64,000 nt of DNA, from NCBI RefSeq assembly GCF_004010195.1, contig NC_057754.1, positions 4,177,937 through 4,241,936 on the forward strand, in the 5' to 3' direction. The number at the start of each line of letters is the position of its first letter. The first letter of the stretch is position 1. The translations under genes and the position numbers were made by a program. A model generated the notes under the pieces. It was not told the origin of the DNA and did not search any database. It saw only the letters and a program-made list of their open reading frames with translations. Positions 1 through 64,000 of the stretch are shown here, in pieces. This DNA comes from Chiloscyllium plagiosum. Taxonomy: Eukaryota.

Positions 1-370
1 GACTCCCACAGCTACCTAGATTACACCTCCTCCCACCCTGCCTCCTGTAAAAACGCCATCCCATAATACCAATTCCTTCGCCTCCGTCGCATCTGCTCCC
101 AGGAGGACCAATTCCAATACTGAATAACCCAGTATTCTTCCCGACCTCTACATCCCCAATCCTTCTCCGGCCTATCACCCTTACCTTAACCTCCTTCCAC
201 CTATCGCATTCCCAACGCCCCTCCCCCAAGTCCCTCCTCCCTACCTTTTACCTTAGCCTGCTTGGCACACCCTCCTCATTCCTGAAGAAGGGCTTATGCC
301 CGAAACGTCGATACTCCTGCACCTTTGATGCTGCCTGACCTGCTGCGCTTTTCCAGCAACACATTTTTCA
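1..370 (+). mobile_element. Penelope-like element fragment (RT C-terminal piece plus 3' end with hammerhead motif)
   Basis: 1-110 reads DSHSYLDYTSSHPASCKNAIP*YQFLRLRRICSQED, a PLE RT thumb-like motif; the 3' end matches the copy at 4030-4183. Confidence 0.75.
278..313 (+). ncRNA. Minimal type-I hammerhead ribozyme motif (PLE-associated)
   Basis: CTGAAGA 282-288, stem II GGGC-ttat-GCCC, GAAA 302-305, palindromic ACGT, GTC triplet; stem I weak. Confidence 0.6.
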
Positions 371-371
371 A

Positions 372-1275
372 ATCATGTTACAGCTGTACAAAATTAGTTT
401 GTAGTATTGTGTGTGGTTCTGGTTGCCACATTATAGGAAAGGTGTGGAGACTTTGGAGAGGTTGCAGAAAGGTTTACCAGGATGTTGACTTGATTGGAGT
501 ATATTAACAATAAGGAGAGGTTGGATAAACTTGAATTGTTATTTTTTGGAGACCGAGGGGCAATCTGACAGAAGTATATAAAACCAGGACATGGCTGAAT
601 AGGGTTGATAGTCACAGTAATTTTCCCAGGGTGGAACTGTCAAATACCCATGGTGGATAGGGTTAAGATGAGAGGTGGCAATTTAAAGGAGTTGTGGGAG
701 ACAAGTCTTTTACATAGAAGGTGATAGGTGCCTGGAACGCACTGTCAGGGGAGGTAATACGATAGCAACTTTTAAGAGGAGGTGTTTAGGCAGACACATG
801 AATAGGCAGGGAATAGAAAGATACAAACCATGTGGAGGCAAATTGGATTAGTTTAGAATGACATCATGGTCAGTGCAGATATACTGGACCAAAGGACTTG
901 TTTCTGTCCTGTACTGTTCAAAGTTCTAAGATAGAAGATTTTAAAATTATGACTAGCCTAGACGGAGTATGGAGAAACTATTAGCACTGACGAAACGATT
1001 GAGAACTGGGGGCATGGGTTTAAAGTATTTTGGAATAGAAGCAAATGCAAGGTAAGGTAAACTTATTTGTGCAAGTCGTTAGGGTCTGGAATGAACTGCC
1101 TGGTGGTGTAGTGGAGGCAGGTTCAATTCAGGCATTCAAGAAAACACCAGATGATTATTACTTCAATTTAAATGTGCAGGGTTACATGGAAAAGGCAGAA
1201 GGTTGGCAATAAGTCAAAATGTTCAGAGCCAGTGTGGACACAACAGTCCAAAAGATCTCCTTCTGCATTGTAACA
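372..1275 (+). mobile_element. Degenerate CR1-type LINE 3' fragments (two)
   Basis: Decayed LERxQKxFTRM / FFTxRVxxxWNxLP-type coding remnants and CR1 3' tails. Confidence 0.7.
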
Positions 1276-2629
1276 ATCCTGTGCCTGGATTTCAAAAACA
1301 ATCAAAAGGACTGCTGTTGAGGAAATTATTCCACATGTTCTGCGATTGCCTCCATAAATCTCCATGTCTCTACCTCCTTTTGAGATGTTCCTTTAAAAAA
1401 CCTGTCTGACAGGCTTTTGGCCAAGTGTCCTGATATCTCCTGAAACGCCTTAGAATATGTTTAATAGCATTGTGTAAAAATACCTGTTGTTGAGAATGGG
1501 GATTCAGGGCAAAGATAAAACGCTTTCCCTCTTCATCCTCTCCTGACCTGACTCTGTCTTGAGCCTGTTTGCAAAGCTTAGCAATAGGTACAGACTCATT
1601 ATAGAGGCTGTGCTGTGTAGATTTAATTTTCATTGGCACCGAACGACAGGCTCTGGGATATCGAACGAGTAAAAAGGAGAGGCAGGCTTCACTTCAGATG
1701 AGAAATGTAAAGCACTCAGAAGTCATTGTGTGACTCGATTGGATACTTGGCAGTTTTACAACAAGCGGTGGGGGTTTAAGACTAATGGATGTATCTGAAG
1801 CCTTCATCCATCTCCCATCCCCCCCAGCTTCTCGGTTAAAAGGAGTTGCCCCCTTTGTTGGGGAGGCTCAGTAACAGACTGCAGGCTGCCAAGCCTCTGG
1901 GGAGATGAGCCACACGCGGGGTCGCCTCCCTGGAGGACGCGCTCATTCACTCGCCACAGTTATTGCCACACTTCAGGCTCTGACCTGTGACCCGGCAGCG
2001 TGTGCCGGTCTGGGCTGGACCCTCCCCCTCCTACTAACAATTACCAGCAGACGGTGTGAGCAAAACGGACAGCAAGCCGGCCAAACTGCAGATGGAAGTG
2101 GTTGCTGTGGGGGAGGGGCGACTGTGCTAATTAAAGGGGACGGTACGAGCTTTTGTTCAAATCCGCTTTGCTGCTGCACTCAATTTCTGTCTTTGGCGAA
2201 GCTCTCATTTTGTCTACCCCTAATTCCAACTGTGCAGGAAAATTAATTTATGTTTGGCTGACCATATTTACATCAACGTTTCTAACTAATCTCACCCATT
2301 CTCCCCACTGCTCCCTTCCCTTAGTTTTGTGTTACGCTGGCTTAGTCCCTTCAAAAGGTATTCTTAAATTAACCTCTTCAGACATTTCACAAAACTTGTG
2401 GACTCGAAAACAAACATTCTGGCACAGATAGAGTCACTACCATCACACCACAGGACCTAGTCACTTAATGCCTCCAAATTTATTTTCTTAATTTTGCACT
2501 TAAATCCCTCGAACTTCGCCCTTTTACCCTTTTCTGCAAACTGTTCCTGTCCCACTACTCTTCTTGCATCTCCCTGCTTCTTCTTTTTTCTTATGCATCC
2601 CTGGTTTTCGTTGTTCATACCTCTTAGCC

Positions 2630-2990
2630 ATGACTCAGTGGGTTGCGTTCTCTCATCTCTTAAATGGTTGTGGATTCAAACTCTACCCCAGAGTCTATAA
2701 TCCATATTGACACTTCCACAGTAGTATTAAGGAACTACTACATTGTTGGAGGTACTGCCTTTTGGATAAGGACTGAAACTGTAGACCCACCTGTTCTCTC
2801 TAATGGACATAAACAAATTCCATGCCTCCTTGGAATATTCCTTGGCATCTTGAGGCTCAACCAACATTACTTTAAAACAAGACGGTTATATTTCTTGTCA
2901 TACAACAGTTCATGAAGTACTTCATTGCCTGCAGAGTACTTTGGAATGCCCTGAGCACATGAATTACACTGTACTTATAAAGATGTCTTT
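2630..2990 (+). mobile_element. Ancient Deu-domain SINE (SacSINE1/AmnSINE1-like)
   Basis: Decayed core ...cagtagtattaaggaactactacattgttggaggtactgcc...; related copies near 6950-7200, 8300-8670, 19430-19640, 26590-26720 and 52270-52480. Confidence 0.5.
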
Positions 2991-4029
2991 CATTGCTTTT
3001 TAACAATACTTGGGGAAAAGCTTACTTCAAATCACAACACAGTCACTATTCTGTAGGTGTACCTGCAGCCACCAGTTTATGGATTGATGATAAAGTTTCC
3101 CTTTAAATTGCCTGTCAATACACTCAGGTTAGGTTTACCTGGTTGAGGTGCAAGAGGACATGGTACGATGGCAAAAAATGGAAAGGTTGAGAACTGAATT
3201 TTGGGTATCACATCACTCTGCGACATACATAAAAGGATAACATTACCATTTGGGGCTTTAAGCTCAGGCACAAGCATCCTGGGTGTTGGGAGCTGGGGGA
3301 GAGAGTAGGAATTGCTGACAAGTCAACTATGAGGACAATCATGACTTAGTTCTAATCTGGTCCTCATTCAGCATTGGTGAACACCCTGTCAAATATAGCC
3401 ATTAAAAAGAAGTTGGAAGTATGAATCCTGACTATTTTACCTTGCCGCTACACCGCAACCTAACTTAGGTGTACCACAGCCAATTCACAGCCTGAGGGAA
3501 CCCCTTCCTTCTTTTGAGATGCATGTTATCCTACATCCCACAATCCTGCTCAAAGCATGAAAAGCTAATGTCAGTAAAGAGCAAACCAGATCAGTCCATT
3601 TATATCTGACATTTCTACATTATTCTTATTTGAAAATTGTCATGGATATTGTGCCAACCATCACTGAATACAAAGCACATTTCTTGAGCTGAATGGCACA
3701 GGTTAGCTGGCCTGCATAAGTGGTGACAGTGATGAGGCCTGCAAACATGAACCTTGCTGCTATGCCTGTTAAACCTTCTAGCATTCTGCAGACCAAGGCT
3801 GATGCTCACCTGGGTCTCATTTCCAGTGACCTCCCCTCACTTCATGTCTGTATAGCATAGAACAATATAACACAGGAACAGACACTTGTGTGCCAATGAG
3901 GATACCATTTCAAACTAAACCTAAAATAATCCTAATCCTGTAGTAAATGAAGCATTGTTGGACTGTAGCCAAAAGCAGATCAATAAGAACAGAGAGTGAG
4001 GAGTGAAAAGCACTTAAGCCAGGTTAGGA

Positions 4030-4183
4030 TACAGGACAAAGTGAGGACTGCAGATGCTGGAGATCAGAGCTGAAAAATGTGTTGCTGGAAAAGCGCAGCA
4101 GGTCAGGCAGCATCCAAGGAGCAGGAGAATCGACGTTTCGGGCATAAGCCCTTCTTCAGGAATGAGGAGGGTGTGCCAAGCAG
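4030..4183 (-). mobile_element. Penelope-like element 3' end with hammerhead motif (4128-4163)
   Basis: Reverse complement nearly identical to 258-370: cattcCTGAAGAagggcttatgcccGAAAcGTCgatt. Confidence 0.75.
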
Positions 4184-4652
4184 CATCAATATCCACATGG
4201 TCGCACACGGGCTTTTTGCGTTTGTCCCTTCATTCGTACCTTGAATTTCGTACGTATGTTGAAGTAAAATTTTACATACAGTCCTGTTATCTGTATGTAA
4301 CCAGAATGGAATGTGTTTTTTAGCCTTGCTCTGCTGTTCACATGAATGTTTATATCTGGAAAAGAGTATATCAGCTGGAAAAGTCTCCAGTTCGGTGAGT
4401 CTGCTCCGGGGTTGCGTTTAACCGCCGAGCGTGGGTTGTTGTCAACCGCTCTACGAGAACTGACGGCTCGCAGTTCCGGTAACACGTAGAGTGAGTATAA
4501 ACCAGACCCGTTGTAAGTACGAGTCCTGGTTGTGGCGACGCTGCGGGGAATAAAACACTTATATTCTAGCAGACTCGCCTCTTGGCTGTTTGTTCTGTGT
4601 CAGACTACTTTCCTGCGAGCCTGGTCCTTGACCTTGAGAATTTTTTAAAACA
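4184..4652 (+). mobile_element. Probable LTR fragment (5'-truncated) nested in a PLE
   Basis: CpG-rich; TATAAA 4496-4501, AATAAA 4549-4554, ends in CA at 4652 where the PLE sequence resumes. Confidence 0.5.
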
Positions 4653-4960
4653 GAGGGTTCCAAGGCAGAAGATGAGGCGCTCTTCCTCCAGGCGTCGTGT
4701 TGCCATGGTCTGGCGATGGAGGAGGCCAAGGACCTGCATGTCCTTGGCAGAGTGGGAGGGGGAGTTAAAGTGTTCAGCCATGGGATGGTTGGGTTGGTTG
4801 GTGCGGGTGTCCCAGAGGTGTTCTCTGAAACGTTCTGCAAGAGGAGGCCACATCGGGTGCAGCGGATGCAGTAAATGATATGTGTGGAGGTGTAGGTAAA
4901 TTTGTGACGGATATGGAAGGATCCCTTGGGGCCTTGGAGGGAAGTGAGGGGGGAGGATAC
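4653..4960 (-). mobile_element. Penelope-like GIY-YIG endonuclease fragment
   Basis: Reads LAERFREHLWDTRTNQPNHPMAEHFNSPSHSAKDMQVLGLLHRQTMATRRLEEERLIFCLGTL. Confidence 0.8.
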
Positions 4961-5119
4961 AGGACAGCTGAGTTTTCAGAACAACTGAAGGTTACAGATG
5001 GTAGGAGCTAGCCAGTCATGCCTAGGGGCAACCAAGGCAGAGGTGAAAGGTTGACAGCAGAATATAGATTGAGGAGGAGGCCACTGGCTACGTTCGGTGT
5101 TCCCCACTGGCAAAGTTCT

Positions 5120-5462
5120 AGAATCATAGAATCTCTGAAGTATGGAAACAGGCCATTTGGCCCAACAAGTCCACATCGGCCCTCCAAAGAGTATCCCACC
5201 CAGACACATTCCCCTATCTTATTTAAAAAAAAAATTTCCCCTGACTAATGCACCTAACCTACACATTCCTGAACACTACGGTCAATTTAGCATGGCCAAT
5301 TCACCTAACCTGCACATCTTTGGACTGTGGTAGGAAACTGGAGCACCCGGAGTAAACACAGGGAGAATGTGCAAACTCCACACAGTCACCAGAGGCTGGA
5401 ATTGAACTTGGGTCCCTGGTGCTGTGAGGCAGTGGCGCTGACCACTGAGCCACTGTACCCCC
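5120..5462 (-). mobile_element. HE1-like tRNA-derived SINE
   Basis: tRNA-like head (gtggctcagtggt...ttcaattcc), V-domain-like core and CR1-like tail. Confidence 0.8.
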
Positions 5463-5619
5463 CAACTGTGTTTCCTTCCCTCCCCCCGCCCCCCAACACA
5501 CTACTGCCTAACAGCAGTAGTAGTAGTGCTTATTTTTCCCAGGCACTCATGTCGTGTGTGCAGGTGTTGAACACAGTGAAGAACTAAAGGGTGTAAATCT
5601 TTGTTTATACTCCCCCACC

Positions 5620-5875
5620 AGGAAGAAAGGAAACACCAGTGTGGCCAGTGACGAGCAGTGCCCTTCTCGACAAAGGGAAATTCCGCGTGATCAAAAAGTG
5701 AAGGGGAGGGCAGGGATTAAATCAAAATAGAGTTGGAGGGGGAAATAAAACACTCCAATCCCTGTGGTGCCCACCTCTCCCTGAACAACTCAAGAGTGTT
5801 GATGGACAACGCGTGCTCCTTCTCCAGGGACACCTGGGCTTGAACATAACCACGGAAGCGGGGCAGGCAATCAGT
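5620..5875 (-). mobile_element. L1/Tx1-like LINE ORF2 C-terminus
   Basis: Minus strand reads CLPRFRGYVQAQVSLEKEHALSINTLELFRERWAPQGLECFISPSNSILI*. Confidence 0.65.
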
Positions 5876-6222
5876 CCCCACCCAACTGTGATGAAACAGC
5901 TGATAATGCTAGTGACAAATGAAGCCAGAAAGGGTCAGCCTATGGGAAAAGGCAAAAATAATTGGAGTCAAAATGGAAGGGGGGTGGGAATATCTAAAAC
6001 TCTAGCTTTTGGACAGGATTGAAGACTTCAGTGAACGGTCATACTACAACAATATCCTGTGCTCTAGTACCAGGGCTCCCCCTAGGGTTGATATAAAACA
6101 TTACCCACAAGCATGTGAAGGGAGTGAGCACATCAACAAACTATATTTATGTAGCATATTTAGTATATCAATACATTCCAAGGCACTTTACAAAACAAAG
6201 AATGACACTAAGCCAGACAAGG

Positions 6223-6248
6223 ATATATATATATATATATATATATAT
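6223..6248. repeat. (TA)n microsatellite within an L2-like LINE relic (about 6170-6700)
   Basis: Read directly from the sequence. Confidence 0.9.
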
Positions 6249-9200
6249 GGCCCCAACCTTAGTCAAAGTGGTAGGTTTCAAGGAATTTATTAAAGGAGAA
6301 ATGAGAGATAGAGGGGCAAAAGGTGTAGGAAGGGAATTCCAGAGTTGGGACACAAAGAACTGAAGGCATGGTTAATTATGACCTCTTGCACATCTTTGAT
6401 TTTAATTGTTGGAGCAATGAAAATCAGGGTTGTAGAAGAGGCCATAATTAGAAGAGTTCAAAGATCTTGGAAGATTCTGGGATTGGAGGAGATTGCAGAG
6501 ATAAAGAGAGGTGAGACCATGGACTCCTTTGGAATTTTAAAGTCAAGACTTTGCTTGACAAAGAGTCTATGTAGGTCAATGTGCACAGGATTGATAGGGA
6601 ACAGGATTTGGTGCAAGTTAGGACACAGCTAAGATTTGGATGACCTCAAGGTTGGAGAGTAGAATAAGGGACTTCAGCCAGGATTGCATTGAAATAGTAA
6701 CTCGTGTATGATACAATAAGGTTGAGTGCGAAAGTCAATGCCTTTTGAACATTTACAGTAGGTGATTTCTGGTCTCTAGTCCTTTTAGTAACATCTCTCC
6801 TCTGCCTTGCTTCCTTTGCAATAATCAAATTCTTCAACCTGTACAATTTAATTACGAATCAATTAATGATGCGGTTTGTGGTTTTTGAAGGGGTTACTTG
6901 CTGCAGTCAACTAACAACCACCACAGAAGGTTGTTGGTTGACTCCAAGTTTTGAGTTCATAATTTGGGACTGATTCCCAATGCAGGGTATATTTTTCAGA
7001 TGATATATTAAACCAAAGCTCCATCTACCAGGTCAGGTATATAATAATGATTCCACAGGTCCTACTGGAAGAGGAGCCTGGAAGATTTCCTTGATGCTCT
7101 GGGACTAATGTTCCTCTCTCAACAAACAGTGCTAAGAAACAAATTAACGGATTCTCTCTGTTGTTACTGTTTTGTGTAGAAAGGCTACTGTGTTTGCTTA
7201 CACAGCAGCACATAAACTCAATTATTAAAAATTCATTCATGGGATGTGGGCATTGCTGACAAGGCTGGCATTTATTGCCCATCCTCAATTGCAGTTGAGA
7301 AGGCAGGTGAGCAGCCTTCTGAAAAATATTGCAGTGATGAGGATGTAGGTAATATATAGATAGTTCCAAGTCAGTTCCAGTGAAAGTTAGAAGAGAAATT
7401 GAAGTGGTGGTATTCCTACGTGCCTGCCGTCCTTGCTGTTCTAGGTGGGGGAGGCACTGAGTTTGGAAGTTGCTGTCAAATAGCCTTAACAAGCTTCTTG
7501 AGTGCTTCTGATCGATGGTACACTCCTGCCACTATGCATTAGTGATGGAGGAAGTGAACATTGAATGTATTAGATGGGGTATTAACCAAGTGACTTGCTC
7601 TGTTCTGGACGGTATAGAGCTTCTTGAATGTTTTTAAAGCTGCACCTGTCCAGACAGGTTGAGCGTATTCTTGATGGTGGAGATTCACAGGGTGAGCTCC
7701 TCGCCACATAGCTTCTGATCTGCTGTGTAGCCACAATATTTGTGTACTGGTCCAGTAAAGTTTCTGATCAACAGTAGCCCCTAGGATGTTGCCACTGAGG
7801 GCTTTAACAGTACAGAATGCTTTGGGATATCTCCGAGAGGCACAATCCTTTCCTTTCCTAAATTCTTCCTCCTGCCTTCCCTCATTCCTGTCTTCTATCT
7901 CTAATGTTCACGCAATCCTGCTTTCCAAAGATTTAAGTAGATAGTTGTCCACATTCAATTGCAATGATCCAACGCATAGTTAACTCACCTCACAGTTTGA
8001 CCTGGTGACCCTCTGGGAAATATGGGTTAGCACTCTTGGTCTAACTAAACTTGTCAATCATGGTTCAATGTGGCAGCATCCCCATCTCTGAATCAGAAGA
8101 TTATGTGGCTCAGTCATTCAATAAAACCAGATTAGACATATGTTGATTCATAAGGGAGTCAAGGGGTATAGAGAGACTGGCAATAATGCGGAGTTGCATT
8201 TCAATTGAATTTGTCATGATCTTAACAAATGAAGGAGTAGCCTGAAGGGATCAAACCTATTTCAGCTACTAATTATTATGTTCCAGGGAGTGGAGCATAT
8301 ACCCTAGCTTGATATTCCCATTAATAGCACTGAGGATGTGTGCACTGTTGGCAGAGGTGTTACCTTTCACACAATACATTAAACCAGAGTCCTCTTATAT
8401 TGAATGTAAACAATCCCACGGCCTCTGTATCAAAGAGGCACAAGAAAGCTTACTGTGATATCCTGGACGAACATTAATTCTCACCAACTTCACCATAAAC
8501 GGATTAGTTAATCATTATGTCACAGCTGTTTGTGGGGATCTTGCTGTGTGTAAATTAATTGCTGTATTTCCTACGTTACAACAGTGATCACAAATCAAAA
8601 GGACCTTCTTGGTGGGAAAGTATTTTGGTATGTCCTGAGTAGTGAAAGATCTTACAAAAATCGGTATCTTTCTTTTACTTCACGCAGTAGTTAACATCTA
8701 ATGAACCTTCTTCCAGATGCTGCTTATCTCTGTTCACATGCCCTGTATTATTTCTACTTGGTCAAAGATGAGGTGCAAATAGCAAAATAAAACATCCAGA
8801 GCTTGACCTCTCACCTGCCAGGTAAGCAAAGGTCTCTCTTTTTAAAACTGATAACACCACTCAAAACACCATGAGATATTTGGGGAAAGTGGGTGGCATG
8901 CTGTTGAGGTAGAGGACAGAAGTGGGAGTATTACAGGATCGAGCCTCAAGTCTAATTACTCAGCTATTTCAGCAGCTGGAATTCCTCATTCTCTCTCTAT
9001 AGAGATACATCCCATTGAGAAAAAAGGGGGAGAAGGAGAGAGGAAACACGTGGAGGCTTCACGGTGGCCATGGATACAATACAGTTGCATTGAAGCATGT
9101 GTCCCTTCAACTTTCCTTCTCTTTTCTTGCAACTGTCTAGAGTTCCTTTGCATTTGGATTGCAAGCATTCACAGCATCACTCAAGTGCTAATGAAAGTTC

Positions 9201-9329
9201 AGTGCCTCATTCTCCAGCTGTCCTGTGTGAGTATGTATAAGGACATCTATCTCCTTAACCCTTCAAAGACTAGCTATGGTAATAAAGCCCAGGTCTGTAA
9301 TTGTGAGGGAAGTATAATCATTTCCTTCA

Positions 9330-10310
9330 CACAGAGCACAGCAACAGACCCTTTGATTCAACCAGTCCATGCTGGACATAATCGTAAACAAGGGTCTAGA
9401 TTAGAGTGGTGCTGGAAAATCCGAAACAAAACTAGTCCCATCTGTCTGCTCCTGACTCTCCAAACCTTTCCTATTTCCTTACCTAAGTGTCTTTTAAACC
9501 ATGTAACTGTACCCACCTCCACCACTTCCTTAGGAAATGCATTCCACACGCGAATCACCCTCAATGTAAAAAATTTGCACCTTGTCCTTTTTAAATGTCT
9601 CTTCTCTTAAAAATGTGCCCACTAGTCTTGACATCATCCATCCTGGGGAAAATACACCTACCATTAATTCTATCTATACCCCTCATGATTTTATAAACCT
9701 CAATAAGGTCACCTCTCAACCTCCTATGCTCCACTGAAAAAAGGCCCAGCCTTTCTTTATAACTCAAACCTTCCATTCCTGGCAACATCCTGGTAAATCT
9801 CTGCTGAACCTTCTCTAGCTTAATAATACTCGCCCTGTTCTTTATCGTCACTCTTTGCTGGTCCCTCAAATTTGTCCAATCTTCTGACTTACCACTAACC
9901 TTCATAAATTTGTACAGTGTTCTTCTCAATTTGATAGTGTTCTTAACTTATATAGTCACTTTCTAAGTGGGATATATTGTTGCTAAGATTTATTAAATAT
10001 CTTAAGGGTCTGTCACTATACCACTACTGTCGAACCTGGTTTTTCAATTTGTTTTATCTAGTTCTGTCTTTATATTGTCATATTTACCTGTATTTAGATT
10101 TAAAATGCTCTTAGAAATGTAAGAAAATCCCCTAATCTGCCTCACGTGCAGTCACCCGTTCATGTCCCTGACCATGGATCAAATAAGAGCATACTCTATG
10201 AGATGTGACTGTCACCTGGAACAAACTGTCCAGTTAACCTTGTCCCTGATGTATTGCAGTGCTTGTACCACGGTCTCCAGTTCATGATAGGCCTTGGACC
10301 TCACAGTCTC
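9330..10310 (-). mobile_element. CR1-type LINE fragments
   Basis: ORF 9591-9929 contains IIKLEKVQQRFTRMLPGMEGLSYKERLGLFSVEHRRLRGDLIEVYKIMRG. Confidence 0.8.
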
Positions 10311-11814
10311 TCGTCGAAATATTATCTTACTGTTAACTAAGCCCCAAAACATAATAAATATCTGCAGCAGTAAGTGGCAGGTCAAAACCCAAACCAATTT
10401 TCTTGCAAATTGTTGCATACCTGACATTGAGATCATGTTCATCAGAGCTCAACTTTGATGGTTCGGCCATGTGGTCCACATGTAGAATTTCCACATATCA
10501 AAGGTGATATTCTGCAGTCAACATGATTATGGGAACCCATACTATAGGATGTTCCAAACTTAAAAAGCAAGACTTTTCGAAAGCTAATCTCATAAATTGT
10601 AAATTGGATACCATTTCTTGGGGAAAATGAGTTTGGGCACATCTGAATGGAGATGTCTCTGTCATCAAGCAATCTAACATTTGAGGAGAATTGAGTCAAA
10701 TCCTTACAAGAACAACCAAGCACATGGCAAAGCTACACCCTCAACACATCTCACAGTGACTCCACCTATAATATTTATGGTTGAATGTGCAAATGAAGAT
10801 TTGTTTTAAAGTCACATATGAGATGGCATCAATCTAGATGGTTTACAGTTGATTTCCAACTGAACACCTATCTATCCAAATGATAGGATAATCTATCAAC
10901 GTCATCTCAACATATTTTCTCACACACTTTTTCCCCTTTACAAAATAAGATGGAAGTGGTGAAAAATTTTGCAAGTCGATCAGCCTGTTGGATTGGATCA
11001 TGTAAGTGGCCGTCAGGTACAGAAGGAGACTTGAAACTGACGTGGAGGTAGGGACACCACACTCGCCAGAAGATCCCCACACTATGACCAACATCTTCCT
11101 CTTTAGTAAACGCCCCTCTATATTTGAAACAACCCTAATAAGACCTCTAGTCTTCTCTGGTGAAAAGAAATGGATGTCTTGGAAGTTATCAAGGATGCTG
11201 CTAAGTTACATTGTGAGAAGCATATGTTTCACAGGCTTTTAAGTTGAACAGGTCTTTTGGATTCAATGTAATTCTTGTCAGCAGTCCTGTATAACTGTCC
11301 TTATACACCCACATCAGAAGGCATTTTGGCTGGTCGGGTAATCTTATCTTTCTGCATTCACAGCACAATAACTATTAGGTAATTGAGCGATTAGAAGATT
11401 ACTTTTCTAGTGGAAACATTGAAACCTGTTAGTGTGCAGACACAAAACCAAGTTCAAGTTCCCATTGCAGTAAAGTATTTAAGGTTGTGATAAAGCATTA
11501 GAAAAGTTAGTTTGAGATCAATTTAATTGAAACCTTGCTGGTGTTTAAAGATTGCATCTATTTTATCAGTCAAAGCGGTAAGTGTGATTTTTTTGTATTT
11601 TAATTCTTTATTTTTTGTATTGGATCAGTTTTCACTGTCCCCTGCTGGCACCTTGCCTTCCAATTCAAATTGGAACCCTGCATGTCCTGGGGTTAACATT
11701 CATACCAAAATCACAAAGTTATAATAAAAACCATGAGATCGTTATTTGCATTTCCATTTGCAGCAGCTTTCCATACACAAATTTTCTATTTTTACAACAG
11801 TGACTATATTTCAA

Positions 11815-12145
11815 AATAAAACAAAGAATGGTGGATGCTGGAGATCTGAAACAAAACAAAAACTGAAATTACTTGAGAAACACAGCAGGTCTGGCAGCAT
11901 CTGTGGACAGAAAACAGAGTTGAAGTTTCCAGTACAGTGGACTCTTAAGGTTAACTCTGGTTTCTCTTCACAGATTTTGGCAGAACTTGCTGAGTTTCCC
12001 CAGTAATATCATGAAGAAACAAAAGCAGAAATTGCTGGAAAGGCTCAGCAAGTCTGGCAATGTCAGTGGAGAGAAATCATATTTTCTCCAGCAGATTTTC
12101 TAATTTTATTTCTGATTTCCAGCATCAAATTCTTTCAGTTTTTAC
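11815..12145. mobile_element. Two fold-back PLE-derived short elements
   Basis: Inverted arms ...gcaggtctggcagcatctgtgga...agagtt / aactctg...cacagattttggcagaacttgctg; same family as 37085-37290. Confidence 0.5.
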
Positions 12146-12779
12146 TTAATATCTTTAAAGCTTTAATCAGATTGTCCCCTAACCCAACATCTATAGAAAA
12201 CAGGTCTAATTTTATAATCTCTGCTCATAACTTTAACCTCTGAAGTCAAGGTATCATTAGGCCCAATATATCATTCCAGAGGTGTGGTTTCTTGTAGATT
12301 CACCAAGTCAGGCACTGCCAGGGACCCGAATTCGATTTGACCTTCGGGCGACTGACTGTGTGAGGTCTGCACCTTCTCCCCTGTCTATGTGAGTTTCCTC
12401 CCACCTCTGCAGGTTGGGCGGTATTGGCCGTGCTAAATTGCCCCATTGTGTCCAAGAATGGGTCGGCCAGGCAGATTCGCGATGGGAAAGGCAGGGTTAT
12501 AGGGACGGGGGATGTGTCTGGGTGGGATGCTCTTCGATCGGAGGGCTGGTGTGGGCCGAATAGCCTGTTTACACACCGGAAACAAAAATGCTGGAGATCA
12601 CGCAGCGTCAGTGCGATGAAGTGTCATTTCGACACGTTACCTTGCTCTCCTTTTCTTTCTCTCTCTCTCTCTATGGGTACTGCCTGACCCGCTATAATCT
12701 CCAGCATTTTTTTGTTTGTTTTCAGTACAAATTCCAGCATCCCCAATCCTATTGGGATTCGGAGTGCTGCAAGTCCTCT

Positions 12780-13680
12780 CCAGCAACCAGCCTCCCTGCC
12801 GATAGATGGCAGTGGCTTCTCGCCGAGGAGCGCGGGTGGGGGGGCAAAAGCGTAACATCTTGAGCCGTGGCCCCGCCTTATCCTCTCGCCCCGCCCAACC
12901 CCGCACACGGACACCGCTGAATAAAGACGGATCAGGTCGGCCCGCCTCCTTACCCAGTCCGACTCTCCGATTGGCCGGAACGGCCCGCCTCCTTACCAGG
13001 TCCGACCCTCCGGTTGGTCAGAACGGCCGTCCATCAATCGGTTAGTCGACGGGCCTCCTCGGTCGACGCATTTCCTGTTCTAAAAGTTCCTGCAAAGCTC
13101 CCAGAGAGAAAGAAACACAGCCTTTCCCCTACTGCTCTCCCCACCAAAACAAACAAAACAAAACCATCCCGGACGCGGAATGAGATGAAATAAATACTTT
13201 TAAAACGTGCAAGTGAACCCAGCCCACAAGCGACGCACCACCCTGTCCCTCCGAACGCCACTGGGCGACTGGCGGCCGGGCACCCGCGAGCGCGAGCCAA
13301 CAACCTCCTGGAACCTTCCAGAGTCCGGTGACCGTTACTATTAAAGCGAGGCTGCATTGGCCGTTTTATTTTCAAAATAAATTAAAAAATAAAACACGTC
13401 TACGGGGGCCAAACAACTGTCAAGAAAAAAAAAAGAACCACTACGTTTTCTCTTCACCGTTTTTACCCCTTTCCCTGGTTAGAAACTGGACCCATTGAGG
13501 AGCCTGGCGCGGAGCGAGCTTGGAGCGGTGAGTGTCTTCTTTCGCTTTCAAATTAGGTTTGATGTTTTTCCTTCAAAAAACTATGTAGTTAAGTGCGTTT
13601 GAAATCCTGGTAACCACCCGTTTTCGGTTTCCAGGTAACTCATGTCGCGTTTGTTTTGATGAAAACCGAAAGAACTGCGG
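12780..13680. promoter_or_regulatory. CpG-island promoter of BRMS1 with GC boxes and CCAAT boxes
   Basis: High CpG density against a CpG-depleted background; CCCCGCC near 12871 and 12889; ATTGG at 12970-12974; lies upstream of donor GTGAGT at 13528. Confidence 0.75.
13440..13527 (+). other. BRMS1: BRMS1 non-coding exon 1 (5' boundary uncertain)
   Basis: Strong donor CG|GTGAGT at 13528 within the CpG island; next acceptor at 18313 lies 4 nt before the ATG. Confidence 0.55.
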
Positions 13681-13922
13681 ATGCTGCAAATCGAGTTTAC
13701 CTTGTTTTTGGTGCATACACATCCAGTCGTTTTCAAATTTATTTTGTATTTCTTTCAGTTCGCTTTTTTAAAATCTGGAATTGCCATTCTTGTGTTTTTT
13801 TTTTGAAAAAATTGAATAATTGCACTCTAAACTTAAAGCATCAGCTTTTTCTTTGGCAATGTGTTAATTCTTATTTTGAAAGTTTTGTGTGTTTATGTGA
13901 TGTTTGTTTGCATGTATTTAGA

Positions 13923-15140
13923 AGTTCACTTGGCGTTATTTTAATTTGTTTTTAAACTTTTAAAATGTTGACATTTGATTTTACACAAGTTTTACATTTA
14001 GAAAAGTCGTATATTTTAAGATAACAATATTGAATTTACTATTTATAAATTGTGTACACTTTACAATTTTCTTACCAATTTTTAAAAGTCTTGCTTCAGA
14101 TTATTAAGAATTACTGTGTTTGCAGCATGGTATCAGGCCATTCAGCCCATCGGGGACATACCCATGTTTATTCCCTAAAAAAGCCTTCTCCGCACCTTCA
14201 CCTTGTCTCTAAAACACATTCTTCTATTCTTTCTCCCTCATCCAGCTCCCCCTTTAAATTCATCCATTATGTTTGCCTCAATCTCATCTCACCGTAGCAA
14301 AGTTCACATTCTGACCGCTCTCTAGGAACAGAAATTTCTCTTTCCTTCCCCTGTTGAGTTTACCAGTTTTATATGTTGATGTGATGGATATTTTCTTTTT
14401 CAAAATTTATTTGAGTTCAAAAGTTCACTAGGTGTTATTTTACTTTGTTTTTAAATTTTTAAAATGTTTACATTTGATTTTACACACATTTTACATTTAG
14501 AAAAGTCATGTACTTTGAGATGACCATATTGAATTTCCTGTTTGTAAACTGTGTATATTTTCAAATTACCTTCCAATTTTTTAAAAGTCTTGCTTCAGAT
14601 TATTAAGAATTACTGGGTCTGTAGCGTGGCTCCAGACTGTTCAGCCCATTGAGGCCATAAAATAACCTTCTTCACTCCTCCTTTATCTCACCCCCAAAAA
14701 CACATTTTTCTATTCCTTTCTCCCTAATCCAACCCCCCCACTTTAAATTCATCCACGGGGGTGGTAAGGTGGCACAGTGGTTAGCATTGCTGCCTCACAG
14801 CACCAGGGTCCCAGGTTTGATTCCAGCCTCAGGCAGCCATCTGTGTGGAGTTTGCACATTCTCCCCGTGTCTGCGTGGATTTCTTCTGGGTACTCTGGTT
14901 ACCTCCCACAGTCCAAAGATGTGCAGGTCAGGTGAATTGGCCATGGTAAATTGCCCATAGTGTTAGGTGCATTAGTCAGAGGGAAGTGGGCCTGGGTGGG
15001 TTACTCTTCGGAGGGTTGATGTGGACTGGTTGGGCCGAAGGGCCTGTTTCCACATTGTAGGGAATCTAATCTAATCACTATATTTGCCTCAACCACATCT
15101 TGCAGTAGCAAATTTCATATTCTCATCACACTCTGGATGA
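13923..15140. repeat. Diverged tandem duplication with about 500-bp period; second copy interrupted by a SINE
   Basis: 13923-14330 aligns to 14422-14755 plus 15077-15140, e.g. shared aaaagtcttgcttcagattattaagaattact. Confidence 0.8.
14757..15076 (+). mobile_element. HE1-like SINE, full length
   Basis: ggtggcacagtggttagca...gaagggcctgtttccacattgtagggaatctaatctaatc. Confidence 0.85.
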
Positions 15141-16959
15141 AAAGGCTTCTTATCCTTGTTGAACTTAGTAGTAACTATTTTGCCTTGATCAACCCTGATT
15201 CTGGTCTCACCTGCAACTGAAAACACATGGATAAAGCCTTTCCAAATCCTAAGCACCTCATTGAGGTTGTCCCTTAGGCTTGCTCCTCATTTCCTGATGG
15301 GCATAGTTCCTCCATTCTGGTATAATTGTAAAATATTTAATTTTCCAATCAACTTTGAAATGTACATTATGTTCAAAATTTTTCCCTTTAAAACATATTG
15401 AAAAAGCAGATGTACATCCCTGAATCAGCTCATGTCATTTTACAATATTTCATAGATGCACAAATAGGAATAGTTTGAAGGGATATGGGCCAGGAACAGG
15501 CAAGTGGGATTGGTTTAGTTTGGGATTATGTTTGGCATGGACAGATTGGACTGAAGAGTCTGTTTCCATGCTGTTTGACTCTAAGCATTTTTATAATGCA
15601 AGTTAGGCATTTAAAATTAATTTATTTTTTCCCATTTAAAATTCCAGTTTTTTTCTTTTAAGTAGTTTGATTTTACATGCATTACAAGAGTTTTACTCTG
15701 CTCTTACAGGAGGCCATTTGGCCCATTGTACATCTACTGGGTCTCTAAGACTAATGCACCCAGTGCTGCTCCTTTACCTTCTCCCATAGCTTTGTTCATC
15801 CTTTTTGATTAATAATCATATTCTCTCTTGAGAATAAACCTACCTCCACTACATTTTCAGGCAGTGTAGTCCAAATCTTTAACCACTTGCTGTGTGAAAA
15901 ATGTCTCCTCCTGCCACCGTTTCATTTTTTTGTTAGTTACCTCAAACTGTACCTGATCCTTCCACTCATTGGGATCTTCAATTTAGGCTATTTAATTATA
16001 AATCCATTTCAATTCTCAGTTGAACTGACATAAACTGCTTTCAATTTTACATCAGTTATTTTAATTCAGAATGTTTCCTTTCGTCAAACAAAATCATGTT
16101 GCAGCTTTATAGCAAATATTGCTTTTAAACTGAGTTCTGACTTCTGACAATATGGAAGTTGTACCGGGATTTCAATATTCCATAATGGTGCTTGGGTAAA
16201 GATTACAAGCTTAAGCTGTGAAGGACATCCTTCACATTGTGTCTTCTGTTGGGACAGAAATTTGTAATCAGACACTATTAATTCATAGCAGTGGAATTGT
16301 AACATTTGTAACTGGGGATAGGGTGGCATAATGGTAATGTCACTGAACTAGTAAATTGGAAGTTCAGGGTTATGCTTTGCAGATATGGGTTCAGATCTTA
16401 CTCAGGCAGTAATAGTGATGATGAAACAACAAACAATTGTCATAAAAAGCTGCCTGATCTCCTGACGTTGTTTAGGGAGGGAAATCCACCATCCTAAACC
16501 AATTTGACCTTCTTGCAGCCTACACCAACAGCAATGTGGATAACTCCTAACGCGTCTCTGAAATGGCCTAACAAACCATCTTTTAAAAGGTGAATAGGGA
16601 AGGATAACAAATGCTGACCCTGCAAATGATGACTGCATCTCACTAAATAATAAAGTTATGCAGGTCTGACTATAGTTGTAAATTCTATACTTCCAAATGT
16701 GTGGAAGTATTTCAATTCATTGCAAAATTAACATACCAGGACTGGAGGATACAGATCTGTCACTGTATGGCACTGGCATACAGCGCTGCTGGGTACAATA
16801 TTTGGAAGCAGAGGACAAGTTACACATGTGTTATTATATAACTGTATAATCATACTGGTTGGACCCAGACTGTCATTGTGCAGTTATTTTAACTACCTGT
16901 TTGGACATGTTATGACATCTCTGGGGCAGATGGGACTTGAACCTGGACCTACTGGCCAG

Positions 16960-17172
16960 GGTCAGGAGTCACAGGACACCAGGTTATAGTCCAACAGGTT
17001 TATTTGAAATCACAAGCTTTTGGAGCACTACCCCTTTATCAGGTGCACACTTCACCTGATGAAGCGGCAGTGCTCCAAAAGCTTGAGATTTCAAATAAAC
17101 CTGTTGGACTATAACTTGGTATCATGTGATCTCTGATCTTGTCCACGCCAGTCCAACACCAGCACCTCTACA
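16960..17172 (+). mobile_element. Fold-back PLE-terminus mini-element with 11-bp TSD
   Basis: Inverted arms 16975-17045 and 17053-17123; TSD cta(c/t)tggccag at 16949-16959 and 17173-17183. Confidence 0.7.
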
Positions 17173-17229
17173 CTATTGGCCAGAGGTAGAGGCACTACCA
17201 CTGTGCAACAAGATCCTTCTCTCATATTG

Positions 17230-18270
17230 TGTAAACCTAAGATTCAGTATTAGTGAGCATAGATTTGTTTTGTACAACTGTTTGGTGCAAGTGCTTATGG
17301 ATCGGTTCTGTGTGACTGGTGTAGAGTATTGATGGATGTTTGCTCTGTATAATGGGTATAGTGCTCAAAGTTTGGGAGAAGATTCATCTTCTGGCTGCTG
17401 GGTGCAGATTCATCCTTGTATGATCTGGGGTCGTAATACTGGTGGATACAAGTCTGTTCCTGTGCAGTGCTGGTTATGGTGGTTGGTGGAAATAGGCCTA
17501 GAGGGTGGAGATCATGGTGCTGGTGAATGCAAGTCTATTGCTGCATGATGGGGTATATGCTGCTGGTGAATACTAGTTTATCCCTGTGTTATGGGGTCAC
17601 AGTATTGGTGAGTGCAGCAATGTTTCTGTACAATGGTATTGGTGCTGATGGTGCAGGTCCCTCCCTGTGTGAGGGGATCGCATTGCTTATGAGTGCAGGC
17701 CTGCCCTATGTGATGGGCATCACATTCTGGTAGATACAGCTCTGTCTCATTACCATGAGGGTACGAACACAGTGCTGGTGAGTACAGGTCTATCCCATTT
17801 TGTGTGTGGCTACATTGACCTCTTCAGAAAACTCAGATCTTTGCAGGATTGAGAACTAAAATCCATTTTCTTCCACTTAAGAATCTAATGATAATAACAC
17901 TTTGAACCTCCATCTTATTGAGTACAGGTATTTCTATATAACAGATGTACATCTTTTGTATTGTGGGTGCACATTTGTATTGTATGACCTAGTGGGCACA
18001 CATTTGTTCCAGTATGACTGGTGGTGGTGGTGGGGCAGGGGGAAGAGTGCAGTGCTGATGGGCATGTACATGCTCAATATAACTGGGTTGGGTAGTCATG
18101 GTGCTGGTGTGTACAAGTCTATCACTATATTATAAGTGGTTACAATGCAGGTGGGAACAGGTCTGTCATTGCATTACACTAGGTGCAGTATAGGTGGATA
18201 CAGACTGCCATTGTATATTGTTGGAGTATGTTTGTTTTCTATATCTAATGTATGGATACAAATGTATTGA
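17230..18270. repeat. Highly degenerate minisatellite of about 42 bp in BRMS1 intron 1
   Basis: Recurrent gctggtg(a/g)(a/g)t(a/g)ca(a/g)gtct...tgtg.tgatgggg units. Confidence 0.55.
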
Positions 18271-18317
18271 TTTTATTTTGACCTTGCAATGATAATTGCA
18301 CTTTATTTTGAAGGACA

Positions 18318-18468
18318 ATGCCTGGGCAGCAGCCACAGAAAGACAAAGAAAAGGAAGAGGAGAAGGCTGATGAGGAAATGGAGCAGGATTCTCCAGAGAA
18401 TGAGGAGAGCTCGGATGAGGAGAGCGGCAGTACTTCTGCATCTGAGGAGGAGGGCGAAGACAGCTCAG
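18318..18468 (+). CDS. BRMS1: BRMS1 coding exon 1 (acidic N-terminus)
   Basis: Acceptor AG 18312-18313, ATG 18318; MPGQQPQKDKEKEEEKADEEMEQDSPENEESSDEESGSTSASEEEGEDSS; donor GT 18469. Confidence 0.9.
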
Positions 18469-18571
18469 GTTGGCAAAAGATCTGATTTCAGCCACTTTTT
18501 TAAGTACCTTTATTTGAATGTGTGTGGGCGTACACATGTTCAAGATTTTGAATTTCACTATGTATTGTGAA

Positions 18572-19100
18572 TAGAGTCATAGAGATATACAGCATGGAAA
18601 CAGACCCTTCGGTCCAACCCGTTCACGCCGACCAGACATCCCAACCCAATCTAGTCCCACATGCCAGCACCCAGCCCATATCCCTCCAAACCCTTCCTAT
18701 TCATATACCCATCCAAATGCCTCTTAAATGTTGCAATTGTACCAGCCNNNNNNNNNNNNNNNNNNNNNNNNNNNNNNNNNNNNNNNNNNNNNNNNNNNNN
18801 NNNNNNNNNNNNNNNNNNNNNNNNNNNNNNNNNNNNNNNNNNNNNNNGATAGGAAGGAGACCAGAATTGCACGCAATATTCCAACAGTAGCCTAACCAAT
18901 GTCCTGTACAGCCGCAACATGACCTCCCAACTCCTGTACTCAATACTCTGACCAATAAAGGAAAGCATACCAAACGCCGCCTTCACTATTCTATCTACGT
19001 GCGACTCCACTTTCAAGGAGCTAAGAGTCTGCACTCCAAGGTCTCTTTGTTCAGCAACACTCCCTGGGACCTTACCATTAAGTGTATAAATCCTGCTAAA
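18572..19100 (-). mobile_element. Young CR1/HER1-type LINE 3' part spanning a 100-N gap (18748-18847)
   Basis: ORF 18651-19139 contains EVMLRLYRTLVRLLLEYCVQFWSP; 3' end nearly identical to 31063-31218. Confidence 0.85.
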
Positions 19101-19900
19101 TAATGAACTATTACTGTTGAGGTTGCACAAATTCTGCATTCATACTATATGCTATTCTTTTAATTTACTCATTAATGAAAGGTTCAAATTCCAGATAATT
19201 TAATTCATTTAATGAAGCAGTTCAGAGTAAGAAGGGATTTGGATGGTCAGTAGTAGATATTTGAAGATAAAAGGGAAATTTGAATTGCAAGCTGTCACTA
19301 AAGGATATCAGAATGGACACTGTAATCAGGCTGAAGAGACTTTTGGATATGGTAGCATCTTTCCTACTGATGGAATTGTATGCCAGCTTTTTTCTTTCAC
19401 ACTCCTCTCATAGTCAGAACATTGTGTTTGAGCTCCACTTCAGGGGATGAACAAATTTGTGTTGACATTCCAATGTTATACGGAGGGAATGCAGTTCTTT
19501 CAGAAATTAGATGTTAAGCCAAGTCCCTGCTTTCCTGATATTAAAGTTCCATTGCTCCCTCAACCAAATCCATTCAAAACAGAATAACTGATGCTGCTGG
19601 CTCACAATTAGTGTAAATGTAACAGTAACTACATTAGTTCATTTTATTAAACATCTTGAGACTTTGAGAAGCTAGATACATGAAGGAGAAAGGGATAGAG
19701 TGGTAGTGCCTGATATGGTATGATGAAGTGAGGCAGGAGAGACTCTGATAACAAGCACTGACAAACCTTGATTCGGTTGTAAGTCACAAGTCTGTGCTGT
19801 AAATTCTGTGATTGCGGTAAGGTGATAAAATGAACAAATATAGGACTTTTATCTGGAGTTATTTGGATTGATCTGACCACATATATGTTCCTTTTTGCAG

Positions 19901-19991
19901 AAATGGACGATGAGGACTGTGAGCGGCGCCGCACAGCGTGTCTGGATGAAATGTCGGATTTGGAGAAGCAATTCACGGATCTGAAAGAACA
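19901..19991 (+). CDS. BRMS1: BRMS1 coding exon 2
   Basis: ttgcag|..|[37 protein letters not shown] (Sds3-like coiled coil). Confidence 0.95.
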
Positions 19992-20471
19992 GTATGCTGA
20001 TAGCCTCTTTTGAATATATTGCTCCGGTATTGTCCTCTCCTGAAGGTGCTGCTTCCTACTAAGCATGGGCTTCACAATGCTGTCTTGCTCATCACCCACG
20101 GGACTATTCTTGACTTGTGAGGCAAGGGTGCAACATGCGTGTGTAACAGTCACTGGATCACAATTTAAGATTGGAAAATCCCTTTAGATATTGGGTGTGG
20201 ACAAAGTCAGACTGGGCCCTGATGCTGCCCACAGTTGAATAGCCACCCAGCACTATCTAAGTTCCCACGCAAAGACTGGCCATTTGGTTGAGGTGCTGGA
20301 GGGTAGAACTCTCACCCCACCAAGAATCAGCATCTTTATGAAAGGAGGGTGAAAACCAGCAGAGATACTTGCTACAGTTTGAAAATTTGGTTGGTAAAAG
20401 TTGGGCAGAGGATTTACTCTGAGAAGGTAAATAGAAAATGGAGGATAAAACTGGCAGCTTCTCTTTTGCAG

Positions 20472-20599
20472 ACTGTACAAAGAGAGATTGAGTCAGGTTG
20501 AAGCCAAACTGGATGAGGTGATCGCAGGGAAAGCAACTGAGTACTTGGAGCCCCTGGCTGTCCTGCAGAAGAACATGAAAATCAGAACGGAGGTGGCAG
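20472..20599 (+). CDS. BRMS1: BRMS1 coding exon 3
   Basis: ttgcag|..|[48 protein letters not shown]. Confidence 0.95.
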
Positions 20600-21211
20600 G
20601 TAATGTTTGCATCACTGACATCCCCAAGCTGTTGGACATGGAAGTCAGCCGCTGTGGGAGAGGGAGGGTATTTTAGAACTATGCTTAGTTGACAAATATT
20701 CATTTTAATATCTGTGGAGACATGGCAGTGACAGATTGTGTAAGAGAGATTACAGAAGTACTCAGCACGGAACCATCTTGGAGCCAGAGTCTGTAACTGT
20801 ACCACAGCACTTGATAACAATTGAATGATCACTGCAGAGAGACATGTATCCAACAATTGTGACAACAGGAAGTTTGTGTTTCTAATGTATAGATATGATG
20901 GGAAAGTTGTGTTTGGGAGAGGTGCAAAGGTGAAGGATAGTGTAAGTATCATGCTGATTTCCACTGTGCCCTGAATTCAACCTATCCTCCAGTAAAGCCC
21001 AGTAAATTGCAACTACTTAAAGTGTGGACTGGAAGCTTTGCAGCATGTGGTGATGTTTATTTCAGGTGAAATGCTGCTGCTCAAGTTCGAGGCAGGGATG
21101 GATTGTATGCTATGAGATTAGCTATGTCAGATACTGATTTGGTGTTATTGTACATGCTGAAATTATCGCTCATTGGTAAGTTTGATCTTGTCCCAATTCT
21201 GCATCTGACAG

Positions 21212-21291
21212 GAGTATATAAAGATTTGTGTTTGGAAGTAATCAGAAACAGGTATGAGTGTGAACTGCAGGGAGCTCGACAACATCTGGAG
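21212..21291 (+). CDS. BRMS1: BRMS1 coding exon 4
   Basis: tgacag|..|GTAAGG; GVYKDLCLEVIRNRYECELQGARQHLE. Confidence 0.95.
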
Positions 21292-21854
21292 GTAAGGACA
21301 GGAGGGAAAGCGGGACAACAAAACTGAATCCTCTAATATTTTATTCTAATTTTGCCTTGTGATCATGAGAGCAGTTTGTCAAACTAATCCAAAATCTTGG
21401 GCACAGCTGAGAATTGCTTTGATAGTTTCTACTCTTCAATTGCCTTGCTGGAAAACAGTTCCACAAGTGCTTACTACTATCTGGTACATAAGCACTTTGC
21501 ATTTCTGATTTTTGTCATTCTTTAACAAACAGGAAATTCTAACAAAGTGCTTTAGAGAAGCACAATGGGTCAGGGCCATTGATTCAATGTACATGTACGC
21601 GAAGAAAGGACAGATACAGCAAAGATTCAGTAATTTTCAATGCCTGAAATCAACCCATTGCATCACCTTGTCTTGACACCCACATATTTTCACATGGGAT
21701 ATGGACCATCCAAAACATATGGTTCATATAATGTGTTAGTTCATTTGAGGCATATGTTCATATTTCTGTAAGCAGAAACATTTGGAGGTTGTTTGCAGAC
21801 AGTTTGCCTCTTAAAGGCTAATTTCTCCCCATTCTGTTTTGGTTGTGGGTTCAG

Positions 21855-21951
21855 AGTGAGAAGCTGTTACTGTTCGATAACATGCGGAATGAGCTATTGG
21901 AGCGAATTCAGCGATTGGAGGAGGACAAGCAAAGTATAGACATAACCTCTG
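21855..21951 (+). CDS. BRMS1: BRMS1 coding exon 5
   Basis: ttcag|..|GTAAGT; SEKLLLFDNMRNELLERIQRLEEDKQSIDITS. Confidence 0.95.
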
Positions 21952-22488
21952 GTAAGTATTCCGCAGCTTATTACTTCCTAGTCTACATGAATTTCTACTG
22001 CTATCCTGAAGATGTTGGTAGTTGTTGGGATATGGTTTCCATGTCCACTGAGCACCCTCTGGTACCTCACATATGTAAGAAACAGAGAAGACTGTGAAGC
22101 TGAACCCTAGGGACTGAATTCTGTGTAAGGTGGTAGAAACATTGTCACTTCAATCTTCATCAGGTGAATTAGAGCTAATCTTGTGGAAGTAACTAAAATA
22201 CTATCAGAAAGGGTGTTCTGAGTCACCACCAGTTCAACTCCAAACTTTGGGGTAGAAATGCAAAGACACAGACTTTTGACACATTACTGCAGCACTGTTA
22301 GAAACTGATATTAAGTTGAGGTTAAAATACAGAGCTAAAAGGGACACTTAACAGGTGGCAGAGCTGCAGGTTTCATGACGAATGAGTGAAATGGGTTGAA
22401 TGGCTGCTACCTTCAGCACTTACCTGTTGAACATACTGAGCTGATTTAGATAATTGCATTCAATTTAATAATTTTCTTTCTTTGTCAG

Positions 22489-22581
22489 AATGGTGGAATG
22501 AGGAGGTCCGTGGGAAACGGAACAAGAAGAAATGTGACACCTTTAAACCAGAAAAAAAGAAGAAGGCAGCGACTGTGTCTG
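22489..22581 (+). CDS. BRMS1: BRMS1 coding exon 6
   Basis: tgtcag|; EWWNEEVRGKRNKKKCDTFKPEKKKKAATVS; followed by U12 donor ATATCCTT. Confidence 0.92.
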
Positions 22582-23389
22582 ATATCCTTACATTTTATTT
22601 TAATGCCTATTGTTTGGTTACACCATGTTGCTACATAAGGATCATTTTATGATGTTTGATATATGTGCCAGAACCTTCCTGTCAATGAGCGTGTCTATAG
22701 GTTCAGGGTAGAGGTATGATTCCCTCTTGTGACCTACCCTCCCTGTGAATCTTGATACCATAAGGTGTGGTTGAGGCAAACACCATAGTGCCTTTAAAGG
22801 GAAACTAGATAAACATGAGGAATTAGTAATTAATGAGGTACAGAGAAGGCACAGCAGAATATGAAGGTTTTTTTGTGAAGCTTGAGCACCAGAGTGTGGT
22901 CCAGTTGATATGATTCTGTGTTGCACACTCCTATCTCATAGCATTGTTGTTTATATTTTGGAAAATTCCTGTATGCTATTTTTCTTTCTTCCCCTCACCA
23001 TTTCTCTCTCTTTCTCACTCTTGACTTTTCAGTCCTCTTAGTTTACTTCTCTGCCAGGTATCTATCCAGCTCCATGTTGTTGTCCCTCTCCATTGTGTCC
23101 CTTTAATCGATGCTGTTTTTTCTCTATCCACTGCATAATTGAAAACTTACTGTCCCCTGTAGCCACCTTCCTTACCATACAGTGAACTCTCACCAAACTG
23201 CTGTGATTATATTGAACATATTAAGTATGAGTTTAATGCCTGATACTTCTGTATTCTTACAGAGAGAAAGACTCTACCCAGTCTCACCTAGAAAGTGTTA
23301 CCATTTCATCTGGACAGTGAGGACAGATCAATTATTGGATAGCTTAGTATTAGAGGTACTCACGTGCCCAGGATTCACAATTTAACCAT

Positions 23390-25460
23390 GACTAAGACCA
23401 TAGAGAAGTACGCCATTCAGCCCATTGAGTCTGCTTCACTATGCATTGAGGTTATGGCTGATCTGATATTCCTGAACTTCACTTTCCTGGGCCTTTACCC
23501 ATAAATGTTGATTCCCTTACTAATTAAAAAAATTCCTCTATCTCAGTCTTGAATATATTTAACAGCACAGTGTTGACAGCTTTGCATGGTAAAGAATTCC
23601 ACAGATTCGCTACCCTCTGAGAGATTCCTCCTCATCTCTGACTTAAACGTGCAACCCCTTATTCTGTATTTATATCCTCTGGAACTTGACTCTCCCACAA
23701 GTGGTAATAACCTTCCTGCAACTATCTTGTCAAATCCTCTAAGAATCTTGTGCTGTATGTTTCAATAAAGTTGCCCCTCATTCTCCTAAATTCCAATGAA
23801 TACAGGCTTAACCTACCAACCTCTCCTCATAAGACATTCCCTCTGTATCTGGTATCAGTTTAGTGAACATTTTCTGGACTGCCTCCAATACCAGCGCATC
23901 TTTCTCTAGATAAGGGACCTAAAACTGTTCACAGAATTCCAGTTGTGGTCTGTATAGTTGTGGTAAATCCTCCCTAATTTTATATCCCTTACCCTTTGAA
24001 ATAGAGTCCAGTATTTCACATGCCTTCCCTATTACTACTGAGTTTGGATGCTAGCTTTTTATGATTCATGAACCAGGACCCAAATTCCTCTGCCCACTTG
24101 CTTAACCTTGTCTGTGCCCCATTACAAACTCTTTCATGTCATCCTAATCACCTGCCGTCCCACCTATTTTTCCATGATCAGCCAACTTTTCATAGAATCA
24201 TACAGCACGGAAACAGACCCTTCAGTCCAACCAGTCTGTGTCAAACATAATCCCAAACTAAACTAGTCCCATCTGCCTGCTCCTAGCCTGTATCTCTCAA
24301 ACCCTTACAATATTCATGTATTTATCTAAATGTCTTTAAAATGCAGTAATTGTGTCCACATCTGCCACTTCCTCCAGAAGTTCACCCCACAAGTGAGCCA
24401 CCCTCAGTGTAAAAAAGAAAATTGCCCCTCATGTTTTTAAAATCTCTCACCTTAAAAATGTGCTCCTGAGTGTTGAACCCCCTCACCCTAGGGAAAAGGC
24501 ACCTACCATTAAGCCTATCTATACCACTCATGATTTTATCAACTTCCTACGCTTCAGTGAAAATAGTTCCAGCCTTTCTTTACTCTCAAACCTTCCATAC
24601 CCAGCAACATCCTGATAAAACTTTTCTGATCCCTCTCCAGCTTAAAGTTCATTCCTAAAACAGGGCGATCAGAACTGGACACAGTATTCCAGAAGAGGAT
24701 GCACCATTGTCATGTAAAACCTCAACATGGCATCTCAATTCCTATACTCAAAGGTCTGAATAATGAAGACAAATGTGCTAAATGCCTTTTTAACCATCCC
24801 ATCTATATGTGAAGCAAACTTCAAAGAATTATGTGCCTGAACCCCTAGGTCTTTTTGCTCTACAACACTGCCCAAGGCCCTACCATTTCCTTTAGCACAT
24901 GCACTTTCCTGATCTAAGTTGTTAATATATTTTATAAATAATTGTGACCTGAGCACTGATCCATGTGGCACTTCACTACTTAGATTTCCAATCACAAAAT
25001 ACCCTGCATATCCCAACTCTTGTCTATTAGCTAGCCAGTCTTCTATTTATGCTAATATACCACCCCCAATGCCATGGGATCTTAAGTAGCCTATTGGCCA
25101 GTACTCTATGAAATGACTTTTACATCCACCACTTCCTCCTTTATCTCCTTAAAGAATTCTAGTAAATTTCTTGAGCATAATTTACCCTTCATAAAGCTAT
25201 GCTGACGGTTTGATTATATTATGTATTTCTAAATTCTCTGTCATTTCATCCTTTATGACATTCCTTAATGTTTTCCCAGTGTCAGATGGTAAGCTGTCTG
25301 GCCTGGAGTTACCTGAGTTTTTTTTTGTTTCACATTGTTAAATAAAAGTGTAACAGTTTTCCAATCCTCTGGGACTTTTCTAGGATCCAAGGATTCCTGG
25401 AAAATTACTTCCATCGCTATCTTTGTTGCTATTTCCTGTATGCAAGATGCATCCAATCAG
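23390..25460 (-). mobile_element. Nested CR1-type LINE fragments
   Basis: RT remnants (VPHGSVLRSQLFIKYINNLD; IFQESLDPRKVPEDWKTV); a younger copy at about 24190-24890 sits inside an older copy. Confidence 0.75.
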
Positions 25461-25606
25461 CTTCTGGGAACTTGGCAATCTTTAGCCCTGTTAGTTTTTT
25501 TGTTTACTTCTGGGACATGGCGTTGCTGGCTGAAGCAGCATTTATTACCCATTCCTAGAAGCCCTTGAGAGGATTGTGGTGAACTGCCTTCTTGCACTGA
25601 TGCAGT

Positions 25607-25810
25607 CGGCACGGTGGCACAGTGGTTAGCACTGCTGCCTCACAGTGCCAGAGACCCGGGTTCAATTCCCGACTCAGGCGACTGACTGTGTGGAGTTTGC
25701 ACATTCTCCCCGTGTCTGCGTGGGTTTCCTCCGGGTGCTCCGGTGTGGACTTGTTGGGCCGAAGGGCCTGTTTCCACACTGTAATGTAATGTAAATGTAA
25801 TGTAATGTAT
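25607..25810 (+). mobile_element. Young HE1-like SINE with internal deletion and (TGTAA)n tail
   Basis: CpG-intact head joined directly to the tail at ...gtgctccggtgtggacttgttgggcc. Confidence 0.85.
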
Positions 25811-25904
25811 TCAGTCCATTTGCTGTAGGTAGACTCTCATTGCCACCACAGGGGGAATTTCAGTACTTTGACCCAGTGACAGTGAAGTCAGGATAAAAAG
25901 TCAT

Positions 25905-27122
25905 CAACCTTTTATGCTGTTCGAATTGTTGTTCTCTTTGATGTTTATTCCAGTTGACACCTTCTATTCTTTTCACTCTGATTTGTATCTCACTTCTGTT
26001 GCTCCAGTATCAAGGTGAAGGCTGTCGTTCTCCCTCCAACTTGCTTGATTCCCCCTTCCAAAAGTAGATTAACTAGTTATTCATCAGAATGCCGATAGTA
26101 GAATGGCATAATAACTATTACTGTACATCTGATTCTTGTATAAGAAGAGTTTTAAGGTATTTCTGAGATGCAAGGCGCTGTAAAAATGTCCCTGTCGCTG
26201 GTGAGTGACTTGGAAGGGAACTTGCAGGGGATAGTGTTCCTGTGTTCTGCTACCCTTGTCCTTCAGCTGGATGTGGTTATGTATTTAGAAGATTCTGGAA
26301 GTGCTAGTTTCCCTCACGCTCAAGTGATAGTTATTATATTTATTTCCTTCGATTAGTTTGTAATTTTGGAATGCTGTTAGTATCTTTGTAAATACCGATG
26401 CAAAGTATTAATCAAATCCTCAGCCGTTTCCTGGTTCTGCATTATTATTTCTCTGTGAACATTCTCTGCGAGGCCAATGTTCTTTGGCTTCCCACTTTTT
26501 ATATATCTAATGAAGCTCTTGCTGTCCATTGTGATACTAAATACTGACATGCCAATCTACTTATACGCTTCAGATATTAGTTATGGTGTCATTCTGGTAT
26601 CAGAAGGCTGAAAATTCAAACTGCAGTACAGGACAATACTGAAGGAGCACTGCACTTTTGGATGTACTGCAATTCAGTTGAGGTGTTAAACTCTGTCTGC
26701 TTTCTTGAGTGAATGTGACATTTAAGCTCTCTAGTGGCAGTAGTAATTTTTTTAACATTTAACTTGCGTTGTCTTGTACTTCAGAGTCAGATGTTTCCTA
26801 ACGGATTTAAGTTGAAGCTAACAGACCACCAACTTTTTATGCTGTTCAAATTGTTGTTCTCTTTGATGTTTATTCCAGCTGACACCTTCCATTCTTTTCA
26901 CTCTGATTTGCTCCTCACTTCTGTATCAAAATTAAGGCTATTAAGTCATCCTCCAAATTGATTGATTCCTCCTTCCAAAACTAGATTAATTAGATTATGC
27001 GCTAGAATGCCAATAGTAGAATGGCATAACAACTGTCACTGTACATCTGATTCTTGAATAAGAAAAGGCTTAAGATGTTTCTAAGATGGAAAGCTGCTGT
27101 AAAAATTTCCCCGGAGCTGGTG
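25905..27122. repeat. Dispersed duplication of about 300 bp (25905-26203 vs 26830-27122) inside the U12 intron
   Basis: Shared ttgttgttctctttgatgtttattccag and actgtacatctgattcttg blocks. Confidence 0.8.
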
Positions 27123-27265
27123 TTCTTGAGGGACAATTATGACCCTTTAACAGGACAGCTATTCCCCTTTTTCTGAATGTGGTAAGGTATGGAATGGGAA
27201 TTATAAGTAGCGTCGGCATTAAATGGTTAACATTCTCTGGTCTTAATTCCTTAACATCATTGCAC

Positions 27266-27330
27266 GGCCATACATTGTCTACATGTTGCGAGACATTGAT
27301 ATCTTGGAGGACTGGACTGCAATTAAAAAG
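27266..27330 (+). CDS. BRMS1: BRMS1 coding exon 7
   Basis: AC|..|GTAAAC; GPYIVYMLRDIDILEDWTAIKK. Confidence 0.95.
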
Positions 27331-28507
27331 GTAAACTCTGCTGTGGATCACTGTACCTATATGTCAATTGTCTGCAATACTTTGGCACTCTCTCCACTCA
27401 CTTCCCTTTCTCTGCAGTTGCTCCCATTTCCTTTTGCATGTTTCCTTTTCTGTTATGCTTTCAATTGCCTGGACTTTGTTATTTCACATTTCCAGCTATC
27501 CTCAGCAGCTTTTTAATCTGTACGTTTTTCATTCCCTTCATGCTTCAAGTTTGCTGTACTCTCCCTGGCAACTTACCTCATCCATTTTGTGCTTACCAAG
27601 TTTTGATGTCCTCACTTTCCCATCCCTCTCTAGTTCCTAGCCCTCTGCGCTCCTAAATCTTCGCATTCTCTGTTCCAGCCCAGGTCTTGAAGAGTTCTGC
27701 GCGATTTATGCGTTAAGTGGGCAGGACCAGGGTCTGTCTTTGTTTGGAGGGCGTGTGGTGTAGTTCAGCAGTGCGGGAGACTATACAGAATCACTGGGTG
27801 AGGTGGGTTTTACAAGACTGTTCCACTGATAGGGAGTCTCCCTTGCTATAACACCTGTTATGAATTTGATTCTGCCCTACCTGTGATAATCCAAATAGAT
27901 TTCCAGCAATTGCTGCAAGATCATGAAATGTGCATATTCTTCACTGGTGTTGAGAGGAGCTGGGACATTTTGGATTCCACCGTAGTCCCATTGCAGTTCC
28001 TGATCAGTTATCTCAGTGATGCTTTTTCCACATGTACAGAGATGCTGAGTTTGCCATCCTGCTGCAGGATGTTGTGTAAAACCAGCAATAAAGCTTACTG
28101 CGACTCGTTTGCCCTCTTCAAGTGGTGTGGAGTTCACATTTGCGAAGCATGTGACTAAGTGTGCTGACATTGCAATGCAGCAGAAATTGTAGTCCTAGTT
28201 TTGAAGTTGTTAAGGTTTATTGGAAACCTTTACTGCCCTGATGAGTTCCAGAAAAACCATGTCACCATTGTGTCTTTCTGTTCTCTCTTGCGCCGAGCTA
28301 GACAACCTAATAAAGATGCTTTTGTGCAATCAGTTTACTTGTGCGTTGCTAACTGCATTTTTATAGTTGGAGGTGTTTTTGACTGTGGGTGGGCCCGTGT
28401 CTTGATGTTGCTGGTAGAAGCAGTTGAGGTTATGCATTGAGTAGCCTGTCAGTGTTGATGAGTAGAAAGATATGGCAGGTATATGATAAATCTTTATTTT
28501 CTTTTAG

Positions 28508-28547
28508 GCAAAAGCAGTTGTCGCCCAGCAAAAGAGAAAATCAGATG
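28508..28547 (+). CDS. BRMS1: BRMS1 coding exon 8
   Basis: ttttag|..|GTAAGT; AKAVVAQQKRKSD (compare human BRMS1 ARAAVSPQKRKSD). Confidence 0.9.
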
Positions 28548-28708
28548 GTAAGTGAGGCAATTTCATTGGGCCTTGCCAAATATGTGCAGTAAGTCCTTCA
28601 CAAAACTCAACATCAGAGACTGTGAAATTGGGAAAGTCCAAGCTTCTACAGGCTGCATAGAGGAAAGATGACTATGCATAAATCTCACTCTACTATTTCG
28701 CTCCCCAG

Positions 28709-28774
28709 GTACAGGTACTGAAGCAGCCCATGGTAAGAAGGCAAAGACCTCATCTCAAGTGCTAAATGACACAG
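28709..28774 (+). CDS. BRMS1: BRMS1 putative cassette exon (66 nt, phase 1-1)
   Basis: ctccccag|..|GTGAGT; open in frame: GTGTEAAHGKKAKTSSQVLNDT. Confidence 0.6.
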
Positions 28775-29694
28775 GTGAGTAGAAATATTAGGCTTTTTCC
28801 TCAATCTTCACCTTGCACTTGCTTTCTGTCTCCCTTTTCTTGAACTCAATGTTCTCCTTGCTCTTCAGTCTACCTCTTTCCTCTCTTCCAGCATTATTTT
28901 TCTTTCCCTAGTCTCAAAGTACTCCTAAATAAGCATTCATATAGGGCAAAAGTCCCATATGTCTGTATCTTTTTGAGTGAATTGACCCTGCCCTACTTGA
29001 TTCCTCATTGCAAGGCCCAACCCTACCTTCTTTCTTGGTCACACAACTCTTTTAGTCCAGTTAGCCCTGGCTGTGCCTATTTTGTGTACGGTTCAGAATT
29101 GAATGTGACACTCCTGTGATGTTTTGAGATGTGGTAAACATATTCCTTATTGCAAGTTGTAGTCATGTAGTCCAGAAAACATTTTGTTACTTTCTTGATC
29201 CCATTGTTACCATCTCCTTCAGTGTTCTTGTGTCTTTTCCTGGAAACTTATTCCACAATTTTTTCCCCCCTTTAATTAGAAATACAGTTGTGAAACCTGA
29301 TTGGGCCCACCCCTGTCTGACCTGATTTCGTTTTCCCTGTCAAGCATCTCTCTTTTAAGATTGGCAATGTTGTGTGGAATTAAGGGCAGATTGTCTTCCT
29401 AATTTTCCATCGTGCCAACCCTGTTGATAATCCTGTGTCCATTTTGCAATGCTGGCACCACAGTGGACAACCTCCAAGTTAGCACAAACTTATTCTGTAT
29501 TAGGGATCAGAGCTGAATGAGACTCAATTTCTACCTAATGTCCGAAAAACAGAGGAGTCCTCTCTCCCTATCAATACTGCTCTCTGTGTGTCACAGTTAA
29601 TACAAACTATTTTTCAAAGTAGAGTTTGTGGTAATCTGTCAGTCATAATAAAAATCTTTCGCAAAGATCTTTCACAGCTTAAGAGTATGCAGAA

Positions 29695-29853
29695 ATAGTG
29701 AAGGCGGCATTTGGTATGCTTTCCTTTATTGGTCAGAGTATTGAGTACAGGAGTTGGGAGGTCATGTTGCGCCTGTACAGGACATTGGTTAGGCCACTGT
29801 TGGAATATTGCGTGCAATTCTGGTCTCCTTTTTATCGGAAAGATGTTGTGAAA
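29695..29853 (+). mobile_element. Short young CR1 internal fragment
   Basis: KAAFGMLSFIGQSIEYRSWEVMLRLYRTLVRPLLEYCVQFWSP. Confidence 0.85.
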
Positions 29854-30089
29854 GTGTGCCAAGGAATTTCTTGTCTGATTTCAAAATGCTGTCCTGTTAA
29901 AAAATTGACAGAGCCATAGCCAATGAACCAGACACGCTGTAATGGTTACTAAAGCATTGATTTCTGGCTGTCATTCATTTTGCTTGGTAACCAAAATTAA
30001 CCCTGTAGCAAAAATGAGAAAAGAGACTCTGAGGAAATACAGACAGAGAGGGAGAGAATAGAAGAATTTAGAGTCTGTTCTCTCCACAG

Positions 30090-30216
30090 CTCTACCTAAA
30101 CAGGAAAAACATTTGTACTTGGCCAAGTGTGAAGATGGAAGATTATTCTATGAGGGAGACTGGTACAGCAAGGGGCAGAGCATCATACTGGAGATAAAGG
30201 ATGAAGCACCCTCACA
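30090..30216 (+). CDS. BRMS1: BRMS1 penultimate coding exon (C-terminal domain, part 1)
   Basis: ccacag|..|GTAAGC; ALPKQEKHLYLAKCEDGRLFYEGDWYSKGQSIILEIKDEAPS. Confidence 0.9.
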
Positions 30217-31062
30217 GTAAGCACTTTTGCATTCTATATCTCTGTTTGTTTTTCTCACTTTCTTCTCATCCCTCACAGGTTGCTTAATTCTACATGTGTG
30301 AAGCTGAACACTGTCAGCAAACGTATTCATGAGGAGAGGGAGCTGAGAGTGATCCTGTCCATACTCCTGACTGATTTCACCCATCACTAACCCAGAGCCC
30401 ACTGAGGGCAGTTGTAATGGAGATCAGCTAACTTGACACAAGTTTTGTTTCCACATTTGACACTGCAGTTCCCAGCTGCTTTGCTGAGACAGAAGAAGTT
30501 GTCTTCAGTAATCAAATATGTTATTTGGTGCTTTACGAATTTGCTGTTTGTCAGTATAAAACCTCTTTCATCTCAGGGGATTGAATCTTAGAGCAACACT
30601 TATGACATTTTACCCACTGAACACACCTCTACATGCATTATTTACAGCACAGGTTGATGGGCCTTCAAGAGAACCAGATACTTGTGTTTTTGTTTCCTGG
30701 GTCTGAAAGTCCCAGCTTCGATAGCCCTGCAGTTGGATGCAACCCACCTGGCTAAGGCTAAAATCAGCCATGACTTTTGTTCCTGATCCCTGACCAACCT
30801 CTGGAAGATTCATGTGAATTGTGGCTGAGGGAGAGGATAAGGGTGGACTGAGATGCTCTCCATAGTGGCAATACCTGCTGATACTCCTTGTGTGCGTTAT
30901 GGTTCTGGAGGATTGATAGCTGTTTTTGTAGAGCTGTAACCCACCATATAAACCAGAGGCCTTCCTGGCTGATGTGAACCAAACCTGATAGGACAGTTCA
31001 GGTATTGGATTGGGTTGATGGAAAGTCTTCTGCCCCACTAGGGTTAGGGCATAGCCACCACT

Positions 31063-32392
31063 TAGAGTCATAGAGATGTACAGCATGGAAACAGACCCTT
31101 CGGTCCAACCCGTCCATGCTGACCAGACATCCCAACCCAATCTAGTCCCACCTGCCAGCACCCGGCCCATATCCCTCCAAACCCTTCCTATTCATATACC
31201 CATCCAAATGCCTCTTAANNNNNNNNNNNNNNNNNNNNNNNNNNNNNNNNNNNNNNNNNNNNNNNNNNNNNNNNNNNNNNNNNNNNNNNNNNNNNNNNNN
31301 NNNNNNNNNNNNNNNNNNNNNNNNNNNNNNNNNNNNNNNNNNNNNNNNNNNNNNNNNNNNNNNNNNNNNNNNNNNNNNNNNNNNNNNNNNNNNNNNNNNN
31401 NNNNNNNNNNNNNNNNNNNNNNNNNNNNNNNNNNNNNNNNNNNNNNNNNNNNNNNNNNNNNNNNNNNNNNNNNNNNNNNNNNNNNNNNNNNNNNNNNNNN
31501 NNNNNNNNNNNNNNNNNNNNNNNNNNNNNNNNNNNNNNNNNNNNNNNNNNNNNNNNNNNNNNNNNNNNNNNNNNNNNNNNNNNNNNNNNNNNNNNNNNNN
31601 NNNNNNNNNNNNNNNNNNNNNNNNNNNNNNNNNNNNNNNNNNNNNNNNNNNNNNNNNNNNNNNNNNNNNNNNNNNNNNNNNNNNNNNNNNNNNNNNNNNN
31701 NNNNNNNNNNNNNNNNNNNNNNNNNNNNNNNNNNNNNNNNNNNNNNNNNNNNNNNNNNNNNNNNNNNNNNNNNNNNNNNNNNNNNNNNNNNNNNNNNNNN
31801 NNNNNNNNNNNNNNNNNNNNNNNNNNNNNNNNNNNNNNNNNNNNNNNNNNNNNNNNNNNNNNNNNNNNNNNNNNNNNNNNNNNNNNNNNNNNNNNNNNNN
31901 NNNNNNNNNNNNNNNNNNNNNNNNNNNNNNNNNNNNNNNNNNNNNNNNNNNNNNNNNNNNNNNNNNNNNNNNNNNNNNNNNNNNNNNNNNNNNNNNNNNN
32001 NNNNNNNNNNNNNNNNNNNNNNNNNNNNNNNNNNNNNNNNNNNNNNNNNNNNNNNNNNNNNNNNNNNNNNNNNNNNNNNNNNNNNNNNNNNNNNNNNNNN
32101 NNNNNTTGCTTTCCCAAAATGCAGTACGTCGCATTTATCTGAATTAAACTCCATCTGCCACTTCTCAGCCCATTGGCCCATCTGGTCCAGATCCTGTTGT
32201 AATCTGAGGTAACCCTCTTCGCTGTCCACTACACCTCCAATTTTGGTGTCATCTGCAAACTTACTAACTGTACCTCTTATACTCGCATCCAAATCATTTA
32301 TATAAATGACAAAAAGTAGAGGTCCCAGCACCGATCCTAGTGGCACTCAACTGTTCACAGGCCTCCAGTCTGAAAAACAACCCTCCATCACT
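31063..32392 (-). mobile_element. Young CR1 LINE spanning gap 31219-32105
   Basis: RT motif PLGSVLGPLLFVIYINDLD...KFADDTK. Confidence 0.9.
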
Positions 32393-32493
32393 TATGCTAT
32401 ATTTTGTGTATTGCAATCAATCCTAAAGCCTGTTAACTGACCTGATCATCTTTGTTGAATCTTAATGACAAATGTAATTCTTTTCTCCATTAG

Positions 32494-32611
32494 TGCAACA
32501 ATTACGGCTGTCAGCACAGGAGAGGTCTGGCTCCGCAGGTTAGATGGCAGCAAAACCAAATTGTACGTCAGCCAGCTTCAGAAAGGGAAATATTCTATCC
32601 ACAAGGCATGA
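32494..32611 (+). CDS. BRMS1: BRMS1 last coding exon
   Basis: cattag|; [42 protein letters not shown] 32609-32611. Confidence 0.92.
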
Positions 32612-33206
32612 CCTTTGACAGGGACCCTCTACCATCGAGGAAAAGCTTATACCTGCAAAAACAGATTATATAAAACGAAAAAGTACTTTTTGATTAGCAG
32701 CCTTCTACCTGGGGTATACGTGGAAGACTGGCACTAAGGAAACTCAGTGCAACTTCGTTATGGAGCTTGGCAAAATGATTGCCAAAGTTTAAAGACCATG
32801 AGCAAATCAGATTCCCACTTGTGCTTCTAGAGGGAACAAAGTTTGGCAAAACAACCAGCTTTGCAGAGGCTGGTTAAACAGAAGACCCACCCCCCCAACA
32901 TCCCATGCCTCCTTTCCAGATTGCTCATAAAATTCATGAGTGGTGAAACCAAGAGAATATCTTAGCACTTTCTCTTATCTTTTCTTTTGGTGACCTACTC
33001 TGCACTAAGACTCAAATCTGTGTGTGGCATGAACTACAGAGTAATTAAAAATACTAGTTGGAGCCTGTATCCAAATGGTGCTTTATGAATTTGAGTTACA
33101 TGGCAAAGCTCAACTGTGGATACTGCTTGCAATTGTACAGCACTTTTTAAAAACCGGACCGACTCTGAACTGGAGTCCTAAGCACTAAACCATGGAGATT
33201 GTGTAG

Positions 33207-33267
33207 AATAAAAAGTTTATTTCAAATCTGTTGAAGCTTTAAAAAATAAGACATCTATGAAAATAAA
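33207..33267 (+). terminator. BRMS1 polyadenylation signals (AATAAA at 33207 and 33262)
   Basis: Two canonical hexamers about 600 nt after the stop codon. Confidence 0.6.
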
Positions 33268-35863
33268 TATTTGACACGAAGGCTGCTCTCAGTTCTTATT
33301 TCAGTTGAATTACCTCTCTTGAAGTGCACAGTCTCTTTTGCTATATATTCCCTCACTCTTCCAATGTTCCAGGCTAGGGATAGGGCAATCACCTAATATT
33401 CCTGTTTCCTGTCTCAGTCAGTGACTCCTGCTTAATATGTGCAGATATCACTTGAGAATAGATGTGGCTGTGGTGTCCTCACCATTGAATAGCCTGCAAA
33501 GATGCACAGCAAATCACGTGAAGAATTGACTTGGGTGAGGCATGCACCTTTAAAGCTGTCAGCAACTTCATAATGGGAGGTCAAAGAAAGGAAGTGATAT
33601 TCCCTTGGTGCAGTGACATTCAGCACCACGGAGAGGGCATGGTGCAGATTAATTCTGCATCAAGAACTGCTGTAATTCTCAGCTGGTGTTCAGATAAGGA
33701 TGTTCACAGCATGTGGAATCCAGTTGTCATAGACTAATCTGGGAGCAGAGAAACTTCCTGTAGACTGTACTTGCACTGTTAATTCTGATGAGTTATCTAG
33801 ACTCGACATTAACTTGCTTTCTTTCCATGGATGCTGCCTGACCTACTTTGATCTCCAACATTTAATTGTTTTCAGTATGGATTCAAGTGTCTGTAGTAAT
33901 TTGTTCTTAAAACAGAAGTGACTTGGTACATTGGAATTGTGTACAGTAGGAGTAAGTGGAAAGGTCGATCCATATCAGTATGGGAAAAGGGAATGGGGAT
34001 GGCTTGGATTTATTCTGACTTTGACCAACATGGTTCATAATCATTGGCATTCTTTCAATTAGTTTAGATTACTTATAGTGTGGAAACAGGCTCTTCGGCC
34101 CAACAAGTCCACACCGAAGCGCAACCCACCCAGGCCCGTTCCCCTACATTTACCCCCTCACCTAATACTATGGGCAATTTTGCATGGCCAATTCACTTAA
34201 CCTGCACATTTTTAGATTGTGGGAGGAAACCCGGAGTTATTTAGGTGAGTTTGATAATAGCGGGGTTATAGCATCTGCAGATCTAAAAATTACAAGGACG
34301 GTAGGAAAGCTTTTCTCTTTTTAGGGAAAGATGCATCTAAAAGGACGGTAGGAATTTCAAATCCATCCTTTCCAATGCAATAGATGTGTCAAAGTATTTT
34401 AAGAAAGGGAGCTCTCTCACTGAGTTTACTTTAATGTCTTTTTTAGGCAGGGTATTAACAAGAGATGAGTGAATAACTTTTCTTGCCTCCAGTATTTCTC
34501 TCTCCTTTGCACCTTTTTAATTACCTTCTTGATCTATGGATCCCCTTGAAACTGTTGTTTATTTTACTGTTGTGCCTTATCTTTGTCAAACTGTGCTGGC
34601 AACTGTCCAGAGAACTTTGGGGTAGACTTAATGGAGCATGCATGCGTGTGCACGCAGTGCCTCCCTGTGTGATGTTACAATTCCGTATTCTTTGCCATAT
34701 CCTACTTTGTGTTCCTCTTAACTGTGCTTTAGACCATGCACTGGCACTGTAGGGAACAATTAAACTTGGCAGATGAAATCTTAAATTGATACTAGGTTTT
34801 GGGGTTAATTTTGTGTGAATCCCAATATACTTGGGAGGCTGAATGCCAAATGAAATAAAAAAACTTGGCCTTGATTGAGGTGACTCGCCATTTTGCCAAT
34901 TCTCTCAATTGTTCTCGGACACATCATGTCTGATAGCTTTCTAAAGGATTCAGTTCACCTAGTGCCACTTCCTATAGCCCTGCAATTCTTTCCTTTCCAA
35001 ATAATTATTCAGTTCTCTCCTGAAGGCTTTAATTGAACCTTCACCACTCTGTGTATTCCAGATCCTAATTGCACGTAAAGTTTTTTTTCTCGTCACCATT
35101 ATTTCTTTTGCCTGTCACATTAAATATGTACCCTCATGTTCTTGATCCTACCTCCAATGCAAACTGTTTTTCCCTTCTACTATGTCCAGACCTCTGACAT
35201 CTACTAAACCTAAATTAATTTCTACTTTGCGCGCCAAACTTTGTTGAGGAAGTGCCTTCTTGCTGCACATCAACTGGTTGGCTGGTAAGTTCATTTCTTT
35301 TTATTAATTATCTACATCACAGTTCAGTCTGAAGTGGTGGCTTCCAGGCAGATCCCACTCCAGCTCTACCATTTCAATAGCTGTTGGTACACTCAATATG
35401 GCAGTTGATGTAAGTACATCTGCTGCCACATACTGAAGTTGCCAGTCTTGAATCTCTTTCTGGTTGACGAGTGCCTGCATATTTAAATCTCCTCGAGATA
35501 AAGATACATGTCACCACATTGAGTGTCCTGCAGTTCTTTGGTTTATCCTATAAACAATAGTGTCCATGTTTTCTAAGTAGCCGCCATATTGAGTGTGTCA
35601 AATCCCACTTTTCTTTTAGAAAACACAATCAATATAAAAGACAAATTGGACAAATAAACTCCACGAACTGTGGGTATGAAATGGGATAACAGTAAAATTA
35701 GGTGTCTTTCCCATTTTTTTTCAAAATATTAAATGGTGTTTCCAAAAATTAAAACAGGTATTTTCAATGTTAATATTTGATAAGTATTTCCTTTTGAGGA
35801 TTGGCAGGCCAAAATATGGACGACGAGGATAATCTTTTGTTGATGCGTTGCCCGCCCTGCGGC

Positions 35864-36015
35864 CTAACTCATCTTCCGGCGTATGCAGATGTTGTGGCGC
35901 CTCGTAGGCACAAAGCCCTGATAGCAGGTACACCGGTACGATCCAATGGTATTTATGCAACGTGCATTCTTGCAGAGGAACCGCTTGCGATGTAACTCAC
36001 GACATTCATTGATAT
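35864..36015 (-). CDS. LTBP3: LTBP3 last coding exon (cbEGF)
   Basis: ccag|; DINECRELHRKRFLCKNARCINTIGSYRCTCYQGFVPTRRHNICIRRKMS*. Confidence 0.92.
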
Positions 36016-37084
36016 CTGGCAGTCAAAGAGCAATTAAGTCAGTGACTAAGTGTCAAGGACTACACTCTGTCAATGGTACTGTACAAACACTAAATAAATT
36101 CCCTCCAGCTGATAATCTTTTAAAACCGGAGGCCAGTGGTCCTGTATACCCTGTTTAGTGTAGGATTGGTGGAGTAGGAAGCCTTACTTTTACCAAGTCC
36201 TAGTAGACAGTCAGTTATTGAGTATTCCAGTGTCGTTTTCCATATCCAGAACTGCTTTTTTTACACGATTGAATGGTTACCGGGGTGATTTAGTGATGGG
36301 TAGAACAATGTGGTTTTAAATCCCATAAAATATTAGCAATGCTGGATGGGAAAACCTGTTTGTACTCTGATCAGAATTTGAACAACTAGGACATGTGGGA
36401 GTGGTGGTGGTGTGGGGGTTTCATCTCAGAAAGACCCCTCTACTGCCTTGAAGGATTCGATGTGAAATGGTGTCCCAGGCTGTGTTAATCTAATCATTCT
36501 TCGGGGCACTCTCATCTGGAATTGGCAATTATTAAACATTATTGTGATGCACTCAAACATAAGCATTCGGAACAGGAGTAGGCCACTCGCCTCTTCAGGT
36601 CATTTAGTAGTGTCAAGGTTAATCTGATTTTAATCTCAATTTCACATTCCTACAACATCCAACCTTTCATCTCTTGATTATCAAGTGTCTGTATACCTCT
36701 GCTTTTAAAATATTCAAAGATTCTGCATCTTGAGGAAGAGAGAGTTCTAAAGATTCTTATCTCTGTCTTTAAATGGGTGGCCCTCTGATTCTACACTCTC
36801 CTACCATCTCTTTCCACAGCAATTTTGCTCTCCTAAACTTGAAATAGTTATAAGTTTGTCTAACCTTGTCTCACAAGATAACCTGCTCAATCCAGTTATT
36901 AGTCTAGTGGATTAAAGTTTGCAGGAACACAGAGTAATAGATAACCTAACAATATTATTGTCTATTGGGAGGAGAAACTGGGGTATTCTTGAGTATTATG
37001 ACATAGTATTGGTCTCCTTATTTAAGAAAGAATGCAAATGTACTGGAAGCAATTCAGAGGTTTAGTAGACTAGTATCTGGAATG

Positions 37085-37290
37085 AAAACAGGAGTTGCTG
37101 GAAAAGCTTAGTAAGTCTGGCAACATCTGTGCAGAGAAATACGTTAACATTTAGGGTCGTCAGAACTGGACCCGAAACATTAACTCTAATTTCTCTTCAT
37201 GGATGCTGCCAGACATGCTGAGTATTTCCATCAACTTCTGCTTTTGTTTCCAATTTACAGTATCTGCCATTCTTTCGGTTTTTATTTATT
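37085..37290. mobile_element. Fold-back PLE-derived insertion in a CR1 fragment, 14-bp TSD
   Basis: TSD tagtatctggaatg at 37071-37084 and 37291-37304; inverted arms centred near 37165. Confidence 0.75.
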
Positions 37291-37923
37291 TAGTATCTGG
37301 AATGGGTAGGTTGTCTTACGTGGAAAAGTTAGACAGACTAGGCTCGTATCCTTGAATTTAGAAGAGGAGGAGGTGATTTGATTGAAGCATGCAAGATGCT
37401 GAAGGGTTCTGATAAAGTGGATGTGGAGAGGATGTTTCACCTTGTGGGTTGCCCGAGTTCTCCCATGATTCCTAAACACCAACCCCATTTTAAAGTAGAG
37501 ATGGATGAGGAGAATTGTTTTTTCTGAAGATCGTGAATCTTCGGAACTTTCCTCCTTAAAAGGGCATGTAAGCAGAATCTATGAATATTTTTAAGACAGG
37601 TAGATAGATTATTGATAAAAGGGTGGGCATAAATATGAAATCAAATCAGCCATGATCTTATTGAATAACCCATCAACCTCCAAGGGCCAAGTGACCTACT
37701 TCTCCCAATCCTAATATTTAGCAGGAGCTTTATTTTTTATCTCACATTGCTACCCCCCGTAGTGGGTTAGTTTAATAGAGTGGTGTATTATGCATTCAGG
37801 TATTTTAATAGTTTCACTTGATGCTTGAGTCTGAAAAGCATGCTATATCCCGTGTAAACTTAGATAAAACAGGAAACGATCACCATTTTTACAAGTATTG
37901 TTATGCATCCGTGTTATACAGAC

Positions 37924-38043
37924 CTCTGCATTTCCCACTGCTGTCCAGCTGGAAGCCTTTGTAGCATTCACACCTGTTTCGTCCCCGGACACATCTTCCA
38001 TGCCTGCAGGAACATTCCTCGGAGTCATCATCAGAACTGTTAT
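37924..38043 (-). CDS. LTBP3: LTBP3 exon (acidic linker plus compact EGF)
   Basis: ctacag|..|GTCTGT; DNSSDDDSEECSCRHGRCVRGRNRCECYKGFQLDSSGKCR. Confidence 0.9.
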
Positions 38044-39494
38044 CTGTAGAGGAAAATAAATCAGAGAAACCCCACACAGCCATGGTTGTGGCTGAATGTA
38101 CTTTAGTGCCACAGATAATTACTGGGAATCACATTTTCCTAACTACCGTTAGTTCTGAGGAAGGGTCACTCAACCCAAAATGTTAACTTTGATTTCTCTT
38201 CAGCAGTTCTAGCAGCATCTTTGAACTTTTCCAGCAACTTCTGTTTTTGTTACTGGGAGTCGTGGGGTTGGGGAGGATGTTTTTGGACGTTACAATGGAA
38301 GTTTTCCTTGGGAAGGAAGTTATCAGCATGCATCACTCTCCATCCCGGATCCTTAATGCTAAGGGTGAGGACTGCTGAATAGAGAACACCCCACTATGCG
38401 CCTTTGCCAACTGTGGAGGTGGAACTCCAAAAGTGACCCAATGGCAAATGAAGGCAAAGGCATACAGCAACAGCCCATTCAGGAAAGCAGTGTTCTGTCA
38501 AAGCTGTGCAGCCATACAGTCACTCCAAGGGTTTTTGCATGTTGATCGGCGTGTTAGCATATGAGCCTCCAGTTTTGAAAGTTGCTGCCATATCTGGACC
38601 TTGGATGTCCACATATTGGAATATTACAGGAAACCCCTTTGTGCTGACTGGAAGGACATAAAGGAACTTCCCAAGGTAGCTCAAGTCCCTGAGTGTGCCT
38701 CAGGTTCCCCAATGTGAAATTCTATCCAAATGGAATTGCGCTCAGACGGAAGGCCACTGGAAAATTAAGGTACCAGGACTGAATGCTGTTTTAAGTTTCT
38801 GGGTGACTTTGGTCATGTTCTGGACACAAATTGATGTTCACCCAGTAAGTTCCTGAAGCATCATCCAGCCTGCTTCTCTGCCACCCAGCACCTTTCTCCA
38901 GGACTGGTCACGTGAGCTTGGGCCTGTCCACTTTAAAGAGCTCAGTTGCACATGGAGTCAATGAGATATTGAAATCACTTTGACCCCATGAGAGTGTTGG
39001 GGTGTTGGTACACTGGTAGAGCTAATTTGTTGGATGCTCTACAAGGTTCACTGAAATTGGATTATTTAATTATGGGACAAATGGAATGACTGAAGGGTTG
39101 CAATGCATAGTCAGCCAGGTCTATAATAAGTTTAGTGTATAACTTACTCCAGCCTTTCAACTTCCTGAGATCTCTGCACTCCTTTGATTCTGGCTACTTG
39201 AGCTTTCCTAACTTTCACTGCATTATTACTGGCCATGCCTTCAATTGCCTGGGTACTCGTCCTTTAGAATGCCCTCCCTAAACCTCTCTGCTTCTCTTTC
39301 CCCTCGTTCTGTGATCCTTCTTAAAACCAACTCTTTGACTAAACTTTTGATCAGCAGTTTTCATCCCTACACTTAGCTCGGATTCAAGTTCTGTTTGATC
39401 AAGTCCAGTGAGGCACTTTAAGAGGTTTTGCTAAATTGATGGCGCTAGTTAAATGCAAGTTGTTTAATGCGATTGTCGAGGGGCAGAGACTCAC

Positions 39495-39605
39495 CATCGC
39501 TACTCTGTGAAACGTCCATCTGTTCATTCTGTCTCGGATCCACCCCTCGGCCTGGCCGCACATTCGGAACCCATCGTGTTATGTTGCACAGGTGAGAGAA
39601 GCTGG
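39495..39605 (-). CDS. LTBP3: LTBP3 exon (end of last TB domain plus linker)
   Basis: ttgcag|..|GTGAGT; 111 nt, phase 1-1; ASFSHLCNITRWVPNVRPGRGVDPRQNEQMDVSQSSD. Confidence 0.85.
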
Positions 39606-39781
39606 CTGCAAAGGACAAAAGCTGGTGTTAATGGAGTGAACACCTCCCTTGAATAACCACTGAAAACCTTCCCCATTGTGTGTTGGCAGGAGGTGGCTGA
39701 TTAGTTCAGGGCCTGAATGTGTAGTGGGGACAGTTCCCAAAAACCAAGCCTGTGATTGGTCGTCACAGGTTTATTTGGAAG

Positions 39782-39815
39782 CACTAGCTTTCAGAGCCTT
39801 GCTCCTTCATCAGGT
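39782..39815 (-). ncRNA. Minimal hammerhead motif (left arm, LTBP3 sense strand)
   Basis: cac-CTGATGA-a-ggagc-aag-gctct-GAAA-gcTA-gtg. Confidence 0.65.
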
Positions 39816-41197
39816 GGTTGTGGAGCATAAGACGCAGAATTTATAGCAAAGGATTACAATGTCATGCAACTGAAATGACATATTGAAAGTCTTTCATTTT
39901 TTAGAATGGGTTGCAGGTTTCAGTTCATTAATATGTAAATCCCAGAACTTCTTTTAAGTCACCTTCTCAAGATAACTTAAGGTTTTATAACAAAAGATGA
40001 CATCTCCGCTCAAACAACGCATTAAAGGTGTGAGGTTAGAGTGTCTGTATCCCCGTCTTGAGTCAGACTGGCTCTACTTCCAAAGTGGAATTTACAAAAT
40101 ATTTCATGTATTGACTGCCTGAAAGTTGTGCATTTTTTGAGCAAAATCAAATGTATCTGCAAATATAATTCTGCAAATACAAATTCACCTCATAGACTTG
40201 TGTTTGCATGTGCATGAGAGAGAGTGTGTGTGCATGTGAGAGAGCGTGTTTGCATTTGTGAAAGCTTGGTAAAGTGTGTCTGTGTGTGTGATGGAGTATA
40301 AGCCTGTGAGAGGGTGGGTGGGTATGTATGTGTGGGGGGGGAGGGTGGTTTTGTGTGTGTGTGTGTATAAGAGAGGATCTGCGTGAGTGTGTGAGTATAT
40401 GTGAGTGTGAGAGAGCATGTATAGTGTAGTGGGGTCACTTGTAGTGTGGCATGAGCAAAAGGTCTTGGTTGAGGCCATCATGGATACCAAACTTAGCGAC
40501 CAGCCTCCGCTTGACAATGCAAAGTGGCCGAGCAAAGGCTGATAGTCAAATTTGGTACCTATGAGGATAGACTCAACTGGAACCTTAGGTTTATGTCATA
40601 CAACAGGTGACCCCACTACGTGATACACTCTCTCGTGCACACACACTCTAACATACTCATGCAGACCCTCTTTCATACAAATGCGCTCTCTCAGACACAA
40701 CCCCCCACACTCCCACCCACACACACACACTTTACCAAGCTTTCACACACACAAACACACACTGTCTCAAGTGCACTCATATGCGCAAACACACATTCAG
40801 TCACACTCTCTCTCGGATGAATTAACATTGGCAGAATTAATTTTGCAGATACATTCTATTTTGCTCAAAAATGCACAATCTGCAGGCAGTCAATCCATGA
40901 AATATTTTGTAAATTCCACTTTGAAAATAGAACCAGTCTGACTCAAGACTGGGATACAGACAGACTCTGACCTCACAGTTTTAATGCATTGTTTGAGGTG
41001 AGGTGTCATCTTTTGTTATAAAACCTTAAGTTATCTTGAGAAGGTGACTTAAAAGAAGTTCTGGGATTTACATATTAATGAACTGAAACCTGCAACTCAT
41101 TCTAAAAAATGAAATACTTTCAATATATCATTTTAGCTGCATGACACTGTAATCTTTTGCTATAAATTCTGTGACTTATGGTCTTATGCTCCACAAC

Positions 41198-41232
41198 CAC
41201 CTGATGAAGGAGCAGGGCTCTGAAAGCTAGTG
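41198..41232 (+). ncRNA. Minimal hammerhead motif (right arm)
   Basis: cac-CTGATGA(41201-41207)-a-ggagc-agg-gctct-GAAA(41222-41225)-gcTA-gtg. Confidence 0.65.
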
Positions 41233-41469
41233 CTTCCAAATAAACCTGTCAGACTAAAACCTGGTGTTGTGTGATTTTTAACTTTGTCCACCCTGGTCCA
41301 ACACCGCTCCTCCGCATCATGCTGTGAGGGAAAGCCGACCCCCTGTTAGATATCTATCTGATAGGGTGGCGTGAAGAATCCCATACTGTGGCCCATCCCA
41401 TAAGTGTGCAAGTGTGGATAGGGGAGAACAGATACAAACCCCCTGTCTCATTGTTGAGTGAATGAAACA

Positions 41470-41805
41470 CTGGCAGAGACCTGCATTCCATCGCAGCATA
41501 TAGAGGATGTACTGTCAGAGAGCCCCATCCAATCATTGCCTCAGGAAGAGATTTGCAAAGGAAGAGCCCAGTCCTAACACCGTGAGGGATTTTGCAGAGG
41601 AAGAGGCCAGTCTCATCACTATCTGTGCGAGGGATTGACACAGGAAAAGTCCACTCCCATAAATGTTGGTGTGATAGATGGGCAGAGGAAGAGCCAGTTC
41701 CATCGCAGTCTGGGTGAGAGATGGGAAGAGGGAGAGGCCAGTCCCGTCGTTATCGGGGCGAGGGAGAGGCCAGTCCCATCGCTATCTCTATGGCGGTGGG
41801 GGTTT
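41470..41805. repeat. Degenerate minisatellite of about 40 bp
   Basis: Recurrent gagg(a/g)agaggccagtc(c/t)catc units. Confidence 0.6.
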
Positions 41806-41971
41806 GCAGACCCAGGGTGCTGTTTTGACTGTTTTACCACGGTGTGCATGTCAATCTAGGAGGTATCGCAGACACGGAACCCTATCCCACCATTCCTGAA
41901 ATGACCCTTGAGCGAGGTGTAGGTGAGGGTCTGCTCCCATCAACAGGAAATGCGGTGTGACCCCTTCTCAC

Positions 41972-42127
41972 CTGACATTCTCATGGGGCACATGCGACAG
42001 TCCATTCCCCAGGCCTGCCCGTGCTGGCAGCAACACTCCGAGAAAGTGGTCTGGTACAGAGGTTGACTACATGTGTAATCCTTGCTGATATGCTTCCAGC
42101 AGAGGTCGCGGTCCGTGTCTGCCCGGT
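41972..42127 (-). CDS. LTBP3: LTBP3 exon (last 8-Cys/TB domain)
   Basis: ttacag|..|GTGAGA; DRADTDRDLCWKHISKDYTCSQPLYQTTFSECCCQHGQAWGMDCRMCPMRMS. Confidence 0.92.
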
Positions 42128-42480
42128 CTGTAAGCGCATGAGGCAAAACGAAAGAAGAGAGATCTGTTAATGTTTTTCTATTCAAACTCCTTCTCCCCCC
42201 CCCCCCCCCCATTCTCCCGCTCTGTCTTTACTGCATGAGGGCCCTCCTCTCCCTCCCAGCTGACACCTAGAATGCAAACACAGGAGAATAAGCATGTGAT
42301 TCCTGAGAAATATTGAATATGGGAGGGATGGAGGCAAGATGCTGTTGCAGAAAAGGAATTAATGATTTGACAGTCAAAAATCATTCAATTGTACAATTAT
42401 CATCTTGTTTTCCTCATTGAAAGAACATCTGGTAATTGATACATTGGATGAATGTGGGATTGGGATAACTGGCAACGGGA

Positions 42481-42789
42481 TTAGATTACATTACAGTGTG
42501 GAAACAGGCCCTTCGGCCCAACAAGTCCACACCGCCCCGCCAAAGCGAAACCCACCCATACCCCTACATTTACCCCTTACCTAACACTACAGGCAATTTA
42601 GCATAGCCAATTCACCTGACCCTGCACATCTTTGGACTGTGGGAGGAAACCGGAACACCCGGAGGAAACCCACGCAGACACAGGGAGAACGTGCAAACTC
42701 CACACAGTCAGTCGCCTGAGGCGGGAATTGAACCCGGGTCTCTGGCGCTGTGAGGCAGCAGTGCTAACCACTGTGCCACCGTGCCGCCC
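42481..42789 (-). mobile_element. Young full-length HE1-like SINE
   Basis: CpG-intact ggcggcacggtggcacagtggttagc head through gaagggcctgtttccacactgtaatgtaatc tail. Confidence 0.9.
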
Positions 42790-42811
42790 ACACGATGTTT
42801 TAACTAGAGTT

Positions 42812-43025
42812 GATATGGAGGTGTCGGTGTTGCACGAGGAGTGGACAAAGTTAAAAATCACACAACACCAGGTTATAGTCCAACAGGTTTATGTGAATGT
42901 ACAAACTTTTGGAGCGCCGCTCCTTTGTCAGCTAACTACATGACAAAGCAGCAGCACTCTAAAAGCTTGTACTTTCAAATAAACCTGTTGGAGTATAACC
43001 TGGTGTTGTGTGATTTTTTAACTTT
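42812..43025 (-). mobile_element. Fold-back PLE-terminus mini-element
   Basis: Arms aaagttaaaaatcacacaacaccaggttata... / ...tataacctggtgttgtgtgatttttaacttt; same family as 16960 and 41250. Confidence 0.75.
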
Positions 43026-43280
43026 AAGTGGAGTTGACAAATGTGATCTCTTTGCCCTCTAACTACTCCAATTCAGCTACAACCTGTAAAGTGGATTGTG
43101 ATAACTTAGCAGCATTATTTCTAGAGTATTAATCGGGGCACCTGCCTAATGTTCTGGGAGAACCGGGCTTCAAATCCCACCATGGCAGATGGTGGAATTT
43201 GAATTCAATACAAATCTGGAATTAAGAGTCTGAAGCGGAGCATGAAATCATTATGAATTGTCACAGAAAAACCTATCTGA

Positions 43281-43610
43281 AGCACTGCTGCATCACAGCA
43301 CCAGGGACCCAGGTTTGATTCCAGCCTTGGGTGACTGTGTGGAATTTGCACATCTTCCCTGTGTCTGTGTGGGGTTTCCTCGCTTAGTCCAATGATGTGC
43401 AGGTTCGGGTGGGTTGGCTGTGCTAAATTGCTCTATAGTGCCCAGGCATGTGCAGGTTAGGGTGGATTGGCTGTGCTAAATTGCCCATAGCCTGGACATG
43501 TGGATTAGACATGGGGAAATGCAGAGTTTTGGGGAGAGGGGGTGAGTCTGGGACGGTCAGTGCAGACTTGATGGGCCAAATGGCCTGTCTCCACAGGGAT
43601 TCTACGATTC
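43281..43610 (+). mobile_element. HE1-like SINE nested in an older SINE
   Basis: SINE head, core and tail motifs; related copies at 12310-12570, 34064-34236, 45635-45921, 48098-48445, 54226-54540, 56192-56528 and 57770-58090. Confidence 0.75.
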
Positions 43611-44089
43611 ATGTCCTCTTTGGAAAGAAAAATGTTATCCTTCGCCTGGTCTGGCCTACATGTGACTCCTGACCCAAAGCAATATGGTCGACTTTTAACT
43701 GCCCTCTGAAATAGCCTGAGGTGAAGACACTCTGTTGTAACAATCACCACGTAGCCTAAAAAGAAGTGAAACCAGACGGACCACCTGGCAATGACCTAGG
43801 CACAGGAAACAACCCTGCAATGTTGTGGGTCTACCTACAGCACATGGGATGGATGCAGCAGTTCAAGAAGGCAGCTCACCATCACCTGCTCAAGTGTGAC
43901 TAGGGATGGGTGATACATGCTAGCCCAGCCAGCAATGCCCATGTCTCTAAAAAATAAAAAAAAAATGTTATGCCCTCTGTATGAGCAAAGGTCAAAACAA
44001 GAGTTGGGGGTCATCTAATGAAAGTTCTAGGAGAGCATCAGACCCTGAGTTGGCAACCTTACTGTTGGGTGGCTGCAGTCAGCACCTAC

Positions 44090-44230
44090 CGATAAGGACC
44101 ACTGGCTGCACGCAACGCCTCTTCACCTTGTCAAAGGTCATTGGTGGAGGGCAGTGGCAGGTGAAGGACCCCTTGGTGTTGATGCATCTTCCGCTGGGGC
44201 AGCTCTGAACGTCTTGGCACTCATCCACAT
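44090..44230 (-). CDS. LTBP3: LTBP3 exon (cbEGF)
   Basis: cctcag|..|GTAGGT; DVDECQDVQSCPSGRCINTKGSFTCHCPPPMTFDKVKRRCVQPVVLI. Confidence 0.93.
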
Positions 44231-45015
44231 CTGAGGGGGCACATGAAAACCGTTCAGACAGGCAAGAACAATTCCAATCCAACAGTCTGGGCATGACTCA
44301 CTCGCTGAGTGGGCAGTTTAGTGCCTAGCTTCATCAACCGGAACCAGGCCAGAAATGGAAACCACATGACTAGTCATTTACTCTGGACATGTTAATTGGT
44401 TGATTGCACTTCCAAGTCATTGACGTTTTTGAGATGTTTTGGAAAAGAAATTCATTCATGAAGACTGAATTCCTGGATCTCTCTCTCATTCAGATGTAAA
44501 GTGCTCAGTGGTCTATTTGTCTCATTCTTAGGACATTAGTCAATGTAAAGAAACCCTTGCTTCCTTCGAAAGGAGCACACATATTTGGGAATACTGCCTG
44601 TGCTACTCCCCATTGTCTAACCTGTACAGAGTCTTCCACTCCCACTTGTTTACACGATGATGGACTAATGGTTTAATCCAGTGACTCATGTAATGTTCCG
44701 GGTCACTTTCGAATCTAACTGTGGAAAATGGTGGAATTTGAATTCAATAATAGATCGGGAATTAAGCGTCTCGTGATGACCGTGCAACTGGTGTCGATTG
44801 TTGGGGGAAAGAAAAAGGAATTCCACTGTCTTTACCTGGTCAGGCCCACATGTGACTGCAGACCCACTGTGACCCTTAATGGACAGTTAGGGCTGGGCAA
44901 TAAATTTGCCTATCCAGTGATGCCAACATTCCGTAAGTGAATTTAAAAACAGTTAATGAAAACAGGGTGCCATGGCAAGAAGTGATTACTGTGGGATTTC
45001 AGAATTCTTCCTCAC

Positions 45016-45144
45016 CCAAACACTGAAACAGGGCCCCATCGTAGTAGAAGCCTTGCTTGCAGTAGCACTCAAAGCCAGGCTGGGTATTCATGCAGAATCC
45101 TTCCTTGCAGATCTCCTGGCCGAACAGCGTGCACTCGTCAATGT
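45016..45144 (-). CDS. LTBP3: LTBP3 exon (cbEGF)
   Basis: ctccag|..|GTGAGG; DIDECTLFGQEICKEGFCMNTQPGFECYCKQGFYYDGALFQCL. Confidence 0.95.
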
Positions 45145-45279
45145 CTGGAGTTGGAAGCAATTGGAACATGATTAAGCTCTTGCTCTCTTAAGCCCGTCCC
45201 GATAGAGTACACAAGATGTCATAATGAAGTGTTGGAAAATGGGATTGGCGTAGAGAAGTCAGTGCAGACTCAATGGGCT

Positions 45280-47400
45280 GAAAGGTTAAAAAGACTAGAT
45301 TTGTTTTCACTGGAAAGATGGCGGCTGACAGGAGACCTGATAGAAGTCTACAAAATTATGAGAGGTGTGTTTGGGGTGGATAGTCAGATGCTTTTCCACA
45401 GGGTAGATGTTTTAATTACAAGGGGGCAACAGGTTCAAGGCGAGAAGGGGAAAGTTTAAGCGAGATGTGTAAGGGAAGTTTTTCACAGAGAAAGTGGTAG
45501 GAGCCTGGAACACACTGCCAGAAGAGGTGGGGCAAGTAGGCACATTGGCAACAGTGAAGAGGCATCTGGATGGTTACATGAATAGGGAGGGAATACACAC
45601 AGACACACCGAATAAGGGCAGAAGGCTAAAATAGAATAGAATCGCTACAGTATGGAAACAGGCCATTTGGCCCAATAAGTCCACATCAACCCTCTGAAGA
45701 GTAACCCACCCCCTACCGCTCTACATTTTTCTCTGACTAATGCATCAAACCTACACATCCCTGAACACTATGGGCAATTTACCATAGCCAATTCACCTAA
45801 CCTGCACATCTTTGGATTGTGGGATGAAACCCACACACTCACGGGGAGAATGTGCAAACTCCCCATTGAACCAGGGTCCCTGGTGCTGTGAGGCAGCAAT
45901 GCTAACCACTGAGCCACCGTGTTTTTTAGTTTAGTTAGGGCATGATGATCCACACAGGCTTGGAGGGCTGAAGGGCCTGTTCCTGTGCTATACTTCTATT
46001 TTGTTTTTTTGTTGTTGTGCTGTGTGTCTCTGGGACAGTTCCTGAGGGCAAACATGCACCAAGAGTGATAGGCCACAGGGTCAGAACAGCAGGGGGCTGA
46101 CACAGAACTTCCCCTTTGGTCCCAGTTTAGCAATCCCAGGTAAAGAAGCAAATTGAAAACCCTGCCTCCCCCTCCCTACATACTGATCCCTATGAGAAAG
46201 GACTGTGAGCAATTCTCATCCCTTATATATTGACATTGGAGGGCAGTCCACAGGAGGGTCACTAGGCTTAGCCTGGGTGTGGAGGGTTTGGGCTGTACTC
46301 ATTGGAGTTTAGAGGAATGCAAGGTGTTACTGGAATGTACAAGATTTTTTAGGGGGCTTGACAGGGTACATGGGGACAGGATGAGAGTCGGAGGGCATAG
46401 TCTCAGAATAATGGTGACCCATATTAGGCAGAAACGAGGAGGAATTTCTTCCGTCAGAGGGTAGTGAATCTGTGAAATTCTTAACCACAGAGAGCTATCA
46501 AGTCTGGGATGATTAAGAATTTTCAAGGCTGAGAACTGGGTTATGGGGAAAAGGCAGGAAAGTGGAGTTGAAAATAATTGGATCACCATGATCGCATTGA
46601 ATGGCAGAGTAGACCTGAGGGGCTGAATGGCCTACTTTTGCTCCTATGTAGAGTCATAGAAGATTACAGCATGGAAACAGGCCCTTCAGCCCAACTTGTT
46701 CATGCCGCCCAGTTTTCACAATTAATCTAGTCCCATTTGCCTGTGTTTGGTCCATATCTCTTCATACCTATCCCATCCTTGTACCTGTTGAAATTTTTCT
46801 TAAATGACAAAATTGTACTCACCTCCACTACTACCTCTGGCAGCCTGTTCCAGACACTCACCACCCTCTGTGTGAAGAAATTGCTCCTTTGGACCCTTTT
46901 GTATCTCTCCCTTCTCACCTTAAACCCATGCTCTCTAGTTTTAGACTCCTCTACCTTGGCTATCTACCTTATAAAGTCAGAGGTGGACAGCATGGAAACA
47001 GACTCTTCGGAACAACTTGTGCTTTCCAACTAGATATCCTAAATTAATGTAGCCCCATTTGCGGCATTTGGTCCATATCCCTCTAAACCCTTCCTATTCA
47101 TGTAGCCATCCAGATGACCTTTACATGTTGTACCTGCCTCCAATACTTCTGCTGGCAGTTCATTCCATACAGGTACCACCCTTTGCCTGAAAATCTATGC
47201 CTCTCATGATCTCTACAAGGTTGCCCCCTCAGTTTCCTACGCTCCAGGGGAAAAAGTCCCAACTTCTCCTTATAACTCAAACCTTCCATTCAAGGTGGCA
47301 TTCTAGTTAATCTTGTCTGCACTTTTTCTAGTTTAATAACAGCCTTTCTGTAGTAGGGTGCCCAGAACTGCATGCAGTCCTCCAAATGTGGCCTTACTCG
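45280..47400. mobile_element. Cluster of CR1 3' fragments in both orientations
   Basis: LDLFSLERWRLTGDLIEVYKIMRG (+); FFTQRVVSVWNRLPEVVVE (-). Confidence 0.75.
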
Positions 47401-49030
47401 TCCAATGAGTATTCATGAATGTGGGTGTCAAGTGAGGACTGGAACTGGATGTAAAATCCTTTGCAATCAAGCAGCCTGCCCACATCAGAACCATGCCTGA
47501 GAAGAGATGGGTAATGACCAGGAAGTGGGCGCAGTATGGAATCAGTGTGGGATTGCAGGAATTCAACTCACGAACCAGATTAACATGCAGTTGAGATCCT
47601 CTTCAGTCGAGATTGGCCCTGATCTTACAAAATGGCAGAGTGTGCTCAAGGGGCAGAATGGCTTAACACTTAATTTGTAGATTCATGTACATATTCAACA
47701 TGCTATAGTTGAAGGAAGATAGGAAGCCCAGTCTCTAAGTTTGCTGAAATTTAAGAAAACAAAGTGTGTAGGACTAAGTTCATGGTAGGTGTACTTCAGT
47801 GTGGGAAATCACGGTGTTTTCCACTTCAAACCCAAGAAAGGTAGGGGTGAAAAGCCAAAAGCTATGGACAGACAGAAAGATACGAGTACAGCACAACAAC
47901 AAGTCACACTTAAATAGCACCTTGTCCTTCATAGGAGCGAAAGCTGGACAGAATGGACAGAGCCCCACCCACAACTGAACGTTTGGCCATAGAAGCTTTG
48001 AGGAGGTATCTTCAAGGAGCAAAGGAGAGGTTTGGGGAGAGAATTCTAGAGAGTCTAGGTGGCCGAAGGTGTGACTGGAATGGTACAAGACCAGAAATGG
48101 TGGCTCAGTAGTTAGCACTGCTGCCTCATGGTGCCATGGATCTGGGTTTGATTCCAGTCTCAGGTGACTGTGTGTGGAGTTTGCACATTCTCCCTATATC
48201 TGTATGGGTTTCCCCCTAGTGCTCTAGTTTCCTCCCACAGTCCAAAGATGCGCAGGTTTGGGTGGATTGGCCACGGGAAGTTGACACAGAGTGTCCAGGG
48301 ATGTGCAGGTGAGACGGATTATCCATGGGAAATGCAGAGTTACAGGGATAGCGTAGGAAGGTGTCAGTTTGCATAGGATACTCCTCTGGAGGGCAGGTGT
48401 GGTCTCGATGGGCTGAATGGCCTACTTCCACACTGCAGGGATTGGATAAAATCAGGAAATGTACAAGAGGCCTGAATTGGACGGGGCTCAGAGATGTGGG
48501 ATAGTTGCAAGGAGGAAAGAGGTTACTGAGACAGGGAGTGGGAGGGGAAGGGGAGATTACAGAGGGACTTGAAACCAAGAAGGAGAATTTTTAAAACTGA
48601 GAGTTTATGGGGCCGGGAACCAATGTAGCTCAGTGAGCCTGGTGGGGTCAGGGACGGGTGAACAGGATTTGGCATGAGATAGGATGCAGGCAGTTCTGGA
48701 TGGAATTCACAAAATTGTCAAAAAGCTAGAACTCTCTCCGCCCAAACAGAGCTGTTCAGGCCGGGGGTTAATTGAATATTCCAGCCTGTTAAGGTGAGAC
48801 TTGAGTCCAGGCACACTTGGACCTGAGTGTACTGCGGCACAACAGCCTCATGAAGAAATTGACCAACGCGCCACACTATTAGAGATTGAAACTGTTGGAA
48901 GAAGGTTGAAAGGTAGAGTTAAGATAAGTGTGATGGAAGTGAATGGCAGAACAGGCACAAGGAGGTGAATGGCTTCCTGTGCCTGAGGCAGCCTCTACAG
49001 GGAATCAAAGTGGCGGCTGACTGTACTCAC

Positions 49031-49117
49031 CTCTGTATGATGGAAGCCCCACTCCAAACAGATTGTCGTCGGTCACCAGGAATCCCTCCCCGTCTGGACA
49101 GAGAGACTGAAATTCAG
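49031..49117 (-). CDS. LTBP3: LTBP3 exon (end of TGF-beta-binding TB domain)
   Basis: tttcag|..|GTGAGT; AEFQSLCPDGEGFLVTDDNLFGVGLPSYR. Confidence 0.93.
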
Positions 49118-49395
49118 CTGAAAGGAGAGAAAATCGGGAATAGGTGGACAGATTACTAAAGAGCACACAGACTGTAGTTTCTCTGAACCTGGGGAGGCAA
49201 GGCTCACAGAACTTCAATCTGGAAAACGTGGGCCTGAGCAAATATTCATCAGTGCAGGAAATAGACAAATCTTTAAAGAGGCTTTTCAAAAGCGGAGGGA
49301 ACTGTGTCTGTTATGGACCAGACTATATCCTCTCAGAGTATTCTGAGAAGGTAGCCTATACCCTACCTTTTTCTTAGTTTTGAAGGCAAATGTGA

Positions 49396-50468
49396 AGTCA
49401 TAGAGACGTGCAGCACAGAAACAGATCCTTCAGTCCAACTATTCCATGCCGGCCAGATATCCTAAATTAATCTAGTCCCATTTGCCAGCATTTGACCCAT
49501 ATCCCTTGAAACCCTTCCTATTCAAGTACCCATCCAGATGCCTTTTAAATGTTGTAATTGTACCAGCCTCTATCACTTTCTCTGGCAGCTTGTTCCACAC
49601 ACGCGTGGAACATTTGCATGAAAAAGTAGCCCCTTAAGACCCTTTTAAATTTTGCCCTCTCTTTGTAAACCTATACCCTTTAGTTTTGGATTCTCCTCCC
49701 TGGGGAAAACAGCTTGGCTATTCACCTTATCCATGCTCCGCATGATTTTATAATCCTCTATAAGTTCACCCCTCAACCTCCAACACTCCAGGGAAAATTC
49801 AGCCTGTTCAGCCTCTCCCTGTCGCTCAAACCCTCCAACCCTGGCAACATCCTTGTAAATCTTTTCTGAACCCTTTCAAGTTTCACAACATCCTTCCTAT
49901 AGCAGGGAGACCAGAATTGAACGCAGTATTTCAAAAGTGGCCTGACCAATATTCTGTACAGCTGCAACATGACCTCCCAACTCCTGTACTCAATGCGCTG
50001 ACCAACAAAGGAAAGCATACCAAACACCACCTTCACTATCATATCTACCTGCGACTCCACTTTCAAGGAGTTATGAACCTGCACCTCAAGGTCTCTGTTC
50101 AGTAACACTCCCCAGGATCTTACCATTAAGCATATAAGTCCTGCCCTGATTTGCCTTTCCAAAATGCAGCTCCTTGGCCCATTGGCCCATCTCATCAAAG
50201 TCTGATGTAACCGTCTTCACTGTCCACTACACTTCCAATTTTGGTGTCATCCATAAACTTACTAACTATACCTCCAATATTCACATCTAAATCATTTACA
50301 TACAGAACAACCTTGATTATCGGAACGAGATGGGCGGGAAGTATTTTGTTCAGAAAACTGATTGTTCAGATATCGTTTTTACGGGACCTTGAGATCTTGT
50401 TCTGATAACCCAAAATTCGGATAATTGATGTTCGGATAACCAAGTTTGTTCTGTAAATGATGAAAAGC
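49396..50468 (-). mobile_element. CR1 LINE 3' part
   Basis: ORF 49773-50198 contains EVMLQLYRILVRPLLKYCVQFWSP. Confidence 0.85.
50303..50453. mobile_element. Tc1/mariner-pogo-type MITE (151 bp, 24-bp TIRs, TA TSD)
   Basis: ta-CAGAACAACCTTGATTATCGGAAC ... GTTCGGATAACCAAGTTTGTTCTG-ta. Confidence 0.8.
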
Positions 50469-50560
50469 GCCACGTTCCAAATGTGCTGCAACTGGTCAAA
50501 CTACTCGACATTAAGCAAAACATAATTTATTTAAATGCTGTAGTTAAAGTACAACCAAAG

Positions 50561-50805
50561 TGCCGAGCGTAGCTGTTCTGCATTTTGTGTTTTTTTTGGG
50601 TTTTTTTGCTTTTTTTTGGTGTTGCTTTGCACAGTGTTAGGGTTTGTTTTGTATTAGAGGGTAAGTTAATAGTTAGGAGATAGTAGTATTGTAATTTGTG
50701 TTTTTCTTTTTATTATACTGATATTTGTTAACGATTGTATTTTTCAATAAATTTATATGTTTGTAAAGTTAAAAAAAATTTGCTAATAAATGTATTTACA
50801 AATAA
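50561..50805 (+). mobile_element. L1-like 3'UTR retro-insertion with 15-bp TSD
   Basis: TSD aaagtaca(a/t)ccaaag at 50546-50560 and 50806-50820; T-rich body, AATAAA signals, A-rich end. Confidence 0.65.
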
Positions 50806-51674
50806 AAAGTACATCCAAAGAAAGAGGAGTTTAGAATAACAACTGTATTGGAAAACTTAACAGAATATTAATATGCCAACATATAAATACACCCTTGACA
50901 AAAAATGGGAAAATTCAGATACAGATTCTCATATGCAGTTCTCCAACCAGGAGGAAAAATATGAGTAGATTCAGAGAGAGTAGCAGCCAAGAGACATTCA
51001 CTGAAGCTTCCAACTCTGTTGAGACCCCAATAGCTTCTTATGGTTCTGATAAAACTGAAACCCAGAAATCTAGATTTGAGAGAGCTGGCCACACCCATTC
51101 AGATTGTTAAACAAAATCCTCTAGTGGCCTTATTCTAGTGGGATTAACTAGCCAGCTCAGTACCTCTTGTTCAATCTCTCTCTTAAAAGAAACCTGGATG
51201 AAATAAACTCTTAAAGCTATAGCATTGTCACAAGCCAGAGATAAATCAAATTCAGCGCAAGTGTAAGGTTCACATGGAGCTGAGGTCACCACCAGGTCAG
51301 CCATGGGATCTTACTGAAGGACTAAAATAATGCACTTGGAAATCAGAAATGAGCCATTTAAGGTTGAGATCAGGAAGTACAGTTTTCACTCAAAGGGGTG
51401 GTTGAAATTTACAAGACTTGTCCACAAAAGGCCATCAGTTTGTATCATCCTGCTCAGGCATGCCGTGACACACCTCTGAGCCAAGTAGGACTTGAACTTG
51501 GATCTTCTGCCTCAGAGGTACGGACACCTACCACTGCCCCATGAAGGCACTTACCCCATCCCACCCCCACAACAGATGGTGGGGATCAATTGAACATGTC
51601 AAGATTGATAGACTTTTGTTGGGTAAGTATATTAAGAGATATGGAGTCTAGATGTGTAGATTGAGCTGAGATAA

Positions 51675-52110
51675 ATGATTTGGATGAGAGTATAGAAGGA
51701 ATGGTTAGTAAGTTTGCGGACGACATCAAAATTAGTGGCATTGCAGACAGTGAAGAAGGTTTTCTAAGATTACAAAGGGACCTTGATCAAATGGGTCAAC
51801 GGACTGAAAAGTGGCAGATGGAGTTCAATCTGGATAAATGTGAGGTATTGCATTTTGGTACAACAAATGGCACAGGACTTGTACAGTGTTGTATAACTTG
51901 GGCAGTGTTGTAGAACAGAGGGAACCTAGGGTTCTGTATATAACTTTTTGAAGTTGGCATCACACATAGACAGGGGGGGTTAAGAAGGTGTTTAGCATGC
52001 TTGCCCTCATTGCTCAGGTTTGAGTATAGGTGCTGGGACATCATGCTGTGGTTGTACAGAGTGTTGGTGAGGCCTCTTCTGGAGTACTGTGTCCAGTTAT
52101 AGTCTCCTCC
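51675..52110 (+). mobile_element. CR1 RT fragment
   Basis: VSKFADDIKISGIADSEEGFLRLQRDLDQM. Confidence 0.8.
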
Positions 52111-52790
52111 CTTAAAATAGAGACACATTGTGCTCATCTGAGGGGCAAACAGGGCCTCAGAATGACATCTCCTCTAAAAGACGGCAGTGCCAACAGTGCA
52201 GCCCTCCCTCAGCGCTGGTCTCTTCTGAACCCTCTCCAGCTTAATAATATCCTTCCAGCTTCTTAAGATCAAGTCCCACTCCCAGAAACCGGAGCACAAA
52301 ACGCAGACTAACTCATCAGGTGCTGGTGCTGAAGGAGGGCTGCACTGTTGGCGGTGCAGAGGACATGACAATCTGTTTGCACCTCAGATGAGCACAAAGG
52401 GTTCCTATTTTAAGAAAAACAGGGTAGCTCTCCTCCGTCAATAAGCAATGATGCACAAACTCAGGTTGCTAGACTGTGTGTAAAATTGGTCGCCAAGGTT
52501 CCTGGCTGCCCTTCAAAAATTCGGCGTCTGCTGTGGGATGGTCTGAAAAGTCAGAAGAAGTGCAATTCTTTCTTACGTCCTTATTAACCGAGTTGCAAAG
52601 GAAGGAGATTTGCCTAGTGCCCATGGAAGAGGTGGGATAGAGTGCCAATGAACTCCTCCAACCCCATCCCCGGCTCTCTCTCTCTCTCTCTCTCCAGCCA
52701 GAGCCTCACATGCAAAGAGTGGAAGAGCCTCACATTTGCTTATCCCGATATTTGTTGGAATTAGATGAGAGAACGCCCTGAATCTCTTAC

Positions 52791-52958
52791 CTGTGCTGTG
52801 CACAGGGCAGGGATAGATCTCACAGTGGTCGCCCCAACCTGCCCCTAGGGAGCAGCAGCACTCCTCCTTTGTGATGTTGGTTGCAAGGACGCTGTCGCAG
52901 AAGATCGTGTCATCGAGGCTGAGGTAACACTCCTTCTTGTCTTCGGGCCTCTCGGGCT
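52791..52958 (-). CDS. LTBP3: LTBP3 exon (TGF-beta-binding 8-Cys/TB domain)
   Basis: tcgcag|..|[62 protein letters not shown]. Confidence 0.96.
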
Positions 52959-53228
52959 CTGCGAGTGGACACAGGAAACTCCAGATGTTAAAAAAAACAC
53001 AATTAAATACACCGCTAACTGACCTATTTTGTAACAATTCTGAACTATCTTCCCCCTTTCCTTAGGAGTAACTGCTTCACAACTCCAGTTTCAGCCAATT
53101 GTCCTGCAAAATCGCCCCAAACTCAAATGGTTTTCCTGAGAGATGTTTACCCTAATCCCTCAAAAAATCCAGAGTCTTCTACCTGAAGCTATAATGCACT
53201 GCAAAATTTACTTAGCACGCTCATAGAT

Positions 53229-53321
53229 TCCTGATGAAGGGCTTTTGCCCGAAACATTGATTTTCCTGCTCTTCGGATGCTACATGACCTGCTGTGCTTT
53301 TCCAGCACCACTCTGATCTGT
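53229..53321 (+). mobile_element. 93-bp PLE 3'-end insertion starting at a CpG-decayed hammerhead motif, 10-bp TSD
   Basis: TSD gctcatagat at 53219-53228 and 53322-53331; CTGATGA-a-gggc-tttt-gccc-GAAA. Confidence 0.7.
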
Positions 53322-53477
53322 GCTCATAGATCTCCCTGTGTAAATAAATTCCCATTAGTCTTCAAAACTATCTATCTCAAACAGTTTTAAAAATACATCA
53401 CCATGGATACAAAAAATACTTACAAGTTAATCATTAAACCCCTTAAGGCACAGAGAAAACTCATATACCACTAGTTA

Positions 53478-54210
53478 TAGAGTCATAGAAATGTACAACA
53501 AGGAAACAGGTCCTTCAGTGCAACTCATCCAAGCCGATCAGATATCCTGGATAAATCTAGTCCCATTTGCCAGCATTTGGGCCATATTCCTCTAAACCTT
53601 CCCTATTCATAATCCCATCCAGATATCTTTTAAATGTTGTAATTGTACCAGCCTCCACCACTTCCTCTGGTAGCTCATTCCATACACACACCACCCTCTG
53701 CATGAAAATGTTGCCCCTCAGATCCTTTTAAATTTTTCCCCTCTCACCTTAAACCTATGTCCTCTAGTTTTGGACTCCCCCACCCCAAGGAAAAGACTTT
53801 GTCTATTCACCCTATCCATGCCCCTCATGATTTTATAAACCTCTGTAAGGTCACGCCTCAGCCTCTGACGCTCCAGGGAAAACAGCCCCAGCCCATTCAG
53901 CCTCTCCCAATAGCTCAAACCCTCCAACCCTGGCAACATCCTTGTAAATCTTTTCTGCACCTTTTCAAGTTTCACAACATCCTTCCAATTGCAGGGAGAC
54001 CAGAACTGAACACAGTATTCCAAAAGTGGCCTAACCAATATCCTATACAGCTGCAACATGACCTCCCAACTCCTATACTCAATGCGCTGACCAATAAAGT
54101 GTACCAAATGCCCTCTTCACTATCCTATCTACCTCCAACTCCACATTCAAGGAACTATGAACCTGCACTCCAAGGTCTGTTTGTTCAGCAACACTCCTAG
54201 GGACCTTCCA
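53478..54210 (-). mobile_element. CR1 LINE 3' part
   Basis: ORF 53718-54107 is a typical CR1 C-terminus. Confidence 0.85.
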
Positions 54211-54648
54211 AATTCAAAAAGTTAAGATTAGATTCCCTACAGTGTGGAAACAGGCCCTTTGGCTCAACAAGAGCACACCACCCTCCGAAGAGTAACCCAC
54301 CCAGACCCAGTTCCCTCTGAATAATGCACCTAACACTATGGGCAATTTAACATGGCCAATCCACCGGACCTGCACATCTTTGGATTGTGGGAGGAAACCA
54401 GACCACTGAGAGGAAACCCATGAAAACACGGGGAGAATGTGCAAACTCCACAGAGAGAGTTGCCTGAGGCTGGAATTGAACCCGGGTCCCTGGCACTGTG
54501 AGGCTGCAGTGCTAACCACTGAGCCACTGTGCTGCCCCCTAATTCAAAAATAAATGACATTGAAATGTATATAAGTCACACTTACATGACACTTACTAAT
54601 GCCTTTTCTCCCTTGACACATTCAGTTGCCACCATTGTCCATACCTAC

Positions 54649-54777
54649 CTTCGCAAGTGTATGTGTCCAGCGACAGGATGAAGCCAGTGTCACAAACGCA
54701 GGAGAATGAGCCCTCTGTGTTCTGACAGGCGCCGTTCGGCATGCATAGCGAGCGGTTCAAGGCACACTCATCGATAT
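54649..54777 (-). CDS. LTBP3: LTBP3 exon (cbEGF)
   Basis: acacag|..|GTAGGT; DIDECALNRSLCMPNGACQNTEGSFSCVCDTGFILSLDTYTCE. Confidence 0.94.
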
Positions 54778-55064
54778 CTGTGTACATCAGAGTAAGACTC
54801 AACTCAGGAGAAACATCATTGCCCAGAGCACAGTGAGAATGGTGAAATCAGTACCACAGGGAGGCGTGCCCCTAATGATTGGGATAAGGTGTGTTGCTAA
54901 ATTCACAGATAGATTGGAAAGCAGGTTGTGAAGAAGACAAGGATTTTGAATATAAACGTAGATTAATCGAGTGAGTGTGTGTAAAATCTGGCAGGTGGAG
55001 CATAACGTGGGCAGATGGGGCAGGCACGGGAGATATGTATCTGCTTTTGGAAAAGCCCAAATGG

Positions 55065-55410
55065 TGAGTATTACAGTTTGGGATATATCAGAGCGACACA
55101 TTGAAGGGTGTGGGGTATATCAGAGAGTGTTACAGTGAGGGGTGTGGGATATATCAGAGTGTTACAGTGAGGGGCATGGGGTATATCAGAGAGTGTTACA
55201 AAGAGGGGTGTGGAGTATATCAGAGAGTGTCACACTGAAGGGTGTGGGGTATATCGGAGAGTGTCACACTGAGGGGCGTGGGGTATATCAGAGAGTGTTA
55301 CAGTGAGGGGTGTGGGGTATATCAGAGAGAGTTACAGTGAGGGATGTGGTGCATATCAGAGAGAGTTAAAGTGAAGGATGCAGTGTGTATCAGTGTGTTT
55401 ACAGTGAGGA
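55065..55410. repeat. 34-bp G-rich minisatellite, about 10 copies, next to gap 55472-55971
   Basis: Unit ggggtgtggggtatatcagagagtgttacagtga. Confidence 0.9.
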
Positions 55411-56805
55411 TTGCGGAGTATAGTCATAGGGTCATGCAGCACAGAAACAGGCCATTCAGCCCACTATATCTNNNNNNNNNNNNNNNNNNNNNNNNNNNNN
55501 NNNNNNNNNNNNNNNNNNNNNNNNNNNNNNNNNNNNNNNNNNNNNNNNNNNNNNNNNNNNNNNNNNNNNNNNNNNNNNNNNNNNNNNNNNNNNNNNNNNN
55601 NNNNNNNNNNNNNNNNNNNNNNNNNNNNNNNNNNNNNNNNNNNNNNNNNNNNNNNNNNNNNNNNNNNNNNNNNNNNNNNNNNNNNNNNNNNNNNNNNNNN
55701 NNNNNNNNNNNNNNNNNNNNNNNNNNNNNNNNNNNNNNNNNNNNNNNNNNNNNNNNNNNNNNNNNNNNNNNNNNNNNNNNNNNNNNNNNNNNNNNNNNNN
55801 NNNNNNNNNNNNNNNNNNNNNNNNNNNNNNNNNNNNNNNNNNNNNNNNNNNNNNNNNNNNNNNNNNNNNNNNNNNNNNNNNNNNNNNNNNNNNNNNNNNN
55901 NNNNNNNNNNNNNNNNNNNNNNNNNNNNNNNNNNNNNNNNNNNNNNNNNNNNNNNNNNNNNNNNNNNNNNNCGGTTATAATCTCTGCCAACCACTTCCAT
56001 CAGGCAGGAGATACAAAAGCTTAAACACACCTACCAACAGATTCAAGAACAGCTTCTTCCCTGCTAGTATTAGACTTTTGAATGGATCTCTCAACTATAA
56101 TGTTGATCGTACTCTCTGTGCACCTTCTCTGCAGCCATAACATGATATTCCCCGCTCTGTTCTATTACCCTAATGCACTTTATATGGTACGAATCATAGA
56201 ATTCCTACAGCGTGGAAGCAGCCCATTCAGCCCACTGAGTCCACACTGACCCTCTCAAGAGCATCCCACCTGACCCTATCTCTGTAACCCTGCATTTCCC
56301 ATGGCTAATCCACCTAGCCTGCACACTATGGGGCAATCTAGCACGGCCAATCCACCCTAAACTGCACGTCTTTGGACTATGGGAGGAAACTGGAGCACCC
56401 GGAGGAAATCCACGCAGACAGGAAGAGTGTGCAAACTCCATTCAGAAAGTTACCCGAGGGTGGAATCGAACCCAGGTCCCTGGCGCTGTGAGGCAGCGGT
56501 GCTAACCACTGAGCCACTGTGCTGCCCCTTAGACTTCTGAATGGACCTTTCAAACTTTAAAGCTAATGTTGATCTCGCTTTTTGTGCACCGTCTCTGCAA
56601 CTGTATTCCTCGCTCTGTTCTATCATCCTGATACAATTTCTATGGTACGATCTGTTTGTATTGCATGCAAAATAAAACTTTTCACTGTACCTCGGTACAG
56701 GTGACAATAATAAATTTTTAAAAATGAGGGATATGGAGGCAGAAGTTCCGGGAACCCTTGGTAGCTGCTTGCTCATGTTGAACTGCTCTAGCCCTCAACT
56801 ATTAC

Positions 56806-56928
56806 CTTTACACCTTGTGTCATCAAACAGTTGGAAACCCAGATGACATTGGCACGTATAGGATCCTGGCATGTTGACACACTCTCCATTGTTGCAGACC
56901 CCTGCTACCTCCAAGCACTCGTTGATAT
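56806..56928 (-). CDS. LTBP3: LTBP3 exon (cbEGF)
   Basis: acacag|..|GTAATA; DINECLEVAGVCNNGECVNMPGSYTCQCHLGFQLFDDTRCK. Confidence 0.94.
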
Positions 56929-57246
56929 CTGTGTGAGAGGGCAAAACATGAGAAATGAAAACTAAAAGAACTGCGGATGCTGTAAAGCAGAAACAAACAC
57001 AGAAATTGCTGGAAGAGCTCAGCAGGTCTGGCAGCATGTGTGAAGAGAAGTCAGGGTTAATGTTTCGGGTCCAGTGACCCTTCCGGTCAGCAGAGATAGA
57101 GAAGAAATTATTTATTCCCTGATTCTCTGTAGTGAAGGATACGAGGACAGGAAAGTATAAGCTTTTATTTGCAGAGATATAAATTACAAGCTTCTAGCTG
57201 TTTCTGGTTATAGAAGCAAAATTGAATCCCACAGTTAATGCTCACC

Positions 57247-57710
57247 ATAGAGTCATACAGCACGGAAACAGACCCTTCGGTCCAACTAGTCCATACCAAC
57301 CACGTTCCCAAACTAAAGTAGTCCCACTTGCTTGCATTTGGTCCATATCCCTCCAAACAAACAAGGAACGGGAACATAACAGCACAGAAACAGGCCCTTC
57401 GGCCCTCCAAGCCTGCACTGACACATTTTGCCCCTCCATACTAAAACTAAAACCGCTCCTATTCATGTACTCATCCAAATGTCTTTTAAACAGTGTAACT
57501 GTAGCTACAACCACCACTTCATGTGGAAGTTCATTCCACATGTGAACTCCTGTCCTTGTAAAAAAAAATTGCCCTTGTACCTTTTTTAAAATCTTTCTAC
57601 TCTCACCTTAGAAATATGCCCCCTACTTTTGAACTCCCCCACCCTAGGGAAAAGACCTTTGCTATCACCATATCCATACCCCTCATGATTTTATAAACTT
57701 CCATAAAAAG
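57247..57710 (-). mobile_element. CR1 3' fragments (nested)
   Basis: WNELPHEVVVVATVTLFKRHLDEYMN and CR1 tails. Confidence 0.75.
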
Positions 57711-58237
57711 GTGCTTACAATTAAATTGTGATGAGGATTGGGGGAGGCTAACACAGAGGAAATTAGAATAATTGAATTCCTACAATTCAATTATATAGGC
57801 CACTCAGCCCATTGGGTCAGCACCAACCCTCCCACCCAGACCCCTACCCTATCCTTGCAATGGATACCCATGGCTAACCCACCTAGCCTGCACATCCCAG
57901 GACAATTTAGCATAGCCAATTCACATAACCTGCACATCTTTGGACTGTGGGAGGAAACTAGAGCACTCAAAGGAAACCCACACAGACATGGGGAGAGCGT
58001 GCAAACCTCTACACAGACATCGCCCGAGGGTGAAATTGAACCCTGGTGCTGTGAGGCAGCAGTGCTAACAACTGAGCTACCGTACAGCCCAAAGTAAGCA
58101 CACAATTCATGTACAAATTAACAACCTAACTTGCCACACCTCTCCTCCTACACTCTGCCCATCCATTTAATTCTGTCTCGCAGCCAGTGTGCAATTCACC
58201 CAGAAATTAAACAAAAACTGAAGTGGAGGCAAGTTAC

Positions 58238-58360
58238 CTTCGCAGGAAGTCTGATGGTTAGACAGGCGATAGCCAGGGCGACAGCGACATTGGAAGGACC
58301 CCTCTGTGTTCAAGCAGCGGCCATTGGCGCAGAGCTGCCCATCACTGCACTCATTAATGT
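58238..58360 (-). CDS. LTBP3: LTBP3 exon (cbEGF), most 5' LTBP3 exon found in the window
   Basis: ttttag|..|GTAACT; DINECSDGQLCANGRCLNTEGSFQCRCRPGYRLSNHQTSCE. Confidence 0.94.
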
Positions 58361-59052
58361 CTAAAACAAGGTGAACAAAACAAATCAGGACTGGGATGGA
58401 GAATGAAAACAAAGTGGGAACAATGCTGGACACAGAGCGTGTCTGTTACTGGAAGGGAAAGGCCTCAGAGTGAAGCCAAATACTGAAGGGACCAAACACA
58501 GGCCCCACAGTGAGATGTTTGAGAGATTTACAGAATGGAAGACTGGTGGGGTACTGCAGAAATAATCCCTGGTGGACTCGACATGTTCATCTTCCATATT
58601 GCCCTTGACAATCTGATTTGTCCAGTCAAGGTGAAGATCAAAGCAACCCATGATAATTCTAGTGCCCTTTTAATACACCTCCATTATTCCACACTTACAC
58701 GTTGCGAGGAAACTCTTTGGCCTATAAGTGGCTACCAGCTGTGACTCATTTACTTTGCTCTTCCTTATTTGTAACCAAAGTATAAGACCATAAGATATAG
58801 GAGCAGATGTAGGTTAATCAGCCATCGAGTCTTCTCCATTTGATGAGATCATATGTGCTCTGTTAATCCTTAATTCTACTTTCTTGCCTTTTCCCCATCC
58901 TAATACTATCCCATTCCGTTCTAACTTCATGTCACAATCTCCTACACCCATGTCACTACTCACCGCTGTACCAATAGCATCCTTCATTAACTAAACCACC
59001 CTATCTCCTTTACCTTTTTGCCTGTTCCTCTAGTGCATCAAATATCCTTGAA

Positions 59053-59187
59053 CATATCCAAACATATAAATAGAAAGCAGGAATCAGCAGCAGTGCTTCA
59101 CCTGGAGGTCCACTGAAGATGTTACCTAGTAGGGTGACGAAACGTCTGGAAATGAACCTTCCAGCGCAGCAAGCAAACCTACATTTA
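59053..59187 (+). mobile_element. 135-bp PLE-derived insertion with 13-bp TSD
   Basis: TSD aaatatccttgaa at 59040-59052 and 59188-59200. Confidence 0.75.
59109..59150 (+). ncRNA. Minimal type-I hammerhead ribozyme motif (best-preserved copy)
   Basis: Stem I tcca/tgga, CTGAAGA 59113-59119, stem II gttacc/ggtgac, GAAA 59139-59142, palindromic ACGT, GTC cleavage triplet ending 59146. Confidence 0.75.
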
Positions 59188-59459
59188 AAATATCCTTGAA
59201 TATTGAGTTTCCCAGAATTGGTAACCCCTAAACCCCTGTAATAGCTACTATCAGGTATTATTAACTTATTTCTGTTTGTACTATCTATCTTGGAAGAAAT
59301 GTGCGTGCTTACAGACAAAAGAGCTTCAGCTTTGCATCTTTCTGTTTCTGCGTACTTTGGCTGTAATATCCGTTGCATTCCCCTGTGCTGTAACTAACTC
59401 CTTTTCCTGTCTAATTCTACGGGCTTGAGATCTAGTCACAACACAGTCAATAAATAATC

Positions 59460-60270
59460 CAAATGCTCTAGAATGTAACATCAGTTTCTTTTACCTCCAC
59501 TTATTTTTATGCCACCTACTGAGACTGAGTTTTGAACCAGCAAGACCAGTTCCACAAATAAACTCAATTCCTTTTATAAGGGTTTGTTTCACTGTTCCGG
59601 CTACAACCTCTCTAAAGAGTGTTTGCTGTGTCACTCTTTAGTCCAACTCTGCACAATAGGATTGATTTGTAATCTCCAAATATACCTCCAATTATTACAG
59701 TATATTCTCCTCCTGGAAGATAGAGAATTACCAGTCAGCATTCGTGACTAACCTGCTCCAGTGTTCCTCAATAACTTTATTGGTGTATTTCTCCAAACAC
59801 TTCTCCTCTTGAAATAAATTATTCTGAACCTCTAGCGATCTGACTCTAATGAACCGAGGAAGGATTTTCTTTACTGTCCTGAGAAATTTCTCCTTTTTCA
59901 GAAGATTATATGTTCTCTTTGTAAAACAACTGCAGTTTCAATACCCATTTCCTTTCCTCGTGTCCTCTTTTCTGAGGATTCCTTGAACTTTGTTGCAAAT
60001 GCAACTGTTGTCCCATTGAGCACCTAGCAATTGGCTTTGGTACGTCCGGTCTCATTGCAATGGAAACATTATATTTTTTTTGTTTCTAGCCTTTTTGCTT
60101 TATTGACTAAAGCCCATTTTTTATTGACTAAAACTAGCACCTGTTCCACCTCCAGGTTTTCTATTTGTTCAATCTCCTTGTGGACTCCCAAATGATTACC
60201 TCCCTGCCTGTTACTGTCTGGGTTGAATATCGAAGGTTTCTGCATCTTAGACACTTAATGCTCAACTAAA
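59460..60270 (-). mobile_element. Decayed Gypsy-type gag-protease relic
   Basis: Zn-knuckle-like CFHCNETGRTKANC (60068-60027) followed by protease-like PIKLLRNTGAG (59783-59751). Confidence 0.6.
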
Positions 60271-60399
60271 TAATGTTTAAGGTTTGCAGGAATGCTATTT
60301 CTGAATTATTCGATAATTATGATAAGTGCTTGCTTCGAGTGGAATGGGGATCAAGAGTTTAGCAAAACAGGCAGATGAGGAACGGGTGACAAATATTTT

Positions 60400-63300
60400 T
60401 TAAAAATAGTTAGCTATTCACAAGGATTCCAGGAAGGAGAGAAACCAAACCAAGGAAATTAAGGATGGTATCAGTTGAAAGGACAAAGATTAGGGGTAAT
60501 GCAGAGGATTGGGCAAGTTTCGAAACCAACAAAAGATGCTGATAAAAAAGACCTTTGAGGGCAAATGAAGAAGTAATGTCAATATGGACATCCAGACCTC
60601 CTTCATATATACACACAGGGAGAGAGAGGTTTCAGTGGGCAAAGGCCCTTTGGAGTATGAGGTGCAGTAAATAGCAATACAGAACCTGAAGATGGCAGAG
60701 GAGTTGAATAAACATTTTTCATCACAGTGGAAGACACTAATAACATTCCAAAAATACTAAATAATCAAGAGGCAAAAGTGGGACAGGAAATAAATGCAAT
60801 TTATTTGATTTGCATTGATCCTGCTAAGCTATATGGCTGTGCAACCATTCAGAGATCCTGTGCATGTCAAGACATTAGCACCCAGTTGCGGAAGTCATTG
60901 CTACACATCGATGTCCACACAGTGGGAACAGAGATTACAGTGAGCATAGATGAATATCACGAGAGAAAACATATTATGGAAACTAAAAGGGCTAGAGGCT
61001 GATAAGCCCTCGTTGGGTTGCATCCTAGGATATTAATGGAAATACCCACCAAAATAGTGAAGCTGCTGGTAGTAATGCCCCCATTCAATTCTGGGAAAAT
61101 CCCTTAGGATTTGAAAATGCTAATGTAATGCATCTATTGAAAAATGGAGCAAGACAGAAAACACAGATAATTATAGGCCAGTTTGATTCACACCTTTCCT
61201 GGGAAATGTTAGTATATATTATAAAAGATCCAAGAGCATTTATAAATACATAAAATAATCAAGCAGGATTAGCACAGCTTCATGAAGGGGGAATCATGCC
61301 TGACAAATTCATTAGAATTTTTTGAGGAGGCAACAAATAGGATAGATAAAGGAGAACCAATGGATGCAATATATTTGGATTTCCAAAAGGTGCTTGATAA
61401 GGTATTGTATTTTAAACTCAGAGCTTATGGTGTTGGGGCTATTATATAAGCATGGAAGGATCAGCTAACAAATAGAAGACAAGATTTGGGATAAGTGGGA
61501 GCATTGTCAGGACGGCAATCTGTAATTAGTATGGTGCCACATGGCTACATTTATTTGCTTTCTATTTACATTTGTGACTTGGATAAGGAAAATTAATGGA
61601 GCAAGTTTGCAGATGATACAAAAATAGGTGAGAAGACAGTTGATGAGGCTAACACAGAGTCAATGGAAGGATGTAGATGGGTTAAGGGAGTGGGCAAGAT
61701 CTTGGAAGATGCAGATAATATGGGAAAATGTGAGGTTAAGCAGTCTGGCAGCAAGGATAGTGGAGTGAAGTTTTATTTAAATGGAGCAAGACTGCAGAAA
61801 GCTATAGCACATAAGGATATGGAAGTCCATGTGAGCCAGTCAGAAAAAAACTAGCATCCAAGTTCAGCAGGTAATAGGACAGACAAATGATTATTGGGCT
61901 TTATTTTAAAGAAAAAAAGCATATAAATAGGGAAGTTATATAGAAGGCGCTATTTAGACAGATCTAAAATACCATGAACAGTTTTGGTCCTATTAGCTAA
62001 GGTGGTAGTAGATGGAAAATATTCAACCTGGAGCTCAGTGACCAATGGTGTTCTGCAGTGATCTGTTCTGGGACCTCTGCTCTTTATGATTTTTATAAAT
62101 GACTTGGATGAGGAAGTGGAAGGGTGGGTTAGTAAGTTTGCCAATAACACAAAGGTTGGTGGAGTGGTAGATAGTGTGGAGGGCTGTTGTAGTCGCAACA
62201 GGACATTGACAGGACCCAGAGCTGGGCTGAGAAGTGGTAGATGGAGTTCAACTTGGAAAAGTGTGAAGTGATTCATTTTTAAAGGTCAAATTTGAATACA
62301 GATTACAGGGTTAAAGGCAGTGTGGAGGAACAGAAGGATCTTGGGGTCCACGTGCATAGATCCCTCAAAGTGTCAAGTTGATAGGGTTGTTAAGAAGGAG
62401 TATGGTATGTTGGCTTTCATTAGCAGGGGGATTGAGTTTAAGAGCCTTGAGGTTATACTGCAGCTCTATAAAGCCCTGGTTAGACCACACTTGGAATATT
62501 GTGTTCAGTTCTGGTCGTCTCATGATATGGAGGATGTGTAAGTATTAGAGAGGGTGCAGAGGAGATTTACCAGGATGCTGTCTGGACTGGAGGGGCATCT
62601 CTTATGAAGAAAAGTTGAGCGAGTTAGGGCTTTTCTCACTGGAGCAAAGAAAGATGAGAGGTGACTTGTTAGAGGTGTACAAGATGATGAGAGACTTAGA
62701 TAAAGTGGATAGCCAGAGACTCTTTCCCAGGGTGGTAATGGTTATCATGAGGGGGCATAATTTTAAGATGATTGGTGGAAGGTTTGAGGAGATGGAGAGG
62801 TAGGTTCTTTACACTGAGAGTGGTGGGTACATAGTATGCACTGCCAGCAGTGGTAGTACAGTCAGATAAATTCAGGACATTTAAGCCAATCTTGGATAGG
62901 CACATGGATGATAGTAAAATGAAGGATATGTAGGTTAGTTTGATCATAGTGTAGGATAAAAGGTTGGCACAACATTGAGGGCCGAAGGGCCTGTACTGTG
63001 CTGTACTGTTCTATCATCAGTGCTTGGGTCCCAGCTATTCACAATATACATTAACACACTAAACGAGGGATGCAAAACTTTGTCCTGAATTTTGCTGGTG
63101 CAGTAACTATAACAAGGTCAGCCAGGTGGACCTCACAGAATAGGAGTTCCCTGACTGGGGTCGTTAACCTGGTCCAATCAGGGAGCCATGGCTGACAAAG
63201 ATCAACAGGAGCGTTAGGGGGTAAACAAAACCAGATGTTGCTGGAAAAGCTCAGCCACGTCTGGCAGCATTTGTGAAAAGAAATCAGCATTTACATTTCG

Positions 63301-63900
63301 GGTCTGGTGACCCTCCCTCAGAACAGCGTCAGGGGTTCTGTGCACTCTGTGAGCTGGTTCTTAGGAAGCCAGATCTGCATCAATGACAATGCACTTGAGG
63401 GTGACAGGATACTAGTTTCTGTGGAGTTATTTCAGCTGACAACACCAAACCCCAGGAGACTGAGAGTAGTTAGTTTGCGTGTAAAGAGTATTCAAGGCAA
63501 TTTAGACAGTATGAAGTTAGTGGGCAAATGCAGTATTACATGGATAAGGGTGAAGTTATCCAATTTTGTGGGAAAAGCACACTGGCTGAGGATTACTTTA
63601 ATGGTGATAGATTGAGAAACGTCGACGTACACAAGAATCTGTGTGTCCTTGCACGTCAGTCACTGAAAGCAAACACATCAGTGCAACAAGCTGTTAGGAA
63701 GGTACATGGCATGTTAATCTTAATTACAAGAAAATCTGGATACAGAAGCAAGGAACTCTTACCACAGGGCTTTGGTGAGGGCATACCTGGAGTATTATAT
63801 GCAGTTTTGGTCTCCTTAGCTAAGAAAAGGTAAACTTGCATCGAGGGAATGCAAGTTCATTGAACTGAATCCTGAGATGGTAGGTTTGCAATACTGAGAG
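60400..63900 (+). mobile_element. Stacked CR1 LINE fragments with a nested solo LTR (about 63099-63433) and a PLE insert (63221-63324)
   Basis: RT motifs (IYLDFQK, IFINDLDEEVEGWVSKFA, LEYCVQFWS); PLE insert TSD agcgt(t/c)agggg. Confidence 0.7.
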
Positions 63901-64000
63901 AGATTGACCCCAACATTGGACAGTAAAAACGTCTTGGCCGAAAACAACAAATGCTGGAGATCACAGCGGGTCAGACAACCACACTCTCCATGGACAGACA

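Follow-up and report, generated by a model that had tools for sequence, protein, structure and literature searches.

Introduction

Penelope-like elements (PLEs) generally show strong 5' truncation, partial tandem arrangements, inverted copies and tails (Craig et al. 2021, PMC8557442), and in the rotifer A. vaga their insertions are flanked by duplications of 8-10 bp and carry a pseudo-LTR (pLTR) and a tail spanning 22 codons (Arkhipova et al. 2013, PMC3846280). The closest described system is PAc, a Poseidon PLE of Anolis carolinensis, in which the open reading frame (ORF) starts at stem II of a hammerhead motif, with C3 and G8 preceding the ATG, and the cut site falls 26 bp past the start codon (Frangieh et al. 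2024, PMC11167929). Reverse transcription of PAc starts internally at two nearby sites within the first ~120 nt of the ORF, which accounts for the optional tail, and its endonuclease favours AT-rich DNA with ATT. The PAc hammerhead cleaves only in the presence of protein, and is dispensable for insertion in vitro (PMC11167929). Minimal hammerheads of this kind are mostly single motifs tied to truncated PLEs, number thousands per genome, and are inactive as monomers and weak as dimers (Cervera and De la Pena 2014, PMC4209133). A related class, the animal non-LTR retrozymes, consists of tandem repeats with one hammerhead per unit (Cervera and De la Pena 2020, PMC7229834); they originate from the pLTRs of PLEs, give rise to dispersed monomers, and are known from a single chondrichthyan genome (Li et al. 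2026, bioRxiv 10.64898/2026.07.22.740005). Sharks are not named among the hosts of minimal hammerheads in the excerpts of PMC4209133, and our literature search, which covered subscription papers and Repbase thinly, found no publication on shark PLE hammerheads.

Here, we describe a short, hammerhead-bearing insertion within a 64,000-nucleotide stretch of Chiloscyllium plagiosum DNA (the window). We present evidence that it is a dead-on-arrival, strongly 5'-truncated insertion of an autonomous PLE, most likely of the Poseidon type, a reading to which we assign a probability of roughly 0.85. Taken as one locus, this textbook-like PLE stump matters little; its value is that of a clean example, in a shark-type genome, of the internal-priming geometry demonstrated in vitro for PAc, strengthened by paralogous empty sites and by an orthologue in a second species.

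Results and Discussion

A 135-bp insertion bounded by a target-site duplication

The insertion and its host comprise the following features.

59040..59052, + strand: left copy of the target-site duplication (TSD), exact over 13 bp, or 16 bp allowing one mismatch
59053..59057, + strand: 5' junction filler; family alignments begin at 59058
59058..59184, + strand: 127-bp piece of an abundant repeat family, 5'-shortened, defined by alignments of sequencing contigs
59185..59187, + strand: 3' junction filler TTA; most of the family alignments listed end at 59183-59185
59188..59200, + strand: right TSD copy, an exact repeat of the left copy
58900..59260 (approximate), - strand: host, an older low-copy repeat split by the insertion, defined by paralogous contigs on both flanks and by translation

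The motif AAATATCCTTGAA is present exactly at both TSD positions with a start-to-start spacing of 148, leaving 135 bp between the copies, just as the initial annotation had described. When 30-mer pairs 157 bp apart were drawn at random from the same, repeat-rich window (20,000 draws, with N-containing pairs dropped), 16 of 19,383 shared an exact word of at least 13. Eight of the 135 bp are junction filler (five left, three right) and not family sequence. The five bases of the 5' filler echo a motif located 10 bp deeper in the element; alternatively, three of them are part of the 16-bp duplication with one change. The target site, at which the TSD is present, is AT-rich.

Public sequencing data from 4 of 24 listed runs (three DNA, one RNA) were aligned to 58900-59350. 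Diverged paralogues of the flanking host repeat join 59023 to 59190 in every one of the three DNA runs and, in two of these, 59031 to 59189, with 18 and 10 substitute letters at the joints, approximately the length of the host stretch replaced. Because the matching arms of the joints are short (21 letters in those for which a length is given) and matches were accepted from a likeness of 82, we take them as support and not as proof. Since the duplicated motif is single in these empty-site-like paralogues, we regard the duplication as a true insertion scar. The translation of the flanks also keeps a single reading frame through the site when either repeat copy is disregarded. Contigs of a second species (organism B) cross both junctions, with 4 and 12 differing letters, and the insertion therefore predates the split of organisms A and B. 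In run X8 of organism A the right junction is present and the left junction is absent among the matches listed.

An intact minimal type I hammerhead motif

The insert carries a hammerhead motif with the following parts, assigned by motif analysis, and an ORF start, assigned by translation.

59109..59150, + strand: minimal type I hammerhead motif (stems I and II, core and palindrome), with the architecture described in PMC4209133
59109-59112/59147-59150, + strand: stem I, 4 bp
59113-59119, + strand: hammerhead C3-A9, core CUGAAGA
59120, + strand: extra unpaired U between positions 9 and 10.1
59121-59127/59132-59138, + strand: stem II, 6-7 bp (7 bp including the closing U-G)
59139-59142, + strand: G12-A15.1, GAAA
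59142-59145, + strand: palindrome ACGU, no stem III
59146, + strand: C17, after which the cut is predicted
59119..59184, + strand: ATG at hammerhead A9, followed by 22 codons open to the family end

The core positions and stems of the minimal type I form are present, namely C3-A9, G12-A14, A15.1, U16.1, H17 and stems I and II. The G10.1-C11.1 pair, the extra base between 9 and 10.1, the palindromic 15.2-16.2 and the absence of stem III are as in the minimal forms of PMC4209133, and the long stem II, short stem I and single dispersed occurrence resemble those of metazoan PLE hammerheads (PMC4209133). The core, the 4-bp stem I and the ACGU palindrome thus stand as initially annotated; stem II, given there as 6 bp, becomes 7 bp on counting the closing U-G, and contains two G-U pairs.

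A minimal-hammerhead descriptor, composed after the motif had been seen, matched once in the real window and a single time across 200 simulated windows with matching dinucleotide composition. The Rfam models, proposed at the outset as a check on the motif, gave no hammerhead match in the whole window at the gathering score or in 58900-59350 at E<=10; the scans returned only three chance matches (E 0.7-1.4). Rfam hammerhead models probably require a stem III and would miss minimal forms. Folding of the 46-nt motif recovers stems I and II, but 13 of 200 shuffled sequences fold equally well. Within its 135-nt context, stem I is missing from the structure of lowest energy and the centroid retains stem II only (z = -0.29). 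A forced double-hammerhead dimer has an energy of -23.5 kcal/mol, two monomers sum to -24.4 (2 x -12.2) and the most stable co-fold reaches -26.8; energy alone therefore gives the dimer no preference. A blastn search of the window found no further copy of the insert (best E 0.15), with one 20-mer near-match at 61.57 kb.

An abundant repeat family that runs past both ends of the insert

The number of contigs aligned to 59058-59184 was 9,581, 6,200 and 9,875 in the three DNA runs, most of them below 95% identity. Summed depth over this interval was ~1e5-1.5e6, versus 10-107 on the flanks (run X1); summed depth is no copy number, and we therefore state the family size only as thousands or more. 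The counts of loose ends, variants and contig pieces given here are among those listed. Family sequence extends before 59058 in 62, 58 and 61 contigs of the three DNA runs and in 14+20 RNA reads (local depth ~53). It extends behind 59184 in 402, 225 and 453 contigs, and behind 59181-59185 in 54+17+11 RNA reads (local depth ~88-116). Family members thus commonly run past both ends in all four runs, and the length of this copy is no family unit. Copies sharing both ends, the expectation for a non-autonomous 135-bp unit with fixed ends as initially proposed, are at odds with these continuations.

Among the ends listed, the family shows variable 5' truncation: it continues upstream of 59058, and depth rises toward the 3' end, climbing 2.5-fold in reads to 4-fold in contigs from 59060-59075 to 59140-59155. 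Instead of truncation, this depth step may reflect subfamilies with other upstream sequence, or the private changes of the copy at 59084-59104. Downstream, contigs continue uniformly for ~9 nt and then become mixed and AT-rich, and reads continue for at least 30 nt; the two patterns might correspond to short and long 3' ends, as a PLE tail predicts. Many family contigs also break just 5' of the hammerhead (59105-59111), with 92, 66 and 125 contigs at 59111 and a mixed consensus, marking either a favoured 5' start point or a second subfamily whose upstream region differs.

At a likeness threshold of 82, three opposite-strand joints (one contig each) and two go-back, head-to-tail joints (single contigs) were detected among family members. 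Such inverted and tandem arrangements, each on single contigs here, would be as in EN+ PLEs (PMC8557442). The head-to-tail joints of run X9, 59183>59110 and 59163>59115, would make 74- and 49-nt hammerhead dimers, retrozyme-like if real. At the insert itself there is no inverted partner, and the surrounding 57000-64000 contains no tandem repeat and a single hammerhead motif.

The copy is moderately diverged, the family majority differing from it at 59087, 59109, 59166 and 59171 (73-99% of depth in run X1, among the variants listed). Position 59109 is C in ~87% of family depth, where the copy has a U-A pair; the fourth stem I pair is therefore private to the copy, and stem I has 3 bp in the family majority, compared with 4-5 bp in the minimal hammerheads of Schistosoma (PMC4209133). 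CpG-type changes at 59138, 59143 and 59144 each occupy 23-30% of family depth, as expected for unselected genomic copies; all three positions are intact in the copy. Position 59110 shows C>T in 24% of family depth and position 59149 shows G>A in 39%; together these two variants would turn a C-G pair of stem I into U-A, and they are a possible, unphased compensatory pair between subfamilies.

The insertion lies antisense within a probable LTBP-family intron

The neighbouring gene was traced by motif scan.

58281..58361, - strand: closest exon-like EGF-calcium motif, assigned to an LTBP-family gene
35924-58361 (35.9-58.4 kb), - strand: LTBP-family exons, with TB and calcium-EGF motifs
58281, 56846, 54692, 44151 and 35924, - strand: calcium-EGF motifs
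52822 and 41997, - strand: TB motifs

The TB domain encoded at 52.8 kb has a match in LTBP1 (E 1.6e-22), and Pfam TB and EGF_CA were found on the exons at 52.8 and 56.9 kb; the TB domain presumably also resembles that of LTBP3. No upstream LTBP-family exon was found in 59.2-64 kb. The insert probably lies in an intron of this gene, in antisense orientation; the intronic placement follows from the mid-protein position of the TB and EGF domains. Owing to the antisense orientation, host transcripts would lack the ribozyme strand. The peptide encoded by the split host repeat presumably resembles a CR1-type LINE endonuclease; Pfam returned no family on the host-repeat translations.

The RNA data consist of 178 aligned reads, representing 2% of one polyA single-cell short-read run (X21). 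None of the 178 is 99% alike to the copy and none lies on the unique flank, and they show no pile-up of RNA starts or ends, which in polyA single-cell reads is a weak test of cleavage. Reads on 59060-59187 are skewed ~3:1 toward the hammerhead-sense strand; this could be real transcription of the element or oligo-dT priming on AT-rich 3' flanks.

A probable Penelope-like origin with a geometry like that of PAc

The interval 59058-59184 would comprise a PLE pLTR and the first codons of an ORF, with the ATG at 59119 as the probable start of the parent ORF by analogy with PAc. The predicted cut falls after the 28th base counted from the ATG, and the family 3' end lies ~66 nt into the frame. As in PAc, the hammerhead spans the boundary between pLTR and ORF, C3 and G8 preceding the ATG (cut at 28 nt here versus 26 in PAc), the 3' end lies in the first ORF codons, possibly in both short and long forms, and the target is AT-rich (PMC11167929). 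The 3' ends differ in position, ~66 nt into the frame here (~75 in many members, at least 96 in others) versus 111-118 nt in PAc (PMC11167929). This likeness is one of geometry, and it is on that geometry that the family is assigned to a most likely Poseidon-type clade.

The insertion also resembles those of EN+ PLEs, which have duplications of ~10 bp and an optional 30-40-bp tail, in its strong 5' truncation, its duplication and its microhomology-type 5' junction, and the family may share the optional tail; the insertion differs in having neither an inverted partner nor a long tail (PMC3846280, PMC8557442). Its 13-16-bp duplication slightly exceeds the 8-10 bp of A. vaga (PMC3846280). In the data examined, no RT or GIY-YIG sequence of the insert's family was seen, and none of 7 longer candidate proteins proved related to the 22-codon peptide. 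The sole phmmer match in a search of 1.84 billion proteins, P0001, was rejected as a tandem-repeat protein whose score was summed over six stretches at 35% identity. Pattern scans of two metagenome collections, one genome collection and one viral collection, in which shark DNA is not expected, gave no matches. The hammerhead of the insert is the ordinary one of such elements.

The duplication, the motif, the family membership, the truncation relative to the family and the presence in a second species were each observed, and the link to PLEs is supported, as is the fallback of the initial annotation, an extreme 5'-truncated PLE copy. For the enzyme and the priming steps, we infer the following route. 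A PLE RT/GIY-YIG protein would nick AT-rich DNA within the older repeat, and reverse transcription would begin internally on the PLE's own RNA, ~66 nt past the ORF start. About 127 nt would be copied through the hammerhead before copying halted 55 nt upstream of the core; the cDNA would then be attached by way of a few filler bases, and filling of a break staggered by 13-16 nt would yield the duplication. The hammerhead would be a passenger on this route; because copying would start just downstream of it, almost every PLE stump would contain one. The 3' position, the AT-rich target and the length of the insert fit an aborted copy made by such a PAc-like route.

Alternative origins

A variant of this route, which we hold to be unlikely, is compatible with the depth step at 59091-59124, the mixed consensus where family contigs break at 59110-59111 and the 3:1 excess of hammerhead-sense RNA reads. 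It supposes a dedicated short RNA that begins a little 5' of the hammerhead and has its 3' end in the tail, and a PLE protein that takes this RNA as template much more frequently than the complete element, so that a SINE-like, hammerhead-headed PLE satellite would make up most copies. Even so, the insert copy, which starts 55 nt further upstream, would derive from a longer RNA. A more distant proposal, which we find quite improbable, is that the insert stems from a non-autonomous, PLE-derived short element, either a solo retrozyme monomer or a SINE-like RNA, with a longer master mobilised in trans. The great abundance of a family linked to no ORF, the two head-to-tail joints around the hammerhead and the strand skew of the RNA reads would suit such an element, as would the dispersed monomers left by PLE-pLTR-derived retrozymes, known from one chondrichthyan genome; the insert shares with non-LTR retrozymes its shortness, its non-coding nature, a type I hammerhead and a PLE pLTR origin (bioRxiv 10.64898/2026.07.22.740005, PMC7229834). 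However, the insert has no tandem context, neither of its ends lies at the predicted cut at 59146, and the ends are not adjacent in a circular permutation. It is a single truncated piece, and membership among the non-LTR retrozymes fails because there is no tandem array and the ends ignore the cut site. Its motif is of the minimal PLE type and not the canonical retrozyme type, the ATG at A9 suits an ORF-bearing parent, and the missing pile-up of RNA starts and ends, a weak test, points the same way. The chondrichthyan retrozyme families of bioRxiv 10.64898/2026.07.22.740005 may nevertheless include the family of the insert.

The clean duplication and intact motif would also suit a separate family of 135-bp ribozyme retroposons whose copies have both ends in common, and several of the contig pieces listed do align over 59058-59184; these pieces begin and stop there because the reference sequence does. 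With family sequence past both ends in the same runs and 8 of 135 bp outside the family, a discrete unit is very hard to sustain. Retention of the copy by selection, as a functional ribozyme at the host locus, could explain why the core bases and the CpG-prone positions 59138, 59143 and 59144 are intact here while each of the three is lost in a sizeable fraction of family depth, and why the insertion is common to organism B. Yet the ribozyme is antisense to the probable host pre-mRNA, none of the 178 RNA reads matches the copy at 99%, and the unique flanks lack RNA depth in the 2% of the one run aligned. An intact core is moreover expected by chance in many copies at such divergence, and the motif was chosen for its intactness, so we consider selection extremely doubtful. 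We therefore favour the truncated insertion of an autonomous PLE. The family is large enough that a tally of its ends could show where PLE templates begin and whether cleavage by the hammerhead contributes to integration at all.

Other Penelope-like sequences in the window

Fragments of a second PLE family lie at 1-141 (+ strand) and 4653-4969 (- strand) and include RT-side and GIY-YIG pieces with a CxxC linker. They match P0002 and P0003, proteins labelled Chiloscyllium punctatum, at 63-90% identity, and we take the family to be Neptune-like. Three mutually similar hammerhead-type ends with a short stem II, at 282 (+), 4159 (-) and 53231 (+), are unlike the insert in sequence. The second family is not the parent of the insert; it does support a shark setting and active PLEs in this lineage. 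Two of its ends, 258-370 and 4071-4183, share 97% identity over 113 bp and lie 3.7 kb from each other in opposite orientation, and this family is younger than that of the insert. The hammerhead-type end at 53231 is framed by a 10-bp direct repeat (53219 and 53322), and 53219-53331 is probably another short PLE insertion, of ~93 bp.
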